From the NCBI GenBank assembly GCA_045116295.1, contig JBGULQ010000013.1, positions 67,745-131,744 on the forward strand: a stretch of 64,000 nt of DNA, given 5' to 3'. The notes under the pieces are model-generated. The model worked only from the letters and a program-made list of their open reading frames with translations, did not search any database and had not been told where the DNA came from. A program made the translations under genes and the position numbers. The DNA is from Alphaproteobacteria bacterium (GTDB lineage: Bacteria; Pseudomonadota; Alphaproteobacteria; RF32; CAG-239). How positions within the stretch are numbered: position 1 is the first letter of the stretch; each line of letters begins with the position of its first letter. Below are positions 1 to 64,000 of this stretch, one piece after another.

Positions 1-701
1 CGGGCATCATTGATTTTCATCAACTGTTTTTTCTTTACCGAAAAATTGCCACCATACAGGTGATATTTAAATAAAACTTCTTGCAAATTGCAGATTTTAA
101 GGCCTGAAGTTAAAACTTGGCGGATTAGGTCATAATCTTCTGCAGGAGTATATTCTGCATTGTAGCGAATATTGTGTTTTACAATGTCGGCACGGCGGAT
201 CATCATCGATGAATGCATTGAGGTGCAACCGCGCAAGGTTTCTTGTAAAGTTACTTCCGCTGGCTGACGCCATACCCACCCCATGTTTGTAATGAGTTTT
301 TTTATTTGTTCGTATAGACCGTGAGCCGGCATATTGTTAAACAACTCTCCCCAAGTGCCAACGATGGTAATGTCCTTATGTGCGTCTAAAAAAGCTACTT
401 GTTTTTCAAATCGATCAGGCAATGATATATCATCATTATCCATGATTGCCAAATATTCACCTTGTGCCAAATCCATCAATTTGTTTCGACTGCCGGAAAT
501 ACCGAGATTTTGATCATTTTTAAAATATTTAATACGGGAATCTGTATAGGTTTTAATGATTTTTTCTGAGTTGTCCTTTGAACAGTCGTTTAAGAGCAAA
601 AGCTCAAAATCGCGATAAGTTTGGTTCAATATACTATTAATGCTGTTTTCTAAAAATGCCTCAGCGTTATAGACAGGAATAAGTACAGAAATTTTAACCA
701 T
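1..701 (-). CDS. Family 2 glycosyltransferase (N-terminal ~233 codons; C-terminus lies beyond the window start)
   Basis: Open at the window edge, so absent from the ORF track. Reverse-strand ATG at 699-701. Manual translation gives MVKISVLIPVYNAEAFLENSINSILNQTYRDFELLLLNDCSKDNS...GEYLAIMDNDDISLPDRF, the classic GT-A/GT2 N-terminus with a DxD-type acidic motif. Confidence 0.85.
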   Translation of the reverse strand, partial: MVKISVLIPVYNAEAFLENSINSILNQTYRDFELLLLNDCSKDNSEKIIKTYTDSRIKYFKNDQNLGISGSRNKLMDLAQGEYLAIMDNDDISLPDRFEKQVAFLDAHKDITIVGTWGELFNNMPAHGLYEQIKKLITNMGWVWRQPAEVTLQETLRGCTSMHSSMMIRRADIVKHNIRYNAEYTPAEDYDLIRQVLTSGLKICNLQEVLFKYHLYGGNFSVKKKQLMKINDA

Positions 702-792
702 AGCGCGCCTTGTATAGTAAATTTTAACACTTTTTTCTTATCATTTGTTTGATTAAATGTCTATTTTAAAGCTTTTACCTGTTAATAAGGAG

Positions 793-1743
793 ATGCCGAT
801 GAAAAAACTCTTAATTGTTGTGCCGTGCTATAATGAGGAAGAAGTATTACCTTCTACACTCAAGACGATGTCAGAGTTATTAAGTAAAATGATTTCTGAT
901 AAAATGGTGTCACCGGATAGCAGAGTTCATTTTGTTGATGATGGCAGTGCTGATAAAACTTGGGAAATACTGACAAAAGCTTGCAAAAAGGACAAGTTGT
1001 TTGAGGCTAGTAAATTATCACGCAATTTCGGACAATTAGGAGCAATGTTATCAGGTATTTATGATAATGAGGCTGATTTATATTGTACTATTGATTCTGA
1101 TCTACAGGATGATCCAAATTGTATAATAGAAATGGTTGCCAAGATTAAAAATGGCTGTGAAATTGTCTATGGAGTTAGAAAAAAGAGAGATTCTGATGTC
1201 TTTCTAAAACGAATAACAGCAAAATTATTTTATAAAACAATGGCGTTATTAGGGGTGAAGATGATTCCAAATCATTCTACCTTTCGCATGATGACAAAGC
1301 GTGCAGTTGAAGAATTAAAAAAATTTCCTGAACGCAATTTGTTTCTTCCTGCTATGGTACCATTAGTCGGATTTAAGTCTGATATGGTGTACTATGATCG
1401 CTCACCTCGGATGGCAGGACAGACAAAATATTCTATGCGAAAGTTATTGGCATTGGCATGGAATGGAATATCGAGTTTTTCAATTGTTCCTTTGAGATTG
1501 GTTACGCTTATGGGATTTTTAATCTCATTTCTCGGAGCATGTTTTGTATTGAGAATCTTTATTAATTATAATACACATGGTTCTGTATCCGGATGGGCCT
1601 CAACAGTAACACTTATTACATTGTTCAGCGGTGTACAGATGGTGTCTTTAGGCATTATCGGTGAATATATTGCAAAAATATTCGTTGAGGTAAAAAGAAG
1701 ACCTCTGTATATAGTTGATGAAAAGGTTAAAAATGATTTGTGA
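793..1743 (+). CDS. GT2 polyprenyl-phosphate glycosyltransferase (GtrB/ArnC-like, two C-terminal TM helices)
   Basis: ORF 757-1743. KKLLIVVPCYNEEEVL...HFVDDGSADKT...CTIDSDLQDDP is the GtrB/ArnC-type signature, with hydrophobic C-terminal helices. AAGGAG at 787-792 favours an ATG at 793 or 799 over 757. Confidence 0.85.
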   Translation: MPMKKLLIVVPCYNEEEVLPSTLKTMSELLSKMISDKMVSPDSRVHFVDDGSADKTWEILTKACKKDKLFEASKLSRNFGQLGAMLSGIYDNEADLYCTIDSDLQDDPNCIIEMVAKIKNGCEIVYGVRKKRDSDVFLKRITAKLFYKTMALLGVKMIPNHSTFRMMTKRAVEELKKFPERNLFLPAMVPLVGFKSDMVYYDRSPRMAGQTKYSMRKLLALAWNGISSFSIVPLRLVTLMGFLISFLGACFVLRIFINYNTHGSVSGWASTVTLITLFSGVQMVSLGIIGEYIAKIFVEVKRRPLYIVDEKVKNDL

Positions 1744-1750
1744 GGGAAAT

Positions 1751-2581
1751 ATGAAATACACGGGAGAAAGATTTATTCCGCAAAACAAAGCGCAATCAAT
1801 AATGTCTTTAGAACATTATCATAGGTATATATATGCATCACAATATTGTACTAACAAACGTGTTTTGGATATTGCTTGTGGATCAGGATATGGTTCATCA
1901 TTATTAAGTGAGGTTGCTAAAAGTGTTGTCGGCGTAGATATTGATGAGAATGCTATTCAATGGTGTAAGCAATCTTATAATAAAAAAAATCTTATGTTTG
2001 AAGTGAACTCCATTGATGCTATAAATTATCCTGAAAAATCATTTGATATAATTACATGTTTCGAAACAATTGAACACGTCAGTTCGGATCAACAGAAAAA
2101 AGCTATAGAATTATTTGGAAAAATTCTTGAAGATGATGGGCTGTTTTTTTGCTCTACGCCTTCCACAACTTCTCCACTACATATAGAAGATAACAAGTAC
2201 CATGTACATGAACTATCTGAAGATGAATTTTATACTCTTCTATCATCGCATTTTAAATATGTGAGAATCATTGGTCAGTCTGTTTGTTTATGCAGTACAA
2301 TTGGCGATTTTAAGGATAGTAATGGGAGTGTGCATACTACTAATAAATGTAGAACTGGGGATTGTAAATATCTCATAGGTATTTGTTCAAATTCTGATAT
2401 AACATACATAAAAACATCATCTGTATATATTGAGACATCATCTAACATACTAAGAAAACTTACTAAAATCCGAAATAAATTAGGTTGGGCAATTCCTATA
2501 TATAATATTGGAATACAGATGTTGTCTAAAATCTGTCCATTTAAGAAATTCAAACAACGTATAGAGAATTTAAAATGGTGA
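1751..2581 (+). CDS. Class I SAM-dependent methyltransferase
   Basis: ORF 1715-2581. VLDIACGSGYGS (motif I) and DIITCFETIEHV (motif II/III). GAGGGA lies before the ATG at 1751. It overlaps the upstream GT2 stop, consistent with an operon. Confidence 0.85.
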   Translation: MKYTGERFIPQNKAQSIMSLEHYHRYIYASQYCTNKRVLDIACGSGYGSSLLSEVAKSVVGVDIDENAIQWCKQSYNKKNLMFEVNSIDAINYPEKSFDIITCFETIEHVSSDQQKKAIELFGKILEDDGLFFCSTPSTTSPLHIEDNKYHVHELSEDEFYTLLSSHFKYVRIIGQSVCLCSTIGDFKDSNGSVHTTNKCRTGDCKYLIGICSNSDITYIKTSSVYIETSSNILRKLTKIRNKLGWAIPIYNIGIQMLSKICPFKKFKQRIENLKW

Positions 2582-2587
2582 AGTAAA

Positions 2588-2612
2588 AGCCCCGAAAAGC
2601 GGGGCTTTATTT
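2588..2612. terminator. Bidirectional rho-independent terminator between the methyltransferase and rpoD
   Basis: Stem AGCCCCG / CGGGGCT (2588-2594 / 2600-2606), with T-runs on both strands. Confidence 0.75.
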
Positions 2613-4697
2613 TTATTGATCCAAAAATGAGCGTAATTTTCGTGAGCGGCTCGGATGTTTGAGCTTGCGCAAAGCTTTGGCCTCAATCTGGCGAATGCGC
2701 TCACGAGTAACGTTAAACTGTTGTCCAACTTCTTCCAAAGTGTGATCGGTATTCATACCAATGCCAAAACGCATACGTAAAACACGCTCTTCACGCGGTG
2801 TCAATGATGACAGAATGCGAGTGCAAGTTTCCTTCAAGTTGGAGTGAATTGCTGAATCAAGCGGTTGTAATGCACTTTCATCAGGAATAAAATCTCCGAG
2901 TGATGAGTCTTCCTCATCGCCAACAGGAGATTCCAAACTTACCGGCTCTTTAGCAATTTTCATAACTTTACGCACTTTTTCCAAAGGCATGGACAGACGG
3001 GCTGCCAATTCTTCAGGTACGGGCTCTCGTCCCATTTCAGACAGCATTTGACGTGAAGTGCGAACGAGTTTGTTGATTGTTTCGATCATATGCACAGGAA
3101 TACGAATTGTGCGAGCCTGATCGGCAATCGAACGAGTAATTGCTTGGCGTATCCACCATGTGGCATAAGTTGAAAACTTATAACCGCGGCGATATTCAAA
3201 TTTATCAACGGCTTTCATCAAACCGATGTTGCCTTCTTGAATGAGGTCTAAGAATTGTAAACCGCGATTGGTATATTTTTTAGCAATTGAAATGACTAAG
3301 CGCAAGTTGGCTTCAATCATTTCCTTTTTGGCACGTTCTGCTTCGCGTTCACCTTTTTTAATGGTATCAACCATACGGCGGTATTCACTGATCGGTAAAC
3401 CACATTCTTGTGCCATTTGAGCAACACTGTCACGCAGTTCAGTTATTTCGGTTCCGTATTTGGTGACAAATTCTTGCCAGTGCTTATCTTTTTTGAGAGA
3501 TACTTTTTTAAGCCAATCGGGATCGAGTTCTGAAAGTTGATATTCGTTCAGAAAATCATCACGTTTTACCTTGCATGACAATGCGTAGCGTAACAGTTTT
3601 CCCTCAAGTCCCATTAAACGTTTGTTTAAGTCATTGAGTTGCTCGACTAATTGCTCGATTCGGTTAGCATTCAAATGAATTGAACTCATAAGTTCGACCA
3701 ACTCATGTTTTACTTGAATATATTTCTTTTCGAGTGCAGGTTTAACAGACTTTCCGGAGATAATTGCAGAAACACGCTGACTTTGGATCTTTTTCAAATC
3801 ATCATAGTAGCTTGAAATTTTGTTAAGTATCTCAAGAACAGGTTCCCATAATGCTTCTTCCATTGCAGAAACAGAAGCGGAAGAATGACCACTGACATCG
3901 TCTTCATCTATTTCTTCAGCTGTAGCACTAATGCCATCTTCTTCGGTTTCTTCTTTATCGTTCACATCATCAACGTCGTCGCCTTCATCGTCATCAACAG
4001 CACCTTCGAGATCCATATCTTCTTCAAGATCTTCATCAAGCTCATCGAGATTGTTTTCTTTATCGGCAATTTCAGCTGTAACTTTATCCAAGTCCATAAC
4101 ATTTGCGGCACTGTCTTCATCATCGTAAACAATAGCCTCAGGGTCGTCGCCATACATCATTTCAAGATCGACTACGTCTCTGAGTTGCATTTGTCCGCTT
4201 AATAAATCATCTCGCCAAGAGGCAATCGCTTTAATTGTCATCGGGCTCTCGCACAAGCCGTCTATCATAACGGTTTTTCCGGCCTCGATTCTTTTGGCGA
4301 TGGCAATTTCGCCATCTCTTGACAGTAGTTCGACGCTTCCCATTTCTTTGAGGTACATACGGACAGGATCGTCATAACGACCGATATCTTTTTCATCAAG
4401 ATTGCCGCTTTCATCGTATTCTTCGGTATTTTCTTCGTTTTCTTCAGGTTCGAAGTTATCTGCGTCCGATTCGGATATAATACTGATGCCCATATCCGAA
4501 ATTTCAGCCATAATATCTTCAATTTGCTCAGATGATTCTTTTTCGGAAGGTAGGGCTTTATTCAGTTCCTCAACTGTAATATAGCCACGTGTTTTTCCTT
4601 TTTCGATAATCCGCTTTACAGCACTGCCCAAGCTGTCTATAAGCGGGGCATCTGAAGCGTTCGAATCATAAAATTCTTGATTTTCTGTATCTGACAT
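2613..4697 (-). CDS. rpoD: RNA polymerase sigma-70 factor RpoD
   Basis: 694 aa. Regions 2-4 are unmistakable ([86 protein letters not shown]). A long acidic spacer follows region 1. Confidence 0.99.
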
Positions 4698-4872
4698 TTG
4701 TTTTCCTAAAATCGATCTTAGTCCTCTTTAAAGAGGATAAAAATTTGCTAGCGGCTATTCTTTTAATTATTTTTTGATTATTTGTCAATAAAACGTTTGT
4801 GTTTTGAGCGATATTTTAATACTTCTGTAACATAAATATGCCTGTAGCGGTGTTTTTAAAGTACCTTTTGCG

Positions 4873-6672
4873 TTAAATGTTTTTTTCATTGAGCAAGGCC
4901 TGACGATCTTTTTTTAGCATTTCATAGCGTTCATAAATATCGTCAGAAAACGACTCGGAGGTTTCCATAACCCGCAAACAATCTTTTATCTCTCTTTCAA
5001 TCTGTCCGAGTTGCATTTCAAGGATTTTGTTGCGTATTTCTTCACGGACCTTGGTTACAAACAGATTTTGCTGCTTTAGCATTTTGAATTCCCACAATGA
5101 TGATATAATTTTACCAAAATCAGATGATGAAAGCTCTGCTATTAGGTTTTCAGACGTCAGATTATCGTTATTGTGGCTGATATCAGTCATTTTTTCCCAT
5201 AGCGTATTGAGTTCGGCACTGGGAATTTCAAACATTCCGAGTTGTTCCTCAAATTCGCCGATTAATTCCGGACAATAAATCAAAGCAGATAGCACAAAAC
5301 GAGCAACATTCTCGTCCAGTGAGCGTCTTACCTTGAGATTCTCACGAACAACTCTGCGTTGGGGTATTTTGTTTTTTGCAGGTACAGAAGCTGTAGATTG
5401 AGGACGGCGAATTTCGTTGTATATACGTGAACGGATATCCTGCAGGTAATACCCCCTAACCTTTTCATCGGTTATTTTGCTGATTTCTTCATAAATGTTT
5501 TTTTCAAACATAGCTTTTTGTTCAGGGGTATCAGTGGGTTGTGTCTGTAAATTTTTGCGCCAGAGTAAATCAGCCAACGGTGTTGTGTTGGTGATTGCTT
5601 TTTCATATTCTTCGGCTCCTTTTGCTTTTAGAAATTCGTCCGGATCCATCTTGTCGGGCAAAAAGACATATTTGAGAGAATATCCGGGTTTGAGTATCGG
5701 CAAAACTCTATCAACAGAGCGAACGGCGGCACGGATTCCGGCACTGTCACCATCAAAGCAAAGTGTCGGTTCGGGGCAGATTTTCCATGCTTCTTGAATT
5801 TGGTCTTCAGTCAAAGCGGTACCTAGCGGGGCAACTGCATAATCAAAGCCGTATTTAGACTGCGCAATTACATCCATATAGCCCTCACAAACAATGATAC
5901 GCTTGTTTTCATAGGCTTTGTCACGCGCATAGTTTAAATTATACAGCACTTTGCGTTTATTAAAAATCGGGGTTTCTGGCGAGTTGAGGTATTTGGGTTG
6001 CTCGTTGCCCATAACTCGACCACCAAAGCCGATAATCCGGCTGCGTTTATCCATAATCGGGATAATTACACGGTTGCGGAAAAAGTCGTAAACTTTGGAA
6101 TTTTTCTCGGATAACACCGCAAGACCTAATTCTATCATATCGCTTTCAGAAACATTTTTGGAAAGCAAATACGCGTGTAAGCCATTGTTATCAGGTGCAT
6201 AGCCGAGGCGAAATTTTTTGATGATAGCGTCATCAAAACCGCGGCGATCCAGATATTCAAAAGCCTCATGCCCGCTCGGCAACAATAGATTTTTTTCAAA
6301 AAAGCCGGCGGCTAACTCCATGATTTCGTACCAAGAACTGCGATGTTTGGCTTCTTCTTCATTTTCACGGCTAAACTGGGGAACTTTTAATCCGGCTTTG
6401 TTGGCTAGTTTGGTAACAGCGTCCATAAACGGAAGTCCACCGGCTTCCATCTCAAATTTGATGACATCACCATGGGCACCGCAACCAAAGCAATGGTAAA
6501 AACCTTTGGCTTCATTGACGGTAAAAGATGGCGTTTTTTCGTTATGGAAAGGGCACAGACCGGTATATTCCCGACCTTTACGCACGAGTTTTACTCTGGC
6601 TCCGACCACATCGGCAATCGGAACTTTGGCGCGAATTTCATCAAGGAATCTATGAAAGTCTGTGTTTTCCAT
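4873..6672 (-). CDS. dnaG: DNA primase DnaG
   Basis: 599 aa. Zinc ribbon CPFHNEKTPSFTVNEAKGFYHCFGCGAHGD and the TOPRIM EGYMDV motif. Confidence 0.98.
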   Translation of the reverse strand: MENTDFHRFLDEIRAKVPIADVVGARVKLVRKGREYTGLCPFHNEKTPSFTVNEAKGFYHCFGCGAHGDVIKFEMEAGGLPFMDAVTKLANKAGLKVPQFSRENEEEAKHRSSWYEIMELAAGFFEKNLLLPSGHEAFEYLDRRGFDDAIIKKFRLGYAPDNNGLHAYLLSKNVSESDMIELGLAVLSEKNSKVYDFFRNRVIIPIMDKRSRIIGFGGRVMGNEQPKYLNSPETPIFNKRKVLYNLNYARDKAYENKRIIVCEGYMDVIAQSKYGFDYAVAPLGTALTEDQIQEAWKICPEPTLCFDGDSAGIRAAVRSVDRVLPILKPGYSLKYVFLPDKMDPDEFLKAKGAEEYEKAITNTTPLADLLWRKNLQTQPTDTPEQKAMFEKNIYEEISKITDEKVRGYYLQDIRSRIYNEIRRPQSTASVPAKNKIPQRRVVRENLKVRRSLDENVARFVLSALIYCPELIGEFEEQLGMFEIPSAELNTLWEKMTDISHNNDNLTSENLIAELSSSDFGKIISSLWEFKMLKQQNLFVTKVREEIRNKILEMQLGQIEREIKDCLRVMETSESFSDDIYERYEMLKKDRQALLNEKNI

Positions 6673-6676
6673 CGGT

Positions 6677-7132
6677 TTATTTGCTCAAGGCGGCCTTGAT
6701 TTTTCCGCTGGCAGAACCAAAATCCATCTGTCCGGCGTATTTTTCACGGAGTTTGCCCATAACTGCTCCCATGTCTTTCATTGATGAGGCATTGAGCTCG
6801 GCAATGATTGAAGCTATGGCGGCCTCAACTTCGGCATCACTCATTTGTTTGGGCAGAAAAGATTGAATGATTGAAATTTCTTTTTCTTCTTTTTCAGCCA
6901 GTTCCGGACGGTTGCCGTCACGATACATTTTGGCTGATTCCTGACGTTGTTTAATCATAGTTTGCATCATAGACATCAAATCTGCTTCGGCGGCGCATTC
7001 TTTGCCTTTGCCACGGGCATCGACATCTTTTTCTTTTATACCGGCCAAAATCATGCGGGCGGTGCTAAGTCTGTCAGCATCATGGTTTTTCATAGAATCT
7101 TTGATTGCGTTTTGAATATCATCTCTTAACAT
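6677..7132 (-). CDS. GatB/YqeY domain-containing protein
   Basis: 151 aa. The LRDDIQNAIKDSMKNHD...AGIKEKDVDARGKG...EEKEISIIQSFLP pattern is typical of the YqeY family. It sits 4 nt upstream of dnaG (yqeY-dnaG-rpoD operon). Confidence 0.9.
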   Translation of the reverse strand: MLRDDIQNAIKDSMKNHDADRLSTARMILAGIKEKDVDARGKGKECAAEADLMSMMQTMIKQRQESAKMYRDGNRPELAEKEEKEISIIQSFLPKQMSDAEVEAAIASIIAELNASSMKDMGAVMGKLREKYAGQMDFGSASGKIKAALSK

Positions 7133-7193
7133 CAGAATTTCTCCTTATTTTTCACCTGATATTGAAAATATACCTGCATATTACAAAATGCAA

Positions 7194-7242
7194 TAAAAAA
7201 GAAGAAAGCGCGTTCTCCTTATTAGGAAAAGGCGCTTTCTTC
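7194..7242 (-). terminator. Rho-independent terminator after the small ORF at 7258-7356
   Basis: 11-bp perfect stem GAAGAAAGCGC / GCGCTTTCTTC (7201-7211 / 7232-7242), followed by a T-run on the minus strand. Confidence 0.6.
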
Positions 7243-7257
7243 AGCTTAGTTGTGTCA

Positions 7258-7356
7258 TTAGCCGAAAATCAAACAGCCGCCGAGCGTCGCGATCAGTACA
7301 ACGAGGGCTCCAATTGCGGTTGGTACAATTTCTTTTTTAAAGATTTCATCAGTCAT
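7258..7356 (-). CDS. Possible 32-aa single-TM membrane peptide (below the ORF-track size cutoff)
   Basis: Manual translation: MTDEIFKKEIVPTAIGALVVLIATLGGCLIFG*. It has a hydrophobic helix and its own downstream terminator. No family recognised. Confidence 0.35.
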   Translation of the reverse strand: MTDEIFKKEIVPTAIGALVVLIATLGGCLIFG

Positions 7357-7445
7357 GATACTAAGGTTTTAATAGTTTATAATATGCGAATAATTGTCAA
7401 TCGTGTTTTTGTATAATACTTTTGAGAATCAAAATTAAGTTTTTT

Positions 7446-9266
7446 TTAGAAATAAAATCGAACAGAAGTCATAAATTCTTCAGAATCAATACCTTTGCTG
7501 TTGTCTTCAAATTTATATTCGCCAGAAAGTCCCCAGTTGGTTGAAAGCGGAATGTTGGCCTCCAGTTTATAAGTCTTGGTGTTGGCAAACCAGGTTGTGC
7601 CAAACATTTGTTTAGCTTCAGCCAATAGTTTAAAATCACGAAAATGTAAAAAAGCTCCGCCGGCAAAGGAAATACCGGCATAGGCGTTGTGAGGCAGAAA
7701 ACCGCCGTATGCACCCTCTACTCCGCCATTTATATATCCCCATAAATGCGGCAGAATTTCTATGGTAGCACCGCCGTCAACATGGAGTCTGGTAGCATAG
7801 CCTTCTTTTTGATCAGTCGGGTTAAAAGCGCGCCATATATCCCAGTTGATACCGAAAGATGTCGGAGTAAACATATAGTTTATCGGTGAAAGTGAGCGTA
7901 TGCCTAAAATATTAAACTCGCTCAATACGGTTTTATGCGATTTGTCATAATGGCGCCAACGACTGTTTAAAAAGTTGATTTCAGCTCCGGTCAGCAAGCC
8001 ATAGTCATTATCGGTCAAGGAGTGATAAGCCGGACGATAAGATATTTCTTGAAAAGCCTCGCCTCGTAATTTGCCAAAGCCCAAAGTGGCACGCATGGCC
8101 TCGTGAGATTTAAGCGGAGAGCGACCTTTTGGGGTTTCGGTCATTTTAGCTTTTTGATTTTGCAATTTGTTGCGAGCCATAAGCCCCATAAAACTGCGAC
8201 GACGATATTCTTTGAGATCAAATTTTTTTTTTACAAATTGGTACTGCACATATTGATAAGCGGTTTCCAAAACATCGGATTTTTCGTCATCAGGAAGATT
8301 GTTTAAGCTGTAATCTTGATTGTGAATCGCTTTGATAAAAGCACGTTTTTGTTGCCGGTTCATCTGCTTAGCACGATGAATAATTTTTGCCTGTCGTGAC
8401 GGGCGGTAGTTGACTGATTTTATTATATTTTGACTGCGAAAGACGGCTTTGATGGTATCTACCGGAATGGTCTGAGCCGGAAATTTATCAGCCAAATGTA
8501 ATGACGGGCGAACGGCGTCAAGGGCTTCCATAATCATATAAGAGCAGTTTTTGGAAAAGAAATAGTAACGAGTTTGAGTTTGCCCCATCTCCCAGAGGTG
8601 AGCAACAAACATCTCAATTTCTTGCGGAGTTAAGTCGAGGTTGAGCTCCCAAATATCACGGTTTTCGATATTGTTATAGGTATTGATGATGTCATAATAA
8701 GGTTTGACCGTCCAGCCACCGTAATATCCACCTGTAAGACCGTAAACCGCAAACAATACGCTGTTTTCACCGTCGGTATACGCGCCATAGTTAGCACCAT
8801 GAGCCAATAATTGAGTACCCTTGCGTGCGGTGTCAATGCGTAACAGGGTATGACCGAAAAGTGAGGATGGATTGTTCATATAAGCATCAGTAAACAGCAA
8901 GGTTATGCCGGAGGGATTGAGGTCTGATTTGAACTGATTATAGTCTTTACAATCTACTTTAATTTGTTCTATTAATTTATTGTTTAATAAAAATATATAT
9001 CGAGCCGGAAACAGGCATATTTTGTCCTTGTCGGTGCCGTCCTGAAACAATTTTAGGGTAGCATCAAGCTCTGATTTTGGGTTGGTACGCCCGTCTTGCG
9101 CCAAAAAGAAATTGTCACTGTCTATGCTTGATTTGTAGCCACCGAACCAACGCGGGCGATAATGGACGAGCGAGAGCCATTCGGAAGAATAAGCAAGCTC
9201 GTTTGGGGCTGCCGAACTTAATGACGGCAAAAGCAGGCATAAAACTATTGTAAGCAGGCGCAACAT
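7446..9266 (-). CDS. DUF4105 (Lnb N-terminal periplasmic domain) protein with signal peptide
   Basis: ORF 7446-9296. The SLFGHTLLRID motif plus overall size fit DUF4105. The track start (TTG, 9296) lies inside the upstream terminator hairpin, so the ATG at 9266 (MLRLLTIVLCLLLPSLSSA) is preferred. Confidence 0.75.
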   Translation of the reverse strand: MLRLLTIVLCLLLPSLSSAAPNELAYSSEWLSLVHYRPRWFGGYKSSIDSDNFFLAQDGRTNPKSELDATLKLFQDGTDKDKICLFPARYIFLLNNKLIEQIKVDCKDYNQFKSDLNPSGITLLFTDAYMNNPSSLFGHTLLRIDTARKGTQLLAHGANYGAYTDGENSVLFAVYGLTGGYYGGWTVKPYYDIINTYNNIENRDIWELNLDLTPQEIEMFVAHLWEMGQTQTRYYFFSKNCSYMIMEALDAVRPSLHLADKFPAQTIPVDTIKAVFRSQNIIKSVNYRPSRQAKIIHRAKQMNRQQKRAFIKAIHNQDYSLNNLPDDEKSDVLETAYQYVQYQFVKKKFDLKEYRRRSFMGLMARNKLQNQKAKMTETPKGRSPLKSHEAMRATLGFGKLRGEAFQEISYRPAYHSLTDNDYGLLTGAEINFLNSRWRHYDKSHKTVLSEFNILGIRSLSPINYMFTPTSFGINWDIWRAFNPTDQKEGYATRLHVDGGATIEILPHLWGYINGGVEGAYGGFLPHNAYAGISFAGGAFLHFRDFKLLAEAKQMFGTTWFANTKTYKLEANIPLSTNWGLSGEYKFEDNSKGIDSEEFMTSVRFYF

Positions 9267-9271
9267 AGAAA

Positions 9272-9303
9272 CAAAAAAGGCTCTTGTTGTTGGCAAGAGC
9301 CTT
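9272..9303 (-). terminator. Rho-independent terminator of the DUF3015 gene
   Basis: 10-bp stem AAGGCTCTTG / CAAGAGCCTT (9277-9286 / 9294-9303), with a T-run on the minus strand. Confidence 0.7.
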
Positions 9304-9319
9304 TATTTTACTTGAAAGA

Positions 9320-9775
9320 TTAAGCCTTCAACATAGCAAAGATTTGCTGTGTTACATAAATGGCGTCAACGTTGCTGTCAGGGAAAATAGCAGCAAAGTT
9401 CTGCTGAGATTTTTTAGCAAATTCAGCCTTGTCAACATTCAAAATACCGGCCAGAGTATCAAGGGTTTCGCCCTCGCCTCTTGAAGCGTCAAGAGCATAT
9501 TGTTCCATGTTGTTTTCAAGGAAGCTGAATACCATTCTCTGAGTACCGCCACTTACACGACCGTTAGGATCGCAACCAGATGTACCAAAGGTGATACCAA
9601 ATGTTTGGTTGCCGAAAGTGCCGTTAGTGGTAACAGCCAAAACTTGCGGAGCAATACCACTTTGTCCACGCCAAGCCATAGAACCTAAACCGCAACCGGT
9701 GCTGTCATGAGCTTCAACCGGATTAACTGCCAACAAAGCAGCGCATGCAGCTGACAAGATGTATAATTTTTTCAT
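9320..9775 (-). CDS. DUF3015 domain-containing secreted protein
   Basis: ORF 9320-9790. Signal peptide, then GCGLGSMAWRGQSGI...TTNGTFGNQTFGITFGTSGC, which matches my recollection of the DUF3015 family. GGAGA sits 8 nt before the ATG at 9775. Confidence 0.65.
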   Translation of the reverse strand: MKKLYILSAACAALLAVNPVEAHDSTGCGLGSMAWRGQSGIAPQVLAVTTNGTFGNQTFGITFGTSGCDPNGRVSGGTQRMVFSFLENNMEQYALDASRGEGETLDTLAGILNVDKAEFAKKSQQNFAAIFPDSNVDAIYVTQQIFAMLKA

Positions 9776-9984
9776 TCTAAAAGTCTCCAATTAGTGTTTA
9801 TAAACATTTTGACTATATCATGATGGCTACATATTAAAAGCAAAAAAACAACTCACACACAAAATATTTAGCTTGCAAAAAGAATTATTTTGTTTTATAA
9901 AGGACTCAAATTTGATGAACATGACTGTGGAAAGTTTTGCTTTTCCAGTCAAATTTTTTTCGCTTAATTTAATGAGGTGATAAA

Positions 9985-10455
9985 ATGGATAAGTTTCCGT
10001 TGACCAAAGAAGGTTTTGCCTCTTTGGAACAAGAATTGAAGAATCTAAAAGGTGTTGAACGCCCAAATATTATTGCGGCAATTGCTGAAGCTCGTTCTCA
10101 TGGCGATTTGTCAGAAAATGCCGAATATCATGCGGCCAAAGAAAAACAAAGTTTTATTGAAGGTCGTATTCAGGAGCTTGAGGCAGTTGTAAGCCGCGCT
10201 CAGGTTATTGATACTTCGCTTAATAAAAGCGATGTTATTCGTTTTGGGGCAAAAGTTTTGCTGGTCGATGAAGATACCGACAAAGAAAGCAAATATCAAA
10301 TTGTCGGCGATTATGAAGCCGATATTGAAAAGAATAAAATTTCGGTTTCTTCCCCGTTGGCAAAAGCCCTCATCGGCAAAGAAGTCGGCGATGTTGCCGA
10401 ATATCTTGCGCCGGGAGGCAAAAAATCTTTCGAGATTTTAGAAATTTCGTATTAA
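9985..10455 (+). CDS. greA: Transcription elongation factor GreA
   Basis: 156 aa. [28 protein letters not shown] and a C-terminal [14 protein letters not shown] motif. Confidence 0.97.
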
Positions 10456-10466
10456 ATTCCTTTAAG

Positions 10467-10494
10467 AACCGCTCTCGATGAGAGCGGTTTTTTA
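10467..10494 (+). terminator. greA rho-independent terminator
   Basis: Stem AACCGCTCT / AGAGCGGTT followed by TTTTT. Confidence 0.8.
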
Positions 10495-10590
10495 TATGTG
10501 TTTTAAGGGTGCATAATATATTGTTTTTATTTGAAATATAGAGTATACTATAATACAGTGCTTTTATGGTTTGTGTATTGGTATGGCGAT

Positions 10591-11502
10591 ATGGCATTTA
10601 AAAAGTATTTCTATATTGTAATTGCATCATATTTTATGCTATTCATGGTGTTTCCTGCTTTTGCCGGCTGGGAAACAGTGGATATTCTTGATTTTGGTGT
10701 TATTGAAGTTCGCCAAACTACAAATGTAAATATGAATTACTCAGGAAGTATATCGGGTTCTAATTCAATAATAAGTCATAGCGGTTAGCATAATGGGACA
10801 AGTAGATATACCAATAACGGGAATTCTAAAGTAAAGATATCACATAGTAACACGCAAAGTGACGCCCCTTTAACTTGTGTGACAAACTGTAGTGTAGGCA
10901 CTTCGTGTGATGTATATGTAACGAGATTTAGATTCAGTCGTAGCGTAGCAAATATTCAGGCAGGAGCGTCATTTGACTGGAATATAGGTGCTCAAATTGC
11001 CATACCTGGACCTCCTTGCCAAGGTGTATTTGAAGGCACTGCTTATTTAGAAGCTACAGTTGATAATGAATCACAGACATACCCATTAGCAGTAAAAATC
11101 GTTATAGGTGATCTTCCTGCTATAAGTGTAATTCCGCAAGATGAGTTGGATTTTGGAGATATATTGTCAACAGCAGCTTCAACAGTCACCGTCGGTACAA
11201 GTGGTGTAAGGACATGCTCGCCGGCTTCGGTATGTGTCGGAAACCAGAGTAGTCGCGGTAGTTTTAGAGTTGAGAGTTCATCGAATACCGCTCAAACAAT
11301 AAGTGTTGATTGTCCGAGTGGTGCTGTCCAAATGGGAAATGGAAGTAATTTTTATATTGATTCTTTTATATGTTCAACAAGCAGCAACAGTGTAAGTTCT
11401 TCTGCTCCGGCAACGGTAAATGTCGGGGCAACATTGCATGTGCCACAAGGTCAAGCCAGCGGTGAATATAATACAACTTATACGATTACGGTTAATAACT
11501 AA
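10591..11502 (+). pseudogene. Secreted tandem DUF4402-like protein interrupted by one in-frame TAG (10786-10788)
   Basis: ORFs 10531-10788 and 10879-11502 share a frame, and I find no other stop between them. The N-terminus (ATG 10591) has a signal peptide (MAFKKYFYIVIASYFMLFMVFPAFA). Two domains each begin with LDFG and end with a G.Y/F.. pattern (ELDFGDIL...SGEYNTTYTITVNN), as in DUF4402. Confidence 0.6.
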
Positions 11503-11549
11503 ATTAATAAATAATATCAAAGATTGGTGTGATATGACTGGTTGGAAAT

Positions 11550-11816
11550 GTCATTCCTCGCATAGCGCGGTGCGTCCGTGCGTCAAGTAATCTCGGCTTT
11601 AGTGCTTTGCACTGTTTTAATATTTTTTAAAAAAGTTGTAGATCCCTGGACGATTTTGCAAGCAAAATCGAGGGATGACTGTTGTTTTTTAGGATGACAA
11701 TAAACAGACTAGTCATGCCTCCGAGGACGACTGTCCGAGGTCAAGGCATCTTCAATATTTTTCTTAAAAAGTTGTAGATCCCTGGACGATTTTGCAGGCA
11801 AAATCGAGGGATGACG
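11550..11816. repeat. Cluster of four GTCAT...ATC hairpin repeat units
   Basis: Units are at 11550-11592 (+), 11641-11679 (reverse orientation), 11712-11750 (+) and 11777-11815 (reverse). The ~64-nt segments 11617-11680 and 11753-11816 are near-identical direct repeats. Confidence 0.8.
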
Positions 11817-11848
11817 TTTTTATGTTATGATTTTTCTATTTTATACAT

Positions 11849-11874
11849 TAAAAAAGGGAGCAAAATTTGCTCCC
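11849..11874 (-). terminator. Terminator of the small secreted-protein gene
   Basis: Stem GGGAGCA / TGCTCCC (11856-11862 / 11868-11874), with a T-run on the minus strand. Confidence 0.65.
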
Positions 11875-11893
11875 TTTATAATAAGTATTGATG

Positions 11894-12205
11894 TTATCTT
11901 AATTCATACACACACTCCGGATTACCAACACCACATCCGGCACCACCTTGAGAAACCGGAACATTGTCCGGACGCTTGCACTTACGTGTTGCATTGGTTG
12001 AGTATACAGCAGCAAAAGTATTATTATTGCCCTCTACCGTTGCGTCTAACGCCTGTTTAGCTGTGTAGGTAACACAAGGTTCTACAGATTTAACCTCATC
12101 TACAACCGGTGGGTTAACTGGTGTAATTACTCTAGGTTTCTTTCTAGCATCAGCATTAGAACTCCATACCAGAACCAACGCTAAAATTAACAATATTTTT
12201 TTCAT
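11894..12205 (-). CDS. Small secreted Cys-containing protein, no family recognised
   Basis: ORF 11894-12220. GAGGAG sits 7 nt before the ATG at 12205. Signal peptide MKKILLILALVLVWSSNADA, 4 Cys in the mature part. Confidence 0.6.
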   Translation of the reverse strand: MKKILLILALVLVWSSNADARKKPRVITPVNPPVVDEVKSVEPCVTYTAKQALDATVEGNNNTFAAVYSTNATRKCKRPDNVPVSQGGAGCGVGNPECVYELR

Positions 12206-12294
12206 GGCCATTCTCCTCAAAAATAATTGTTAAATCGCATTATACGGCAATGCGCACGTATTAATATTGCTATTAATACTTATGTTTATATTTT

Positions 12295-12434
12295 ACCATA
12301 AACGATGGTTTGTGGTGAGCAGGATAAATCACAATTTTGATGACCACATTAATACACTAACATATTGAAAATATTATGTTTTACCTTTGCGGTAAGAGGG
12401 TAAAAAATTGTTGATTTAAACCATCGTTTATGGT
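12295..12434. repeat. 140-bp element bounded by perfect 17-bp inverted repeats (MITE-like or structured RNA)
   Basis: ACCATAAACGATGGTTT (12295-12311) is the exact reverse complement of AAACCATCGTTTATGGT (12418-12434). An internal 7-bp hairpin TTTTACC/GGTAAAA lies at about 12379-12407. Confidence 0.7.
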
Positions 12435-12484
12435 GAAGCACGATAACTGCCGTCGTTATGCAATTAACAAGGAAAAACAAGGAA

Positions 12485-12593
12485 GATCCCTGGAATTTTT
12501 CGACAAGTCGAAAAATAGGGATGACTGTTTAATTAAAAATGTCATCGCTCCAAAAGCGCAAGTCTTTTGGTCAAGCGATCTTCAATATTTTTT
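12485..12593. repeat. Second cluster of GTCAT...ATC hairpin repeat units
   Basis: Units are at 12485-12525 (reverse orientation) and 12541-12580 (+). They are followed by the shared TTCAATATTTTTT tail also seen at 11751-11763. Confidence 0.8.
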
Positions 12594-12633
12594 AAAATGA
12601 CGTTTATCTTTATTCGAAACGGCTCATCCGCAT

Positions 12634-12654
12634 AAAAAAACGCCCTAAAAGGCG
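12634..12654 (-). terminator. Terminator downstream of tRNA-Ser
   Basis: Stem CGCC/GGCG with a 7-nt T-run on the minus strand. The stem is short, so confidence is modest. Confidence 0.45.
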
Positions 12655-12666
12655 AATAATCAAAAT

Positions 12667-12757
12667 TGGCGGATGAGGAGGGATTTGAACCCCCGTTACG
12701 GAGTTACCGTAAACACGATTTCGAATCGCGCGCATTCAGCCGCTCTGCCACTCATCC
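12667..12757 (-). tRNA. tRNA-Ser (anticodon CGA), long variable arm, CCA encoded
   Basis: Reverse complement is GGATGAG-TG-GCAGAGCGGCTGAATGC-G-CGCGA-TTCGAAA-TCGTG-(long variable arm)-GGGGG-TTCAAAT-CCCTC-CTCATCC-G-CCA. 7-bp acceptor stem, anticodon loop TTCGAAA. Confidence 0.93.
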
Positions 12758-12834
12758 TTACAATGAGTTCTTATTAAAATCAAATCACAAATTTTGCAAG
12801 CCCTTTTTTAATAAGCACAAACAAATGCCTTAAA

Positions 12835-13716
12835 TTATATATTATTAATAAGGCTCTGGTAGTACATAGATACTGCTTTCACTCGCGGCAAATTTTTAGT
12901 ATTATTATTGGCAATCAGGCACAAATTGAGCTTACAATTAAAATTAAATTTATCAAACCATACCAAACTATCACAATTTGTTTTTCTTGGCATAACACCG
13001 ACGACCAGTCCTTTTCTCACTGCTTCACTTACCGCATAAATAGAATTTGATGCAAAAGCATAGTACCGCGCTTTGCCCAACATTTCCTTCCACTCACGAT
13101 TAACGCCTAATTTTCCAAATTGACAGGCAATTCTATGATTTTCCAACAAATCATTCATATCTTTAGGCGTACCGTATTTTTGCAAATATTTTTTTGACGC
13201 CGCCAATCCAAACTCAATAGTTTTATGTGACACCAACGAATAATATTTTGATCTTTCATCAAAATCCAAAACTATCGCTAAATCAGCTCCCGATTCTTCA
13301 TATTTAGGAGACTCTACACTTGTTAACGAGGTTATTTTAACATCAGGATATTCTTCAAAAAATGCACCCAATTTATCACTAAAAAAGTCGATTCCACCAA
13401 TCAACGGAATGCATATTGATACCTCGCCTCTGCACTTATTATTTTCAGGCCGCTGATTATATATCTGATCCAATATATCCGTAACACTTTGTAGTTTTTC
13501 TACCATATTTTTTGCGCAAACCGTCAATTTGCAACCGTTTGTACTGTTGACCACCAACTGCACACCCAAATTCTGCTCCAGATTGTGCAAATATTTATTA
13601 ATTGTATCAATAGATGTGTTGATGTTTTCGGCAACTTTACGCTTGCTTCTATACTTATCAACGGCTAACAACATCATCAAGGCATTCAAATTTTGCAAAG
13701 ATCTTTTTGTTATCAT
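12835..13716 (-). CDS. LysR family transcriptional regulator
   Basis: 293 aa. The N-terminal wHTH pattern (LNALMMLLAVDKYRSKRKVAENINTSIDTINKYLHNLEQNLGVQL) and a LysR substrate-binding-size C-terminus. Divergent from the lysozyme gene. Confidence 0.85.
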   Translation of the reverse strand: MITKRSLQNLNALMMLLAVDKYRSKRKVAENINTSIDTINKYLHNLEQNLGVQLVVNSTNGCKLTVCAKNMVEKLQSVTDILDQIYNQRPENNKCRGEVSICIPLIGGIDFFSDKLGAFFEEYPDVKITSLTSVESPKYEESGADLAIVLDFDERSKYYSLVSHKTIEFGLAASKKYLQKYGTPKDMNDLLENHRIACQFGKLGVNREWKEMLGKARYYAFASNSIYAVSEAVRKGLVVGVMPRKTNCDSLVWFDKFNFNCKLNLCLIANNNTKNLPRVKAVSMYYQSLINNI

Positions 13717-13779
13717 CGCATACCTACATGAACAACTTTTTTAAGACAATAAAAAATATATTTAATTTTTACAAATTGC

Positions 13780-13834
13780 TACACCTATTTTTAGTTGTAT
13801 ACACCCTAATTTTTCGTACACCTAAAGTTGTATA
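13780..13834. promoter_or_regulatory. Two TACACCTA-Nx-AGTTGTATA dyad-like boxes (candidate LysR binding sites)
   Basis: TACACCTAtttttAGTTGTATA (13780-13801) and TACACCTAaAGTTGTATA (13817-13834). Each has TACA...TGTA dyad ends. They lie just upstream of the putative -35 of the lysozyme gene. Confidence 0.4.
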
Positions 13835-13852
13835 TTTTGTTTCACAAAAAAA

Positions 13853-13881
13853 TTGACAAAATTTCTATTTTTTGTTATCTT
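13853..13881 (+). promoter_or_regulatory. Putative sigma-70 promoter of the lysozyme gene
   Basis: TTGACA (13853-13858), 17-nt spacer, TATCTT (13876-13881). Confidence 0.4.
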
Positions 13882-13910
13882 ACCCTTCATAAACAATTAT
13901 TTTGAACATT

Positions 13911-14675
13911 ATGAAGAAATATTTTCTATTATTTGTACTCACGCTCTGCACATTGTTGCAGGCCTTCCCGCAAAACTATACTCTGAGAAGCGTAGTCACC
14001 TACATAGAAGACGATGAACCTCCTCCCGAGGTAACACCGCAAGATGAAGAAATCTATCTCAATCTTGAGGATGAACTTCTCATCTGCATTGCTTATGTAG
14101 AAGATTACAGCTCTACCGCATATTTTTGCGGAGCACGTTGGACAATCGGCTATGGTTTGACCTATTATCCTAACAACTCTTCGGTCAAACGTCATGACAC
14201 AATTAACAAGTTAACTGCCCAAAAATACACAAAGTACCACCTGCGAAAACGTGTCTTTCCATATGTAAACAAATACATAAAAAGAAAACTTACCCGTCAA
14301 GAATTGATTGGAACATGTATGTTTGTTTACAACATCGGATCGGGCAACTTTAAAAAGAGTGCTTTTTTAAAAGCCGTAAACAACGGGCTGTCGCCTTTGC
14401 AGTGTGCAAGACGTATGACAGAGTTTACAAAATCAGCCGGAAGATTTGCCCCCGGCCTCGTTAAAAGGAGCTGGATTCAAGCCGCCATTTATTGTGGTTA
14501 TCTCTCTCCTTACGACTTGCTGGATCTCAAACCTGCTGGTTTTTATAATGAAAGTGTCAGTTATTTTACCCTTGGACGCGCACAAGACGGTTATTACAAT
14601 TATAACTTTTCAAAGCTACAAGGGTTTCTCAAAAAGAACAAATGCTTATCTCACAGTGTTTTTGACATTCTTTAA
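13911..14675 (+). CDS. Secreted GH24 (phage-type) lysozyme family protein
   Basis: ORF 13902-14675 (TTG). The ATG at 13911 gives signal peptide MKKYFLLFVLTLCTLLQA. The core EDYSSTAYFCGARWTIGYGLT matches the GH24 E-x8-D-x5-T / TIGYG block, except that the Asp position reads Cys. Confidence 0.75.
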   Translation: MKKYFLLFVLTLCTLLQAFPQNYTLRSVVTYIEDDEPPPEVTPQDEEIYLNLEDELLICIAYVEDYSSTAYFCGARWTIGYGLTYYPNNSSVKRHDTINKLTAQKYTKYHLRKRVFPYVNKYIKRKLTRQELIGTCMFVYNIGSGNFKKSAFLKAVNNGLSPLQCARRMTEFTKSAGRFAPGLVKRSWIQAAIYCGYLSPYDLLDLKPAGFYNESVSYFTLGRAQDGYYNYNFSKLQGFLKKNKCLSHSVFDIL

Positions 14676-14677
14676 AA

Positions 14678-14712
14678 CAAAGAACCGTTGCTCTCCGGAG
14701 CAACGGTTCTTT
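14678..14712. terminator. Bidirectional terminator between the lysozyme gene and groEL
   Basis: Stem AGAACCGTTGCTC / GAGCAACGGTTCT at 14681-14709. Confidence 0.8.
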
Positions 14713-14729
14713 GTTATGCATTTTAATAA

Positions 14730-16382
<1,653 letters not shown>

Positions 16383-16387
16383 TTAAC

Positions 16388-16675
16388 TTATTCAACAATA
16401 CCCAACAAATCAGACTCTTTTACAATCAGTCTTTCTTCTCCATTAATCTTAACTTCTGTACCGCCCCACTTAGCAAACAGTACATGATCACCGACTTTAA
16501 CCGTCATCGGAATAATTTTCCCATCTTCGGTTCTGGCGCCGGTTCCAACAGCTTCAACAATCCCTTCAGACGGTTTTTCTTTAGCTGTATCCGGAATAAT
16601 AATTCCTCCGGCAGTTTTTGTAAGTTCATCAACTCTCTTAATTAGAACTCTGTCATATAATGGTCTGATATTCAT
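16388..16675 (-). CDS. groES: Co-chaperonin GroES
   Basis: 95 aa. [35 protein letters not shown]. Confidence 0.99.
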
Positions 16676-16749
16676 AGCCTTTAAACTCCTATAAAATTTT
16701 GCTATACTTTAGTTAGTGATTGTTTTTTTCAAAGTCAAGTTTTTGCACA

Positions 16750-16781
16750 AAAAAAATACCGGAACAATCCGGTACTTTTTT
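16750..16781 (-). terminator. Terminator of the ion-channel gene
   Basis: Stem TACCGGA / TCCGGTA (16757-16763 / 16768-16774), with T-runs. Confidence 0.75.
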
Positions 16782-16791
16782 ATTATCATTT

Positions 16792-17502
16792 CTACAATCT
16801 GGATTTTATCTTAAAATCTCTGCGTACTAACATTGTTAATACACTCAAAACAAAACTGATAACAAGCCAGAATGAGAGTATTGCAAACGTTGTAAAGAAA
16901 ATCCATGCATAAGGATAGATTCTCATAACCGGTCTTGCTATTGTTGATGCCCAGCCGTCAAAACTAAACGCTTGTATCATGCTGAACATTGCTGACCCCA
17001 AATCTGAGAATGCCGCAACATCTTCACCGAACAAAACCACTCCCATTACCCCAAAAACATAAATCACAACAGCAAGGATTGCACACATAGCCATCAAATT
17101 CGGCATAATCATCAGCATTACATTGACTAAGTTCTTGAGTTTTCTAAACTTACTTATATATTTCAACAATCTAAACAATCTAAATGTTCTCAAAATAACC
17201 AAATAATCCGCCCCCGGCAAGGATGATATTGCAATAACCGAAAAATCAAAAACATTCCACCCTGATTTAAAGAAACGCGGCCCATATGCGTACATTTTTA
17301 TCAGCATTTCAACAACAAAAATGGCCATACATATACGATCCAGCAAAAACATTGTCTTGATAAAATCAATATCTTCTACACCTATTGTCAGCATACCTAA
17401 AGCTAACGCATCAAGACAGATAACAAACATAATCAGGTAGTCAAAATTATTGCTTTCAACTACATGTTTGGCCTTTTCTCTTTCCTCAACAATATCAATC
17501 AT
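16792..17502 (-). CDS. Voltage-gated ion channel family protein (BacNaV/NaChBac-like, 6TM)
   Basis: 236 aa. S4-like LRTFRLFRLLKYISKFRKLK has a basic residue at every third position. The pore segment reads QAFSFDGWAS, against TLESWAS in NaChBac. Confidence 0.8.
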   Translation of the reverse strand: MIDIVEEREKAKHVVESNNFDYLIMFVICLDALALGMLTIGVEDIDFIKTMFLLDRICMAIFVVEMLIKMYAYGPRFFKSGWNVFDFSVIAISSLPGADYLVILRTFRLFRLLKYISKFRKLKNLVNVMLMIMPNLMAMCAILAVVIYVFGVMGVVLFGEDVAAFSDLGSAMFSMIQAFSFDGWASTIARPVMRIYPYAWIFFTTFAILSFWLVISFVLSVLTMLVRRDFKIKSRL

Positions 17503-17512
17503 TTTCAGTTCC

Positions 17513-18256
17513 TCAAAAAGCTACAAAATTTGCCACGGAATATACCATATATACCACCGCTGCCATTGTTAACGCCGGTCCAAAAGCTCCCGATTTCTGC
17601 CCTCTGACCAGCATATACACTCCAAATAATACGCAAGACGATAATATTGTAAAAAACAGTCCCCTTATACCCATCCAAGCACCTATTGCCGCCAACAACT
17701 TGATATCGCCGCCTCCAAAAGCATCTTTACTTTTTTTCAGCATAAACATCGACGCCAATACCGGAATAAAATATCCGAGCAACGCACCGATTGAGCTTTG
17801 CACTGTCCCTACAGCCGGAAAATCGCCATAAATATTTGTACCAACGCTTTCTACGCATGCAGAAAACACAAACCCAAAAATCAACAGCGGAACCGTCAAA
17901 ATATCCGGCAACAGAAAAATTCTGTAATCTATCTCGGCCAATAACGCTGCTATCCATGCAAACAGCATTCCTCCAATACAGATCGCCAAATTAAGACCGA
18001 ATTTTATCAGAAACAGAGAGAATACTCCGCCTAATCCCCCCAGCACGAGCGCATACATCAAACTTCTTAATCTATATTCTTTTACCAAACGCCTATACTC
18101 AACGCTTGTTTTTTTGGCATACTTGCGAGGTTTAATCAACATATAGAAAGCATAGGCCGGAGTGGCCGGCATAAACTTGGCAAAACGTCTGGCCATGCAG
18201 GGAATCAACCACCCCCACATCACACTTGTCACAATCAAAAAAAATCCCCAGAACAT
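17513..18256 (-). CDS. A24 family prepilin peptidase
   Basis: 247 aa polytopic membrane protein with the hallmark GGGDIKLLAAIGAWMG second-Asp motif. Confidence 0.8.
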   Translation of the reverse strand: MFWGFFLIVTSVMWGWLIPCMARRFAKFMPATPAYAFYMLIKPRKYAKKTSVEYRRLVKEYRLRSLMYALVLGGLGGVFSLFLIKFGLNLAICIGGMLFAWIAALLAEIDYRIFLLPDILTVPLLIFGFVFSACVESVGTNIYGDFPAVGTVQSSIGALLGYFIPVLASMFMLKKSKDAFGGGDIKLLAAIGAWMGIRGLFFTILSSCVLFGVYMLVRGQKSGAFGPALTMAAVVYMVYSVANFVAF

Positions 18257-18308
18257 TATTGCCCCCTCAATGCCAAGCTATCGCACAAAAGATAAAAAAT
18301 AATTAAAA

Positions 18309-19010
18309 TTATTCAAACATTCGGCAAAAATCTTGGCAATTTTCAATGCACAAATACGGGTTACACATTTTTTCCTCACCTAAAGAAACCGGAGCTGCAG
18401 AATATCCTTTCGCTAATCTTTCCTTGGTTTTTTGAGCATATTTTTCCCCGTTTTTACCTTGTAATGCGCTCAACCCATAAGCTGTATACTCATGTCCGGG
18501 GTAAAACAACACATCATCGGGCAATTTTTTTATTTTTTGCAAGGTTTTCCACATCTGTTCCGGCGATCCCTCAAACAGCCCGCCTATGCTTAGATTGAAA
18601 AGCGTATCGCCGGTAAAAAGAGCCTTTTCTTTTGGAAAATACCACAAAATATGACCTAACGTATGCCCATCGGCACTCATTATGTTCGCTTCGCAATCCC
18701 CTATCATAAAAACATCACCATCAACCAAACCGATGTCAAGCCCGTCTATTCTGTCGCTATCAGCCGCTGCTCCGACAATTTTTGCACCAAATAACGACTT
18801 AAGCTCCAAATTACCTTCTACATGATCAAAATGGTGATGTGTATTCAGCAAAAATTGCGGTTTAACATTTTGTCTTTCACACTCTCTTATAACCGGATCT
18901 GCCTCTGATGCATCCAAAACCGCCGCCGTTTTTGTGTTTTCATCAATCAAAAGATACGCATAATTATCCATTTTTCCGGGACGGCATAAAATTGAAACAA
19001 CCTTAAGCAC
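18309..19010 (-). CDS. gloB: Hydroxyacylglutathione hydrolase (glyoxalase II), MBL fold
   Basis: 233 aa. DNYAYLLID...THHHFDHVEGN...GHTLGHI...TGDTLF...PGHEYT. Confidence 0.9.
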   Translation of the reverse strand: MLKVVSILCRPGKMDNYAYLLIDENTKTAAVLDASEADPVIRECERQNVKPQFLLNTHHHFDHVEGNLELKSLFGAKIVGAAADSDRIDGLDIGLVDGDVFMIGDCEANIMSADGHTLGHILWYFPKEKALFTGDTLFNLSIGGLFEGSPEQMWKTLQKIKKLPDDVLFYPGHEYTAYGLSALQGKNGEKYAQKTKERLAKGYSAAPVSLGEEKMCNPYLCIENCQDFCRMFE

Positions 19011-19925
19011 TTAATTTTCCCCTTCAAAAGTTATACTCTTTAACTTAGACATATCGATATTTATTAAATCATAAAAAGTCAAAATATAGTTCAGCAATCC
19101 GGCATAATTTTCGAGTGGTGACCCCAGAACCATCCCGTTCACGGTAGTCCGTCCCTTCAATATCTGATTGTGATTACGCAATTGTTTGCGAGCTACCCAC
19201 ATATGCTGAAAATTAATATCACTATTAAGTTTCAATACATAATCTCTTATTGATGATAATAAATCCGGATATGTTCTGATTCGGTAGCTGTCATCATCTT
19301 CACCTTTAGGTTTTATCCCTTTGTCCGTAAACCAATCTTTCAGTTTATAAAGTGCATTACCTTGCTTTACCTCATCAGCCGTTCCCCAGTTGCTTTCCGC
19401 CGCCGCCACGGCAATTATGAGAGCTGGAGCCACCTGATCAACTCTGATCTCTAAATCGCTAAGCAAAATCTCATAGCGGTCTTTTCCCTTCATTCTCGTA
19501 AAAATATCATATTTTGTCGCTAATTTCTCAAGTTCTTTTACCTGTTTAGAAGATAATTTTCCATTCTTCTCAAAATCATTTCCCAGTTCCAAAATATGCC
19601 CTCGTTCCAACATAACTTCTTCATTAATTTTCAATGCCAATGGAGCCATAATCGCGATAAAAAGCCGATTACGAACATTTTGATCTTCAATTTCATTAAA
19701 ATCAACCGGCATACTTTCTAAAAAAATCGCCGGAATTTTTTTATCCTCAGTGACAAAATCGTGATACCCAAAATCTTCATATATTTTTTGCAAAACAGCT
19801 GCATTAACATTATTTATATACAGGCCATCAGGACGCAAATCCATTTTTAATTGTTCTGCCGCCGACACCGTATTAACCAGAACGAAAAAACACCAAAATA
19901 CATACTTTATCAAACTAACCATCAT
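19011..19925 (-). CDS. Glucosaminidase domain-containing protein (Bax-like), secreted
   Basis: 304 aa with a signal peptide. ALIIAVAAAESNWGT resembles the FlgJ/Bax muramidase-glucosaminidase ESGWG motif. Confidence 0.6.
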   Translation of the reverse strand: MMVSLIKYVFWCFFVLVNTVSAAEQLKMDLRPDGLYINNVNAAVLQKIYEDFGYHDFVTEDKKIPAIFLESMPVDFNEIEDQNVRNRLFIAIMAPLALKINEEVMLERGHILELGNDFEKNGKLSSKQVKELEKLATKYDIFTRMKGKDRYEILLSDLEIRVDQVAPALIIAVAAAESNWGTADEVKQGNALYKLKDWFTDKGIKPKGEDDDSYRIRTYPDLLSSIRDYVLKLNSDINFQHMWVARKQLRNHNQILKGRTTVNGMVLGSPLENYAGLLNYILTFYDLINIDMSKLKSITFEGEN

Positions 19926-20466
19926 ATTTTTCCACCGCTTTGACTTCTGAAATATAAGTTTTTAACAATTTTTCGACACCATCTTTCAGCGTTCTTTGTG
20001 CATATGGACATCCGACACATTTTCCCTGCAACTCCACATAAACCACACCATTCTCAAAATGTTTAAGTTTTATATCTCCCCCGTCTTTTTGAATTGCCGG
20101 TCTTATTCTGACGTTTATCAATCCCTCTATTTTACGCAACAGATTTTCCTCATCCGTATCATCACTTTCAATCACAATTTCGGCACCTGATGTCAAAAAA
20201 TCCATAATTTCCGCCAAAATTTGCGGTTTTAAAACTTCCCACGATATTGTAGATTCTTTGGTTACAGAAATACAATCCGGCGTTATCATAACCGAAGAAA
20301 TGTTTCCCAGATCGAACAAATTCTCCGCCAACGGAGATTTTCTGACAGATTTTGCATCACTATATTCGCTGCTGCTTTTTATATTTAATCCTCCTTCAGG
20401 ATAAAAATGCATTATATTTTCATCAATCGAATTTTGTGTTTCAATTCGCATTTTCAATTTCTCCAT
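19915..20466 (-). CDS. NifU/Nfu family Fe-S cluster scaffold protein
   Basis: 183 aa. Nfu N-terminal-like domain plus RPAIQKDGGDIKLKHFENGVVYVELQGKCVGCPYAQRTLK (CxxC). Confidence 0.85.
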   Translation of the reverse strand: MEKLKMRIETQNSIDENIMHFYPEGGLNIKSSSEYSDAKSVRKSPLAENLFDLGNISSVMITPDCISVTKESTISWEVLKPQILAEIMDFLTSGAEIVIESDDTDEENLLRKIEGLINVRIRPAIQKDGGDIKLKHFENGVVYVELQGKCVGCPYAQRTLKDGVEKLLKTYISEVKAVEKYDG

Positions 20467-21445
20467 TCAACCGAGCATTTATTTTCATCAAAACCTTTTC
20501 AGCCTTAACCACATAATAAGCCATACTCACCAAATGATTTGGCATTAGCGCACTGCTTAAATTACCGTTTAACACGACCTCGGGGCTAATTTCGACTGCA
20601 TCTTGCAACGCACGTAACATCACAGTCCAATCCTGATACAAATCATCAGCCGTCAGCACTTGCTTATAGTCTCTACCCAACTTGGTCAAAATCATCAATT
20701 GTGCATAGATTCGCCCCTGATTAAGATAAAAAACATTATCCGCAGAAGTATCAAACCAAGTTTTATTGCCTTCTCTTATTTCGTTTTTCAATTGTCTTTC
20801 TGCGGTTTTTAGCCCTCGTATTGCCGCATTATTTATATTGTATAGGCTTTTTTCATCTTTCAACCAAAAACATCTTTCTTCTTCTAACGAATTATTAAAC
20901 TTTTTCAGATTCTTTCGTGCTTTTCTATACTGACTTGAAGACGATGGAGCTATTTTTAACTTGTTTGTCGGCGACACTAACCACACATTTTCCGGATAAG
21001 CCAAAAAATTCATCGCATTTTTCAGATAATTCAAATCATCATCATTATCACCACAACGCACTGACTTGCTTAAACTGCGCATAAAACCCCTTACTCCTCT
21101 GACAATACCCTTCTGAAAATTAGGCATATTATCCAAGCAATACGCCGGAAAAAATAACGGAAGATTTGGCGTCCAAATATTTTGATTTACTTCCTTATCA
21201 ATCAAAACTTCTATAATTTCGATGGTTTGAGATTGTTTCTCTGACATAGAACTAAAATCATACTCTGTACGTTTATCAATATTTTCGCTCAACCTTCCGC
21301 CCAACGGATAATAAGCCAAAATCATCAAAGCCACTACAGAAATAAAAGCCTTCGGCCAATTGCTGAACAATTGCCCTACACAAGTTCCTGCTCCTCGAAC
21401 AATTTGCTTAAATTTGGTCAATAACTTGCGCACATATTTTTTCAT
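20441..21445 (-). CDS. Membrane-anchored protein, possibly DUF2333 family
   Basis: 334 aa with one N-terminal TM. The size and the CLDNMPNFQKG segment resemble my recollection of DUF2333. Not verifiable here. Confidence 0.4.
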   Translation of the reverse strand: MKKYVRKLLTKFKQIVRGAGTCVGQLFSNWPKAFISVVALMILAYYPLGGRLSENIDKRTEYDFSSMSEKQSQTIEIIEVLIDKEVNQNIWTPNLPLFFPAYCLDNMPNFQKGIVRGVRGFMRSLSKSVRCGDNDDDLNYLKNAMNFLAYPENVWLVSPTNKLKIAPSSSSQYRKARKNLKKFNNSLEEERCFWLKDEKSLYNINNAAIRGLKTAERQLKNEIREGNKTWFDTSADNVFYLNQGRIYAQLMILTKLGRDYKQVLTADDLYQDWTVMLRALQDAVEISPEVVLNGNLSSALMPNHLVSMAYYVVKAEKVLMKINARLNGEIENAN

Positions 21446-23025
21446 TTTTGTTTTCTCCTGCGCTTGATCATATTTTTTGCAAAAGTAAACACATCAACGA
21501 TTCCGCACAGTTTTATTGCTATCAAAAATACTAAAACCGCAATTGCGCCAATAACACCCAACAAAAACAATTTTATAAACACTGACAGTCCAAGCCAATC
21601 AGGAATACAATAACTCAAAAACACCCTTTCTGTATGCAAAACTCCCCCCATCAAGAGTGAGCAAAAGGCAATTTTTACCATCCTTATTTTCAGCTCTGCC
21701 GAAAAACTCCAAAAACCGCGTTTTTTTAATCCATGTACATATTGATATAATGAAACAAACGCCGCCAATGTTGTCGCAGAAGCAATCCCCACATGCCCGA
21801 ACGGCTTCATCAATATCACCGAAAATATCAAATTAGCAAACAATACTACTGCGCTATATTTTACCGGTGTTTTGGTATCGCCTCTGGCAAAGAAATTCGG
21901 CGTCATAGCCTTAACCATAACATACATTGGCAATCCGACTGCATATGCAATAACCGCTTTTGAAGTCATCAGCGTTTGTAATGCACCGAATTTTCCATGC
22001 TGAAACAAAATATTAACTGTCGGCAACGCTAAAACAATTAAGGCCACTGCCGCTGGCATTGACATCAGTGCACCATATTCTATAGCTTTATCTTGAGTAC
22101 GTTTAGCTGCAATTGTATCTTCTGATTTTACCTGTTTTGATAGTATCGGCAACAAAGCCACACCAATCGCCGCACCGACAACCCCCAGAGGCAACTGTTG
22201 CAACCTGTTGGCATAATACAGCCACGAAATCGCACCGGTTCCCACCAATGACACCAAAATTGTATCCACCATCATATTAATTTGGTATATACCGGCACCA
22301 AACACTCCCGGAGCGATTCGCTTAAACAAAGTCTTTATTTCCGGCGTTTTAAGCAAATTCAGAACATCTTTTTGCGGACAAATTTCCACACCTTGCCGCT
22401 TCAAAAAATACCTCAACCACAAAACCTCAAGCACACCCGCAACCGGAATGCCGATTGCAATTCTATATGCCGGTGTTGAAAATATCGGCATTAAAACAAA
22501 AACCGATGAAATCATTGTTAAATTGAGGATTACCGGTGTTGATGCCGGAGCTGCAAATTTTCCGAGAGAGTTCAAAATTCCTGATTGAAAAGAAACAATT
22601 GAAACCAATAACAAAAATGGAAACGTTATCCGCGATAAAAAGGTCGCCAACTCAATTTTTCCGGCATCATCGGCAAACCCAGGAGCCAAAACCATCACTA
22701 CCGCAGGCATAACAACTTCCATAACCAGCACAAACAACCCCACCAAAAGAGCTAAAACAGAAATCGCCTGTGCCGCAAATTTTACCGCCTGCTGTTTTCC
22801 CTCTCCAACCAGTTTCTGTGAAAAAATCGGCACAAAAGCGGCACTAAACGCCCCCTCTGCAAACAAACTTCTGAACAAATTAGGCAGCTTAAACGACACA
22901 AAAAAGGCATCAGAAACCATTCCTGCTCCCAAATAGTTCGCCAACACCACATCACGCAAAAAACCGGTTACTCTGCTGACAAGCGTCCATCCGCCAAAAG
23001 TTGTTATTGATTTTAATAAAGACAT
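21442..23025 (-). CDS. murJ: Lipid II flippase MurJ
   Basis: ORF 21442-23088. The ATG at 23025 gives MSLLKSITTFGGWTLVSRVTGFLRDVVLANYLGAGMVSDAFFVSFKLPNLFRSLFAEGAFSAAFVP, the canonical MurJ N-terminus. Confidence 0.95.
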   Translation of the reverse strand: MSLLKSITTFGGWTLVSRVTGFLRDVVLANYLGAGMVSDAFFVSFKLPNLFRSLFAEGAFSAAFVPIFSQKLVGEGKQQAVKFAAQAISVLALLVGLFVLVMEVVMPAVVMVLAPGFADDAGKIELATFLSRITFPFLLLVSIVSFQSGILNSLGKFAAPASTPVILNLTMISSVFVLMPIFSTPAYRIAIGIPVAGVLEVLWLRYFLKRQGVEICPQKDVLNLLKTPEIKTLFKRIAPGVFGAGIYQINMMVDTILVSLVGTGAISWLYYANRLQQLPLGVVGAAIGVALLPILSKQVKSEDTIAAKRTQDKAIEYGALMSMPAAVALIVLALPTVNILFQHGKFGALQTLMTSKAVIAYAVGLPMYVMVKAMTPNFFARGDTKTPVKYSAVVLFANLIFSVILMKPFGHVGIASATTLAAFVSLYQYVHGLKKRGFWSFSAELKIRMVKIAFCSLLMGGVLHTERVFLSYCIPDWLGLSVFIKLFLLGVIGAIAVLVFLIAIKLCGIVDVFTFAKNMIKRRRKQK

Positions 23026-23180
23026 ATTTATCTCTGGACAATTTATAAAAACAGTTACATTATAATTTAGAATATAAAATAAATCCAACCGATTTTTAGA
23101 TTAAATGCATTTTTTTGTTGACAAAACTTTTAAACCTTGAGATAATAGACAAAAAGATACATGAATTTAGGAGAAAATAA

Positions 23181-23456
23181 ATGGACGATATTCGAATTAA
23201 AATTATAGACGGACGCATAAGAAAAAATAATAAGCTTTCTAAAGCAAAGAAAGCTATGGAAAAAAGTCCGACCCTTATAGCTCACGGTTCCTGGAGTCAA
23301 GTTAAGGGAGAAATGAAAGAATTTTTACACGGCAGTAGTAAAGATTATGCCGACTTTAAAAAACTGGGACCAATCAAAAATTTGTCCCCTGAAGACCCAA
23401 GCTTGCGTTTGAACTATTCTCCAAAACAAGCTGAACAAACCCGTCAACGCGCTTAG
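23181..23456 (+). CDS. Hypothetical 91-aa basic protein
   Basis: AGGAGA sits about 7 nt upstream of the ATG. No family recognised. Confidence 0.5.
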   Translation: MDDIRIKIIDGRIRKNNKLSKAKKAMEKSPTLIAHGSWSQVKGEMKEFLHGSSKDYADFKKLGPIKNLSPEDPSLRLNYSPKQAEQTRQRA

Positions 23457-23499
23457 TTTAATTTTCTCCTAATAAAAGCATCACTTCCAAGTGGTGCTT

Positions 23500-24138
23500 T
23501 TACTTTTTATAACAATTAGTTATCTCCATCATCATCGGAACCGTTATCTTACTAACCACATCCGGATTCTTATAAAAATCACGCAAATATCTCTTCAGTT
23601 CCATCTGAATTACATTCGGTTTGCCCACACACTCTTGAAATTCTTTGGTAAAACCGCCTTTACCTGTATATTGAGGATAATTCACAATCACTCTTAAACC
23701 ATATTTTTCTATAACCTCTACAATATCACTTAAATACGGGCACTGCTCAGCATTGCACTTATAAATTCCCAAACAAACATCATACCCTATATCTTTATCA
23801 AAACCGTGCACATCAACAAAATAATGATCACACAATTTATGCTCTTTTACATAGTCAAAAATCGAAACCCTATAATCAACATACTTTGTCCTTATTATTG
23901 ACGACACATCACAAACTTCACCCACATATTGCACGATTGCTCCCGTATATAAGTCAGCCAATTTTTCTTTATTATTAACAAAAGTGCGTGTCGCATGCGG
24001 AGCAGAAAAAATCAACTTTGATTTTCTATCCTTAAACTCAAAAACATTTGCGCAATCTTCCGTTCCGCGAGAAAAATCACTGGCATATGCTATATCATAT
24101 TTTTTTAATATATCTATCATTTCGTAAATTCCAAACAA
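23500..24138 (-). CDS. Hypothetical protein, possibly N-formylglutamate amidohydrolase-fold hydrolase
   Basis: 212 aa. The order of FSAPHATRT, DLYTG, VDVHGF, NYPQYTGKGGFT and IQMELKR resembles the FGase family block order. This is by-eye only. Confidence 0.4.
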   Translation of the reverse strand: MFGIYEMIDILKKYDIAYASDFSRGTEDCANVFEFKDRKSKLIFSAPHATRTFVNNKEKLADLYTGAIVQYVGEVCDVSSIIRTKYVDYRVSIFDYVKEHKLCDHYFVDVHGFDKDIGYDVCLGIYKCNAEQCPYLSDIVEVIEKYGLRVIVNYPQYTGKGGFTKEFQECVGKPNVIQMELKRYLRDFYKNPDVVSKITVPMMMEITNCYKK

Positions 24139-24181
24139 AAGCTCCCCCTTTCGGAGGAGCTTTATGCTTTATCTTATGCGG

Positions 24182-26698
24182 TTACTTTCTGTTCTTAACC
24201 GGCATAGCTTCAGGAGCTTTTGCCTCCGGATTATCAATAAAGGCAGACACCGGCTCACGCCATACTTTTGGCTGAGGCTTAGCTTCTGGAAATGCTTTGC
24301 CGCAGATTTCAACACCCAAACTGCGCATAGCTGTTTCCATCGGCAGGAACAAGTGAGCTCCGTCAGGCGCACGGTGTGCAATACCTGTTACACGCCCTTT
24401 GTTATCCACCAAAGTTCCACCGACAACAGTTCCCTGATTGAAACTGTCAATCATAATTTCGGCAGCTCCGTCTTGAGTATAGCGATAGCTGTTAACTTTT
24501 TCGCTTTCTGCCATGCAGTCTGTACCATTGCCAACCTGTTTCAAACCGACAAATTGATAATAGTCTTTTCCGACAGCCGGCAACTCAAGATTCAGACCCA
24601 GAGGAGTATATTCAGCATTTTCGCTCAATACTAACAACGCGGTATTGCGACGCGGATTAGCTCTGAATGCCTTTGCTGAAAGTGTTTTGCCATTTGCTGT
24701 CTCAACAGTATAATGATTATTTGTGCGATCAATCAAATCTGCTGAAGTCATAACAAACTGCTCTGAAATCAACAAACCAGCTCCTTCTGTTCCATTTGCA
24801 TTTTTGATTTTAACAACCGAATTTCTCATTTTGCAAACATCAGAAGTGCCCATGTTGTCTACATCAGCTCTTTCAACAATACAAAGCTTGTCGGCCTCAA
24901 AAATTGCGCTTGATGCAACCGGCTCAGGTGTTTCAACTTTAACTTCATCTACAATATCAGATGCAACTGAAACAATGCCGGAATCTTCCACAATACGTGG
25001 CTCACAAATTCCGCTGGCCTTTTGAGCTTCCATTATAATTCTTCTCTGTTGCTCAATTTCATCTTTGCTGAGTCTTACCAACAATTTTTCCTCAAACCCC
25101 GGTTGGTTTTGCAATTTACTTGCAGCATCAGCAAAAGCGCGTTGAACCAGAACGGTTTCACCGTCATATTCACCGCCTGTCAGCTTGCCGTAACCTTTGG
25201 TTTCACCCTTCCACAACACATTGGTCTTGCTGATATCCATCAATCTCCAAACAACCGTCATTTCTGAAGTACCGTTACGACTGTTTTCCATTCTGACGTC
25301 GCCCCAATTATACTCATCACAAACGTCCAAATAAACATCTGTAATCTCGGCAGTCAAAACATATTCTGGCAGCACGCTGTTCTCATCAATACACTCTTGC
25401 ATATTAACGATCTTGTAGCAATCAGATACCATATCGGTAAAGATCTCATTGAAATTCATATCTTTTTCAAGAAGGCGACCCTCGTTCAAAACCGTATTCT
25501 TGGCATTTCTACGGCAACCGAAGATTCTAAAACGATAATTTCCCAAGTTGCGTGAATATGTTTTGCGATCACCATTACGATTAATTCTAAAATCAACCCA
25601 ATCCAAACTTATTGGCGCAAATGCCGAGCAATCACGAACTTCCGGTTTAACCTCTTTTTTAACACAAGCCGGTTTCGTCATTTCTTTGCATTTAGAACAT
25701 GGAGCCGCTCTTTTTTCGCAAGGAGTAGCCATTTTTGAGCAAGCACTGCATCTCTTAGAGCAATGTCCTTTTTTAGCGCAGCATCTTCCCTTCACAACAG
25801 CACCTTTTGACTCACAACCGCCTGATTCCAAAATTGCACCGCTGCTTTCCTGTACCTCAGTAACGCATGGTTGAGGAACATACGGCATCGGTTCCGGCAT
25901 AACGTTCATCACATAATTATTAGCGCACGGACAGCCGACCGGAACAGGAGCCGGAGCAACTTCTTGCGCCATAACCGAAACATTCATTGGCTCCGGAGCC
26001 GGAACAAATTCTGCACAAGGGCATACACTGCCATAAACAGGTAAAGGTGCCGGCATCGGTGTATACATAGGTGCAACAACCGGAGCAGGCGCCGTCTTTA
26101 CAGCGTGCATTTGTTTGCATTTTTTGCAAGCGGCACCGCCACCATGCTTTGCACAACTTTTGCATGATGTTCCGCCTAAAATACCGCCATCTTTATCGCG
26201 CTTACAACCACTGCCTCCGAATATACTACCCTGTCTGCTGCAAGGATCGTCTTCCAGTATTGCCCCTGAGTGAGATGACATAACAAACTCAGGACGAGGC
26301 TGCGGATTTCTAACATAATTGCGACTTTCTGTATATGTAGAAACCTGATTGCGACGAGCAACTTCCACATCATCAAGCGGTTTAAGATATCCTTTTTTAT
26401 AAGTGCTTACATTCGGTATAAACGGCACTCTTTGCGGAGCCGGACGATAATGCACTGTCGGTTGCACCGGCATCTCTGGTGCCGGTTCAAAAACGGGCAT
26501 CGGCATTGAGCAGTCATAATTTTTGACCACCGGCTGAATAACTTCTGGTTGATAACCGGTATATTTCACATATTTTGTAGCCGGACGCACTGTTTTTGCT
26601 CCACAAGTAGAACATGCAGATGCATTCTCCATTACCGGCAAACTAAAAATGCCGGCCAAAATCACTAAAAACAAAATTTTCGATATCTTTTTAATCAT
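24182..26698 (-). CDS. Large secreted protein: Cys/Pro-rich N-terminal half plus a degenerate trypsin-like (S1C-like) C-terminal domain
   Basis: 838 aa with signal peptide MIKKISKILFLVILAGIFSLPV. Repeated SGAILE...C..C..CxKC blocks and PAP-rich linkers. The C-terminal GAGLLISEQFVMTSADLI...NTALLVL...GTVVGGTLVDNKGRVTGIA aligns to HtrA-type GSGF..TNAHV / DLALL / GNSGGPL blocks, with H, D and S all substituted. Confidence 0.7.
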   Translation of the reverse strand: MIKKISKILFLVILAGIFSLPVMENASACSTCGAKTVRPATKYVKYTGYQPEVIQPVVKNYDCSMPMPVFEPAPEMPVQPTVHYRPAPQRVPFIPNVSTYKKGYLKPLDDVEVARRNQVSTYTESRNYVRNPQPRPEFVMSSHSGAILEDDPCSRQGSIFGGSGCKRDKDGGILGGTSCKSCAKHGGGAACKKCKQMHAVKTAPAPVVAPMYTPMPAPLPVYGSVCPCAEFVPAPEPMNVSVMAQEVAPAPVPVGCPCANNYVMNVMPEPMPYVPQPCVTEVQESSGAILESGGCESKGAVVKGRCCAKKGHCSKRCSACSKMATPCEKRAAPCSKCKEMTKPACVKKEVKPEVRDCSAFAPISLDWVDFRINRNGDRKTYSRNLGNYRFRIFGCRRNAKNTVLNEGRLLEKDMNFNEIFTDMVSDCYKIVNMQECIDENSVLPEYVLTAEITDVYLDVCDEYNWGDVRMENSRNGTSEMTVVWRLMDISKTNVLWKGETKGYGKLTGGEYDGETVLVQRAFADAASKLQNQPGFEEKLLVRLSKDEIEQQRRIIMEAQKASGICEPRIVEDSGIVSVASDIVDEVKVETPEPVASSAIFEADKLCIVERADVDNMGTSDVCKMRNSVVKIKNANGTEGAGLLISEQFVMTSADLIDRTNNHYTVETANGKTLSAKAFRANPRRNTALLVLSENAEYTPLGLNLELPAVGKDYYQFVGLKQVGNGTDCMAESEKVNSYRYTQDGAAEIMIDSFNQGTVVGGTLVDNKGRVTGIAHRAPDGAHLFLPMETAMRSLGVEICGKAFPEAKPQPKVWREPVSAFIDNPEAKAPEAMPVKNRK

Positions 26699-26711
26699 TG
26701 GTTGTCATCTC

Positions 26712-28235
26712 CTAAACCTTATATTCTGGCACTTTCCAACGCATGGACAGAGCCTCAGCTATATGTATCTTACGCAATTTAATTTCATTTTGCAAGTCCG
26801 CAATTGTCCTTGCTAACTTTAAAGTTCGATTATATCCTCTCGCGGATAATTTTACGCTATGTGCATAATTTAACAATAACTCTTTTGCCTCATCATCTAA
26901 AACTGCCGCCTCCTCGAGCATATCACCGCTGAGTTGCGAGTTCGTGTGCAAATCACTTCTGCCAAAGCTGTCAAATCTCTTTTGCTGAATTTCTCTGGCC
27001 GCAACCACTCGTTTTCTAATTTCGGCACTGCTTTCACCATCCGGCATTTTTGACATATCCCACGGGCTCACTGGCGGAACTTCAATTTGTATATCTATCC
27101 TGTCCAATAGTGGTCCGGATATTTTTGCCTGATATTCCTGTGCACACTTTGGAGCTCTTGTACACTCTCTTGAAGAAACTCCCAAATATCCGCACCGACA
27201 AGGATTCATTGCCGCAATCAATTGAATTTTTGCAGGAAACTCGACATGAGAATTCACTCTTGAAACGCTCACCACACCATTTTCGAGAGGCTGTCGTAAA
27301 GCTTCTAATGTTGAACGAGCAAATTCCGGCAGTTCGTCCAAAAACAAAACTCCATTATTAGCCAGTGAGATTTCCCCCGGTTTTGCCAACCTTCCGCCTC
27401 CGACCAAAGCAGGTGTCGAGGCGCTATGATGAGGAGCTCGAAACGGACGCACAAAATCCAGCCGATCACCTTTCAGCTCACCGGCAATAGACGCAATCAT
27501 ACTTGTTTCAATCGCCTCATTTCTTGTCATCAGGGGCAATATAGTCGGCAACCTAGCCGCCAACATTGATTTTCCTGATCCCGGAGGCCCTACCATTATC
27601 AGATTATGACCACCGGCAGCAGCAATCTCCAAAGCTCTCTTAGCACTCTCCTGACCTTTAACCTCACGCATATCAAGGCTTGATGTTTTTTCTACCTCTA
27701 CTTCCGGTTTTGGACAATGTATTTCAAGCTTACCGTTCAAATAATCAACCGCCTCGCTCAAAGTTTTAACCGGCGCAATATTTTTTACTTCCGCCCATGC
27801 AGCTTCGCCTTTCTGAACATCGGGACAAATAAAACCACACCCGATTTTTTCGGCTCTTATTGCCGCCGGCAAAACTCCCGCAACTTTAATGATTGCACCG
27901 TCAAGCCCGACCTCTCCGACTGCGACATATTCCGATAATTTTTCTTGTTTAATCAGCCCCATGCCACACAACAAACCAAGAGCTAGCGGCAAATCATAGT
28001 GTGTTCCTTCTTTTAAAATGTCAGCCGGAGCAAGATTAATTGTAATTCTCTTTGCCGGCAACTTAAGTCCCATCGAAAAAAGTGCCGCCCGAATTCGCTC
28101 TCTGCTTTCTGCAACAGCTTTATCCGGCAATCCCACTATCGTGAAAGCAGGCATTCCTGACAAAATCTGAACCTGCACCTCAATATCAACAATTTCCAGT
28201 CCTTTGAAGGCTACTGTTTTCACCCTTGAAAGCAT
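26712..28235 (-). CDS. yifB: YifB/ComM family Mg-chelatase-like AAA+ ATPase
   Basis: ORF 26712-28244 (GTG). An ATG at 28235 follows AGGTGG. Lon-protease-like N-terminal domain, Walker A MVGPPGSGKSM, Walker B VLFLDELPEF. Confidence 0.93.
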   Translation of the reverse strand: MLSRVKTVAFKGLEIVDIEVQVQILSGMPAFTIVGLPDKAVAESRERIRAALFSMGLKLPAKRITINLAPADILKEGTHYDLPLALGLLCGMGLIKQEKLSEYVAVGEVGLDGAIIKVAGVLPAAIRAEKIGCGFICPDVQKGEAAWAEVKNIAPVKTLSEAVDYLNGKLEIHCPKPEVEVEKTSSLDMREVKGQESAKRALEIAAAGGHNLIMVGPPGSGKSMLAARLPTILPLMTRNEAIETSMIASIAGELKGDRLDFVRPFRAPHHSASTPALVGGGRLAKPGEISLANNGVLFLDELPEFARSTLEALRQPLENGVVSVSRVNSHVEFPAKIQLIAAMNPCRCGYLGVSSRECTRAPKCAQEYQAKISGPLLDRIDIQIEVPPVSPWDMSKMPDGESSAEIRKRVVAAREIQQKRFDSFGRSDLHTNSQLSGDMLEEAAVLDDEAKELLLNYAHSVKLSARGYNRTLKLARTIADLQNEIKLRKIHIAEALSMRWKVPEYKV

Positions 28236-28237
28236 AT

Positions 28238-28603
28238 TTACCACCTGGGTGCAGTTTCACCGTCACGCCACCGTCTTGTAGGATAAGTACCGGTTTTAAG
28301 GTTGTCATAGCTGGCAATACCGCGCGGTAAATCTTCAACTCGCTTAAAACATTTCTGTTCCAACGCCCATGCGCACTCCTCAGCGCTAACCCCCGGAGTA
28401 TCTTGACAACAAGCCAATTCACCGGTTTCCTGATTTACCAAGAAAATTACCGACTGATGATTTTGCGGTTTTGTCCCCAACACCACAACTTCAGCTTCTT
28501 TTTCACATTCTTCTTCCGACCACATAACCGTTCCGCAATGCGTACATCCGACAACAAAAAAAAGCAAAAACAACACAATAGCACGGCTACTATATTTCAT
28601 CAC
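28238..28603 (-). CDS. Small lipoprotein, no family recognised
   Basis: 121 aa. Lipobox LFFVVGC after a signal peptide. Its stop lies 2 nt before the yifB ATG. Confidence 0.6.
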   Translation of the reverse strand: MMKYSSRAIVLFLLFFVVGCTHCGTVMWSEEECEKEAEVVVLGTKPQNHQSVIFLVNQETGELACCQDTPGVSAEECAWALEQKCFKRVEDLPRGIASYDNLKTGTYPTRRWRDGETAPRW

Positions 28604-28692
28604 TCAAATCCTTTAATTTCTAGTTTTTTCAAAGAATAAACGCTTTTATTTTCCTTTGCAATAAATTAAATCATGTTATTACCAAAAAAAGC

Positions 28693-28720
28693 TTGCCAAA
28701 TTAAAGTTTTAATGTATATT
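28693..28720 (+). promoter_or_regulatory. Putative sigma-70 promoter of rpsF-rpsR-rplI
   Basis: TTGCCA (28693-28698), 16-nt spacer, TATATT (28715-28720). This would leave a ~90-nt structured leader. Confidence 0.4.
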
Positions 28721-28814
28721 AAGCGACGTCCCTTGCCGGAGTCTGTACTTCGGCTATACATTAACCTCCCTTAGCAATAAGGGGTTTTGTTGAGAATCCA
28801 TAAGGAGTTTATAT

Positions 28815-29156
28815 ATGCAAAAATATGAAAGCGTGCTGATTGCACGTCAGGATCTCGGCGCATCGCAAGTAAATAACATTGTATCAGAACTTTCTGATGT
28901 TATCAAAAAAGAGGGCGGCGAGGTTGTAAGAGTTGATAACTGGGGTCTTAAGACTTTGGCTTATCGCATCAAGAAAAACCGCAAAGGACATTACGTATTG
29001 ATGAATATTTCAGCTCCGGCTTCTGCCATTGCTGAATATGAGCGTGTAATGCGCTTTAACGAAGACATCATTCGTTATATGACTTTGAAAGTTGATGAGT
29101 TCTGTGAAGGACTTGCATCTTCTGAAGACAAAGAAACTGTAGAAGAAGCGGAGTAA
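28815..29156 (+). CDS. rpsF: 30S ribosomal protein S6
   Basis: 113 aa. YESVLIARQDL...WGLKTLAYRIKKNRKGHYVLMN, with an acidic tail. Confidence 0.98.
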   Translation: MQKYESVLIARQDLGASQVNNIVSELSDVIKKEGGEVVRVDNWGLKTLAYRIKKNRKGHYVLMNISAPASAIAEYERVMRFNEDIIRYMTLKVDEFCEGLASSEDKETVEEAE

Positions 29157-29162
29157 TGGACC

Positions 29163-29393
29163 ATGGCAAATAAACAAACTTTCTTTAAGAAGAAAAAAGG
29201 CTGCCCGTTTTCAGGTGAAGATGGAATGGTTATCGACTACAAAGATGTCAAACTTTTGAGCCGTTACATTTCTGAAAAAGGCAAAATCATTCCAAGTCGT
29301 ATTACTAACGTTTCTGCCAAAAAGCAGAGAGAATTGGCTCGCGCCATCAAACGCGCTCGCTACATTGCTCTTCTTCCTTTTGTCGCTGATTAA
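29163..29393 (+). CDS. rpsR: 30S ribosomal protein S18
   Basis: 76 aa. [50 protein letters not shown]. Confidence 0.98.
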
Positions 29394-29404
29394 GGAGAAA
29401 AGAG

Positions 29405-29887
29405 ATGGAAGTAATTCTTTTGGAACATGTAAACAAATTGGGTAAGATGGGTGACAAAGTTACCGTAAAGAACGGTTATGCCCGCAACTACCTTTTGCCT
29501 ACCAAAAAGGCTCTCCGTGCAACAGAAGCCAACTTGGCTGTTTATGAAAAACAAAAAGCCGAGCTTGAAGCTCATAACAAGGCTTTGTTAGAAAACGCCA
29601 CCAAGCAGGCCGCTGATTTGCAAGGTTTCAAAGTTGTTTTGATCCGTCAAGCTGCCGAAACCGGCCAACTTTATGGATCTGTCAGCATTCGTGACATTGC
29701 CGCCGCAATGAAAGAAGCTGGCAAAAACATTGAACGTCGTTTTATTTCTTTAGAGCATCCGATTAAAGACCTTGGTGTTTATCGTGTAAACATCAATCTT
29801 CACCCGGAAGTCAGCCAAGAAATTTTGGTTAACGTTGCTCGTACTGAAGACGAAGCTAAAAAACAGGAAAATAATTTTAACAAATAA
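29405..29887 (+). CDS. rplI: 50S ribosomal protein L9
   Basis: 160 aa. MEVILLEHVNKLGKMGDKVTVKNGYARNYLLPTKKA. Confidence 0.98.
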   Translation: MEVILLEHVNKLGKMGDKVTVKNGYARNYLLPTKKALRATEANLAVYEKQKAELEAHNKALLENATKQAADLQGFKVVLIRQAAETGQLYGSVSIRDIAAAMKEAGKNIERRFISLEHPIKDLGVYRVNINLHPEVSQEILVNVARTEDEAKKQENNFNK

Positions 29888-29906
29888 TCTCTGTTTTTTA
29901 TTAAAA

Positions 29907-29930
29907 AGCCCCGCTCCGGCGGGGTTTTTT
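29907..29930 (+). terminator. rplI rho-independent terminator
   Basis: Stem CCCCGC / GCGGGG (29909-29914 / 29919-29924) followed by TTTTTT. Confidence 0.8.
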
Positions 29931-29957
29931 GCTATTGTTTTTTCTGTTATTTTTATG

Positions 29958-29986
29958 TTGACAATATCATTTTTTCCCCTTATAAG
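29958..29986 (+). promoter_or_regulatory. Near-consensus sigma-70 promoter of rpmH-rnpA-yidD-yidC
   Basis: TTGACA (29958-29963), 17-nt spacer, TATAAG (29981-29986). Confidence 0.55.
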
Positions 29987-30059
29987 AAACCCACAATAAC
30001 CGAGAACTCTGCGCAAAGCAGGGCTTTAAATAACTAATAATAAACCGGAGAATATAACA

Positions 30060-30194
30060 ATGAAACGTACATATCAACCTTCAAAAATCGTTAGAGCCCG
30101 TCGTCACGGCTTCCGCACACGTATGGCTACTCAAGGCGGACGCAAAGTTTTGGCAGCCCGCAGAGCCAGAGGACGCGCTAAGCTTTCCGCTTAA
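30060..30194 (+). CDS. rpmH: 50S ribosomal protein L34
   Basis: Below the ORF-track cutoff. Manual translation: [48 protein letters not shown] lies upstream. Confidence 0.97.
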
Positions 30195-30211
30195 TTAAAG
30201 GCTCTTGGTCA

Positions 30212-30622
30212 ATGCCTTCTTTTTCGGTATTAAAAAAACGCCGTGATTTTGTCAGACTTACAAAGCATGGTGAGAGTATATCGACCTCAAGCTTAGTTTT
30301 ACAGGCAGCTCCAAGTGGTCTTGACACTCCGAGTACAAATTCACGGATTGGATATACAACCACCAAAAAGATAGGCAAAGCCCATATACGCAATCGTTGT
30401 CGTCGCAGGCTTAGGGCTGCGGCGGCATTATTTTTTGAGCAACTGGCGTTACCTAATTTTGATTATGTTCTGATTGCACGTTACACAACAGCAAATACTG
30501 ATTTTTCTATCATATGCCGCGACCTGCAATATGCCATCAAAAAAATCAATCGCCGATTCTCACCGGAGAACTCCAATGAAACTGCAACAGATAATTCGTC
30601 GATCGATAATTTGGCCGATTAA
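30212..30622 (+). CDS. rnpA: Ribonuclease P protein component
   Basis: 136 aa. Position after rpmH, and the basic motif [24 protein letters not shown]. Confidence 0.9.
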
Positions 30623-30824
30623 ATTTTATCAAAAATGCATTTCACCTCTGTTCCCCGGAGTTTGCCGTTACCAGCCGTCATGTTCTCAATACATGATTGA
30701 GGCCATTGAAATTCACGGCATTTTTAAGGGTATATATCTCGGAACCAAACGCATTCTGCGCTGTCATCCATGGGGTGGAAGCGGCTTTGATCCGGTACCC
30801 CCCAAACATGAACATAAACATTGA
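30576..30824 (+). CDS. yidD: Membrane protein insertion efficiency factor YidD
   Basis: ORF 30474-30824. The ATG at 30576 gives [48 protein letters not shown], the YidD signature. Confidence 0.93.
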
Positions 30825-30894
30825 TAAAAACTTGCAATACTGCCAAATACTGCTATATTCTAGACAATCTAACAACCTATAGGGATATTTTCTG

Positions 30895-32559
30895 ATGAAA
30901 GATGAGTTAAAAAGTTTCTACACTGCCATTTTATTATCGCTAGCAGTAATTTTTTTATGTAACTATTTTTTTGTTGATAGCAAACCTCAGTCGCAAACTG
31001 CGACACAACAACCAACACCTCAACCGGTTGAAAAAATCACCAAAAAAGAATTGCCCGACTTATCCAAAACCAAACACGAAACTGTTGAGCACGTTTTACA
31101 ATCATCTTCCCGAATTCAAATATCCAATGACTTTTTAAAAGGTTCGATTCGAGTTGCCGGCGGACGCATTGATAATCTTTGGCTGAAAAAATATAAGCAA
31201 TCTCTTGATAAAAACAGTCCCGAAGTCGAGCTTTTTGCACCGGCAAAAACCACCAATCCATATTATGCGGAATTTGGGTGGCTATCTTCCGACAAACAGC
31301 TCAAACTCCCGACAGCCGACACTTTGTGGACGGTAAAAGGCTCCCAACTCACACCGCAAACCCCCTTAACACTCGAATGGAACAATGACGAGGGGCTGCG
31401 TTTTATTACTCAAATTTCCCTTGATGAGCATTATATGTTCAATATCAATCAATCTGTTGAAAACAATTCTTCATCTCCGATAACTATTTATCCATATGGA
31501 CTGATTGCCCGCAACTACGAGCAAACACCGCGAGCAAGCGTCGTCCACGAAGGAATGATCGGCGTATTTAATGACGAACTTGAAGAAATCAAATATTCTG
31601 ACTTAAAAAAAGGCGCAAAAAAATTTGAAACCTCCAAAGGCTGGCTTGGTTTTTCCGACCGTTATTGGTTTTCGGCCTTTATACTCAACTCCCAACAACC
31701 ATCAAACATAACTTTCAGCCAAAACGACAATCTTTACCAAACAGATTTTGTTGGAGCTCCTTTAACTATTGAAGCCGGTGGCATTGCAACATCACAACAA
31801 ATGCTTTATGCCGGTGCCAAAGAAATAAAACTTTTGGATAAATACACAAAGAACCTTAACATCAACAAGTTTGATTTAGCAGTAGATTTCGGCTGGTACT
31901 ACTTTTTAACCAAACCGTTTTTCTACATTTTAGATTATCTTTATAAAATTATCGGCAATATGGGCTGGGCAATTTTGCTTTTTGCCGCTTTGCTGCGTTT
32001 GGCAATGTTTCCAATCGCCAACAAGTCATATGAAAGCATGGCAAAAATGAAAAAACTGCAACCTAAATTAAAAGAACTTCAGGAAAAATATGCTGATGAC
32101 AAACGCAAAATTCAACAAGAAACCCTGTTTCTCTACCAAAAAGAAAAGATAAATCCGGCATCCGGCTGCCTACCGATGTTTATACAAATTCCGGTATTCT
32201 TTTCACTTTACAAAGTGTTGAATATTGCAATAGAAATCCGTCAAGCCCCGTTCATCGGCTGGATAAAAGACCTTTCTGCTCCAGACCCGCTAACCATCTC
32301 GACTTGGTCACACTTGCCGATTCCCGGATTTTTAGATATAGGCATTTGGCCAATCATCATGGGTATCACCATGTTCATTCAGCAAAAGATGAATCCGGCA
32401 CCTACCAACAAAGATCAGGCTCGCGCTTTTGCCATGATGCCCCTCATCTTTACTTTTATGATGGGACATTTTGCCGCCGGTCTTGTGATTTATTGGTCGT
32501 TCAGCAACTTGCTTTCTATTTTGCAACAACGAGCCATTCTTTATAAAAACAAGGCATAA
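30895..32559 (+). CDS. yidC: Membrane protein insertase YidC
   Basis: 554 aa. Large periplasmic domain plus the conserved GWAILLFAALLRLAMFPI...MKKLQPKLKELQEKY...GCLPMFIQIPVFFSLY core. Confidence 0.98.
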   Translation: MKDELKSFYTAILLSLAVIFLCNYFFVDSKPQSQTATQQPTPQPVEKITKKELPDLSKTKHETVEHVLQSSSRIQISNDFLKGSIRVAGGRIDNLWLKKYKQSLDKNSPEVELFAPAKTTNPYYAEFGWLSSDKQLKLPTADTLWTVKGSQLTPQTPLTLEWNNDEGLRFITQISLDEHYMFNINQSVENNSSSPITIYPYGLIARNYEQTPRASVVHEGMIGVFNDELEEIKYSDLKKGAKKFETSKGWLGFSDRYWFSAFILNSQQPSNITFSQNDNLYQTDFVGAPLTIEAGGIATSQQMLYAGAKEIKLLDKYTKNLNINKFDLAVDFGWYYFLTKPFFYILDYLYKIIGNMGWAILLFAALLRLAMFPIANKSYESMAKMKKLQPKLKELQEKYADDKRKIQQETLFLYQKEKINPASGCLPMFIQIPVFFSLYKVLNIAIEIRQAPFIGWIKDLSAPDPLTISTWSHLPIPGFLDIGIWPIIMGITMFIQQKMNPAPTNKDQARAFAMMPLIFTFMMGHFAAGLVIYWSFSNLLSILQQRAILYKNKA

Positions 32560-32562
32560 GCT

Positions 32563-33207
32563 ATGGAAACTCCAACCCCGCGCTACACAGAAGAAGCTTT
32601 GCAACGAGGCAAAAATCTTTTTGCCTCGGATTGCTCCTTCATGCTCGGGGTTGCAGCTTTATCCCAATTACCCCCTGACAATGAGCTTGATGAAATTGCT
32701 TTTGCCGGACGTTCAAACGTTGGAAAATCCAGCCTGATTAACGCCCTCACCGGCAGGAAAACTCTTGCCAAAACCTCCAACACTCCCGGGCGCACTCAAC
32801 AATTAAATTACTTCAACTTAGGCAACAAACTTTATATTGTCGATATGCCCGGTTATGGTTTTGCACAAGCACCAGATTCGCTCGTTAAAAAATGGCAAAA
32901 GATGATTTTTGCCTATCTTCAGGGAAGAGTAAATCTAAAAAGGGTATTTTTACTTATTGATTCACGACACGGTATCAAAAAAGTTGATTCCGAAATAATG
33001 GAAATGCTTGATAAAGCCGCCGTTAACTATCAAATAATTTTAACCAAAACCGACAAGATTTCTGCAGTTGAGTTAGCAAAAGTTATCAACGAAACTAACA
33101 AAATAATCAAAGAGCATGCCGCCGCACACATTAACCTCATTGCCACCAGCTCTGAAAAAAATCGCGGTATAGACGAACTCCGCGCCGAAATTGCCGGTTT
33201 GATCTGA
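32563..33207 (+). CDS. engB: Ribosome biogenesis GTP-binding protein YihA/EngB
   Basis: 214 aa. G1 [15 protein letters not shown]3 DMPGYG, G4 TKTDK. Confidence 0.95.
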
Positions 33208-33354
33208 CTATTTAATTGTCCTCAAATAACTTTAAATTCTAAACGAAAAATGTTGACGCCTATGCCTTGTTCCGTGTAATCTTAAAATATCGTGATTGTA
33301 TTAGCAAATTTAACAGATTTATGTACATCAACAGATATTTATGGAAAATACTGA

Positions 33355-33597
33355 ATGAACAAAACAGTTGAACAGCACATAAGCAATATCGAAAATGCTA
33401 ATTTTATAATTTTAAACTTAATCCAAAAGCTCTCAATTTTATCCCAAAATTGTGATGAAACTACAGTCCAAACTTACAAACAGCAGATTCGCCAGTTGCA
33501 AAAAGACCTCAAACATCTTGACAATCCTCAAATCTTTGCCAAAGTACAAAACACATACATACCGTACTTAAAACTATTATTGGAGGCCGACAAATGA
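33355..33597 (+). CDS. 80-aa predicted all-helical protein, candidate antitoxin/adaptor of the downstream zeta-family kinase
   Basis: Overlaps the kinase start by ATGA (33594-33597). Heptad-like composition. No family recognised. Confidence 0.55.
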   Translation: MNKTVEQHISNIENANFIILNLIQKLSILSQNCDETTVQTYKQQIRQLQKDLKHLDNPQIFAKVQNTYIPYLKLLLEADK

Positions 33598-34517
33598 TCG
33601 AATATGCCCCGCTTCTCTCACCTGAAGAACACGAAAAATGGGTTAACGATTTAATTATTCCGACCTTTACCCAAGGTCGTACCCCTTCAAAAAATCCGAC
33701 ATTTATTCTAATCACCGGCCAACCCGGAGCCGGAAAAAGCTACTCTTCACATCGCTATGCACAAGACCATCTTGAACAAACTCCGGTACTTTTTGGCGCT
33801 GACGACATCAGAGCCTTACACCCTCAAGCCGAGGAAATCATGCGTACGGATCGTACAAACTACCCTTTTATCACAAAAAAAGATTCCGGCTTAGCCCGAG
33901 CCAAACTTCTCGACTACTGTTTTCAACACGGTTACAATATTGTTGTTGAAAGCATTCTCTCCAGCAGAGAAGACTACAAAATGCCGACACTTCTCCAAGC
34001 CCGTGAACAGGGATATCGGGTTGAGTGCGCCGCGCTTGCTGTACACCACAGTGTCAGCGAAGTTTCAATTTTCTGGCGACAGGAAAAACAACTCGCGATT
34101 ACTAAAGAAATAGGCTTTCCCCCAACTCTTGAGATTCATGATCAGGTTTATTCATGGTTACCACACATTCTGGCCAACATGAACGACTATCAAACTGTCG
34201 ATAAACTCAGCATTTACACTCGTTCATACCAATGCTACTATGACAGCGACGTAGACCCAAAAGATCCCATTTATATCAAACAACGTATGAAAGAGGGACG
34301 CAACAGCTACCTCAATCTTGAAGACATGAGCGATATTGCCATCAAATGGCAGGAAGTTCTGCGCATGATGGAAACTCGCGGCGCACCACAAAAAGAAATC
34401 GACAACGTTCGCGAACTAAGTGCCAAATTTATGAAAAACTCCGGACTTACCATGTCTTCAGAATTCAGAAATTATTCGGCTTTGCTTAATCAAATTAAAC
34501 GAGGCAGCAGAGACTGA
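33594..34517 (+). CDS. Zeta toxin family kinase (P-loop)
   Basis: 307 aa. Walker A ILITGQPGAGKS, then VLFGADDIRALHP, YNIVVESIL, GYRVECAALAV and HDQV, in the same order as the PezT/zeta blocks (GGQPGAGKS, DxDxFR..HP, YNLIIEGT, GY.V.L.V, HD). Confidence 0.75.
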   Translation: MIEYAPLLSPEEHEKWVNDLIIPTFTQGRTPSKNPTFILITGQPGAGKSYSSHRYAQDHLEQTPVLFGADDIRALHPQAEEIMRTDRTNYPFITKKDSGLARAKLLDYCFQHGYNIVVESILSSREDYKMPTLLQAREQGYRVECAALAVHHSVSEVSIFWRQEKQLAITKEIGFPPTLEIHDQVYSWLPHILANMNDYQTVDKLSIYTRSYQCYYDSDVDPKDPIYIKQRMKEGRNSYLNLEDMSDIAIKWQEVLRMMETRGAPQKEIDNVRELSAKFMKNSGLTMSSEFRNYSALLNQIKRGSRD

Positions 34518-35101
34518 TGAAAAAGACATTTTATATTTTTCGCCACGGACAAAGTAGCTACAACCTTGCCGGACGCACACAGGGGCAAACCAACGATTCG
34601 GTTTTGACCGAACTCGGACAACAGCAGGCTGTCCAAGTCGGACAAAGACTGCAAGACAAACATATAGAGCTCATTTTATGCTCGCCTTTGGTTCGTGCAC
34701 GCCAAACCGCAGAGTTAGCCAATCGCAGTCTTAATGTTCCTATTATCTATGACGACCGCTTTATTGAGGTCAACGTTGGAGAAATAGAAGGCTTGCACTA
34801 TACTGAAATAATGGAAAAATATGGCGAAAAATACCAGCAATGGCGCAGCTCTGATCAGCAATTTGAAAACCTGCGTTTTAATGGCGGAGAAAGCAAAAAA
34901 GAAGTCCGCCAACGTGTTTTTGCCGGTCTGCAGGAATATGCCGAACATTCACCTTACTCCGTGATTGCCGTTTCTTCTCACGGCATAATGCTGACACAAC
35001 TGTTTATTGCTTTGGGAGAAAAAGCCATAGATGTCCCCAACGGCTCAATTTTACAGCTTGAATACCAAGACAATTCGTGGAAAATCGTCGGTCTTATATA
35101 A
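34517..35101 (+). CDS. Histidine phosphatase family protein (PGAM-like branch 1)
   Basis: 194 aa. RHGQSSYN (RHG), SPLVRARQT, GEIEG and SSHG, so all the catalytic signature blocks are present. The start overlaps the kinase stop (TGATG). Confidence 0.85.
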   Translation: MKKTFYIFRHGQSSYNLAGRTQGQTNDSVLTELGQQQAVQVGQRLQDKHIELILCSPLVRARQTAELANRSLNVPIIYDDRFIEVNVGEIEGLHYTEIMEKYGEKYQQWRSSDQQFENLRFNGGESKKEVRQRVFAGLQEYAEHSPYSVIAVSSHGIMLTQLFIALGEKAIDVPNGSILQLEYQDNSWKIVGLI

Positions 35102-35387
35102 ATGAGGATATGCTTATACTCCAAAATCGGAGCATTCGCAAACTCATCTACCCATAAACAGACACGCTTTGTTGTACAAACACCTCTTACAAACCGAAAA
35201 TTAAATTCCAGTAATTATACAACAATTTAGCATCAATAATACGACAGACATATCCTGCCACATTATTTAAGCATCAGTCAAAATTTTTGGTACCCTTAAA
35301 ACCACAGACAAACAACTTCAGAAATACCCACTAGATATCATAAATACTGTAAACATGCCAATATATAGTGCATTTCTAGCACAAAAG

Positions 35388-36110
35388 CTAGCGTATAAAG
35401 TTCTTGACTGCTCTCTTTATTGTTGCAAACGCACACAAACTATGTGCTCTGGCAATACGCCTTTTGCGGTCGAAGTATTCTTGCATGGTTTGAGCATCTT
35501 TTTCTTTCATCTCTGGCGCAATCAACAGATTATCAATGATGTTTAATAATTTTTTTTGTGTTTTTTTGTTCTGTTTGTACGCTTGAGTCATTTTATAACG
35601 CCCTTCCAAAGGAATAGCATAACCTTCATCATCGTACTTTTCTTTTGAAAAATTTTTTTGAAAATCTATAATTTTATCAAGCACAATCTTTAGAGTTGTG
35701 GCCTCATTCTCTTTAGAAAAATCTGCAAAGCTTCCATACATTTTCATTCTATCCAAAGTTTTTTCACCCAAAGACACGTCAACATACGTCAATCCCGGAG
35801 AGGATTGAAAAACATACCCAGTCTCGTGTGGTGAACTAGAATACGCGCGAATAATCAAAGGAGGATTTTTTAAAGACTCATCGTTTGCATTAAAAATTGT
35901 ATACTTTAGATAAGATACATGCATATCTTTTTGATAAGAGGCTTTTTGTTTACCAATGTAAAATGTACCTTTATTTGTTTTTACGTTGTAAAATTCTACT
36001 GGAGCATCTTCTTTGTATTCATAATTCGGGTATTTGTTTATTATTGCATTTAGAGTTTGCCGTAATTCATTATCTTCAATTTTGGTTTGTTTAAGCATTA
36101 GCTCCTCCAT
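35388..36110 (-). CDS. Hypothetical 240-aa cytoplasmic/lysine-rich protein, orphan
   Basis: Long ORF with no signal peptide and no recognisable motif. It lies inside the tRNA-Arg-proximal accessory patch. Confidence 0.55.
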   Translation of the reverse strand: MEELMLKQTKIEDNELRQTLNAIINKYPNYEYKEDAPVEFYNVKTNKGTFYIGKQKASYQKDMHVSYLKYTIFNANDESLKNPPLIIRAYSSSPHETGYVFQSSPGLTYVDVSLGEKTLDRMKMYGSFADFSKENEATTLKIVLDKIIDFQKNFSKEKYDDEGYAIPLEGRYKMTQAYKQNKKTQKKLLNIIDNLLIAPEMKEKDAQTMQEYFDRKRRIARAHSLCAFATIKRAVKNFIR

Positions 36111-36291
36111 CTAACCTCGACCCTCTAATTGTACACCTAAATGACATTAAAATCAAACAAATTCATAGCGAAAAGTCATAACTTTTCTCCCATTACTTGA
36201 TAACTATATTTTTTATAAAATGCGATATTTCTTCTAACTCAATTGTAGACTTCTTTAGTTTTTCAAAACAACAATCACATAAACACAAAGT

Positions 36292-36324
36292 CCACTTGCT
36301 TTAAAAACATAAAACCCCACCTTT
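36292..36324. repeat. 33-nt copy of the tRNA-Arg-proximal junction repeat
   Basis: CCACTTGCTTTAAAAACATAAAACCCCACCTTT matches 37350-37382 at 32 of 33 positions. Confidence 0.8.
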
Positions 36325-36547
36325 TGAAGATGTATTTCAAGATTACGCCGACGGGCTTTCCCCCGAAAATATTGTTCAAGAACTTGATAAAATCAGCAAC
36401 GTCGCTAAAACAAATATCTTTATTGATGCCGAAGGAAAATTAAAAGACAACAATTCTTTTTCATTTGAAAGAGCCACCCAATTTGTACAAAACGCACTGA
36501 ATTGGAACAGACTGCATCTTCCCACCAACCAGCACGAAATGCTTTAA
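36305..36547 (+). pseudogene. Possible start-less C-terminal gene remnant abutting the repeat
   Basis: 80 open codons with no ATG, GTG or TTG start (...EDVFQDYADGLSPENIVQELDKISNVAKTNIFIDAEGKLKDNNSFSFERATQFVQNALNWNRLHLPTNQHEML*). The open frame begins inside the 36292-36324 repeat. A chance ORF cannot be excluded. Confidence 0.3.
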
Positions 36548-36666
36548 TCTTTAGTCATACTTGTTTATCTTAAAAAAATAACTTGACAAAAAGTCGTTTT
36601 TGTATATAATGCCAACCACTTGAGTATTATTAATATTTCTTTACTATTATTTAAAATCTTTACATT

Positions 36667-37278
36667 ATGAAAAAAATTCTTTTTATTTTAATTGCCATGC
36701 TTGTTGCTTTTCAAGCAACTTCGCAAGAATTCCTCACGGTAGAGCACAGCTGGATTGACAAACATGGATATCCTGGGGTACGTCTTTCAAACGGAGTAGA
36801 AGTGTTTCACCTTGGCGGCGACAGTAAAGGTAGTTTTTATAGCTCATCAAGAAAAGAGACATGTCGTACTAACTTCAAGAAAAGGACTAAATACCCAAAG
36901 GGTGCAATAATTTACCATCAAGGCACAATTTATGAGTTTGAGAAAGTAATTCTGCGAGGAACTTATACCATCACAGAAGTATTTCGAAACGAAATCAATG
37001 TTGAGACCCAAGCCCACATCAATGGTGCATTCAGCTACAACAGCTTTCTTGCTTTTATATCGGCTTTTGGTGGTGGCGGAGGTGGAAAAGCCAAGGGTTC
37101 CTTTTCCGGTTCGATGCAAGGTGGCACGAAAACCGTTGTCAATGTGTTTTTTGGCGATGGTAAATATGCTTCAATCACCGCTGCAGAAGATCCCATCTGG
37201 CTTCAGGCTAAACCCGGAATGAAAATCGAACATTATACCGTGCGTGACGTGAACTTGTACAAACTCATCATCAGATGA
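36667..37278 (+). CDS. Secreted hypothetical protein with a Gly-rich segment
   Basis: 203 aa. Signal peptide MKKILFILIAMLVAFQATS and an FGGGGGGKAKGSFSGSMQGG stretch. It is flanked by the two 33-nt repeats. Confidence 0.6.
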   Translation: MKKILFILIAMLVAFQATSQEFLTVEHSWIDKHGYPGVRLSNGVEVFHLGGDSKGSFYSSSRKETCRTNFKKRTKYPKGAIIYHQGTIYEFEKVILRGTYTITEVFRNEINVETQAHINGAFSYNSFLAFISAFGGGGGGKAKGSFSGSMQGGTKTVVNVFFGDGKYASITAAEDPIWLQAKPGMKIEHYTVRDVNLYKLIIR

Positions 37279-37337
37279 TCTTATTCATCATAAGCCTCCC
37301 TCATGGGGGCTTATGACATTTTAAAACCTACAATTGC

Positions 37338-37422
37338 GTTCAAAACCCGCCACTTGCTTTAAAAACACAAAACCCCACCTTTAACAGTGGAGCCTTACTA
37401 AAAAACTGGCGCGTTCGGCGGA
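37338..37422. repeat. ~85-nt duplicate of the tRNA-Arg 3' flank plus tRNA 3' end (att-like)
   Basis: Aligns with 37545-37618. It includes TGGCGCGTTCGGCGG (37407-37421) against the tRNA 3' end TGGCGCGCTCGGCGG (37602-37616), a 14 of 15 match. Confidence 0.75.
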
Positions 37423-37565
37423 TGGCCGAAGAAAAAACTGCCTGAATGCAGTTTTTTCAAGGAGACACAATGAGGCTTGATTTTGTGAGCAAGATTTCAT
37501 CGAAGCGAAACAAAATCTTTAGCCGGAATTGAACGAACTCACAAGTTCGAAGCCCGCCGGATTTA

Positions 37566-37594
37566 AAACGCAAAACCCCTCTTTAATCGAGGGG
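37566..37594 (-). terminator. Terminator hairpin downstream of tRNA-Arg
   Basis: Stem CCCCTC / GAGGGG (37576-37581 / 37589-37594), with a T-rich tract on the minus strand. Confidence 0.55.
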
Positions 37595-37601
37595 TTTATA
37601 A

Positions 37602-37678
37602 TGGCGCGCTCGGCGGGATTCGAACTCACAACCTTCTGATCCGTAGTCAGATGCTCTATCCAATTGAGCTACGAGCGC
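37602..37678 (-). tRNA. tRNA-Arg (anticodon ACG), CCA encoded
   Basis: Reverse complement is GCGCTCG-TA-GCTC-AATTGGATA-GAGC-A-TCTGA-CTACGGA-TCAGA-AGGTT-GTGAG-TTCGAAT-CCCGC-CGAGCGC-G-CCA. The T-stem has one A-C mismatch and one G-U pair. Confidence 0.88.
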
Positions 37679-37886
37679 ATAATTTTGCGTTACGAACACC
37701 TTAATACATTCTTTTATTTTTTTTTGCAAGCAAAATTTAAACAAATTTAATTTTTTTAGTATAGCCTACAGTCAGAAGTTAGCTTTATGATTCTATACAT
37801 CAAAATTTTCTTTACAAAAACAAAGAAAAGTGTAAAAAATCATTAGGCCCAAAATTTAATTTTTTTGAATAAAAGGTAATAATTAT

Positions 37887-38945
37887 ATGAAAAACATTGT
37901 TATCAAAGCACTTATAGCCACATTAACATTGGGTGTTTCCGCTTGTACAACGGACAGTGCAAATTATCCATCCTTGGTTGGATCTGATTCGCAAGAAAAT
38001 GTTTATGCAAATAACTCAAACATTGTTAACGGATCCTACACCGGTACCTTCGTCGGTCAAAGAGTTGCCGCTTTTCGCCAAGAACTAAAACAACTTAGCC
38101 AAGCACAAAAGTCAAACCAAAAAGAGCTTGATAAAATCAACTCTAACATATCGAAAAATGCCCGCTTGTACCAAAAAACCATCTCGTCTGTTCAAAACAA
38201 ATTACAGGCTGGCACCACTCCAGGCAACCCGAACATGTACGCTATGTTGCAACAAGCTCAGGGCAATGTTCAAAACATGTTTACAAACGCCAACGCGCTT
38301 GAAAACCTATCCAGCAAGACCGCTACAAATTTGACATCTGTCAACTATCTAGAAAATTCGATTGCAGCGGCATTCAACATTTCCGGTGCTGTTGATGAAG
38401 ACCACAAACAACTGCGCGACCTCCAAAGCGAGGCAATGGCTCTGGCCCAAAAAGCCTCTGCTCTCAATGAAAGCGTTTCCAGTGCGGCAAACTTCCAACA
38501 ACAAAACGCCATCCAGTCAAGTCAGGAAATTAATGCGCTTCATGATAGCGTAAGAGTTGGGAACAGCTCCGGCTCCCTTTCCAGACCTGTTCAGCGCAAT
38601 TTAAGCTCTACTCCGTTGGTGGCACCATCTCATTCTGTGGCACCGCGTCCTGCCAATGCAAACTTTGGCGGAATGCCCTTATTTTCAGTAAAATTCAATA
38701 ATAGCAATGTTAATTATCATGACGGTCTTAGCACTGCTGTCAAATCCGCCTTGAGCCGTAAACCTAACGCTGTTTTTGATGTTGTTGCCGTATCAACCGA
38801 CGCCAACCAAGATCGCGCACAATCATATGCCTCAAAAATTATGAACGAAGTCATAAATTTTGGAGCTAATGCCAACAACGTCAACTTAAATGCACGTATC
38901 AGCGAAAGATCTCCGGTTTCTGAAGTTTTGCTGTTTGTCAGATAA
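37887..38945 (+). CDS. Lipoprotein, Q/N/S-rich coiled-coil-like, no family recognised
   Basis: 352 aa. Lipobox LTLGVSAC and a long Q/N/A/S-rich helical region. Confidence 0.65.
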   Translation: MKNIVIKALIATLTLGVSACTTDSANYPSLVGSDSQENVYANNSNIVNGSYTGTFVGQRVAAFRQELKQLSQAQKSNQKELDKINSNISKNARLYQKTISSVQNKLQAGTTPGNPNMYAMLQQAQGNVQNMFTNANALENLSSKTATNLTSVNYLENSIAAAFNISGAVDEDHKQLRDLQSEAMALAQKASALNESVSSAANFQQQNAIQSSQEINALHDSVRVGNSSGSLSRPVQRNLSSTPLVAPSHSVAPRPANANFGGMPLFSVKFNNSNVNYHDGLSTAVKSALSRKPNAVFDVVAVSTDANQDRAQSYASKIMNEVINFGANANNVNLNARISERSPVSEVLLFVR

Positions 38946-38960
38946 CACCTTTTATTCAAC

Positions 38961-38991
38961 AAAAAACTCCGGATCAAATCCGGAGTTTTTT
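38961..38991. terminator. Bidirectional terminator between the lipoprotein gene and rodA
   Basis: Stem ACTCCGGA / TCCGGAGT (38966-38973 / 38979-38986), flanked by A- and T-runs. Confidence 0.8.
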
Positions 38992-38994
38992 ATT

Positions 38995-40134
38995 TTAGTC
39001 TTTTCCCAGATTCGTATCTTTATTTACATACATTGCCATAATCACGCCAAAACTCGCCATCACTGACAACATGACCGTCCCACCATATGAAATCATTGGT
39101 AAAGGCACACCCACAACCGGAATCAACCCCAACACCATTGCAATATTGATAAATATATACAAGAAATAATTGGTAGTTAGACCTATAATTGTCAGCTTTC
39201 CAAAGTAACTCGTAGTTTTAAGCGCAAAAGAATAGCTATATGCCAAAATCAAAAAGTTGATAATCACCACCGCCAGCGCTCCTATAATACCAAATTCTTC
39301 TGACAGCATAGTAAAAATAAAATCCGTATGTTTTTCCGGCAAAAAATTAAGATGACTTTGAGTCCCGCTCAAAAAACCTTTTCCAAACACTCCACCTGAC
39401 CCCAATGCTATTTTTGACTGCATTATATGATATCCTGCCCCCAATGGATCTCTTTCCGGATTGAGAAAAGTTAGAACCCTCTGCCTTTGATAGTCATGTA
39501 GAAAATGCCATGCAATCGGCATCAAAGCCACAACTCCTACTCCTACAGCGGCAAATTTCCATATTTGTACACCAACAACAAACAAAATGACACCTGTTGT
39601 CATCAACAACATCATACCTGTTCCCAAATCCGGTTGCACCATAATCAATCCTGCCGGAACCAACGCCATCAAAACCGGCGGAATAATCCCCCGAATAGTC
39701 TCGATATTTTGTAGTGTTGTAGAATGAAAATATTTTGCCAATGCCAACACCAACGCAATTTTCATCAGCTCTGACGGTTGCAACTTCATAAACCCTAGGT
39801 TTATCCATCTTGTAGCGCCCATTCCCGTGTAACCGGCAACTTCAACAACAATTAACAACAACAGCGTTACTGCATAAAAATAATAAGCATAATGCAAAAA
39901 CACTTTTATATCTACAAACACTAAAACACCCATAAAGGTTGCTCCCATGGCAAACCTTACAATATGCTTCAGCGCCCATACATTCCAATCACCATTAGCA
40001 GCAGAATATAACATAAGTACACCGACTGCTGCCAGCACAGATATAAAAAAGAAATAGGTAAAATTGATATTGTTCCATTTTTCCTTAAAAGTAAGATTCG
40101 GATTGCGAAACCCTGTTTTATAAAATTTATACAT
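38995..40134 (-). CDS. rodA: Peptidoglycan glycosyltransferase RodA (SEDS family)
   Basis: 379 aa polytopic protein. QPSELMKIALVL...QPDLGT...LPEKHTDFIF...ISYGGT motifs, downstream of mrdA. Confidence 0.95.
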   Translation of the reverse strand: MYKFYKTGFRNPNLTFKEKWNNINFTYFFFISVLAAVGVLMLYSAANGDWNVWALKHIVRFAMGATFMGVLVFVDIKVFLHYAYYFYAVTLLLLIVVEVAGYTGMGATRWINLGFMKLQPSELMKIALVLALAKYFHSTTLQNIETIRGIIPPVLMALVPAGLIMVQPDLGTGMMLLMTTGVILFVVGVQIWKFAAVGVGVVALMPIAWHFLHDYQRQRVLTFLNPERDPLGAGYHIMQSKIALGSGGVFGKGFLSGTQSHLNFLPEKHTDFIFTMLSEEFGIIGALAVVIINFLILAYSYSFALKTTSYFGKLTIIGLTTNYFLYIFINIAMVLGLIPVVGVPLPMISYGGTVMLSVMASFGVIMAMYVNKDTNLGKD

Positions 40135-41955
40135 TTACTCGTTCTCCTCATCCAAAATCAAAGCTTCTTTCAACAATTTTGACGCAATTGGTGCCGCTAC
40201 ACTGGAACCACCACCGCCATGCTCAACCAACACCGCAACTGCATATTTTGGGTTATCATGCGGAGCATACCCGACAAACAATGCATGATTTCGATATTTC
40301 CACGGTGTATCTTCTTGCCTTACAATGCCTGTTTGACGTTCTTTCATAGTAATTCGCTTGACTTGTGTTGTTCCGGTTTTGCCACACATTTTTTTACCTT
40401 TATAATCAAAAGCCGACATCAACGCAGTACCACCGGGGCGGTTAACCACGCTGCACATTCCTTCTTTAATCAAAGCCATATGCACCGGATTAATTCCCAT
40501 ATCCTTATACTTTGCAATTTTTTTAGGACTTACCTTAGTCAGGCTTGGTTCAACCATTTTTCCGCCATTGGCAATCCTTGCTGTCATTACCGCCAACTGA
40601 ATTGGTGTGGTCAAAACATAGCCTTGCCCGATTCCCGCAATCAAAGTTTCTCCGCCTTGCCACGATTCGCCTAAATTTGCCAACTTCCACGCCTTATCAG
40701 GGATGACTCCGGCTTTTTCATCATCAAATTTCAACGCTGTCTGTGAACCAAGACCAAAACGCCGCGCCATCGCCGCAATTTTATCTATTCCGACCCTGTG
40801 CGCAACCTCATAGAAAAATACGTCGCATGAATGTTGCAAAGCCTCAACTACATTCAAAGCCCCATGCCCTGGTTTTTTCCAACAATGGAAAAGGTGATTA
40901 CCAAAATTTATTTTTCCGCTGCAACCAACTCTGGTGTCTTTTGTAATTACACCGGCATCAAGAGCTGCAAGTGCCACCATCATCTTAAACGTTGACCCCG
41001 GAGAGTACCTACCCGCAATTGCCTTATTAATCAACGGCTGCTTTTCATCATATAACAAAACATTATATAAATCCTGACTTACGCCTTGTACAAAATCATT
41101 TGAATCATACGAAGGCATAGAAATAAAAGTCAAAATTTCGCCACTGTTAACATCCATTAGAACCGCTGCCCCACTTTGCTCACCAAACAGTTCATATGCT
41201 TTTTGTTGCAACCTGCTGTCCAATGTCAAATAAAGAGGCTTTCCCGATTCCCCATCTTCTCTTTCAATTTCTTTCATAATTCTGCCGACGGCATTAACCT
41301 CCAATTTCAGGTTTCCACCTTTTCCACGCAGAGTTTTTTCATAGCGCTTTTCTAGCCCGATTTTGCCAATCTTAAACCCTGGTGTTTCCAATAACGGATC
41401 GCTGTCCTTTTTCAAATCATCTTCCGAAACCGCCGCTACATACCCCAAAACATGTGCAGTCTGCTTGCCGAACGGATAGCTTCTGCTCAAACCATCATCA
41501 ACTACCACGCCCGACATTTCTCGCGTTGCCAACAATATCTTGGAAACCTCCTCCCAATTCAGCCCTTCCTTCAACTTTATTGGCACAAAACGGCGATACC
41601 TCTTCAAATCGCGACGAACACGCGCCTCTTCCTTATCACTAAGCGGCATCAACTTTTTAAATTGGCTGATTGTTTTATCTACACTGTTTGTTTGCTCTGC
41701 TACAAGCATTGCCTGAAAATTTTGCTTATTATCAGCCAACGGAATTCCGTTGCGATCATAAATAACCCCGCGCGGTGGCACCAAAATCCGCGAGGAGATT
41801 CTGTTTTCTTCCGACATTGTCCTATATTTATCGGCCTCATAAACCTGCAAATAAAACAATCTCGCAACAATGACCAACAGTAATAACAACTGGATTCCGC
41901 CCCACACCAGTGTTCTCAAAATCAAAACTTTACCCTTACTGTTATCTCTGTTCAT
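40135..41955 (-). CDS. mrdA: Penicillin-binding protein 2 (elongasome transpeptidase)
   Basis: 606 aa. SPGSTFK (SxxK), HSCD (SxN-like position) and KTGT motifs, in the mreCD-mrdA-rodA context. Confidence 0.95.
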   Translation of the reverse strand: MNRDNSKGKVLILRTLVWGGIQLLLLLVIVARLFYLQVYEADKYRTMSEENRISSRILVPPRGVIYDRNGIPLADNKQNFQAMLVAEQTNSVDKTISQFKKLMPLSDKEEARVRRDLKRYRRFVPIKLKEGLNWEEVSKILLATREMSGVVVDDGLSRSYPFGKQTAHVLGYVAAVSEDDLKKDSDPLLETPGFKIGKIGLEKRYEKTLRGKGGNLKLEVNAVGRIMKEIEREDGESGKPLYLTLDSRLQQKAYELFGEQSGAAVLMDVNSGEILTFISMPSYDSNDFVQGVSQDLYNVLLYDEKQPLINKAIAGRYSPGSTFKMMVALAALDAGVITKDTRVGCSGKINFGNHLFHCWKKPGHGALNVVEALQHSCDVFFYEVAHRVGIDKIAAMARRFGLGSQTALKFDDEKAGVIPDKAWKLANLGESWQGGETLIAGIGQGYVLTTPIQLAVMTARIANGGKMVEPSLTKVSPKKIAKYKDMGINPVHMALIKEGMCSVVNRPGGTALMSAFDYKGKKMCGKTGTTQVKRITMKERQTGIVRQEDTPWKYRNHALFVGYAPHDNPKYAVAVLVEHGGGGSSVAAPIASKLLKEALILDEENE

Positions 41956-42473
41956 TAGTTATCATCCTGCAGGCAACTATTAACTATAACTGCATTTATT
42001 CCGCCGAAAATAGGATACAACGCCACACTGATTAAATACGAAAACACCAAACTTTTAAGTGGCAAAAAATCAGCATAATAAATCGAAGTCAAAAGCCACC
42101 CGGAAAGCATCGCCATCGGCAAAAGCAACGCAAGGCCTATCCACAGCATCTCAAAAGTCTTATCATTTATATATTTAGAAATTTTAGTAACCGACAGATA
42201 CATTATCAAATACATAAACAAATGGATTCCCAGTGGTGCTAACGACAAAACATCAGAAACAACGCCCAATATAAAAACTGACATCAGCGAAAACAAATCT
42301 GAACGATACGCTGTCCAAAAATACACACACATCAATCCGAGCATAGGTCTTGCATTTGCGCTCAACTCCGATTTAAGAGGAATAAACGAAACCATTAACC
42401 ACAGTATTGAAACAAACAATGGCAACCATCTTAATACCCAATTTACAAGAGTGTCATTCCACCCCTCTCTCAT
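41955..42473 (-). CDS. mreD: Rod shape-determining protein MreD
   Basis: 172-aa hydrophobic protein between mreC and mrdA. Confidence 0.8.
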   Translation of the reverse strand: MREGWNDTLVNWVLRWLPLFVSILWLMVSFIPLKSELSANARPMLGLMCVYFWTAYRSDLFSLMSVFILGVVSDVLSLAPLGIHLFMYLIMYLSVTKISKYINDKTFEMLWIGLALLLPMAMLSGWLLTSIYYADFLPLKSLVFSYLISVALYPIFGGINAVIVNSCLQDDN

Positions 42474-43339
42474 TGACGTTCACCCTCATAAACTTCATCA
42501 GCCGGATCAGGCAGTTTATAATCAACAATCATAACATATTCAAGGCGCGACAAGTTATTTGCCGGCTCAATTTTTGCGCTGTTTTTGCTGACCGATGCAA
42601 TCTTACCAACCGGTAATCCCACCGGAAATACACCGCCGATTCCCGAAGTTACAACCTTATCACCAACATTAAGTTCCGCATCTAAAGGTAAAAATACCAG
42701 CTCCGGCCAAATATCATTTTGTCCGACCATCATCCCTCGAACACGTGTGTTTTCAATCATCACCGAAATTTTTGAGTTGATATTATTAATCAACGCAATC
42801 TTTGCATAACGTGACCCAACATCCTCAACACGACCGATAACACCCTTGTCGCTTATGGCAACCTGCCCTTTTTCAACATGATTATTTTCACCGACATACA
42901 CGGTCAGCGAATGCGCAAATGCTGTTCCTTCCTGTGCCACGACTTTTGCCGTTATAAAATCAGCTTCCGGCGGCACAACATAATTAAGCATATCTGCAAG
43001 TATTTTATTTTCTATTTCCAATGCACGATTTTTTGCATTTGCCATAATCAGCTTACGATTTTCTTCTCTCAGTGCCTGATTTTCAATATCAATTTTTCTC
43101 AAACTGCGCAAATAATCATACCCGTTCAACAACATGCTTGCAGGCATAACCAAAATCTCTGTTATAGGGGTAATAATTTCTTCCGCAGTTGTTGAGGTTT
43201 TTTCTATCAGTGCATTATTGGTTTTGTTTAGTAACATAAACACAAAAACCAACACAAACAGCACCGCAATTGCCGACTTTTTAATAGTTCTGCGCAACCT
43301 GCTTAAATGTAAAAAAAGAACTCTGCGCCTTCTTACCAC
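42470..43339 (-). CDS. mreC: Rod shape-determining protein MreC
   Basis: 289 aa. N-terminal TM, coiled coil (ENQALREENRKL) and beta-rich C-terminus with VVTSGIGGVFPVGLPVGKI. Confidence 0.92.
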   Translation of the reverse strand: MVRRRRVLFLHLSRLRRTIKKSAIAVLFVLVFVFMLLNKTNNALIEKTSTTAEEIITPITEILVMPASMLLNGYDYLRSLRKIDIENQALREENRKLIMANAKNRALEIENKILADMLNYVVPPEADFITAKVVAQEGTAFAHSLTVYVGENNHVEKGQVAISDKGVIGRVEDVGSRYAKIALINNINSKISVMIENTRVRGMMVGQNDIWPELVFLPLDAELNVGDKVVTSGIGGVFPVGLPVGKIASVSKNSAKIEPANNLSRLEYVMIVDYKLPDPADEVYEGERQ

Positions 43340-43435
43340 TGTTTTATCCCTGAAAATCGCTTAACTATGTAGTAACTAGCACATAAAACTACCGCTGGCA
43401 AATAAAAAATCCTTTTCTTTCACGCTATTTAAAAC

Positions 43436-43466
43436 TTCAAAAGAGAGGCGATCTGCCTCTCTTTTT
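43436..43466 (-). terminator. htpG terminator hairpin
   Basis: Stem AGAGAGGC / GCCTCTCT (43442-43449 / 43455-43462), with T-runs on both strands. Confidence 0.6.
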
Positions 43467-43470
43467 CCAT

Positions 43471-45324
43471 TTACATTTTACCACTGTTCACACTTTGCAA
43501 TATATAATCACTTATCGTGCTTACATAAAAAGACGGATCCCCTATAGGCTCTCCTTCTGCAATTTTTGCTTGGTCAAGCAAAATTTTAGCAATTTTTTCA
43601 ATCTCCGGCTTATTCTTTTTATCTTCCATCATTTCACACATTTTAATAATCAGAGGATGATAAGGATTAAGCTCCAATATTCTGGTAGAATTAAATGCCG
43701 TCTGCTGTTGATGACTACGCATCAAACGCTCCAAGTGTATACTCATTTGACCGTTTTCAACTGTCAAACTTGCCGGACTGGAGGCCAATCGCTCGGTAAC
43801 CGATACTTTTCCCAGTTCGTCCTTAAACAATTCGCTTAACAACTTTACCAATTTATCAAGACTACCTTCATCAGCTTTTGGTTCTTTACGCTCAATTTTA
43901 AGATCCAAATCGGTCTGTGCAATATGTTTTATCGGCTTACCTTTATAGTTCGGCAACGTCTGCGTCCAGAACTCATCTATCGGATCAACCAACAACAATA
44001 CTTCCAGTCCCTTTTGCCTAAAGGCTTCCAACTGCGGATTATTAGCCAAAACTTTTACATCGTCACCGGTAATATAATAAATATCTTTCTGCTCTGGTTT
44101 CATGCGTTCTATATATGCATCAAGCGTTGTCAACTTTGTAGCGTCATTAGTAGAACTAAACAGTGACAATCCTGCAATTTCTTCTCTATTTGCAAAATCT
44201 TCATAAATTCCTTCCTTAAACGCCATACCGAAACTATTCCAAAATTTGATATAATCATCATAATTTTCTGCGCGTTTTTTCAACTCCTTAAGCAATCTTC
44301 CGACAATTCCGTGTTTAATTTTTGCAATTAATGCATTTTGCTGCAACATTTCACGAGAAATATTCAATGGTAAATCAGATGAATCAACGATTCCCTTCAC
44401 AAATCTCAGATAATTCGGCATCAGCTCCTCAACCTTATCAGATATAAACACCCTATTGACATAGAGCTTCAGCCCATGTTTTTGATCGGGTTGGAACAAA
44501 TCAGCCGGCTGGGTTGATGGAATAAACAACAGCGACGTATATTCAATATTTCCCTCTGCCTTAAAATGCAAAGTCAACCACGGATCATCAAAATTATGAG
44601 AAATATGCTGATAAAAATCCTTGTACTGTTCCTGAGTAATCTCGCTTTTATTTCTCGTCCACAGTGCTGAGCCGGTATTTATTGTTTCATCTCCGGCTTT
44701 TCCCATATTGAGCACAATCGGATAATTAATATGATCCGAATATGTGCGCACCAAATGTCTCAGATAAATTGTATCAGTAAAATTCTTGTCTTCAGCCTTA
44801 AGATAAAGTTTTATTTCTGTACCGATTCCATCTTTCGTTGCTTCTTCAATCTCAAATCCGTCAATTCCGTTTGAAATCCACTTATATGCTTGTTTTTCGC
44901 CCGCCTTTTTGGTAACAATTTCGACTTTATCCGCAACCATAAATGCCGAATAAAAACCAACACCAAACTGTCCGATAAGCTCTGCAACCGAACCGTTTTC
45001 CTTCATATTAGCAACAAATTCGGAAGTACCGGATTTAGCAATCGTGCCAAGATGATTAATCAAATCCTCTTTGTTCATACCGATACCATTATCAGAAATT
45101 GTCAATGTATTGGCTTTATCATCCGGCCGTAAAACAATTTTCAGTTCACCATTGCCCTTTGCAATCTCGGGTTTACTCAACATCAAATATTTCAATTTAT
45201 CACAGGCATCTGATGCATTTGAAATCAATTCTCTCAAAAAAATATATTTTTCGGAATACAATGAATTGACAACAATATTCAGCATTTTGTTGACTTCTGC
45301 CTGAAAGTTCATTTTTTCACTCAT
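43471..45324 (-). CDS. htpG: Molecular chaperone HtpG (Hsp90)
   Basis: ORF 43471-45342. GGAG sits 6 nt before the ATG at 45324. FQAEVNKMLNIVVNSLYSEKYIFLRELISNASDACDKL and GQFGVGFYSAFMVADKV. Confidence 0.97.
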   Translation of the reverse strand: MSEKMNFQAEVNKMLNIVVNSLYSEKYIFLRELISNASDACDKLKYLMLSKPEIAKGNGELKIVLRPDDKANTLTISDNGIGMNKEDLINHLGTIAKSGTSEFVANMKENGSVAELIGQFGVGFYSAFMVADKVEIVTKKAGEKQAYKWISNGIDGFEIEEATKDGIGTEIKLYLKAEDKNFTDTIYLRHLVRTYSDHINYPIVLNMGKAGDETINTGSALWTRNKSEITQEQYKDFYQHISHNFDDPWLTLHFKAEGNIEYTSLLFIPSTQPADLFQPDQKHGLKLYVNRVFISDKVEELMPNYLRFVKGIVDSSDLPLNISREMLQQNALIAKIKHGIVGRLLKELKKRAENYDDYIKFWNSFGMAFKEGIYEDFANREEIAGLSLFSSTNDATKLTTLDAYIERMKPEQKDIYYITGDDVKVLANNPQLEAFRQKGLEVLLLVDPIDEFWTQTLPNYKGKPIKHIAQTDLDLKIERKEPKADEGSLDKLVKLLSELFKDELGKVSVTERLASSPASLTVENGQMSIHLERLMRSHQQQTAFNSTRILELNPYHPLIIKMCEMMEDKKNKPEIEKIAKILLDQAKIAEGEPIGDPSFYVSTISDYILQSVNSGKM

Positions 45325-45463
45325 TTTCATCTCCACAAACATTCGTTGCTTATTATATGGGGAGCAAAAAATCCTTTCGCAAGTGAGTTACATTATTTTT
45401 TACTTGATTTTATATTAAATCTGGTTAGATTGAGGTTTGAATATAATAACAAGGAGATAAACC

Positions 45464-45703
45464 ATGGTTTCTGTTGTTAATGACAGTTGTATTAAGTGCA
45501 AATCTTGCGCAGACGTATGCCCTGTTGATGCTTTTCATGAAGGTGATACCCAATTGGTAGTTGATCCCGATACATGCATCAGCTGTGGCGTTTGCATTTC
45601 TGAATGCCCGCAAGAAGCTATCAGCCCTGAAGAAGAAGCTGACCCAAAATGGGTTGCTTTCAACGCTGAAAACGCCAAAAATTGGCCGAACGCTAACGAA
45701 TAG
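45464..45703 (+). CDS. fdxA: 2x[4Fe-4S]-type ferredoxin
   Basis: 79 aa. CIKCKSCADVCP and CISCGVCISECP cluster motifs. AAGGAGA RBS. Confidence 0.9.
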   Translation: MVSVVNDSCIKCKSCADVCPVDAFHEGDTQLVVDPDTCISCGVCISECPQEAISPEEEADPKWVAFNAENAKNWPNANE

Positions 45704-45712
45704 AGCTTTTAC

Positions 45713-45744
45713 AAAAAAACCGCTCAAAATTGAGCGGTTTTTTA
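45713..45744. terminator. Bidirectional terminator between the ferredoxin gene and pyk
   Basis: Stem ACCGCTCA / TGAGCGGT (45719-45726 / 45731-45738), with A- and T-runs. Confidence 0.8.
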
Positions 45745-45749
45745 TTATC

Positions 45750-47171
45750 CTACCCTATATGTACCGTATGCAAAATGTTTGTACGCCCCTTTACCCCTAA
45801 GGGGAAGCCTCCGGTAATAATTATATGATTTCCGTGATGGACCAATCCGCTGTCCAAAGCTGCCTGAACGGCATTATCCTCAAACTTATCAAAACTTGAA
45901 AAATGAGATTTTTTAACCACCGGACGAGCACCCCAAACCAAAGCCAATTTACAAGCAACCTTTTCATCAGGCGTAAGCGCAATGATTGGAATATTTGGCC
46001 TCTCTCTGGCTATCAAAAACGTTGTTTTTCCCGAAGTTGTATAAGTCACAACCGCCGCAACTTTTAAAACCTTGGATATTTCGTTGGCTGCATAAGCTAT
46101 TGAATCCGCTTCTCCAATACAGAAACTTACCCCCTGATTTTTCTTTATGCTTTGGAAAAACTGAGGATCCGACTCAACCTGAGTAATAATTTTATTCATC
46201 ATCTTTACCGCTCCGACCGGATATTTTCCGACTGCAGTCTCTGCTGACAACATAACTGCGTCACACCCGTCATACACAGCCGTTGCCACATCTGAAACCT
46301 CCGCCCTTGTCGGTGTCGGCTTTTCAATCATAGATTCCAACATCTGCGTTGCTACAATCACCGGTCGTGCAAACTTGCGGCATGCATTAACTATTTTCTT
46401 CTGCAAAACCGGCACTGTTTGCAACGGACATTCTACTCCTAAATCACCACGAGCAACCATAATTGCATCTGACAGATGAATAATTTCATCCAACTCCTCA
46501 ATTGCACTTGGTTTTTCAAGCTTAGAAATAATCATTGCTTTGTCGCCGATAAGTTTTCTCGCCTCTTTCACATCTTCAACCGACTGCACAAAAGACAAGC
46601 AAACCCAGTCTACACCAAGCTTAAGTGCAAATTTTAAATCATCACGATCTTTCTCGGTGATAGCAGATATCGGCAACTTTACATTCGGCAAATTTACTCC
46701 CTTATGACTTGACAATTCACCGCCAACTTTTACGATTGTAACTGCACTGTTTGAGGTTTTTGACTTTATTTTCAACACAATGTTTCCGTCATTAAGCAAC
46801 AATTCATCACCGACCTTAATTGCCGCAAAAATTTCCTTATGCGGCAAAGTGACGCGTTCTTTTGTCCCTAGCTCATTTTTCATATCGAGAACAAATTTTT
46901 GCCCTGCCTCAAGCACAACACCACCTTTTTCAAACTCTCCGACCCGCAGTTTTGGTCCCTGCATATCTGCAACCACTGCGATATAACGTCCTTTTTGCTT
47001 GGCCAATTTTCGAACAACACTCAAACGCTGCTTGTGTTCCTGATGTGTTCCATGACTGAAATTAAAACGAAAAGCATCAACTCCGGCATCTATCAGTTCT
47101 GCAATTTTTTCATCACTTGCTGTTGCCGGTCCTATTGTGGCTAAAATGCGTGTACATGTATTTTTTGGCAT
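45750..47171 (-). CDS. pyk: Pyruvate kinase
   Basis: 473 aa. ILATIGPA...FRFNFSHG...MQGPKLR...MVARGDLGVE...ATQMLESM. Confidence 0.97.
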   Translation of the reverse strand: MPKNTCTRILATIGPATASDEKIAELIDAGVDAFRFNFSHGTHQEHKQRLSVVRKLAKQKGRYIAVVADMQGPKLRVGEFEKGGVVLEAGQKFVLDMKNELGTKERVTLPHKEIFAAIKVGDELLLNDGNIVLKIKSKTSNSAVTIVKVGGELSSHKGVNLPNVKLPISAITEKDRDDLKFALKLGVDWVCLSFVQSVEDVKEARKLIGDKAMIISKLEKPSAIEELDEIIHLSDAIMVARGDLGVECPLQTVPVLQKKIVNACRKFARPVIVATQMLESMIEKPTPTRAEVSDVATAVYDGCDAVMLSAETAVGKYPVGAVKMMNKIITQVESDPQFFQSIKKNQGVSFCIGEADSIAYAANEISKVLKVAAVVTYTTSGKTTFLIARERPNIPIIALTPDEKVACKLALVWGARPVVKKSHFSSFDKFEDNAVQAALDSGLVHHGNHIIITGGFPLGVKGRTNILHTVHIG

Positions 47172-47315
47172 ACTTTTTTCCCATGATAATTGCGTTACAA
47201 ACAGTATTCAATATAAGATTTAATTTTTGGTAAAGTACAAATTTATTTCTTGTCAAAAGATATCGCTTTTGCTAATCTCTCTAGCAATATTTTAATGATT
47301 AATAAGGAGAAAGAA

Positions 47316-47558
47316 ATGACCGAAGTTGGAGGAATAGCCACCGACCGTTTACGCTCACTGATTGAGCGTATTGAGCGACTTGAAGAAGAAAAAAAAGCCC
47401 TTGGTGGCGATATTCGTGACATTTATGCAGAGGCAAAATCTGCCGGATTTGATGTCAAAATCATGCGTACAATCATCAAATTACGCAAAATGAATGCCAG
47501 CGACCGCGAAGAACAGGAGTACCTGCTCGACACATATCGCAAAGCTTTAGACTTATAA
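47316..47558 (+). CDS. gapR: DUF2312/UPF0335 protein (GapR-like nucleoid-associated protein)
   Basis: ORF 47250-47558. AAGGAGA before the ATG at 47316. LRSLIERIERLEEEKKALGGDIRDIYAEAKSAGFDVKIMRTIIKLRKM is the family signature. Confidence 0.88.
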   Translation: MTEVGGIATDRLRSLIERIERLEEEKKALGGDIRDIYAEAKSAGFDVKIMRTIIKLRKMNASDREEQEYLLDTYRKALDL

Positions 47559-48071
47559 TTTTAACACAACACCGATAATACCGCCGAGTATAATGTATAA
47601 AACGGGGTGCATTTTCACAAAGTGTATTGCACCCCAAAATATTAGTGCAATACCAATTATCTCCGGACTGATCAAAACCATTTTTCCTAGTTCGATTCCC
47701 GCAAACAAAATCATCGCTATTGACGCCGGATGCACAGCATACATCAAATTTTCAAACACCGAGGATTGACGATACCTATCAAGGATTCTTGCTATAATCA
47801 TAACAATAATCAACGATGGCATAACCAGTCCGATCGTAGCTACGATTCCCCCAAAAACGCCTGCCGTTTTGAACCCAACATAAGTAGCCATGTTTACCCC
47901 TATCGGTCCCGGAGACGATTCGGAAACAGCAATCATATCAACCAGTTCTTGCGAACTAAACCAACCATACTTTGAAGACAGATCAAACAGAAAAGGCACC
48001 GTCACCAAACCACCGCCCAAGGCAAACAGCCCTATTTTGAAAAACTCAAAAAACAACAAAAAACATATCAT
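47553..48071 (-). CDS. Chromate transporter (CHR) family protein, second half-size subunit
   Basis: 172 aa. FFKIGLFALGGGLVTVPFL and PGPIGVNMATYVG are CHR motifs. Confidence 0.85.
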   Translation of the reverse strand: MICFLLFFEFFKIGLFALGGGLVTVPFLFDLSSKYGWFSSQELVDMIAVSESSPGPIGVNMATYVGFKTAGVFGGIVATIGLVMPSLIIVMIIARILDRYRQSSVFENLMYAVHPASIAMILFAGIELGKMVLISPEIIGIALIFWGAIHFVKMHPVLYIILGGIIGVVLKL

Positions 48072-48622
48072 GCCTTTTTACCTTTCCGCATACTCAACCC
48101 CAAAACAGCAGCACCGCAAACGACCCACGCCGGCGACACTGAAACAGCTAACATCAACACCGCCACCCCAACAAAAATCAAAAATTGATATATGTCTTTG
48201 ATGTTCTTTTTGCTCATATTTAGTACAATGTCCGCAATCAATGCCGTAACTACAACGCGGATTCCCGTAAACGCATGCAATACATATTCATTATTCAAAA
48301 ACAAACTTATAATACCTGCCAAGGCCAAAATTATAATCAGCGACGGAGTAATTATTCCCATGGTTGCAGCTATTGCCCCCTTAACACCGGCAAGTTTATA
48401 ACCGGTAAAAGTAGAAACATTCACTGCAATAATCCCTGGGGTACATTGCCCGATAGCATAATAATCCACTACTTCTTTTTCGCTCAGCCATTTTTTTCGT
48501 TCAACCACTTCTGCCTGCAATAGCGGTAATATTGCAGCCCCACCGCCGAACATAAACATTCCAACCTTAAAAAATGTCATAAAAAGTTTGATTATCATTT
48601 TAATTTTTTCCACCGGTTTCAA
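48068..48622 (-). CDS. Chromate transporter (CHR) family protein, first half-size subunit
   Basis: 184 aa. FFKVGMFMFGGGAAILPLLQ...TPGIIAVNVSTFTGY. It overlaps the downstream paralogue by 4 nt. Confidence 0.85.
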   Translation of the reverse strand: MKPVEKIKMIIKLFMTFFKVGMFMFGGGAAILPLLQAEVVERKKWLSEKEVVDYYAIGQCTPGIIAVNVSTFTGYKLAGVKGAIAATMGIITPSLIIILALAGIISLFLNNEYVLHAFTGIRVVVTALIADIVLNMSKKNIKDIYQFLIFVGVAVLMLAVSVSPAWVVCGAAVLGLSMRKGKKA

Positions 48623-48680
48623 AATTTATTATCGTCACTATATACAAATAAGCTTTCACAATTATTAAACAGGAGCAAAA

Positions 48681-49643
48681 ATGCTTATTGGTACAATCAA
48701 AGAAACAACTAAAGACGAAAATAGAGTTGCCACAACCCCTGATACCGTAAAAAAATTAACATCTGACGGCATACAATTTATCATTGAAAAAAATGCAGGC
48801 CTAGCCGCCGGATTCACCGATGAACAATATGTCTTAAACGGAGCTGAAATCTGCGATTCACCTCAACAAATATGTGCAAATTGCAACATACTTTTCAAAA
48901 TATGGGCTCCATCTCACCAAGAATGCACGTGGCTCTCAAATTCTCCACTTGTTATCGCTGATTTTCGTCGCGCTGACAAATTTCTATGCCAAACATTTCG
49001 CGCTTTTGCACTCAACAAAATTCCCCGCATTTCGCGTTCCCAAAGCATGGATATTTTATCATCTCAGGACAATCTCAGCGGTTACAAAGCAACAATCATT
49101 GCTTCTAATATTTGCAATCGCATTGCGCCCTTGATGATAACATCTGCGGGGACACTTCCCCCGTTAAAATTTTTAATTTTAGGATTAGGAGTATGCGGAT
49201 TACAAGCGGCTGCAACCGCCAAACGTCTTGGAGCCAAAGTTTATGCTACAGATATTCGCCACGAAACCAAAGAGCAGGCCTTATCCGTAGGAGCGGTTTT
49301 TCTCGATTCGATTGCTGATTTTTCAGACTATGACATTATAATCACCTGTGCCGGAAGCTTTCCCGATGCTCCGATTCTCATTACTCCTGCAATACATAAT
49401 ACCATACCATCTTCAAGTATTATTGTTGATGTCAGCGGCAATGTGGACCCTTCAATTTTATCCTCAAATATTTTGCGTGAGTACAATCTTCCTTCAAAAA
49501 TCGCCAACTCGGCAAGCCTTCTTTTTTCAAACAATCTCTACAATTTCTTTCGGCTTATTTATGATTTTTCGGCACAAAACTTTAATCTTGATTTTCAGGA
49601 TGAAATCATAAACGCCACTTTTATGGGAGAAAAAAATAAATGA
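48681..49643 (+). CDS. pntA: NAD(P) transhydrogenase subunit alpha part 1 (dI), unusually short
   Basis: 320 aa. IGTIKETTKDENRVATTPDTVKKL, PRISRSQSMDILSSQDNLSGYKA, GLGVCGLQAAATAKRLGAKVYATDIR. Confidence 0.88.
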   Translation: MLIGTIKETTKDENRVATTPDTVKKLTSDGIQFIIEKNAGLAAGFTDEQYVLNGAEICDSPQQICANCNILFKIWAPSHQECTWLSNSPLVIADFRRADKFLCQTFRAFALNKIPRISRSQSMDILSSQDNLSGYKATIIASNICNRIAPLMITSAGTLPPLKFLILGLGVCGLQAAATAKRLGAKVYATDIRHETKEQALSVGAVFLDSIADFSDYDIIITCAGSFPDAPILITPAIHNTIPSSSIIVDVSGNVDPSILSSNILREYNLPSKIANSASLLFSNNLYNFFRLIYDFSAQNFNLDFQDEIINATFMGEKNK

Positions 49644-49912
49644 TTAATTTAAGTATTTTGCTTGTAATTTTTACTCTCTCTGCTTTTCTCGGATACTTTG
49701 CCGTCCTTGGTGTAACACCCGCACTATACTCTCCTTTTATGAGTATATCCAACGCCATATCCGGCATTGTCATTGTTGGAGCCATCACCCAACATAGCTC
49801 TGACATCTGGAATTTTCTTGCTGTTTTTCTAGCCTCAATCAACATTTTTGGTGGATTTGCCGTATCATCTCGCATGCTCACCATGTTCAAAAAAAAGGAG
49901 CATAAAAATTGA
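49640..49912 (+). CDS. pntA: NAD(P) transhydrogenase subunit alpha part 2 (membrane)
   Basis: 90-aa protein with 3 TM helices. ISNAISGIVIVGAI motif, overlapping starts and stops with its neighbours. Confidence 0.9.
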   Translation: MINLSILLVIFTLSAFLGYFAVLGVTPALYSPFMSISNAISGIVIVGAITQHSSDIWNFLAVFLASINIFGGFAVSSRMLTMFKKKEHKN

Positions 49913-51240
49913 ATTTAATTTACATTTATCTGCTTTGCATCTGTGCCATAATTCTTGCTATACGCTTTATGGCATCTCCACAAACTGCCTCTCTCGGCGC
50001 GGGTATCGGCGGTTTTGCCATGTTTCTGGCAATTATCTCTGACTTTGTGCCTATCCCTCAAAATGCACAATATTTAATATCTGCTATCATCTTAGGCGCA
50101 CTCATCGGCATATATTTAGGACTAAAAATTAAAATAACATCATTACCGCAAATGGTAGCACTTCTCAACGGCCTTGGCGGCGGAGCAGTCGTTTGTATTG
50201 CAATCGGAGACATGCATACTTTTTCTCCGGCGCTAATTCTTGGCGGTATAATCGGTGCCATAACTTTTTCCGGTTCAACTGTCGCTTTTTGTAAATTACA
50301 AGGAATTTTATCAAACAAAATCACTCGTTTTTTTAACCCGATAATCATCAACTTGGCGTTTTTAATCCTTGTCATATTCTTCTCATCAATGCTTCATCAA
50401 CAGGCTTCTGCAACATACTACTTTGTTCTAATTGTCACATCTTTCCTTTGGGGAATTTTTATGGTATTACCTGTTGGCGGCGCCGATATGCCTATCATAA
50501 TTTCTATCCTAAACGCATTTTCCGGCTGGAATTCCGTAGCTGTAGGATTCGCTCAACAAAATATTTTGCTCATATCCGTCGGCTCAATTATTGGCATTGG
50601 AGGCATAATTCTTGCACAAATTATGATCAATGCCGCAAACTCATCTTTGCTGAAATTGTTTTTCCAACACCGACAAAACACTACGCCTTCTGCCTCTGAA
50701 CGAACCGGAAATGCAAAAAATATCAGCCCACAAGATGCAGCTTTTATCATGAAGAATGCCGACAAAGTTATAATTGTCCCCGGTTTTGGTATGGCAGCAG
50801 CCTCTGCCCAACATGCTCTCAAAAACATGGCCGATATACTGCGCAATCGATTCGCTGTCGATGTCAAATACGCCATTCACCCAGTCGCCGGGCGTATGCC
50901 GGGGCATATGAATGTTCTATTGGCAGAAGCCAATGTAAACTATGATGAAGTTTTTGAGCTGGAAGATATCAACCACGAATTTTCTAAAACTGACGTTGCT
51001 TATGTAATCGGAGCCAACGACATAACCAACCCCGATGCCGCTGACAATCCTCAATCGCCACTTTTTGGCATGCCTATTCTTGAGGCACAAAAAGCCAAAA
51101 CCGTCATTTTTGTAAAGCGCACCCTCAACAGCGGATACTCAGGCGTTGACAATCCGCTGTTTTTTGCTCCCAACACTTTTATGCTATATGGTGACGCAAA
51201 AAAAATAACCGAAGAAGTTGATAAATTTTTAGAACAATAA
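49909..51240 (+). CDS. pntB: NAD(P) transhydrogenase subunit beta
   Basis: 443 aa. Membrane domain plus dIII: IIVPGFGMAAASAQHAL...IHPVAGRMPGHMNVLLAEANV...VIGANDITNP. Confidence 0.97.
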   Translation: MNLIYIYLLCICAIILAIRFMASPQTASLGAGIGGFAMFLAIISDFVPIPQNAQYLISAIILGALIGIYLGLKIKITSLPQMVALLNGLGGGAVVCIAIGDMHTFSPALILGGIIGAITFSGSTVAFCKLQGILSNKITRFFNPIIINLAFLILVIFFSSMLHQQASATYYFVLIVTSFLWGIFMVLPVGGADMPIIISILNAFSGWNSVAVGFAQQNILLISVGSIIGIGGIILAQIMINAANSSLLKLFFQHRQNTTPSASERTGNAKNISPQDAAFIMKNADKVIIVPGFGMAAASAQHALKNMADILRNRFAVDVKYAIHPVAGRMPGHMNVLLAEANVNYDEVFELEDINHEFSKTDVAYVIGANDITNPDAADNPQSPLFGMPILEAQKAKTVIFVKRTLNSGYSGVDNPLFFAPNTFMLYGDAKKITEEVDKFLEQ

Positions 51241-51792
51241 CATGCTCAGTCCTATAAGCGCAAGTATTCCATAAAGGATCACACCTTTCGGATACATAAA
51301 CGCTACCCGAAAATCAGCGCCGGACGGAACCGCATTTTCAATAATTATCGTCTGCAACAACACATATAAAATATAATTAACAGCCGTCAGTTTAATAGTC
51401 GGCAAAAAATACCTGTTCAAATAAAAACCAATAAACAGCAACAATAACGGAGCCATTGCCGACGGCACCGCATTATAAAAGCGAACATTCCGAAACGCCA
51501 CACTGCCGGTCACATATCCGCCATTTAAATCTCTTTTTGGAAAAAGCGTAAAATTACAAGGCCTTGCATTCAAAATTGCGCCTACCATATAGTGCATCAA
51601 CTCATGCAAAGCCGTTCCCGGAATATTTACCAATGCGGTCATAAACATACTGTCATATGTTTGATACTTCAACCGCACCAACACAATCACAAGCAGAATA
51701 AGAAAAAATCGATTGTTAACCAGCAGATTTAAGACCTCGGGACTATTAATCCAACGATTAAAACCATAAAATAACTGTTGCAAAAACTCCAT
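51229..51792 (-). CDS. Polytopic membrane protein with an HExxH motif (putative membrane zinc metallopeptidase)
   Basis: 187 aa. GTALHELMHYMVG next to TM helices. It lies immediately downstream of, and contiguous with, a TetR gene. Confidence 0.55.
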   Translation of the reverse strand: MEFLQQLFYGFNRWINSPEVLNLLVNNRFFLILLVIVLVRLKYQTYDSMFMTALVNIPGTALHELMHYMVGAILNARPCNFTLFPKRDLNGGYVTGSVAFRNVRFYNAVPSAMAPLLLLFIGFYLNRYFLPTIKLTAVNYILYVLLQTIIIENAVPSGADFRVAFMYPKGVILYGILALIGLSMLLF

Positions 51793-52383
51793 TTAGTTTT
51801 TCTCCAAAAGGGTAACACCTGCCAAAAATGTGTTTACAAAAATTCGGCACATATTTTTACCTGATTGAACATCTACCGATCCTGATGCCAACAATGCACT
51901 CAGCCCAAACAAACCCGATTCGAGAACATTTTTAACAACTTTGCAACGCCCCCTGTTCAGCCCCGGAAACAATCGTTCAAAACTATCTGTAGTCAGTCCA
52001 AATAACCTAAACAAACGCCTTTTATAGCTCATCGGCAATTTATAATCTTTTCTGCTCAAATGAAAATTATACAACAACAACCAAAGTTCATTGTTTTCCG
52101 TTACAAATTTTGTAAAAATTTCAATCATCAAATTCAGATTATAATAGCTATCGTTGGTATAATCCGCAACATACAGTTTATCCGCCAACTCTCTCAGCGT
52201 AATTTCATTTTGTTCAGCAACAAAGTCATCCATACTGCTGAATTGGTTATAAATAGTTCCTATTGAACACCCCGAGGCCTCTGACAGTTTACGTGCCGTC
52301 AAAAACTCCTGTCCTTTATCCTTAACAAGATTTCTGCCTGCTCCAAGCAATTTTTGATGTATTTCTTCTTTGATATTCTGCAT
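51793..52383 (-). CDS. TetR/AcrR family transcriptional regulator
   Basis: 196 aa. N-terminal HTH: FLTARKLSEASGCSIGTIYNQFSSMDDF. Confidence 0.85.
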   Translation of the reverse strand: MQNIKEEIHQKLLGAGRNLVKDKGQEFLTARKLSEASGCSIGTIYNQFSSMDDFVAEQNEITLRELADKLYVADYTNDSYYNLNLMIEIFTKFVTENNELWLLLYNFHLSRKDYKLPMSYKRRLFRLFGLTTDSFERLFPGLNRGRCKVVKNVLESGLFGLSALLASGSVDVQSGKNMCRIFVNTFLAGVTLLEKN

Positions 52384-52478
52384 ATTTTCATATTTTAATG
52401 GAATGTTTGTAAATTAAGGATATAATACAACAATTATGAACAGTGTTCAATTTTTTTATATCATAAGAGGATAATTCA

Positions 52479-53360
52479 ATGTCAAAATTTTGGTTTTCTG
52501 CATTATCTTTTGCTTTAGCGCTTGTTTTTGCAACAAAATCCGCCATTTCTGAAGACTTTTATCAAGATGTCCTGATTTCAAATGACCTCAAACTGCAAGA
52601 TAGTGCTGATGGAGCCCAAGACAAAGCAAGTTCTCTGCTCAACTCGCAAGCACATCAAATCAAAATTGAAAACATTCAACCGCCTCTGCCTTTTCGTTTT
52701 GAACGCCAAAACGGGGTTGATGGAAAAACTGCTCCGCACCATACCGTTCCAGCTTCACAGGAAAGTGTTGTCACAAAATATGGTGAAGCCCCTTTCGGAC
52801 TGGCTTGGGGAGGCTCTTATAATCAGATAAAATCATTGGGGGTCAACCTTGTCAGAACTGAAATCAAGGATTTGCCTAACAGCTTTTTTGCCACAACTTT
52901 ACCCAAGGATCTCCCCGGATTCAACCAAGTAGTTATCTCTTTTGGCGAAAATAATTTACTATGGAAAATTACTGCTTACAGCATTATGCTCGATGACACA
53001 CCTGATGCATCTCAAGCTTTGCAAATTTACCGCAAATATTATGATTTGCTTGAACAAAAATACGGCAATGCACAACAATTTTTCACTCCCAAAATCTCAA
53101 CAATTGAAAAAGTTGTTAAAGACAAAGACGGAAAAGATATTACCGAAACCACAAAAGTGGAAGAACCTATCGGAAATAAAAACTTTTTGGCCCAACTACA
53201 AAGTGGCGAAGCCGAATTATATGCAACCTTTGAAAATCACAAAGTCGGTGCAGCTCTCAGCATTAATGTTGACGGTAATGGCAAAAGTTATGTAATAATA
53301 AACTTTACCAACCTTGAGATTTTTAAGGAACGTGAACAAAAAGTACTCGATGCTCTATAA
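52479..53360 (+). CDS. Secreted hypothetical protein
   Basis: 293 aa. Signal peptide MSKFWFSALSFALALVFATKSA. No family recognised. Confidence 0.6.
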   Translation: MSKFWFSALSFALALVFATKSAISEDFYQDVLISNDLKLQDSADGAQDKASSLLNSQAHQIKIENIQPPLPFRFERQNGVDGKTAPHHTVPASQESVVTKYGEAPFGLAWGGSYNQIKSLGVNLVRTEIKDLPNSFFATTLPKDLPGFNQVVISFGENNLLWKITAYSIMLDDTPDASQALQIYRKYYDLLEQKYGNAQQFFTPKISTIEKVVKDKDGKDITETTKVEEPIGNKNFLAQLQSGEAELYATFENHKVGAALSINVDGNGKSYVIINFTNLEIFKEREQKVLDAL

Positions 53361-53376
53361 CTGAAGGAATACTAAG

Positions 53377-54738
53377 ATGAAAAAAGTTTGTTTTTGCGGA
53401 ATTTCTGGCAATGGAATGAGTCCCCTTGCCCAAATTTTAAGCCTCAAAGGATACGAAGTTTACGGATCAGATCGCAGCTTTGATGTGGGTCGCGATGCCG
53501 ACCGCCGACAAGCATTGGAAGAAATGGGTATTAAAATAATTCCGCAAGACGGCAGCTGCATAACCGATGACATGAGCATATACATTTCCGCCGCACTTGA
53601 CGAGAACAATCCCGACGTTAAAGCTGCACTGCAACTCGGCCTGCCGATAAAGAAACGCTCGGATCTCCTTGCTCAAATATTTTCTGAATATAAATATGGC
53701 ATTGCAATTGGTGGTACATCCGGAAAAACCACTACTACTGCCATGATTGGCTATATTTTGAACACTCTTAACAAAAAACCATGCATGATAAACGGCGGAA
53801 TGCTCCGCAACTACGAAAAGCAGAAAGGTATCTCCAATTTTATATACAACACGGAAGACATCTGCGTTATTGAGGCAGATGAGAGCGACGGCTCTATTTG
53901 TAAATATTATCCGAATGTTGGAATTATTAATAATATTTCACACGACCACACATCTATGGAAAAACTGCAACAATATTTTTCAACTTTTGCATCACACGTC
54001 AAAGATGCTCTTATTATTAATTATGATTGTGAATTAACACGCAATATGCAACATGCAAACGCAATCACTTTTTCAACAACAAATCCTAACGCTGATTTTT
54101 ACGCAAACAATATTCGTTTCAATGCCGAAGGTCTTGAATATACTTTCCGCGGACAAGATTTCCGCTTAAAATTGTTTGGCGCATTCAATGTTTCAAACGC
54201 CCTTGCTGCAATTGCTGCCTGCACACAAGCCGGTATTGATCCCTTGACCGCAGCCCAAACATTAGAGGGATTTTTAGGCATTCAACGTCGCTTAGAAATT
54301 GTTGGAACTACCAAAACCAACATAACTCTTATTGATGACTTTGCTCACAACCCCAGCAAAATCGGCTCATCCCTTGGCGCCCTGAAAGAATACAACGGCA
54401 GATTGATTGTGATGTACCAATCTCACAGCGCATTCTCTGCCCAAAATACCGGACACGAAGTCGCAGAAGTCGTTGCTAAGACGCTTGATAAAGATGATAT
54501 TTTCCTCATGCCTGAAGTATATATGCTAAACCCTGAAATCGATAAGGGAATTACTGCTGCCAATATCATAAATGATATCAAATCTTTTGGCTTCAGCAAT
54601 GCGCATTTCCTTAAAACTCAGGAAGAAATCCATGACTTTATCGCCCAAAACGCTAAAGCTGGTGACCGCATAGTCATTATGGGAGCAAGAGACAACACTC
54701 TACCGACATTCAGCCGTCAGTTGTTAAAAGAGTTGTAA
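53377..54738 (+). CDS. Mur ligase family protein, MurC-like (UDP-N-acetylmuramate--L-alanine ligase type)
   Basis: 453 aa. GISGNGMSPLAQILSLKGYEVYGSD (MurC-type Rossmann N-terminus), ATP site GIAIGGTSGKTTTTAMIGYIL, and DDFAHNPSKI. Not in a dcw context within this window. Confidence 0.8.
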   Translation: MKKVCFCGISGNGMSPLAQILSLKGYEVYGSDRSFDVGRDADRRQALEEMGIKIIPQDGSCITDDMSIYISAALDENNPDVKAALQLGLPIKKRSDLLAQIFSEYKYGIAIGGTSGKTTTTAMIGYILNTLNKKPCMINGGMLRNYEKQKGISNFIYNTEDICVIEADESDGSICKYYPNVGIINNISHDHTSMEKLQQYFSTFASHVKDALIINYDCELTRNMQHANAITFSTTNPNADFYANNIRFNAEGLEYTFRGQDFRLKLFGAFNVSNALAAIAACTQAGIDPLTAAQTLEGFLGIQRRLEIVGTTKTNITLIDDFAHNPSKIGSSLGALKEYNGRLIVMYQSHSAFSAQNTGHEVAEVVAKTLDKDDIFLMPEVYMLNPEIDKGITAANIINDIKSFGFSNAHFLKTQEEIHDFIAQNAKAGDRIVIMGARDNTLPTFSRQLLKEL

Positions 54739-54749
54739 TCATATATCGT

Positions 54750-55430
54750 TTATAAATTGCTCAGCAGTCCAATCAAATACCGCACATTATCTAAACTAAG
54801 TTTCCACACCAGGTTTTGATAAAGCATAACTCCGCCCCAACCACGGGTATTAAAAGCGAGCAAGCATCCCAATATCCAAAAATTTGCCCCTGGCAAAAAC
54901 ATCACACAAAACGGATAGCCAACCTTTTTCAAATCGGTCTGTTTTTCGTGTATCTGCGACAAAACAGTATCAACATGATACCCTATCAAATATCCGAAAA
55001 ACACTGAAAGGATCCAGTTCATCGGCATAATACGAAGATAAATTGTTGCACCAATCATATAAACAAGACAAAACAATGGGAAAAAATATGGCGCAATAAT
55101 TATTAACCAATTTCCTTTTCCCAAAAAACCCATTGATCCGCCGGAATTGTCATCTGCAACCCTCACATGCTGAACCTTATGCAGAGTTAAAATAGCAAAA
55201 AAACTGTGTGTCAACTCATGCGCAATAATTTGCATTGACGTTTTGGTGGCAGAGTCCATAGACATAGACCCCACGAAATACACAAAAAAACCGCCAATAA
55301 GTGCTATAAAATACACACTTCTAAAATTAAAATACGGTATGGACTGGAAAAACGTCGGCACTGTTAAAAGAGCCAAGAAAGCCACCGGCCACTTAAACAA
55401 GTTTACTATTTTATCTAGGATATCGCTCAT
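54750..55430 (-). CDS. Polytopic membrane protein with an HExxH motif (M50-like metallopeptidase)
   Basis: 226 aa. IIAHELTHSFFA followed by several TM helices. Confidence 0.55.
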   Translation of the reverse strand: MSDILDKIVNLFKWPVAFLALLTVPTFFQSIPYFNFRSVYFIALIGGFFVYFVGSMSMDSATKTSMQIIAHELTHSFFAILTLHKVQHVRVADDNSGGSMGFLGKGNWLIIIAPYFFPLFCLVYMIGATIYLRIMPMNWILSVFFGYLIGYHVDTVLSQIHEKQTDLKKVGYPFCVMFLPGANFWILGCLLAFNTRGWGGVMLYQNLVWKLSLDNVRYLIGLLSNL

Positions 55431-55539
55431 GGAAACAGATTATATAATAAATTTTATCAAAATCTATAAAAATTAAATCATATATTAACATTCGTGTTTT
55501 AAAATCACATCACAAACAGTTATTTTGAAAGCAAAAACA

Positions 55540-55827
55540 ATGGACGATACATTCGATTTTATCATTAATGATGAAGATGAGGTCTTGCTGCTTATATTTG
55601 CTCGCGAAGGTGATCCTAAAGACCCTGTTATCGAGATTAATCCCGAAACCAAAACAGCAATTCTCCATCGTAACGACGAAGACAACATAATGCTTTATGA
55701 AGTACCGGACGACGTTATCGACAGTCTTCAGGATGCCGATAACCTGCTCGTTTGCGAACTAAGCAAAGAAGAGCGCGAAGAAGACTCAAAAATTGTTCGC
55801 GCCTATGAAGCAGACATCAGCCTTTAA
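55540..55827 (+). CDS. Small acidic hypothetical protein
   Basis: ORF 55525-55827 (TTG). An ATG at 55540 gives MDDTFDFIINDEDEVLLL. No family recognised. Confidence 0.45.
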   Translation: MDDTFDFIINDEDEVLLLIFAREGDPKDPVIEINPETKTAILHRNDEDNIMLYEVPDDVIDSLQDADNLLVCELSKEEREEDSKIVRAYEADISL

Positions 55828-56747
55828 TCAATAAGCATATTGTCCAGTCTTTCTTCATCAAATCCCGCGGGATCCTGATGTATTATAACCTGAGATTTCG
55901 GGTATCTGTTTTTTATCTCTTTTTCAACAATCGCTGTCAAACGATGCGCCTCATATAATGATAAATTGCCATCAAGCTCCAGATGTAACTCAAACCAATA
56001 GACCCCTCCCAGATCTCTCGTACGTAAATCATGAACCCCATAACAAAAATCATAGTTTTCAATTGCCTTTATAATCTCGCTTCGTACTTCTTCCGGCAAT
56101 TCTTTATCCATAAGCACTGCTACAGCTTCTTTAGCAATCTTAAAAGCATTATGAAGCAAATACGCTGAAACGAACACTGCTGCTAACGGATCAAACCACT
56201 CCAAATTCCAGATTTTTACCACCAACAAACTCAAAATAATCGAAATATTGGTTACAATATCAACCGCATAATGCACACTGTCAGCATCGACTGCTAATGA
56301 TTTTGTTCTTTTTGCCACATATCGTTGAAAAACAACCACCGCCAACGTCAACGCCAAACTCAGCACCATCACTCCTACGCCAAGATTCATTGCCGTCAGC
56401 TTTGTCGGATTTATAAAACGATCCACACCTTCATAGATAACAAACAATCCAGAACCGGCAATAAAAGCTGATTGCACAAGAGCACTCAAGGCCTCAGCCT
56501 TGCCAAACCCATACCTATGCTTAAAACTTGCCGGCAACGAAGAAAAGCGAACCGCCACAAAGGCTGCAACCGATGCAAAAATATCAGATATGCTGTCAAC
56601 GAGTGATGATAATATAGCCAACGACCCTGTATACAGCGATGCAAACAACTTTATCAGCATGAGACCAACAGCTAGCGATACGCCTGCCATTGTTGCAAGC
56701 TTTTTCAGCTTGTCATCGCTCACGTTTTTCAGCAGACCTGACCACAT
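55824..56747 (-). CDS. Cation diffusion facilitator (CDF) family transporter
   Basis: 307 aa. TGSLAILSSLVDSISD, HYAVDIVTN and a C-terminal cytoplasmic domain (HDLRTRDLGG...ELHLELD). Confidence 0.9.
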   Translation of the reverse strand: MWSGLLKNVSDDKLKKLATMAGVSLAVGLMLIKLFASLYTGSLAILSSLVDSISDIFASVAAFVAVRFSSLPASFKHRYGFGKAEALSALVQSAFIAGSGLFVIYEGVDRFINPTKLTAMNLGVGVMVLSLALTLAVVVFQRYVAKRTKSLAVDADSVHYAVDIVTNISIILSLLVVKIWNLEWFDPLAAVFVSAYLLHNAFKIAKEAVAVLMDKELPEEVRSEIIKAIENYDFCYGVHDLRTRDLGGVYWFELHLELDGNLSLYEAHRLTAIVEKEIKNRYPKSQVIIHQDPAGFDEERLDNMLID

Positions 56748-59700
56748 TATCTATTTCCTCAAAATCTTTTTTATCAATTTTGTAATAACATTTATCTGCA
56801 GCGTCAGCAAAAATCTGCAAATTGTTATCACTCACATTTTCAAAATTCTTAAAATCTGCATAGATATTCTCATTTTTTTTCAAAAATTCAATATTTACAA
56901 CTACATCATTTTCCGCATTCAATTGCAAATCAAGAATTTTTTGCCCTTTCTCGGCTTTTTTCTCCTCTTGCCCAATAAATTCCGTATTCAACAAATCTTT
57001 GACCAATACCGCCGTACGATTAAGATTTGTGTTATTATTAAAGCTTTTTAATCTGCCAAATCTCAAATTCCACAAACTGCTATAAGTCCAATTTTGTGGT
57101 CTTAAAGACATATCAATAAAGTCGGCGCGTACCATCCATACTTGAAATGTGTTGCCAAATCTTATATATGCAGCACGTCCGCCGCGACCAACATCAACAT
57201 CATACTTGCCCAAATAAAATTCAGCCAAGGTACTGTTATTGCTTTCAATTCTAACTTTCGTTCCCTCTGATTCATCATTTTCCAGAGGTTTCAAACCGAA
57301 TGCCCCCAGATTTTCTATTCTGTTTGACTTCCGCTCATAATATGTCATTTCAGAGACTGTAGTCAAAAATCTGCGGATTCGCTCCTGATAAACCGGCAAA
57401 CACGGCTCTCCTTCCAAAATCCACTTGCCATTTTCAAAAACAAATGTCAGTTTTTTACCCTGCGAATTCAGCATAATTTTATTAACATCGTTCAGCCTCT
57501 CGGTTAAGCCGTCAAAAACCCTTTTATCCTCAAAATTTGACCAATCACCACGGCTTGCATAATAAACAGAAATCACACCGGCTATCAACGTTACTCCGAC
57601 AATGCCGCAAATAATCCTAAATTCTCGGTTGATATAAAATGTAAACTGCAATTTTTTTTCTTTTCTGCGTTTCAGGAAAGCACCAAGCATCAATATTACC
57701 AAAATCACACAAGGGATCGTAATTATATTCAAAACCTTAATGAGCAGTGCTGTTTTTTCCAAATCACTATGCATATTTATTCGAATCGACCTTAACTCAT
57801 CAAACAACGATTGCAATTTTTGACGCGTGCCTGCAATCAATGCTAACTCATCAGTATTAAAATCATCACGCCCCTCAAAATTACGTTTGGCCACAATTTC
57901 ATTTAGTGCATTTTTGGTTTTATTTATTCTATCAAATATTTCATGCTCTTTCATCTGAAAGTCCAGCAAATTTTGCTTTCTGCGACTTTCCAAATCATCA
58001 AATAGCCTGCTTTTAGCTGTACGCCCACGCAAATCTATCAACACCTCATCGCCGCTCAAATAGTCGAGTGCGTTCAAAACAAAATTGCCGTTGTCATATA
58101 GCGGAATAAAATAATTATTCTCCAAGATAGTAATATTCTTACTCCAAAAGCTGTCATAAATAAAATCGCTGTCAGCTACCACAATAACCTCAAACGGAAA
58201 ATGTGGATTTTTGCTCTTAAGTAACGCCGACACAATTTTCAATTTATTAAGCGGCTTAAAAATATTTAGCAAGTTATCAGGACTTATACCGTCATATACC
58301 ACTTCGGCAGATAAAATTCCCGAGTTTTTGCCACCGGCAATTAAAGGAATAAACTCACTATTATATCCGTCAGGAACCAACAGCGAAACAGACGCAAACA
58401 ACACAGCTTGCAAATTTTTGGTAATTACATAATCAGGATTCATACTGCTGTTAGGCAACACAAATTGCACCACATCTTGAGTAAAAATTGGGTTTGTTGA
58501 ATAGTTTTTTGTAGCGTCTACCGTAATTGAATTTTCCAGATCGGCAACCACCATCTCATCCAACATTCTAAAGCCCCAGAACGTATCAAGTCCTCCCAAG
58601 TCAGACGGCGAAAACTCTATATTTCTGGAAGAAAAAATTCTTTGTGCCTCCGCCGCAGTATCCAACAACACCAAAACTTTTCCGCCATGTTGAGAATATC
58701 GTTTGATTTCATTTATCATCTCAGGACTTAGTTTTTGAGGATGAACCATCATCAAAACATCTGTTTTTGGCAAATCCTCTGGCGACTTTACAATTATAAC
58801 ATCATAAAATCTCTTGATTTCATCAACGATATGCCACTGCGGTGAAACATATCCGTAGTCTTGACTGGTTTCAAACATCGGCAAACTGCTAATCAATCCG
58901 ACTGTCTTTTTCTTGTGCAAAAGCTGATATATCTTCTCAATCAAATCCTGCTCCAAGAAAGCCTGCCGCTCGATCGGAAAATACGAAATCACCTGCTTTT
59001 TATCCGTTGCATCTGCAAACACAAGCCCCATAAACCCGTTTTGGCTAACATCGACAAGTGGTATCGGCTGCAGTTTATCTGCAATTGCGGCATCCTCTTC
59101 TGCTGTTAACGGCTCAGGATTATAAATTCTATAACTGAACTTATCCGGTTCCAAATTTTGAAAACGCTGCAATAACAACCTAATCTGATCATACATCATC
59201 CTTATGGTCGGATTTCTCTGCCCGAGTACAGGAGAGTAATAAAGCTTTGCCGTAACTTTTTCCGGAATTTCGCTCAAAACTTTTTTAGACGATGGAGCCA
59301 GAGTATATATTTTTTCTTCCGTAAAATCATATTGCCAAGTTCTCAAAAATCGATTCGATAGCATATTCAATCCGGCAAATCCCACTAAGAATAACAGTGC
59401 CACCATTATATAATAAGCTGATTGCGTAGACTTCAACCATTTAGATGTACCGGAAGTCTTAAAGCTGACAATCATCACACTTAACAAGTTAAACAATACC
59501 ACAACAGATATTGCAAATACCAAAAAACGCCCTTCTAACAACCCGCTTATTGCCTGATTAAAATGCGTCAGGAAACTAAATGAAGCCACCGTATCTACAA
59601 TAACTGCCGGCGCAAACATTCTGAAAAACCCCAGCACATACTCAACGCCACTCAAAAAGAACAAAAAATTAGCAACCACCGCCAAAACCAAAGCAATAAC

Positions 59701-60180
59701 CTGATTTTTAGTCAGTGCCGACATTGTTTGAGATATTGCCAACATACATCCGGACAGCATAAAGCTACCTAAATAACTGACAAATATAACCCTGTTGTCC
59801 GGCACACCCAAATAGTTAACCGTAATTATAAACGGAAACGTCAGCAACAAAGCTACCAACACAAAAATCCACGAAGCAAAAAATTTCCCCCACACCAGCG
59901 TATTAATACTTACCGGCATTGTTGCAATCTGTACAACCGTTTTATTTCTAAATTCTTCTGACCACAAACGCATTGCTATGCCGGGAATAAACAGCAGATA
60001 TAGCCACGGATGAAAAGCAAACATCGGCGACAAATCGGCAATACCTCGTTCAACAAAATGCCCGAAATACACCGCAAAAGACCCGTTAAGCACTAAAAAA
60101 GCGACCAAATATACATATGCCAGCGGAGATACAAAATATCTTAGCAATTCATTTTTGGTAACGACCCAAAGTTTTCTCAT
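56713..60180 (-). CDS. Fused ABC-2 permease / GldG-like (ABC_transp_aux) / DUF4340-like protein
   Basis: 1155 aa. The N-terminal ~240 aa form a 6-TM ABC-2-type permease. The central ~450 aa resemble GldG-type auxiliary proteins. A TM segment near residue 830 is followed by a ~300-aa C-terminal domain of DUF4340-like size and position. It is 4-nt coupled to the upstream ATPase. Confidence 0.7.
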   Translation of the reverse strand: MRKLWVVTKNELLRYFVSPLAYVYLVAFLVLNGSFAVYFGHFVERGIADLSPMFAFHPWLYLLFIPGIAMRLWSEEFRNKTVVQIATMPVSINTLVWGKFFASWIFVLVALLLTFPFIITVNYLGVPDNRVIFVSYLGSFMLSGCMLAISQTMSALTKNQVIALVLAVVANFLFFLSGVEYVLGFFRMFAPAVIVDTVASFSFLTHFNQAISGLLEGRFLVFAISVVVLFNLLSVMIVSFKTSGTSKWLKSTQSAYYIMVALLFLVGFAGLNMLSNRFLRTWQYDFTEEKIYTLAPSSKKVLSEIPEKVTAKLYYSPVLGQRNPTIRMMYDQIRLLLQRFQNLEPDKFSYRIYNPEPLTAEEDAAIADKLQPIPLVDVSQNGFMGLVFADATDKKQVISYFPIERQAFLEQDLIEKIYQLLHKKKTVGLISSLPMFETSQDYGYVSPQWHIVDEIKRFYDVIIVKSPEDLPKTDVLMMVHPQKLSPEMINEIKRYSQHGGKVLVLLDTAAEAQRIFSSRNIEFSPSDLGGLDTFWGFRMLDEMVVADLENSITVDATKNYSTNPIFTQDVVQFVLPNSSMNPDYVITKNLQAVLFASVSLLVPDGYNSEFIPLIAGGKNSGILSAEVVYDGISPDNLLNIFKPLNKLKIVSALLKSKNPHFPFEVIVVADSDFIYDSFWSKNITILENNYFIPLYDNGNFVLNALDYLSGDEVLIDLRGRTAKSRLFDDLESRRKQNLLDFQMKEHEIFDRINKTKNALNEIVAKRNFEGRDDFNTDELALIAGTRQKLQSLFDELRSIRINMHSDLEKTALLIKVLNIITIPCVILVILMLGAFLKRRKEKKLQFTFYINREFRIICGIVGVTLIAGVISVYYASRGDWSNFEDKRVFDGLTERLNDVNKIMLNSQGKKLTFVFENGKWILEGEPCLPVYQERIRRFLTTVSEMTYYERKSNRIENLGAFGLKPLENDESEGTKVRIESNNSTLAEFYLGKYDVDVGRGGRAAYIRFGNTFQVWMVRADFIDMSLRPQNWTYSSLWNLRFGRLKSFNNNTNLNRTAVLVKDLLNTEFIGQEEKKAEKGQKILDLQLNAENDVVVNIEFLKKNENIYADFKNFENVSDNNLQIFADAADKCYYKIDKKDFEEIDNVVRSAEKRER

Positions 60181-60905
60181 TTTTGCTCTCCTTCATCCCC
60201 TGCCAACTCATAAAACACATCTTCAAGTGACTTGCTTTTATATTTACTCAAAATTTTTTTCAAACTTCCGTCTGCAACAACTCTTCCCTTTTTTATTAAA
60301 ACAATTCGGTTGCAAACATCTTCAGCTTCTTCCAAAAGATGGGTAGAAATAATAATTGCCTTATTTTTACCCATTTTGGCAATTAATCCGCGCATATGTC
60401 TTTTTTGGTTCGGATCAAGTCCGTCAGTAGGTTCATCAAGCATCAATATTGGCAAATCCGCCAACACACTTTGTGCAAAGCCTACTCTGCGCTGATAACC
60501 CTTTGATAATGTTTCAACTTTTTGATTTAAAACTTCTTCAACGTTTGCCAACTGTATTGCCTGCTTTAACTGATTATCGCCAACTCCACGCAATTCTGCC
60601 ATATATTTCAAAAATTGTTTTACCGTCAAATCAGCATACAGCGGAGCTCCTTCCGGTAAAAATCCAATATGTTCTTTTCCCCACAGCGGGTTTTCTTTTA
60701 TGCTTTTTTCGCACACATATATCTCGCCACTGCTCGGTGACAAATATCCTGCAATCATATTCATAAGTGTTGATTTTCCGGCTCCGTTAGGTCCCAAAAG
60801 AGCAACTATTTCGCCTTCCTTAACCGTAAGACTTATGTCCTTAACCGCTTCAATTTGCCCATAATTCTTGCTAAGATTCTCAATTTTTACCAGCTCTTTT
60901 GGCAT
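60177..60905 (-). CDS. ABC transporter ATP-binding protein (GldA-like)
   Basis: 242 aa. Walker A GPNGAGKST, signature LSKGYQRR, Walker B ILMLDEPTDGLD. Confidence 0.95.
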   Translation of the reverse strand: MPKELVKIENLSKNYGQIEAVKDISLTVKEGEIVALLGPNGAGKSTLMNMIAGYLSPSSGEIYVCEKSIKENPLWGKEHIGFLPEGAPLYADLTVKQFLKYMAELRGVGDNQLKQAIQLANVEEVLNQKVETLSKGYQRRVGFAQSVLADLPILMLDEPTDGLDPNQKRHMRGLIAKMGKNKAIIISTHLLEEAEDVCNRIVLIKKGRVVADGSLKKILSKYKSKSLEDVFYELAGDEGEQK

Positions 60906-60912
60906 TTTGCCC

Positions 60913-61635
60913 TCACTTTCTGCTCAACTCATATAAAACCACTGCCGCTGCAGTCGAAACATTAAGGCTTTCAACATTTTCGGCAATCGGCAAACGCACG
61001 GTAATATCACACGATTCTTCAATCAACCGACGCATACCTTTACCCTCGTTACCCATAACCATGGCCAAACGCCCGTTTTTATCAAGCTTATCAATATTTG
61101 TTTTAGCATAACCGTCCATACCGACAATCCAAAATCCGGCTTTTTTCAGCTGTTCAATCGCTCTTGACAGATTCGTTACTCGACAAACCGGCATATTTTC
61201 ATACGTGCCGGCAGCGGCTTTCAACATTGCGCCGCTTTCCTGTGGAGAGTTTTTGTCTTGTACAATCATTGCCAAACAGCCAAAAGCCGCACACGACCGA
61301 ACAATTGCTCCGATGTTTTGCGGATCGGTAACTTGATCCAAAATCAACAATCGGCAATTTTCATGTTTTTCTGCTTCGTCGCATATGTCCTCAATTTTTG
61401 CACTTGGCAATTTTTCTGCCAGCGCAACAAACCCCTGATGCACGGCATCGGCAGAAACAAGCTTATCCAACTCCCTGCGCTCGACTGCCACAATTTTATT
61501 ATCTGCAATCTTACCCTTTATTTCATTAAGATTTTCGCGCAAACACATCACTCTGACGATTTTCCGTTTAGGATTCGCAAGTGCCGACATTACGGCGTGT
61601 CTTCCATAAATCAAAACTTGATTTTTATCTGTCAT
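60913..61635 (-). CDS. rlmB: 23S rRNA (guanosine-2'-O-)-methyltransferase RlmB (SpoU/TrmH family)
   Basis: ORF 60913-61665, with a likely start at the ATG at 61635 (MTDKNQVLIYGRHAV). SpoU motifs LILDQVTDPQNIGAIVRS, MVMGNEGKGMR and ESLNVSTAAAVVLYE. Confidence 0.88.
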   Translation of the reverse strand: MTDKNQVLIYGRHAVMSALANPKRKIVRVMCLRENLNEIKGKIADNKIVAVERRELDKLVSADAVHQGFVALAEKLPSAKIEDICDEAEKHENCRLLILDQVTDPQNIGAIVRSCAAFGCLAMIVQDKNSPQESGAMLKAAAGTYENMPVCRVTNLSRAIEQLKKAGFWIVGMDGYAKTNIDKLDKNGRLAMVMGNEGKGMRRLIEESCDITVRLPIAENVESLNVSTAAAVVLYELSRK

Positions 61636-62269
61636 CAACATTCTCCAAAATCGCCTCTGCATCAATCAGTCGATTTATTTTATACGTAGGAATTGTGCCT
61701 TTATACTTTTGCTTTGGGTCATAAATCAAACAATCTGCCCCATTGAGAGCTTTAGCCGTCATAACATCAGCCTCACCGTCTCCGATAACCAAAATTTCAT
61801 TTGCCTGCGGAACATTACCGTCAAAAACTGCATAACAAGCCACCGGATGCGGTTTATCGTGCTCGCATTCACCGGCAGCCACAACTTTTTTAAAATATCC
61901 GGCAAACCCCAGAGCCAAAAGTTCCTCGTTAATAAATTTTGTTTTTTTATTAGTCAGTAGATAGCTTTCAACACCTGACTTTCGGCAAAAATCCAATAAT
62001 TCCTTAGCCCCCGGTTGCTCCACCAAATTTTTAGTATGATATTTTTCTATATATTCATAAAAATATTTTGCTGCTTCGTCTTTTCTTTCCTTGAATATAT
62101 ATCCGAGCATTTCGCGATTTTGAATAGTACTGGCTATTCTTCGCAGTTCATCATGTGAAATTTTAGGCAAGTTCATGTTTTCAAAAGCATAGTCATATGC
62201 CGCTGAAATAATTGCATATGTATCTGCAAGCGTTCCGTCCCAATCAAAAACAACATATTTATATTTCAC
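61625..62269 (-). CDS. HAD family hydrolase (phosphoglycolate phosphatase-like)
   Basis: 214 aa. Motif I VVFDWDGTLADT, motif III/IV VIGDGEADV. Confidence 0.88.
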   Translation of the reverse strand: MKYKYVVFDWDGTLADTYAIISAAYDYAFENMNLPKISHDELRRIASTIQNREMLGYIFKERKDEAAKYFYEYIEKYHTKNLVEQPGAKELLDFCRKSGVESYLLTNKKTKFINEELLALGFAGYFKKVVAAGECEHDKPHPVACYAVFDGNVPQANEILVIGDGEADVMTAKALNGADCLIYDPKQKYKGTIPTYKINRLIDAEAILENVDDR

Positions 62270-62355
62270 GGCAAAATCCTTTATTTTTAATCATATTTTA
62301 AGCCTTAATCATTACTATTTGCTTAATTATAATAACAATTCCGGAACTTTGGTCA

Positions 62356-64000
62356 ATGGAAAATCTTGAACGTAAAACAAAAATACAAGCACTAATCAAT
62401 TCTTTCTCCGCCGGAGAAAATTATACTATCTCAAATGTTACTTCTGACGCCTCTTTACGCAAATATTATCGAGCATATTTTTCAAATCGCCCGAGTGTTA
62501 TCATTCTTGATGATGAAAAACTTTGTTGCAAAACACCAGAATTTGTTGAACTTTCAGCTTTCCTGCGCACTCACGGAGCATATGTACCAAAAGTTTTAGC
62601 TCAAAACATCGAAGACGGGTTATTAATTCTTGAAGACTTAGGAAATGACAGCATTCATAGCCTGCTTACACCGGAAAACGAAAAAGAGCTTTACTTAAAA
62701 TCTGCTCAAGCACTTGCAAAAGTCACCAACATAACCGAACGACCGGCATGTGCTAAAACCTTTGGCAAAAAAGAGCTTTTGCACGACATTCGCCTTTTTA
62801 CCGAATGGTATATTCCTATGTCCATAGGACACCCCCTTTCTGAAAAAGACAAACAAGAATTTCTTGATTTGGTCGACACGCTGTCAGATATGGCTTTCAA
62901 AGTTCCAAGCCGACTGATGTTGTGGGATTATCACATTGACAACATCATGCTTCCGCCCCACTCACAAGAATGTGCAATTATTGATTTTCAAGATGCCATG
63001 TGGGGACCGCTAACTTACGATATTGTCAGCCTGTTGGCCGCTGACCGCCGCACCGCTTCACCCGAAACCATAACCGCTACCAAAAATGCTTTTCTTGCCA
63101 TGCTCAGTGATGTTACTTGCAATGATTTTGACGATTCGTTTGCCTTTTTCTCAATGTATCGTCATATGCGCGTACTCGGAAGATTTACCACTCTCACCAT
63201 GGTCAACCGCAAAGAAAAATATTTTCAATACATTCCTCAGACATGGAAAATGCTTGAACAAGTTTTGCAACACCCCAAACTTTTGCCAATAAAACAATGG
63301 GTAGACAAACACATTCCGCCCAAGAGCCGTGTTCTACCTTCCCGCAAACCTATAAACAGTGCCATAATTTTAGCGGCCGGTCGTGGCTCCCGTATGCAAA
63401 ACATAACTGATACTTTGCCCAAACCTTTGGTAAAAGTCGGAGGAAAATCGCTTATAGATTATAATTTTGAGCGCATTATATCCGCCAACATTGACAACAT
63501 TGTCGTCAATCTTTGTTATAAAGGTGATATGATTCGTTCTCACCTAACCCAAAAATATCCTGATATAAAAATCTCTTTTTCTGAAGAAGAAACCGCACTT
63601 GAAACCGGCGGTGGCGTAAAAAATGCTCTCCCTTTACTTAAAGGAGATGCTTTTTTTGTTTGCAACAGCGATGTATTTTTCATAGACAAAGGATACAAGC
63701 CGGCCTTGTGGCGTATGATGGATGAATGGGATTCGCAAAAATACGATATTCTTCTCCTACTGCAACCGGTAACCGACATTTGCGGCGACAAAAGTGGCGA
63801 TTATCGCATAACCGACAGCGGTAAAATCGAACGCAATTTTCAAAAATCTGCTGATTTCCCATATATGTTCAGTGGCATATCTATTATTAATCGCAAAGTT
63901 TTTAACAATATTACCGAAACAAAATTTTCTTTGCGTGACATGTTTGATATAGCACAAAGCAATAATAAACTCGGCTTTGTCATTAATTCTGCTCAATTTT
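62356..64000 (+). CDS. amgK-murU: Fused N-acetylmuramate/GlcNAc kinase (AmgK-like) and MurNAc-1-P uridylyltransferase (MurU-like); 3' end beyond the window
   Basis: Open to the window end, so absent from the ORF track. I translated it manually from the ATG at 62356 and saw no stop through 64000. The N-terminal part has APH-type kinase motifs (LLILEDLG; LMLWDYHIDNIMLPP...AIIDFQDAMWGP). From about residue 335, AIILAAGRGSRMQNITDTLPKPLVKVGGKSLIDY is the nucleotidyltransferase G-loop. Confidence 0.8.
   Translation, partial: MENLERKTKIQALINSFSAGENYTISNVTSDASLRKYYRAYFSNRPSVIILDDEKLCCKTPEFVELSAFLRTHGAYVPKVLAQNIEDGLLILEDLGNDSIHSLLTPENEKELYLKSAQALAKVTNITERPACAKTFGKKELLHDIRLFTEWYIPMSIGHPLSEKDKQEFLDLVDTLSDMAFKVPSRLMLWDYHIDNIMLPPHSQECAIIDFQDAMWGPLTYDIVSLLAADRRTASPETITATKNAFLAMLSDVTCNDFDDSFAFFSMYRHMRVLGRFTTLTMVNRKEKYFQYIPQTWKMLEQVLQHPKLLPIKQWVDKHIPPKSRVLPSRKPINSAIILAAGRGSRMQNITDTLPKPLVKVGGKSLIDYNFERIISANIDNIVVNLCYKGDMIRSHLTQKYPDIKISFSEEETALETGGGVKNALPLLKGDAFFVCNSDVFFIDKGYKPALWRMMDEWDSQKYDILLLLQPVTDICGDKSGDYRITDSGKIERNFQKSADFPYMFSGISIINRKVFNNITETKFSLRDMFDIAQSNNKLGFVINSAQF

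Follow-up and report, generated by a model that had tools for sequence, protein, structure and literature searches.

The window analyzed here, a 64-kb stretch of DNA from an uncultured alphaproteobacterium, carries a DUF4402 gene and the gene of a small secreted protein, and around the latter lie six hairpin units (U1–U6, Table 1). A sequence-only reading of the same DNA had placed six units here, and we recovered every one of them, position and strand alike. Its description of their surroundings as about 1 kb of non-coding DNA had to be amended, because a transcribed 103-aa ORF on the minus strand separates the units into a cluster of four and a cluster of two. Neither the 103-aa nor the 108-aa version of this small ORF is on record. 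Both flanking genes have canonical terminators of their own.

Table 1. Hairpin units and neighboring features in the 64-kb window.
Feature	Position	Strand	Composition	Score and remarks
U1	11550-11592	+	GTCAT-TCCT-[GC-rich stem-loop]-TCA-AGTA-ATC	21.1 bits, E=0.004; one clamp mismatch; TCCT-clamp subfamily, closest of the units to Neisseria NTS
U1-type 3' extension	11593-11621	+	TCGGCTTTAGTGCTTTGCACTGTTTT	terminator-like hairpin 11600-11614, then T run (terminator scan)
U2	11641-11679	-	GTCAT-CCCT-CGATTTTGC-TT-GCAAAATCG-TCC-AGGG-ATC	53.3 bits, fold z=-3.8
U2 3' tail	11630-11640	-	TACAACTTTTT	U2 with tail, 11630-11679
Solitary GTCAT stump	11694-11698	-	ATGAC on the plus strand	in conserved leader ATGACAATAAACAGAC, upstream of U3
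U3	11712-11750	+	GTCAT-GCCT-CCGAGGAC-GACT-GTCCGAGG-TCA-AGGC-ATC	39.7 bits; tail TTCAATATTTTT to 11762
U4	11777-11815	-	as U2, loop CT	53.5 bits, z=-5.0; tail TACAACTTTTT from 11766
Terminator of flanking gene	11853-11877			canonical
Secreted-protein ORF	11894-12205	-	103 aa	between the two clusters
U5	12485-12525	-	GTCAT-CCCT-ATTTTTCGAC-TT-GTCGAAAAAT-TCC-AGGG-ATC	48.7 bits, z=-4.5; tail TTCCTTGTTTT from 12474
U6	12541-12580	+	GTCAT-CGCT-CCAAAAG-CGCAAGT-CTTTTGG-TCA-AGCG-ATC	44.2 bits, z=-4.7; tail TTCAATATTTTTT to 12593
Earlier 'empty site'	12596-12606	-	ATGAC and T-rich flank	best read as head-only stump of a partner unit, or chance
Terminator of flanking gene	12641-12654			canonical

A covariance model of 27 diverse units, all taken from other genomes, found exactly six oriented units in the window when it was run with filters off, five of them with E-values of 2e-11 to 6e-8 and the looser copy at 11550 with 0.004. 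On the reverse strand the same hairpins score at most 10.7 bits, and the units are therefore oriented. The next match (54238-54271, E=0.21) is borderline, lies within a coding ORF and lacks GTCAT, and we rejected it. Specificity resides in the pairing: a bare GTCAT…ATC pattern shows no enrichment, with 43 matches in the window for 35 expected, and only the version that requires pairing is specific. U3 and U4 are arranged tail-to-tail, which is the commonest pair type in the family (spacing 22-31 nt), and U5 and U6 head-to-head. Several of these arrangements recur in related genomes. The U1 subfamily is also present at loci L056, L058, L060, L097, L011 and L079; its 3' extension is common to the window and L056 and is found in the 3' flanks of L058, L060 and L097; and the stump in its leader upstream of U3 recurs in L030 and L056. 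Short-read contigs break inside units (L001 in U6, L114 in U2); the Logan contig that breaks in U6 is of the same strain. L002, which resembled an alternative junction, was discarded because its sequence departs into DNA of 25% GC and is possibly chimeric.

The units share an invariant frame, in which GTC precedes and C follows the arms AT-NNCT…AGNN-AT. Five of the six window units fold as predicted, the inner stem-loop being set off by a 3-nt bulge from the 6-bp outer stem (z -2 to -5); the inner stem of U3 contains two internal mismatches. GTCAT is present in all six, and across the 27-sequence alignment GTCA and the closing C are invariant, the fifth base being T in 23 sequences and C in four, with the C covarying with its partner in three of these four cases. 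Pairing between the arms of these 27 units occupies 94.6% of cells compared to 66.0% in shuffles (none of 500 shuffles reached 94.6%), double-sided changes number 88 against 22.9 expected, and sliding the partners by 1-3 columns lowers pairing to 30-46%. The inner stem behaves likewise: in 101 distinct units, which we chose by frame and outer-stem complementarity (at least five of six pairs) and never by inner-stem pairing, 91.7% of its pairs are Watson-Crick, as opposed to 43.7% when arms are exchanged between units. These numbers bear out the base-pair-preserving variation that had been read from the window. The changes are all double-sided, G-T pairs amount to ~0-2%, and single-sided G-T intermediates are absent; the pairing is of the DNA type. 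Our analysis supports a family of genuine, oriented hairpin repeats that conserve structure.

Other expectations of the sequence-only reading concerned the spread of the family. It had called for further copies and for presence/absence polymorphism. Further copies exist: the covariance model finds ~170 matches of at least 30 bits, spread over ~60 loci that amount to ~0.5 Mb of DNA from the lineage. Copy number is polymorphic within a species, by simple tandem gain or loss between direct repeats. The idea of an occupied and an unoccupied target is not supported: the flanks do not align beyond their repeat-derived parts. The 'filled' and 'empty' strings exist; their common left part is the conserved 3' tail of U3 and U6, and their common right part spans ~10 nt. 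The 'empty site' is more readily taken for the tail of a unit followed by an ATGAC stump. Solitary GTCAT/ATGAC stumps occur at 5.7 per kb near units and at 1.85 per kb elsewhere.

In cattle-gut metagenomes, bins with units are 30-65x deeper than unique flanks. The units are intergenic in 125 of 141 cases, against a share of 15% intergenic DNA, favor convergent over divergent gene ends (30 vs 9), form mosaic arrays, and cluster beside DUF4402 and OMP-type genes. Their orientation is independent of the direction of transcription, and both orientations occur in tandem gene contexts. Pattern matches outside the lineage in our contig search were rejected as chance, with ~100 expected by our own arithmetic from the collection size; they score 24-28 bits vs 30-54 for real units. 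The one exception is locus L066.

Close examination of the loci in related genomes revealed a gene between the units. At L069, in MAG Tb.RUG.69, a 96-aa GIY-YIG ORF (Pfam PF01541, E=6e-15) lies between inverted units, such an ORF likewise lies between inverted units at L089 and L079 (second MAG), and units also flank the gene, ssn, at L125 and L115-124. A search with an Ssn profile in 0.91 Mb of unit-bearing, pattern-selected loci finds four unit-flanked GIY-YIG genes. Over 89 aa the related-MAG ORF aligns without gaps at 46% identity with a 94-aa ORF of N. gonorrhoeae (BLASTP E=2e-27, tblastn E=1e-17), which has Y6, Y17 and E64 and carries NTS repeats on its flanks; assignment to the SsnA family (cd10448-type) was judged by this homology to the gonococcal orthologue. 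The L069 protein has a relative, P0001, at 91% identity. A PDB search found no close solved structure, the best matches being UPF0213 proteins (E=0.02). At L066, in a Gemmatimonadetes MAG, a homologue is bracketed by a GTCATCCC…GGGATC hairpin on one side and the exact reverse complement of this hairpin on the other. The carriers of tightly unit-flanked ssnA are related gut/rumen Alphaproteobacteria MAGs, and L066 belongs to another phylum.

The link extends to ssn loci in metagenomes at large. A GTCWY-hairpin-C element lies within 300 nt of the gene in 64 of 76 loci (84%) and on both sides in 42 of the 76; in 31 of these 42 the nearest pair is inverted. Close to the gene such hairpins number 3.74 per kb, compared to 0.34 per kb at greater distance; shuffles give 0.08 per kb. 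The 64-kb window itself holds no ssn gene. A 405-nt ssn contig, ~89% identical to that of L069, is present in two of the four metagenomes that hold the organism, at depths of 15.6 and 16.2, compared to ~17 and ~14-17 for unique DNA of the window; the two other metagenomes yielded no ssn contig of at least 85% identity. The matching depth hints that the source organism may have an ssn gene, and we infer that an active Ssn is encoded elsewhere in its genome.

These observations point to a system described in Neisseria in 2025, in which SsnA, a GIY-YIG nuclease of ~95 aa, binds and cuts single-stranded hairpins called NTS or, more generally, Ssn-related motifs (SRM; Chenal et al., Nat Commun 2025, PMC11893778). 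The sequence of the Neisseria NTS is CGTCATTCCCGCGMAVGCGGGAATCYRG. Cleavage in N. meningitidis depends on the three nucleotides 5' of the palindrome, and for binding no base matters more than the C immediately after it; SsnA acts on ssDNA only, leaving dsDNA, RNA and the reverse strand alone (PMC11893778). The invariant bases of our units are the very bases that were shown experimentally to matter for SsnA (PMC11893778). We consider it very probable that the six units are SRM, that is oriented hairpins read as ssDNA by an SsnA-family GIY-YIG nuclease. The units, the conservation of their structure, the family-wide link to ssn and the homology between this gene and ssnA of Neisseria are our own observations, and the biochemical activity ascribed to Ssn on these hairpins would follow that reported for SsnA (PMC11893778).

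Two points complicate this assignment. First, the published degenerate search sequence, HGTCWYN(0-2)YYVSBRHN(0-5)WNVSBRGN(0-2)RNCYNB (PMC11893778), has no match in the window and detects none of the six units, because their hairpin is too long and bulged; a looser description speaks of inverted repeats of 20-50 nt (PMC11893778). Membership therefore rests on the common frame and the gene association, and not on the operational definition. Second, activity was lost in N. meningitidis when the palindrome was altered but could still form its hairpin (PMC11893778), so that it is not obvious that one nuclease serves all clamp and stem subfamilies found here.

The units might instead be relics, once seeded by an Ssn element and now shuffled only by host recombination and slippage with no active nuclease. 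A window devoid of ssn would fit this, as would the frameshift in one of two ssn copies of a related MAG (L079), the simple tandem gain or loss between direct repeats that underlies the copy-number change within a species, and the mismatched clamp of U1. Yet the constancy of GTC and of the closing C in all subfamilies and species is an argument that selection continues, an intact-looking ssn contig accompanies the organism at matching depth in two metagenomes, and 81% of the genomes with >200 SRM in the published survey have an ssn homologue (PMC11893778). We regard orphaned units as improbable.

It is highly improbable that the units act at the RNA level, as intrinsic terminators, stabilizers of mRNA 3' ends or a structured small RNA. 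Their position mostly downstream of genes, the T-rich tail that begins 6-7 nt past the stem and the terminator-like extension of U1 are what one would expect of such elements. By contrast, the near-absence of G-U pairs and the lack of single-sided changes speak against RNA pairing, the units face both ways relative to flanking genes, and these genes end in separate terminators. Rfam, at the gathering threshold and in a permissive scan of 11400-12800, has nothing to offer besides tRNA-Ser, and thus no match at the units, and SsnA itself does not bind RNA (PMC11893778). Metatranscriptome contigs cover the small ORF (11910-12235) and not the unit clusters, which is weak evidence since contigs cannot show absence.

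The sequence-only reading had likened the units to REP/RAYT-type or palindromic-element repeats and suggested a search for a RAYT, an IS200-like HUH tyrosine transposase. In their intergenic location, preference for convergent ends and mosaic arrays the units do behave like REP/BIME elements; a RAYT as their partner is not supported. Like REP elements, they are also short and oriented, with an imperfect palindrome beside a conserved oligonucleotide, and GTAG or GAAG abuts the stem on the reverse strand (TTGTAGAT / TTGAAGAT), less conserved, however, than GTCAT on the opposite strand. A TnpA profile, made from four solved IS200/IS605 TnpA chains and one further IS200 TnpA sequence, gave a best E of 0.67 among six-frame ORFs of 0.91 Mb of unit-bearing genome fragments, with the proviso that RAYTs are distant from IS200 TnpA, and among 468 clustered neighboring ORFs no transposase recurs beside units. 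Rather, the gene that units flank encodes a GIY-YIG SsnA homologue, and their frame is identical to the SsnA recognition frame, which leaves mobilization by a RAYT with almost no credence. MITEs found no footing either: where we compared unit borders, we saw no duplication of a target site. Integron attC sites, Cas12a-like repeats (the TTGTAGAT end) and pdif/Xer sites were rejected because their defining cores are absent from the sequence.

Returning to units as SRM, we propose the following sequence of events. When the GTCAT-bearing strand becomes single-stranded, its hairpin would be bound by a small single-domain SsnA-family GIY-YIG nuclease, which would cut this strand a few nucleotides 5' of the motif, GTC just 5' and C just 3' of the palindrome serving as determinants of recognition and cleavage. 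The 6 bp of the outer stem (AT-NNCT / AGNN-AT) are semi-conserved, as is the TCM bulge of 3 nt, and the inner stem-loop is free to vary so long as pairing persists. By analogy with Neisseria, incoming or exposed ssDNA with unit loci would be cut and recombination there modulated; an influence of such cutting on local recombination is likely. Units build up between genes in mosaic arrays, for the most part at the 3' ends of genes and around genes for surface or secreted proteins, and the arrays would turn over through recombination between common frames, resulting in core swaps, tandem copy-number change and truncated stumps. The ssn gene together with its flanking hairpins looks like a selfish or domesticated IS-like module.

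We also put forward, tentatively and as a rather doubtful extension, that recognition by the Ssn of this lineage is limited to the outer frame, which comprises GTC, the 6-bp clamp, the TCM bulge and the final C. Inner hairpins could then be exchanged like cassettes, and core swaps, stumps and mosaic arrays would be the footprints of Ssn-nicked ssDNA repaired from ectopic units. Inner cores are indeed swapped within otherwise conserved flanks (U2 of the window vs L056; L023 vs L111), and truncated GTCAT stumps each precede an A-rich leader followed by a fresh unit. If this were so, homing-like gene conversion would spread and diversify hairpins with no transposase, and one small nuclease that tolerates an arbitrary inner stem would amount to a modular ssDNA-cutting scaffold. 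The core swaps and stumps offer concrete, testable footprints of repeat spread.

To judge from sequence, the units appear to be a longer, bulged form of SRM that the published pattern misses, in an uncultured alphaproteobacterium of the cattle gut. This would widen the range of a system described only in 2025 from reference genomes to an uncultured ruminant-gut lineage. Two-tier, bulged hairpins whose inner stem varies form an entire architectural class that escapes the pattern, and counts of SRM are therefore probably too low. The presence of many stem subfamilies under one invariant frame in a single genome serves as a natural specificity experiment on the hairpin parts that Ssn may need, with relevance to the proposal that Ssn enzymes could be made into programmable tools for cutting ssDNA. 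For annotation, these hairpins should not be labeled REP/RAYT elements, terminators or small RNAs.

Among known systems, the subterminal hairpins of IS200/IS605 resemble the units in being imperfect, with extrahelical bases, recognition of one strand and cleavage a short distance 5'. In contrast to them, the units come with neither TnpA nor TnpB, have no fixed left or right end, and are found on their own in the hundreds. REP/BIME/REPIN-RAYT systems (E. coli, Pseudomonas, Stenotrophomonas SMAG) likewise consist of short palindromes outside genes, each next to a conserved oligonucleotide, in several stem subfamilies per genome, in inverted pairs and mosaic arrays; their enzyme gene is flanked by its own repeats, and it is ssDNA hairpins that are recognized. 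The enzyme linked to our units, however, is a GIY-YIG nuclease and not an HUH/Y1 transposase, and we know of no strand-transfer chemistry for Ssn. The dRS3/NIME repeats of Neisseria also form mosaic arrays between genes, and the dRS3 core ATTCCC-N8-GGGAAT resembles the outer clamp ATTCCT…AGGAAT of U1-type units; dRS3 is a symmetric 20-bp repeat, whereas the units are oriented by GTC and C and enclose a long, variable hairpin. The NTS/dRS3-type repeat belongs to the wider SRM family.

Against NTS/SRM proper, the units are longer (39-43 nt vs ~28 nt) and two-tiered: the outer stem measures 6 bp and the inner stem 7-10 bp, and the 3' side has a TCM bulge of 3 nt. Their inner stem-loops differ wholly between co-resident subfamilies, their tail (TTCAAATTTTT / TACAACTTTTT) is conserved and their 5' flank rich in A, and their host is an uncultured ruminant (cattle)-gut alphaproteobacterium. 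Other features are common to the two systems. Both have an oriented hairpin with GTC(A/T)(C/T) 5' and C 3' of the palindrome, and both cluster between genes near those for surface proteins (Neisseria NTS; here DUF4402/OMP-type). Relatives of the source organism share the inverted hairpin-ssn-hairpin architecture and a single-domain GIY-YIG protein of ~95 aa, 46% identical to the gonococcal SsnA orthologue.

Reading of positions 11000-13200 together with a pairing-aware scan recovered all six units (U1-U6) proposed in the sequence-only reading, each built as GTCAT-N4-(stem-loop)-TCM-N4'-ATC, in which the 4-nt clamp and its complement form part of an outer stem and TCM is a 3-nt bulge. Without a pairing requirement, the bare GTCAT...ATC pattern is not enriched in the window (43 matches against 35 expected); with it, matches are confined to the U1-U6 region. 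In five of the six (U2-U6), a 6-bp outer stem encloses an inner stem of 7-10 bp, with three bulged nucleotides on the 3' side (z -2 to -5); U1 adopts a different fold. A covariance model, R1, was built from 27 diverse units that all come from other genomes; an unfiltered search of the entire window with it returned exactly U1-U6 (E 2e-11 to 6e-8; 0.004 for U1), next to a single borderline match that lies within an ORF and lacks GTCAT. The units are oriented, since these hairpins score at most 10.7 bits when read on the other strand.

Hairpin units and adjoining genes in the window
Feature	Position	Strand	Basis or setting
U1	11550-11592	+	read of 11000-13200 and pairing-aware scan
U2	11641-11679	-	read of 11000-13200 and pairing-aware scan
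U3	11712-11750	+	read of 11000-13200 and pairing-aware scan
U4	11777-11815	-	read of 11000-13200 and pairing-aware scan
U5	12485-12525	-	read of 11000-13200 and pairing-aware scan
U6	12541-12580	+	read of 11000-13200 and pairing-aware scan
DUF4402 gene	10879-11502	+	adjoins U1-U4
Small ORF, 103 aa, signal peptide	11894-12205	-	separates U1-U4 from U5-U6
tRNA-Ser(CGA)	12667-12757	-	own terminator; beyond U5-U6

The surrounding ~1 kb, initially taken as non-coding throughout, contains the small ORF. U1-U4 are bounded by the DUF4402 gene's 3' end and the terminator of this ORF; U5-U6 lie between the ORF's upstream region and the tRNA terminator. The ORF is a real gene, 37% identical to a unit-flanked ORF in the locus L024, and it is transcribed, as cattle-gut metatranscriptome contigs cover it (11910-12235 and others). 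It has a Cys-rich C-terminus and no Pfam family; raised metagenome depth over 11948-12055 places it in a multi-copy family. Upstream of it stand two inverted copies, ~125 nt apart, of a 22-bp near-palindrome (ACCATAAAC-GATG-GTTTATGGT; 12292-12311, +, and 12418-12437, -), which in L056, a locus of the MAG Tb.RUG.69, precede an unrelated small ORF (5173, 5296). In metagenomes, 12164-12487 is covered ~10x as deeply as unique DNA, and the region of the pair resembles a multi-copy promoter/operator module. Elsewhere too, DUF4402 genes are recurrent neighbors of unit clusters (L024:578-1108 and L125:7325-10020). The window's copy may be truncated or split, since it has a GTG start, no evident signal peptide and a 76-85-aa ORF just upstream (10531-10788). 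On the tRNA side, an ENA scaffold (L002) 98% identical to window 12770-14734 switches just before tRNA-Ser to ~25%-GC DNA with two unrelated ORFs (L002 1900-2723, against window ~12800); the scaffold is either chimeric or carries a tRNA-linked island. GC skew is positive before ~12 kb and negative nearly throughout thereafter; its cumulative maximum at ~10-12 kb, near the unit clusters, may reflect a switch in gene strand or the position of a replication origin or terminus.

Cattle-gut metagenomes yield contigs with 98-100% identity to the window, and in metagenomes holding its organism, unit bins are 30-65x deeper than unique flanks. A scan of one genome per species with GATCCCTGGA-N12-36-AGGGATGAC matched 109 stretches, where by our own arithmetic 19 fixed bases in 596 Gb would give ~100 by chance. 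About 60 of the 109 fall in gut and rumen MAGs labelled Alphaproteobacteria, Rhodospirillaceae or Rhodospirillales (Tb.RUG.69, BRZ bins, SIG43, RUG410, RUG560, RGIG, UMGS241). R1 separates the two groups: many further units, ~170 lineage copies in all, score 30-54 bits, whereas matches outside the lineage reach only 24-28. Within 8 kb, lineage loci carry as many as 10 units. These fall into many subfamilies that differ in clamp and inner stem, and all units share GTCAT...ATC, an A-rich 5' flank and a 3' tail, TTCAAATTTTT or TACAACTTTTT. They are intergenic in 125 of 141 cases, against 15% intergenic DNA, and prefer convergent over divergent spacers (30 versus 9, with 72 and 64 such spacers available), without orientation bias relative to transcription. 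Neighboring units occur in every relative orientation, most commonly tail-to-tail, 22-31 nt apart. In BRZ MAGs, a second repeat family stands beside the units (L015:1290-1600, L070:2000-2420), with motifs including AAAGTTCGGAGAATGAGTCGTATAGAGTAATTTCTAGG and CCTAGCGTA-ATAGA-TACGTGG.

In line with the proposal that structure is conserved, 94.6% of cells pair in a 27-sequence alignment, against 66.0% in shuffles (0/500). Double-sided changes number 88 versus 22.9, none of the 13 pairs shows a single-sided change, and sliding the partners by 1-3 columns lowers pairing to 30-46%. We chose 101 distinct units by frame and outer-stem complementarity (at least 5/6 pairs), leaving inner-stem pairing free. 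Over the first seven positions of the inner stem, Watson-Crick pairs account for 91.7%; exchanging arms between units lowers this to 43.7% (maximum 49.5% in 500 trials). The frame pair T5-A also covaries, yielding a GTCAC...GTC variant. G-T pairs make up 0-2%; this lack of wobble, together with the independence from gene orientation, indicates that it is DNA, rather than RNA, that pairs.

A copy of the U1-U4 block, 86% identical, stands at a non-orthologous position in L056, with a U5-type core replacing U2's inner hairpin in an unchanged frame. In two paralogous spacers of one genome (L023, L111), the flanks are ~95% identical, the cores differ, and one more unit has been joined on within the 3' clamp. 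What distinguishes strains of another species is a tandem module of 104 nt (one unit) beside ssn, the gene for a small GIY-YIG protein of the SsnA nuclease family. GTCAT stumps occur three times as often within 60 nt of units as they do elsewhere. Arrays thus turn over by conversions, tandem gains and losses, and truncations, and we saw no clean cut-and-paste insertions. The earlier reading of one pair of sites as occupied and unoccupied targets is not borne out: the left match (TTCAATATTTTT...) is the conserved U3/U6 tail, the right one is ATGAC plus ~6 T-rich bases, and beyond these repeat parts the sequences fail to align. The 'empty site' is most simply what is left of a partner unit, a stump of a kind seen many times in the family.

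Attribution to REP/RAYT elements is very probably mistaken: a TnpA profile (four solved IS200/IS605 TnpA chains and one IS200 sequence) had no match in 0.91 Mb of unit-bearing DNA, and units instead bracket ssn. Our search for unit-bracketed ORFs in lineage loci yielded a ~96-aa GIY-YIG protein (PF01541) in Tb.RUG.69 (L069) and twice in a second MAG, T1900044927 (L089, intact; L079, 184-475, -, frameshifted, with its tblastn match in two frames). The layout is constant: unit (+), ~60 nt containing a promoter-like TTGACA-N16-TATAAT, ORF, ~10 nt, unit (-). In L125, a DUF4402 gene also adjoins ssn itself. The 64-kb window has no ssn gene; an ssn contig ~89% identical to that of L069 matches the depth of the window's unique DNA in two metagenomes and was not found in two others holding the organism. 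By analogy with Neisseria, the enzyme would be active in this organism and may have a role in transformation or recombination.

In the published system, the Neisseria motif NTS (CGTCATTCCCGCGMAVGCGGGAATCYRG, an oriented extension of dRS3) and Ssn-related motifs (SRM) flank ssnA, a 94-aa GIY-YIG gene. Only the single-stranded motif, in a single orientation, is bound by SsnA, which cuts a few nt upstream of it, cleavage being governed by three bases 5' of the palindrome and binding by the C after it; in N. meningitidis the system reduces transformation by NTS-bearing DNA (Chenal et al. 2025, PMC11893778). The lineage frame, GTC / AT-NNCT...AGNN-AT / C, has the same determinants. The lineage protein is 46% identical, ungapped over 89 residues, to a 94-aa N. 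gonorrhoeae ORF that has NTS on its flanks and Y6, Y17 and E64, the residues mutated in that study (PMC11893778). A GC-rich Gemmatimonadetes MAG (L066) has a 43% identical homologue with GTCATCCCGAGCGAGCGAAGCGAGTCGAGGGATC on one side and the exact reverse complement of that sequence on the other. We fetched 80 metagenomic loci with Ssn homologues and counted the 76 with enough flank: 64 have GTCWY-hairpin-C within 300 nt of ssn and 42 have hairpins on both sides, the nearest pair inverted in 31 of these. Hairpin density near ssn is 11x that further away and 45x that in shuffles. The repeat family is real and well supported, and it most likely belongs to the SRM, here in a lineage new to the system and with its own bulged, two-tier build; neither the six units nor anything else in the window fits the published degenerate SRM pattern. 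Among the metagenomic loci, this TCM-bulged form accompanies only the closest homologues (at least 66% identity, gut and rumen), whereas more distant ones are accompanied by plain hairpins of the NTS type, for example GTCATTCCCGCGGAAGCGGGAATC. The most NTS-like units are those of the U1 type, with a TCCT clamp and a GC-rich stem; they carry a conserved, terminator-like 3' extension.

Follow-up and report, generated by a model that had tools for sequence, protein, structure and literature searches.

Within the window, i.e., the whole 64,000-nucleotide stretch of alphaproteobacterial DNA that was analysed, three plus-strand genes form an operon downstream of an AT-rich intergenic region:

33208-33354, plus strand, AT-rich intergenic region upstream of ORF1 (28% GC; fraction 0.279)
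33355-33597, plus strand, ORF1, 80 aa, predicted three-helix protein encoded directly upstream of the kinase
33594-34517, plus strand, zeta/PezT-fold P-loop kinase, 307 aa, Pfam Zeta_toxin
34517-35101, plus strand, branch-1 histidine phosphatase, 194 aa, Pfam His_Phos_1

As a preliminary description of this DNA had it, and as can be read in the sequence, the stop codon of ORF1 and the start codon of the kinase gene overlap as ATGA (33594-33597), and those of the kinase and phosphatase genes overlap as TGATG (34515-34519), sharing one nucleotide. A GGAGG Shine-Dalgarno sequence for the kinase is located within ORF1. Judging by its position, the intergenic region presumably holds the promoter and the regulatory region of the operon; a single weak sigma-70-like match is found there (33310-33339), and the scan for promoters and terminators stayed at chance level, promoter-like matches in 33208-33354 being no commoner than in shuffled sequence. 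The motifs that had been picked out by eye are all present, i.e., ILITGQPGAGKS, GADDIRALHP, YNIVVES, and GYRVECAALAV in the kinase, and RHG, SPLVRARQT, GEIEG, and SHG in the phosphatase.

The earlier assignment of the middle ORF to the zeta/PezT family is borne out by Pfam and by fold. The kinase matches the Zeta_toxin profile (PF06414) with E=1.4e-30 and 106.6 bits (cut-off 22.3), covering 188 of the 199 profile positions, and its sequence matches those of PezT (2P5T, E=3.7e-17) and zeta (1GVN, E=3.3e-9). For the AF2 model of the kinase (pLDDT 92.8), the best Foldseek matches are 1GVN_B, 3Q8X, and 2P5T (TM 0.69-0.88, E down to 5e-16), with 1GVN_B (TM 0.73/0.82) and 2P5T (TM 0.70/0.87) at the top. 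Residues K48, D70, and R162, which align to the Walker A lysine K46, the catalytic base Asp67, and Arg158 of zeta, respectively, are invariant among 25 family members; in the family alignment, H182 is invariant too and E119 is kept as E or D. Judged by these residues, the catalytic apparatus of this zeta/PezT-fold kinase is complete. According to the HMMER alignment, the equivalent of zeta Arg171 is apparently Phe175 (G-F-P) in the kinase clade, and catalytic details may therefore differ. Against the NCBIfam PezT equivalog NF041574, the kinase scores 81.5 bits and does not reach the cut-off of 470; its nearest relatives are plasmid and chromosomal zeta toxins. Ten long zeta-family relatives, recovered in a search of 1.84 billion proteins, carry tandem Zeta_toxin duplications, a DUF3991/Toprim fusion, or unannotated tails. 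Fusions of kinase with phosphatase or of small protein with kinase were sought among these ten and none was found, His_Phos_1 domains being present in 0 of 10, and the N-terminal extension of P0298 proved unrelated to the small protein.

The acceptor side of the kinase is a different matter. In zeta, Thr118 and Arg120 contact the UDP phosphates and Glu100 contacts the ribose, and a Thr-to-Val mutant of PezT is non-toxic (PMC3062530). The equivalents of these three contact residues of UNAG 3′-kinases are I121 in the kinase (I or V across the clade), S123 (variable across the clade), and R102 (an invariant Arg across the clade), respectively. The Thr128 equivalent is kept as T132, and the other UNAG contacts besides the catalytic Asp are replaced across the clade; E-G-T-x-R is retained in the nearest kinase relatives outside the trio. 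At the level of sequence, the acceptor pocket thus differs from that of the UNAG kinases, and with the equivalents of Thr118, Arg120, and Glu100 replaced, the substrate is probably not UNAG. UNAG or NAD had been implied as substrate in the preliminary description, which finds no support in a pocket where, clade-wide, only the catalytic Asp and Thr128 are left of the UNAG contacts.

The last ORF had been credited with the full active site of a histidine phosphatase, and this is what it encodes. It matches His_Phos_1 (PF00300) with E=2e-45 and 155.3 bits (cut-off 21.7); R9, H10, N16, R60, E84, and H155 are invariant in 11 orthologues, and R9, H10, R60, E84, and H155 are also invariant in 22 trio and 11 solo phosphatase homologues. 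Its scores against NCBIfam equivalogs lie far under the cut-offs for CobC (104.3 vs. 162.9), PspA (102.8 vs. 350), and GpmB (97.3 vs. 261), the SixA score is 38.6 vs. a cut-off of 74.5 (E=9e-10 across residues 5-73), and all dPGM models are far under cut-off as well. Among solved structures, the nearest are phosphoserine phosphatase 4IJ5, PhoE 1EBB/1H2E, and CobC. Going by these comparisons, the protein is a complete branch-1 histidine phosphatase that matches no named housekeeping enzyme. A housekeeping CobC or GpmB orthologue adjacent to the kinase by chance, the case that had been named in advance as speaking against a module, was rejected because of the equivalog scores under cut-off and the consistent linkage of the genes. 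Close homologues of the phosphatase, with about 52% identity and the same signature motifs, occur alone in other gut Alphaproteobacteria, where they form solo clades; the phosphatase therefore works, or is able to work, independently of the kinase, and it may act on an ordinary metabolite.

ORF1 is a real gene, because its family comprises 70 clusters (none of them annotated), because its dN/dS is about 0.16 (the fastest-evolving of the trio), and because its AF2 model (pLDDT 83) predicts three helices (residues 3-31, 35-54, and 57-79). Homologues of ORF1 lie directly upstream of the kinase gene in every complete module, and in all lineages but one the small gene is upstream of the kinase gene and overlaps it. 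No match to epsilon or PezA was found when the ORF1 sequence was compared with PDB chains (best E=0.086, unrelated) or its model was searched by Foldseek (best E=3.1), and no HTH was detected in ORF1. Canonical plasmid zeta genes have a small gene upstream too, and no phosphatase gene. Epsilon, a three-helix bundle, obstructs ATP binding by zeta (PMC5923241). By position and predicted secondary structure, not by detectable homology, ORF1 is epsilon-like and a putative stoichiometric inhibitor of the kinase.

A census of loci anchored on the kinase (K), on the phosphatase (P), and on the small protein (S) yields 22 non-redundant complete modules, consisting of 16 with the gene order P-S-K, 4 with the order S-K-P, and 2 with a disrupted kinase. 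All three genes are present in 15 of 15 kinase-anchored loci, and intergenic gaps in the modules are mostly between -41 and +11 nt (one is 104 nt). The trio is found in at least five unrelated neighbourhoods, i.e., with yidC-engB, with glycosyltransferases, with accA-lexA, with queH-abhydrolase, and others (counted from annotated contexts; clustering of flanking genes over-merged loci via common paralogues, e.g., ABC transporters), and the phosphatase gene switches from one side of S-K to the other while remaining contiguous. Wherever enough flanking sequence is available, no family kinase without an adjacent phosphatase was seen. One lineage (L021/L109) has K-P without the small gene. Losses of the kinase do occur: in L108 it is deleted, with P and S kept and no kinase remnants found there by tblastn; in L015 it has suffered an internal deletion and a frameshift, and in L020 a frameshift, a type of lesion that in metagenome assemblies can be a sequencing error, and in both the partners are kept. 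Loss of the kinase with its partners kept, and never the reverse, is the asymmetry expected of a toxin and its antidote. The test proposed earlier, whether homologues of the three genes co-occur elsewhere, is strongly positive, albeit with two gene orders, and the three genes are held together by selection and are not chance neighbours. The operon is clade-specific: it occurs in uncultured Alphaproteobacteria of low GC from gut and rumen, whose MAGs are labelled Rhodospirillales, Alphaproteobacteria, or Proteobacteria.

In the window, the trio is part of the chromosomal, vertically inherited backbone. The module is syntenic with yidC-engB across relatives with YidC 72-99% identical, and its GC content and composition are unremarkable. 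The relative L019 has the same backbone of yidC-engB and trio, and its tRNA-Arg(acg) lies only 186 bp past the phosphatase gene; therefore, 35102-37601, from the phosphatase gene to tRNA-Arg in the window, is an extra segment. This segment, an insertion of about 2.5 kb that is separate from the trio, is the island. The cassette had been placed inside a degraded island next to tRNA-Arg, and this placement has to be given up; trio genes as island cargo at tRNA-Arg were rejected, since they lie in the conserved yidC-engB backbone and the variable segment starts after them. The dN/dS values of kinase (0.023) and phosphatase (0.031), vs. 0.044 for YidC and 0.052 for EngB, mean that purifying selection on both enzymes is as strong as on housekeeping genes. 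The trio family is absent from viral contigs and from plasmids, on which the best matches reach 30% identity and are canonical zeta toxins only, and the module does not have the mobile, patchy distribution typical of toxin-antitoxin loci. Matches to the defence models of PADLOC (PADLOC-DB v2) are noise only (E=0.002-0.009), with none to the phosphatase. A module that is passed on vertically, whose kinase is under strong purifying selection, and that is missing from plasmids, phage contigs, and defence models could equally well be a housekeeping pathway or a domesticated toxin-antitoxin system.

The operon is apparently no island cargo but a kinase/phosphatase variation, not described so far, on the epsilon/zeta toxin-antitoxin theme. 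The preliminary description knew of no module joining a zeta kinase to a histidine phosphatase, and likewise no description of one was found in the literature searched. By analogy with known systems, and with a confidence that stops just short of even, we read it as a toxin-antidote system with an enzymatic reversal arm that may have been domesticated as a reversible growth or metabolite switch. The kinase would transfer phosphate from ATP to a small anionic metabolite that resembles a nucleotide and is probably not UNAG bound in the fashion of zeta/PezT, and build-up of the product would slow or stop growth. The small three-helix protein would bind the kinase stoichiometrically and restrain it as epsilon restrains zeta, while the phosphatase would hydrolyse the kinase product, so that the effect would be reversible and leaky kinase activity would be covered.

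A sequential metabolic or salvage pathway, in which kinase and phosphatase would act at different steps or positions, the small protein would be a scaffold or regulator, and nothing would be toxic, is unlikely but carries real weight. Parallels are the assembly of the cobalamin nucleotide loop, which ends with the histidine phosphatase CobC, and end-healing kinase/phosphatase pairs. Vertical inheritance in a housekeeping backbone, a kinase as strongly constrained by purifying selection as YidC and EngB are, a pocket that is not that of the UNAG toxins, a phosphatase family that also occurs without the kinase, and the best NCBIfam similarity of the phosphatase to metabolite phosphatases of the CobC and PspA types would all be at home in such a pathway. 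So would the surroundings of most P-S-K loci, in which queH is followed by an alpha/beta-hydrolase gene and this in turn directly, often with an overlap, by the trio. However, the S-K-P clades and L001 have an intact trio but neither hydrolase nor queH, and no additional pathway gene travels with the trio. Furthermore, the nearest relatives of the kinase are zeta toxins, and its repeated loss with the partners kept, the reverse never being seen, is what one would expect if the activity were harmful, and a pathway step makes no such specific prediction.

It is improbable that ORF1 and the kinase form a two-gene, epsilon/zeta-like pair beside a lineage-specific housekeeping phosphatase to which they have no functional connection. 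Small gene and kinase are indeed a constant sub-unit in all lineages but one, and the phosphatase family, with its solo members, is broader than the trio. Yet the phosphatase gene has stayed next to its partners, in most cases with an overlap, although the trio has been relocated at least five times and the gene itself has changed sides, it is more faithful to the kinase than is the small gene (K-P without S in L021/L109), and none of the 22 complete modules lacks it where sequence is available.

Similarly low is the probability that the operon encodes a protein-directed signalling pair, in which the substrate of the kinase would be a protein (perhaps the small one of the trio, perhaps a cellular target) and the phosphatase would be a protein phosphatase. 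The histidine phosphatase superfamily does include protein phosphatases, i.e., SixA, PGAM5, and Sts-1. The SixA match of the phosphatase over its N-terminal residues, the remodelled UNAG pocket of the kinase, and the fast evolution of the small protein are compatible with such a pair. In contrast, the closest sequence relatives of the phosphatase are small-molecule phosphatases, one lineage has kept the module without the small protein, and the characterised zeta-family kinases all phosphorylate nucleotide-type small molecules (PMC3062530, PMC5923241, PMC5491322). Finally, an anti-phage defence or abortive-infection switch on a mobile island (a defence switch had been suggested earlier) could appeal to the use of toxin-antitoxin-like kinases in defence and to the variable segment and tRNA gene just downstream of the trio, but it is disfavoured and very improbable given noise-only PADLOC matches, a family without phage or plasmid copies, and a trio of unremarkable GC in conserved backbone that ends before the variable segment begins.

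Against this background, the proposed toxin-antidote system can be compared with known ones. Epsilon/zeta from pSM19035 and PezAT from S. pneumoniae are type II toxin-antitoxin systems, whose toxins zeta and PezT are UDP-GlcNAc 3′-kinases. The trio shares with them the kinase fold (TM 0.70-0.87), the Pfam family, the Walker A lysine, the catalytic Asp, and the Arg158 equivalent, as well as a small helical gene that lies directly upstream of the kinase gene and overlaps it, epsilon likewise being a three-helix bundle (PMC5923241). It differs from them by the additional, always-linked histidine phosphatase gene, by the replacement of the Thr118, Arg120, and Glu100 contacts across its clade, by an ORF1 with neither detectable epsilon/PezA homology nor HTH, by the lack of an omega-type regulator, and by being chromosomal and vertical, neither plasmid-borne nor patchy. 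Zeta-fold kinases with an altered substrate range and a small protein inhibitor are also known from AvrRxo1/Arc1, an NAD 3′-kinase with its chaperone/antitoxin, and from ng_zeta1/ng_epsilon1 of Neisseria gonorrhoeae. Both AvrRxo1 and ng_zeta1 are among the Foldseek matches of the kinase, although with TM 0.44-0.49 they are much weaker than zeta/PezT (0.7-0.87), and neither system has a phosphatase gene. A phosphatase-like loss of product was observed with ng_zeta1 in vitro and left unexplained (PMC5923241).

In PFKFB (6-phosphofructo-2-kinase/fructose-2,6-bisphosphatase), a P-loop kinase and a branch-1 histidine phosphatase are joined and together control how much of one phosphorylated metabolite is present, and the PFKFB kinase domain is among the Foldseek matches of the kinase (weak, with E of about 1e-4 to 1e-5 and TM 0.35-0.39). 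This resemblance is one of logic only. In PFK-2/FBPase-2, a 6PF2K-type kinase is fused to His_Phos_1, whereas in the trio the two activities reside on polypeptides encoded by separate genes, a small protein is added, and the zeta clade is clearly where the kinase belongs. In DarT/DarG and in type VII toxin-antitoxin systems, an antidote enzyme undoes or pre-empts the chemistry of the toxin rather than only sequestering it; DarG takes ADP-ribose off DNA, and the antitoxins of type VII act by modifying the toxin itself. The same principle of an enzymatic antidote is proposed here by analogy, although the target would be a phosphorylated small molecule and there would be a separate putative proteic inhibitor too. 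HipBST is likewise an operon of three genes that centres on a kinase toxin, one of the others encoding a small inhibitory partner (PMC10627512). However, HipT is a Hanks-like protein kinase targeting TrpS, and the third component, HipB, regulates by binding DNA and is no phosphatase. HipBST has no homology to any of the three proteins of the trio.

Toxin-antitoxin systems that poison metabolism through phosphorylation of a nucleotide-type metabolite have their model in the zeta toxins. To our knowledge, no dedicated enzyme removes the phosphate that zeta toxins add, which leaves a gap in any account of how cells recover from zeta poisoning. If a kinase of the zeta family is firmly coupled to a phosphatase, nature would provide a reversal arm, and the question of recovery could be tested directly. 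With slightly more reserve than for the toxin-antidote reading as such, we consider it possible that the operon represents an unrecognised class of toxin-antidote or metabolite switches, in which the product of a zeta-fold kinase of new specificity is erased by a dedicated phosphatase and a small inhibitor gates the kinase. If true, this would be the first time that chemical reversal is found built into a zeta-family system, and the PFK-2/FBPase-2 logic would have a bacterial counterpart with its parts on separate genes. The altered acceptor pocket suggests that the zeta family has a third class of substrates, beyond UDP-sugars and NAD, and selection of housekeeping strength in uncultured Alphaproteobacteria of gut and rumen suggests a domesticated physiological switch in these little-known organisms.

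The three plus-strand ORFs of the preliminary description, joined by overlapping stop and start codons, lie exactly where it had placed them:

30895-32559, yidC, upstream of the trio
32563-33207, engB, upstream of the trio
33355-33597, plus strand, ORF1, 80 aa
33594-34517, plus strand, kinase ORF, 307 aa (Pfam Zeta_toxin PF06414, E=1.4e-30)
34517-35101, plus strand, phosphatase ORF, 194 aa (Pfam His_Phos_1 PF00300, E=2e-45)
35388-36110, minus strand, ORF of 240 aa, no family match
36667-37278, plus strand, ORF of 203 aa, no family match, N-terminus resembling a signal peptide, a Gly-rich stretch
37602-37678, minus strand, tRNA-Arg(acg)

Read from the sequence, ORF1 and the kinase gene overlap by 4 nt (ATGA, 33594-33597) and the kinase and phosphatase genes by 1 nt (TGATG, 34515-34519), and a GGAGG is situated 7 nt 5' of the kinase start. 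The profile searches confirm the families proposed for the middle and last ORFs, and ORF1 has no significant match in Pfam.

The key question raised by that description, whether the three genes co-occur elsewhere, receives a clearly positive answer. Kinase homologues of 40-93% identity are encoded in rumen and gut MAGs labelled Alphaproteobacteria, Rhodospirillales, or Proteobacteria, and all three genes are present in 15/15 kinase-anchored loci. Further loci were obtained by a phosphatase-anchored metagenome scan and by look-ups with the small protein, and the census was made non-redundant at 95% phosphatase identity.

Arrangements in the non-redundant census
Phosphatase-small gene-kinase (P-S-K), complete: 16
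Small gene-kinase-phosphatase (S-K-P), complete: 4
Three genes present, kinase disrupted: 2 (loci L015 and L020)
Kinase-phosphatase without small gene: 1 lineage (loci L021/L109)
Phosphatase-small gene, kinase cleanly deleted: 1 (locus L108)
Solo phosphatase, each side covered for at least 4 kb: 5 clusters

Both P-S-K and S-K-P occur, with the phosphatase on either side of the small gene-kinase pair and always abutting it. Intergenic gaps in the modules are mostly -41 to +11 nt (one is 104 nt), and the trio is found in at least five unrelated neighbourhoods, among them yidC-engB, glycosyltransferase/GLF genes, accA-lexA, and SIR2/queH/alpha-beta-hydrolase. Most P-S-K loci, and some with a solo phosphatase, have a gene for an alpha/beta-hydrolase (Abhydrolase_1; e.g., L104:2500-3447, L102:3524-4444, L007:4268-5188) immediately 5' of the phosphatase gene, often with an overlap, and before it queH and a divergent SIR2 gene; the clade of the window lacks this hydrolase gene, which may have been a fourth and facultative component of the ancestral operon. 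Nucleotide-sugar genes for glycosyltransferases, UDP-galactopyranose mutase (GLF), and DUF4422/Glyco_transf_8 proteins stand immediately 5' of the trio in the L004/L009/L015 lineage (L004:475-5719), which may be coincidence and is of note because zeta-family kinases act on UDP-sugars.

The suggestion that the trio is cargo of a degraded island is not borne out, as the yidC-engB-trio arrangement is common to relatives. Identities to YidC, EngB, small protein, kinase, and phosphatase of the window are 99, 100, 99, and 99% in L073, where a contig end cuts off the phosphatase, 85, 90, 64, 89, and 93% in L019, and 72, 80, 61, 66, and 68% in L008. The GC content of the trio (0.44 versus 0.40 for the window) is unremarkable, and dN/dS ratios between the window and L019, rough since dS is saturated, are 0.023 for the kinase, 0.031 for the phosphatase, 0.044 for YidC, and 0.052 for EngB. 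Between engB and the small gene, L019 has a spacer of about 950 bp (L019:2874-3826) versus 147 bp in the window (33208-33354). In L019, 186 bp separate the phosphatase gene from tRNA-Arg(acg), beyond which the genes correspond to the window from 37887 onward; the window therefore has some 2.5 kb of additional sequence (35102-37601), absent from L019 (compare L019:5586-5770), inserted by the 3' end of the tRNA. Its GC content is 0.31-0.34 over 35102-36666 and about 0.42 over the 203-aa ORF, no integrase is seen in it, and in locus L024 the 240-aa ORF is 99% and the 203-aa ORF only 44% identical. This segment has the appearance of variable cargo in a tRNA integration site. The trio family is absent from IMG/VR contigs, and plasmids yield only canonical zeta toxins of at most 30% identity; a small upstream gene is present in an Agrobacterium example, and a phosphatase gene adjoins 0/2 plasmid zeta genes checked.

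Judged by sequence and model, the kinase is a true zeta-fold kinase. Its sole solved sequence relatives are PezT (2P5T, E=3.7e-17) and zeta (1GVN/3Q8X, E=3.3e-9), and its AlphaFold2 model (pLDDT 92.8, 25 homologues in the alignment) matches zeta and PezT best (TM 0.69-0.88), with AvrRxo1, PFKFB kinase domains, PSTK, ng_zeta1, and polynucleotide kinases far behind. Invariant in the family are K48 (the Walker A lysine), D70 (the catalytic base, equivalent to zeta D67 and PezT D66), R162 (equivalent to R158), and H182, and E119, equivalent to zeta E116, is E or D throughout; the enzyme is probably catalytically active. In zeta, the UDP phosphates of UDP-GlcNAc (UNAG) are held by Thr118 and Arg120 and the ribose by Glu100, and a Thr-to-Val change renders PezT non-toxic (PMC3062530). 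The clade kinases have Ile or Val at the Thr118 position, no fixed residue at that of Arg120, and an invariant Arg at that of Glu100, their motif being E/D-S-I/V-L versus canonical E-G-T-x-R; in the region of zeta Arg171 the G-R motif has become G-F-P, and T94-K95-x-D97, R102, D127, and M130 are newly invariant. Among 2727 kinase relatives from 1.84 billion representative proteins, the nearest outside the clade retain the canonical E-G-T-x-R and G-R motifs, which confines the remodelling of the acceptor site to the phosphatase-linked clade. Given these residues, the kinase is unlikely to act on UNAG held in the known manner. The kinase belongs to Pfam Zeta_toxin and to the zeta/PezT fold, lacks the three UNAG-contact residues named above, and is not recognized by the NCBIfam PezT equivalog; it should therefore be classified neither as a UNAG kinase nor as PezT. 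The nearest relatives outside the clade include P0225, P0226, P0227, and P0231, among which are chains of about 610 aa that carry the Zeta_toxin domain twice in tandem and one of 880 aa that joins tandem Zeta_toxin domains to DUF3991 and Toprim; we know of no characterization of either architecture.

In the phosphatase, the branch-1 catalytic residues R9, H10, N16, R60, E84, and H155 are all invariant. It scores far below the curated cut-offs of CobC, PspA, GpmB, dPGM, and SixA, and we reject the view that it is a housekeeping orthologue. Its closest solved relatives, phosphoserine phosphatase 4IJ5, PhoE 1EBB, CobC, and glucosyl-3-phosphoglycerate phosphatase, are broad or metabolite phosphatases. 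In the solo-phosphatase lineage L058, a MazG-like nucleotide pyrophosphohydrolase gene (L058:4666-5001, PF03819, E=1e-8) lies between the hydrolase and phosphatase genes, and after it comes a 230-aa ORF resembling by eye an MTA/SAH nucleosidase; this may hint at nucleotide-type substrates for the phosphatase family.

The ORF1 family comprises 70 clusters, none of them annotated, and a dN/dS of about 0.16 shows purifying selection on ORF1. Helices are predicted at residues 3-31, 35-54, and 57-79 (model pLDDT 83). Epsilon antitoxins, themselves bundles of three helices, keep zeta from binding ATP (PMC5923241), and size, position, and predicted helical content of ORF1 therefore fit such a role; neither profile searches of the PDB nor Foldseek detect homology to epsilon or PezA. 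We infer that ORF1 is an inhibitor of the kinase.

Losses fall on the kinase. In L108 it is replaced by a 470 bp AT-rich spacer without remnant, beside intact phosphatase and small genes, and the kinase genes of L015 (about 31 codons missing plus a frameshift) and L020 (a frameshift) are disrupted, in a sample of a few dozen lineages and with metagenomic frameshifts that can be errors. Several clades possess the phosphatase alone, in some cases still adjoining the same hydrolase gene (L058, L029, and L066), in others umuDC, and no family kinase without phosphatase was found wherever flanking sequence existed. The kinase is thus dispensable yet itself depends on its partners, and most of all on the phosphatase; this asymmetry is suggestive of a toxin and its antidote. 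In L021 (L021:2078-2420) and L109, a spacer of about 270-420 bp with a terminator-like hairpin, aacggggaaaggtttttccccgtttttttt, precedes the kinase gene, and the kinase is extended at its C-terminus by about 25 aa, which might stand in for the small protein.

The main rival explanation, a non-toxic sequential pathway, seems to us rather unlikely, with the housekeeping-like evolution of the trio, its frequent operon context with the alpha/beta-hydrolase gene and queH, and solo phosphatases that carry the same signature motifs all speaking for it, and the kinase-specific losses against it. Less likely still are a plain toxin-antitoxin pair adjoining a phosphatase by chance, an improbable reading of such constant linkage, and, equally doubtful beside the metabolite-type relatives of the phosphatase, a protein-directed kinase/phosphatase pair. 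A defence system is the most improbable of all, PADLOC defence models returning nothing for the trio proteins.

Within the open-access literature the tripartite module appears undescribed, as no full-text paper was found that combines a zeta toxin with a histidine phosphatase or phosphoglycerate mutase, nor is a phosphatase mentioned in a 2023 review of PezAT diversity; the remaining hits had no bearing on the module. In its possible working, the module resembles epsilon/zeta in the small inhibitor and kinase, PFK-2/FBPase-2 in the opposing P-loop kinase and histidine phosphatase, and DarTG in the enzymatic antidote. For ng_zeta1, a loss of phosphorylated product in vitro was left unexplained (PMC5923241). 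We tentatively favour, at somewhat less than even confidence, a domesticated toxin-antidote or metabolite switch, which fits best because the zeta-fold kinase is catalytically complete with a new acceptor pocket, the metabolite-type phosphatase is always linked and catalytically complete, the small helical protein is placed like an antitoxin, repeated loss hits only the kinase, and the trio shows strong purifying selection and vertical descent. In such a switch, growth would be restrained by the phosphorylated small molecule that the kinase makes, with the kinase gated by the small protein and its product removed by the phosphatase.
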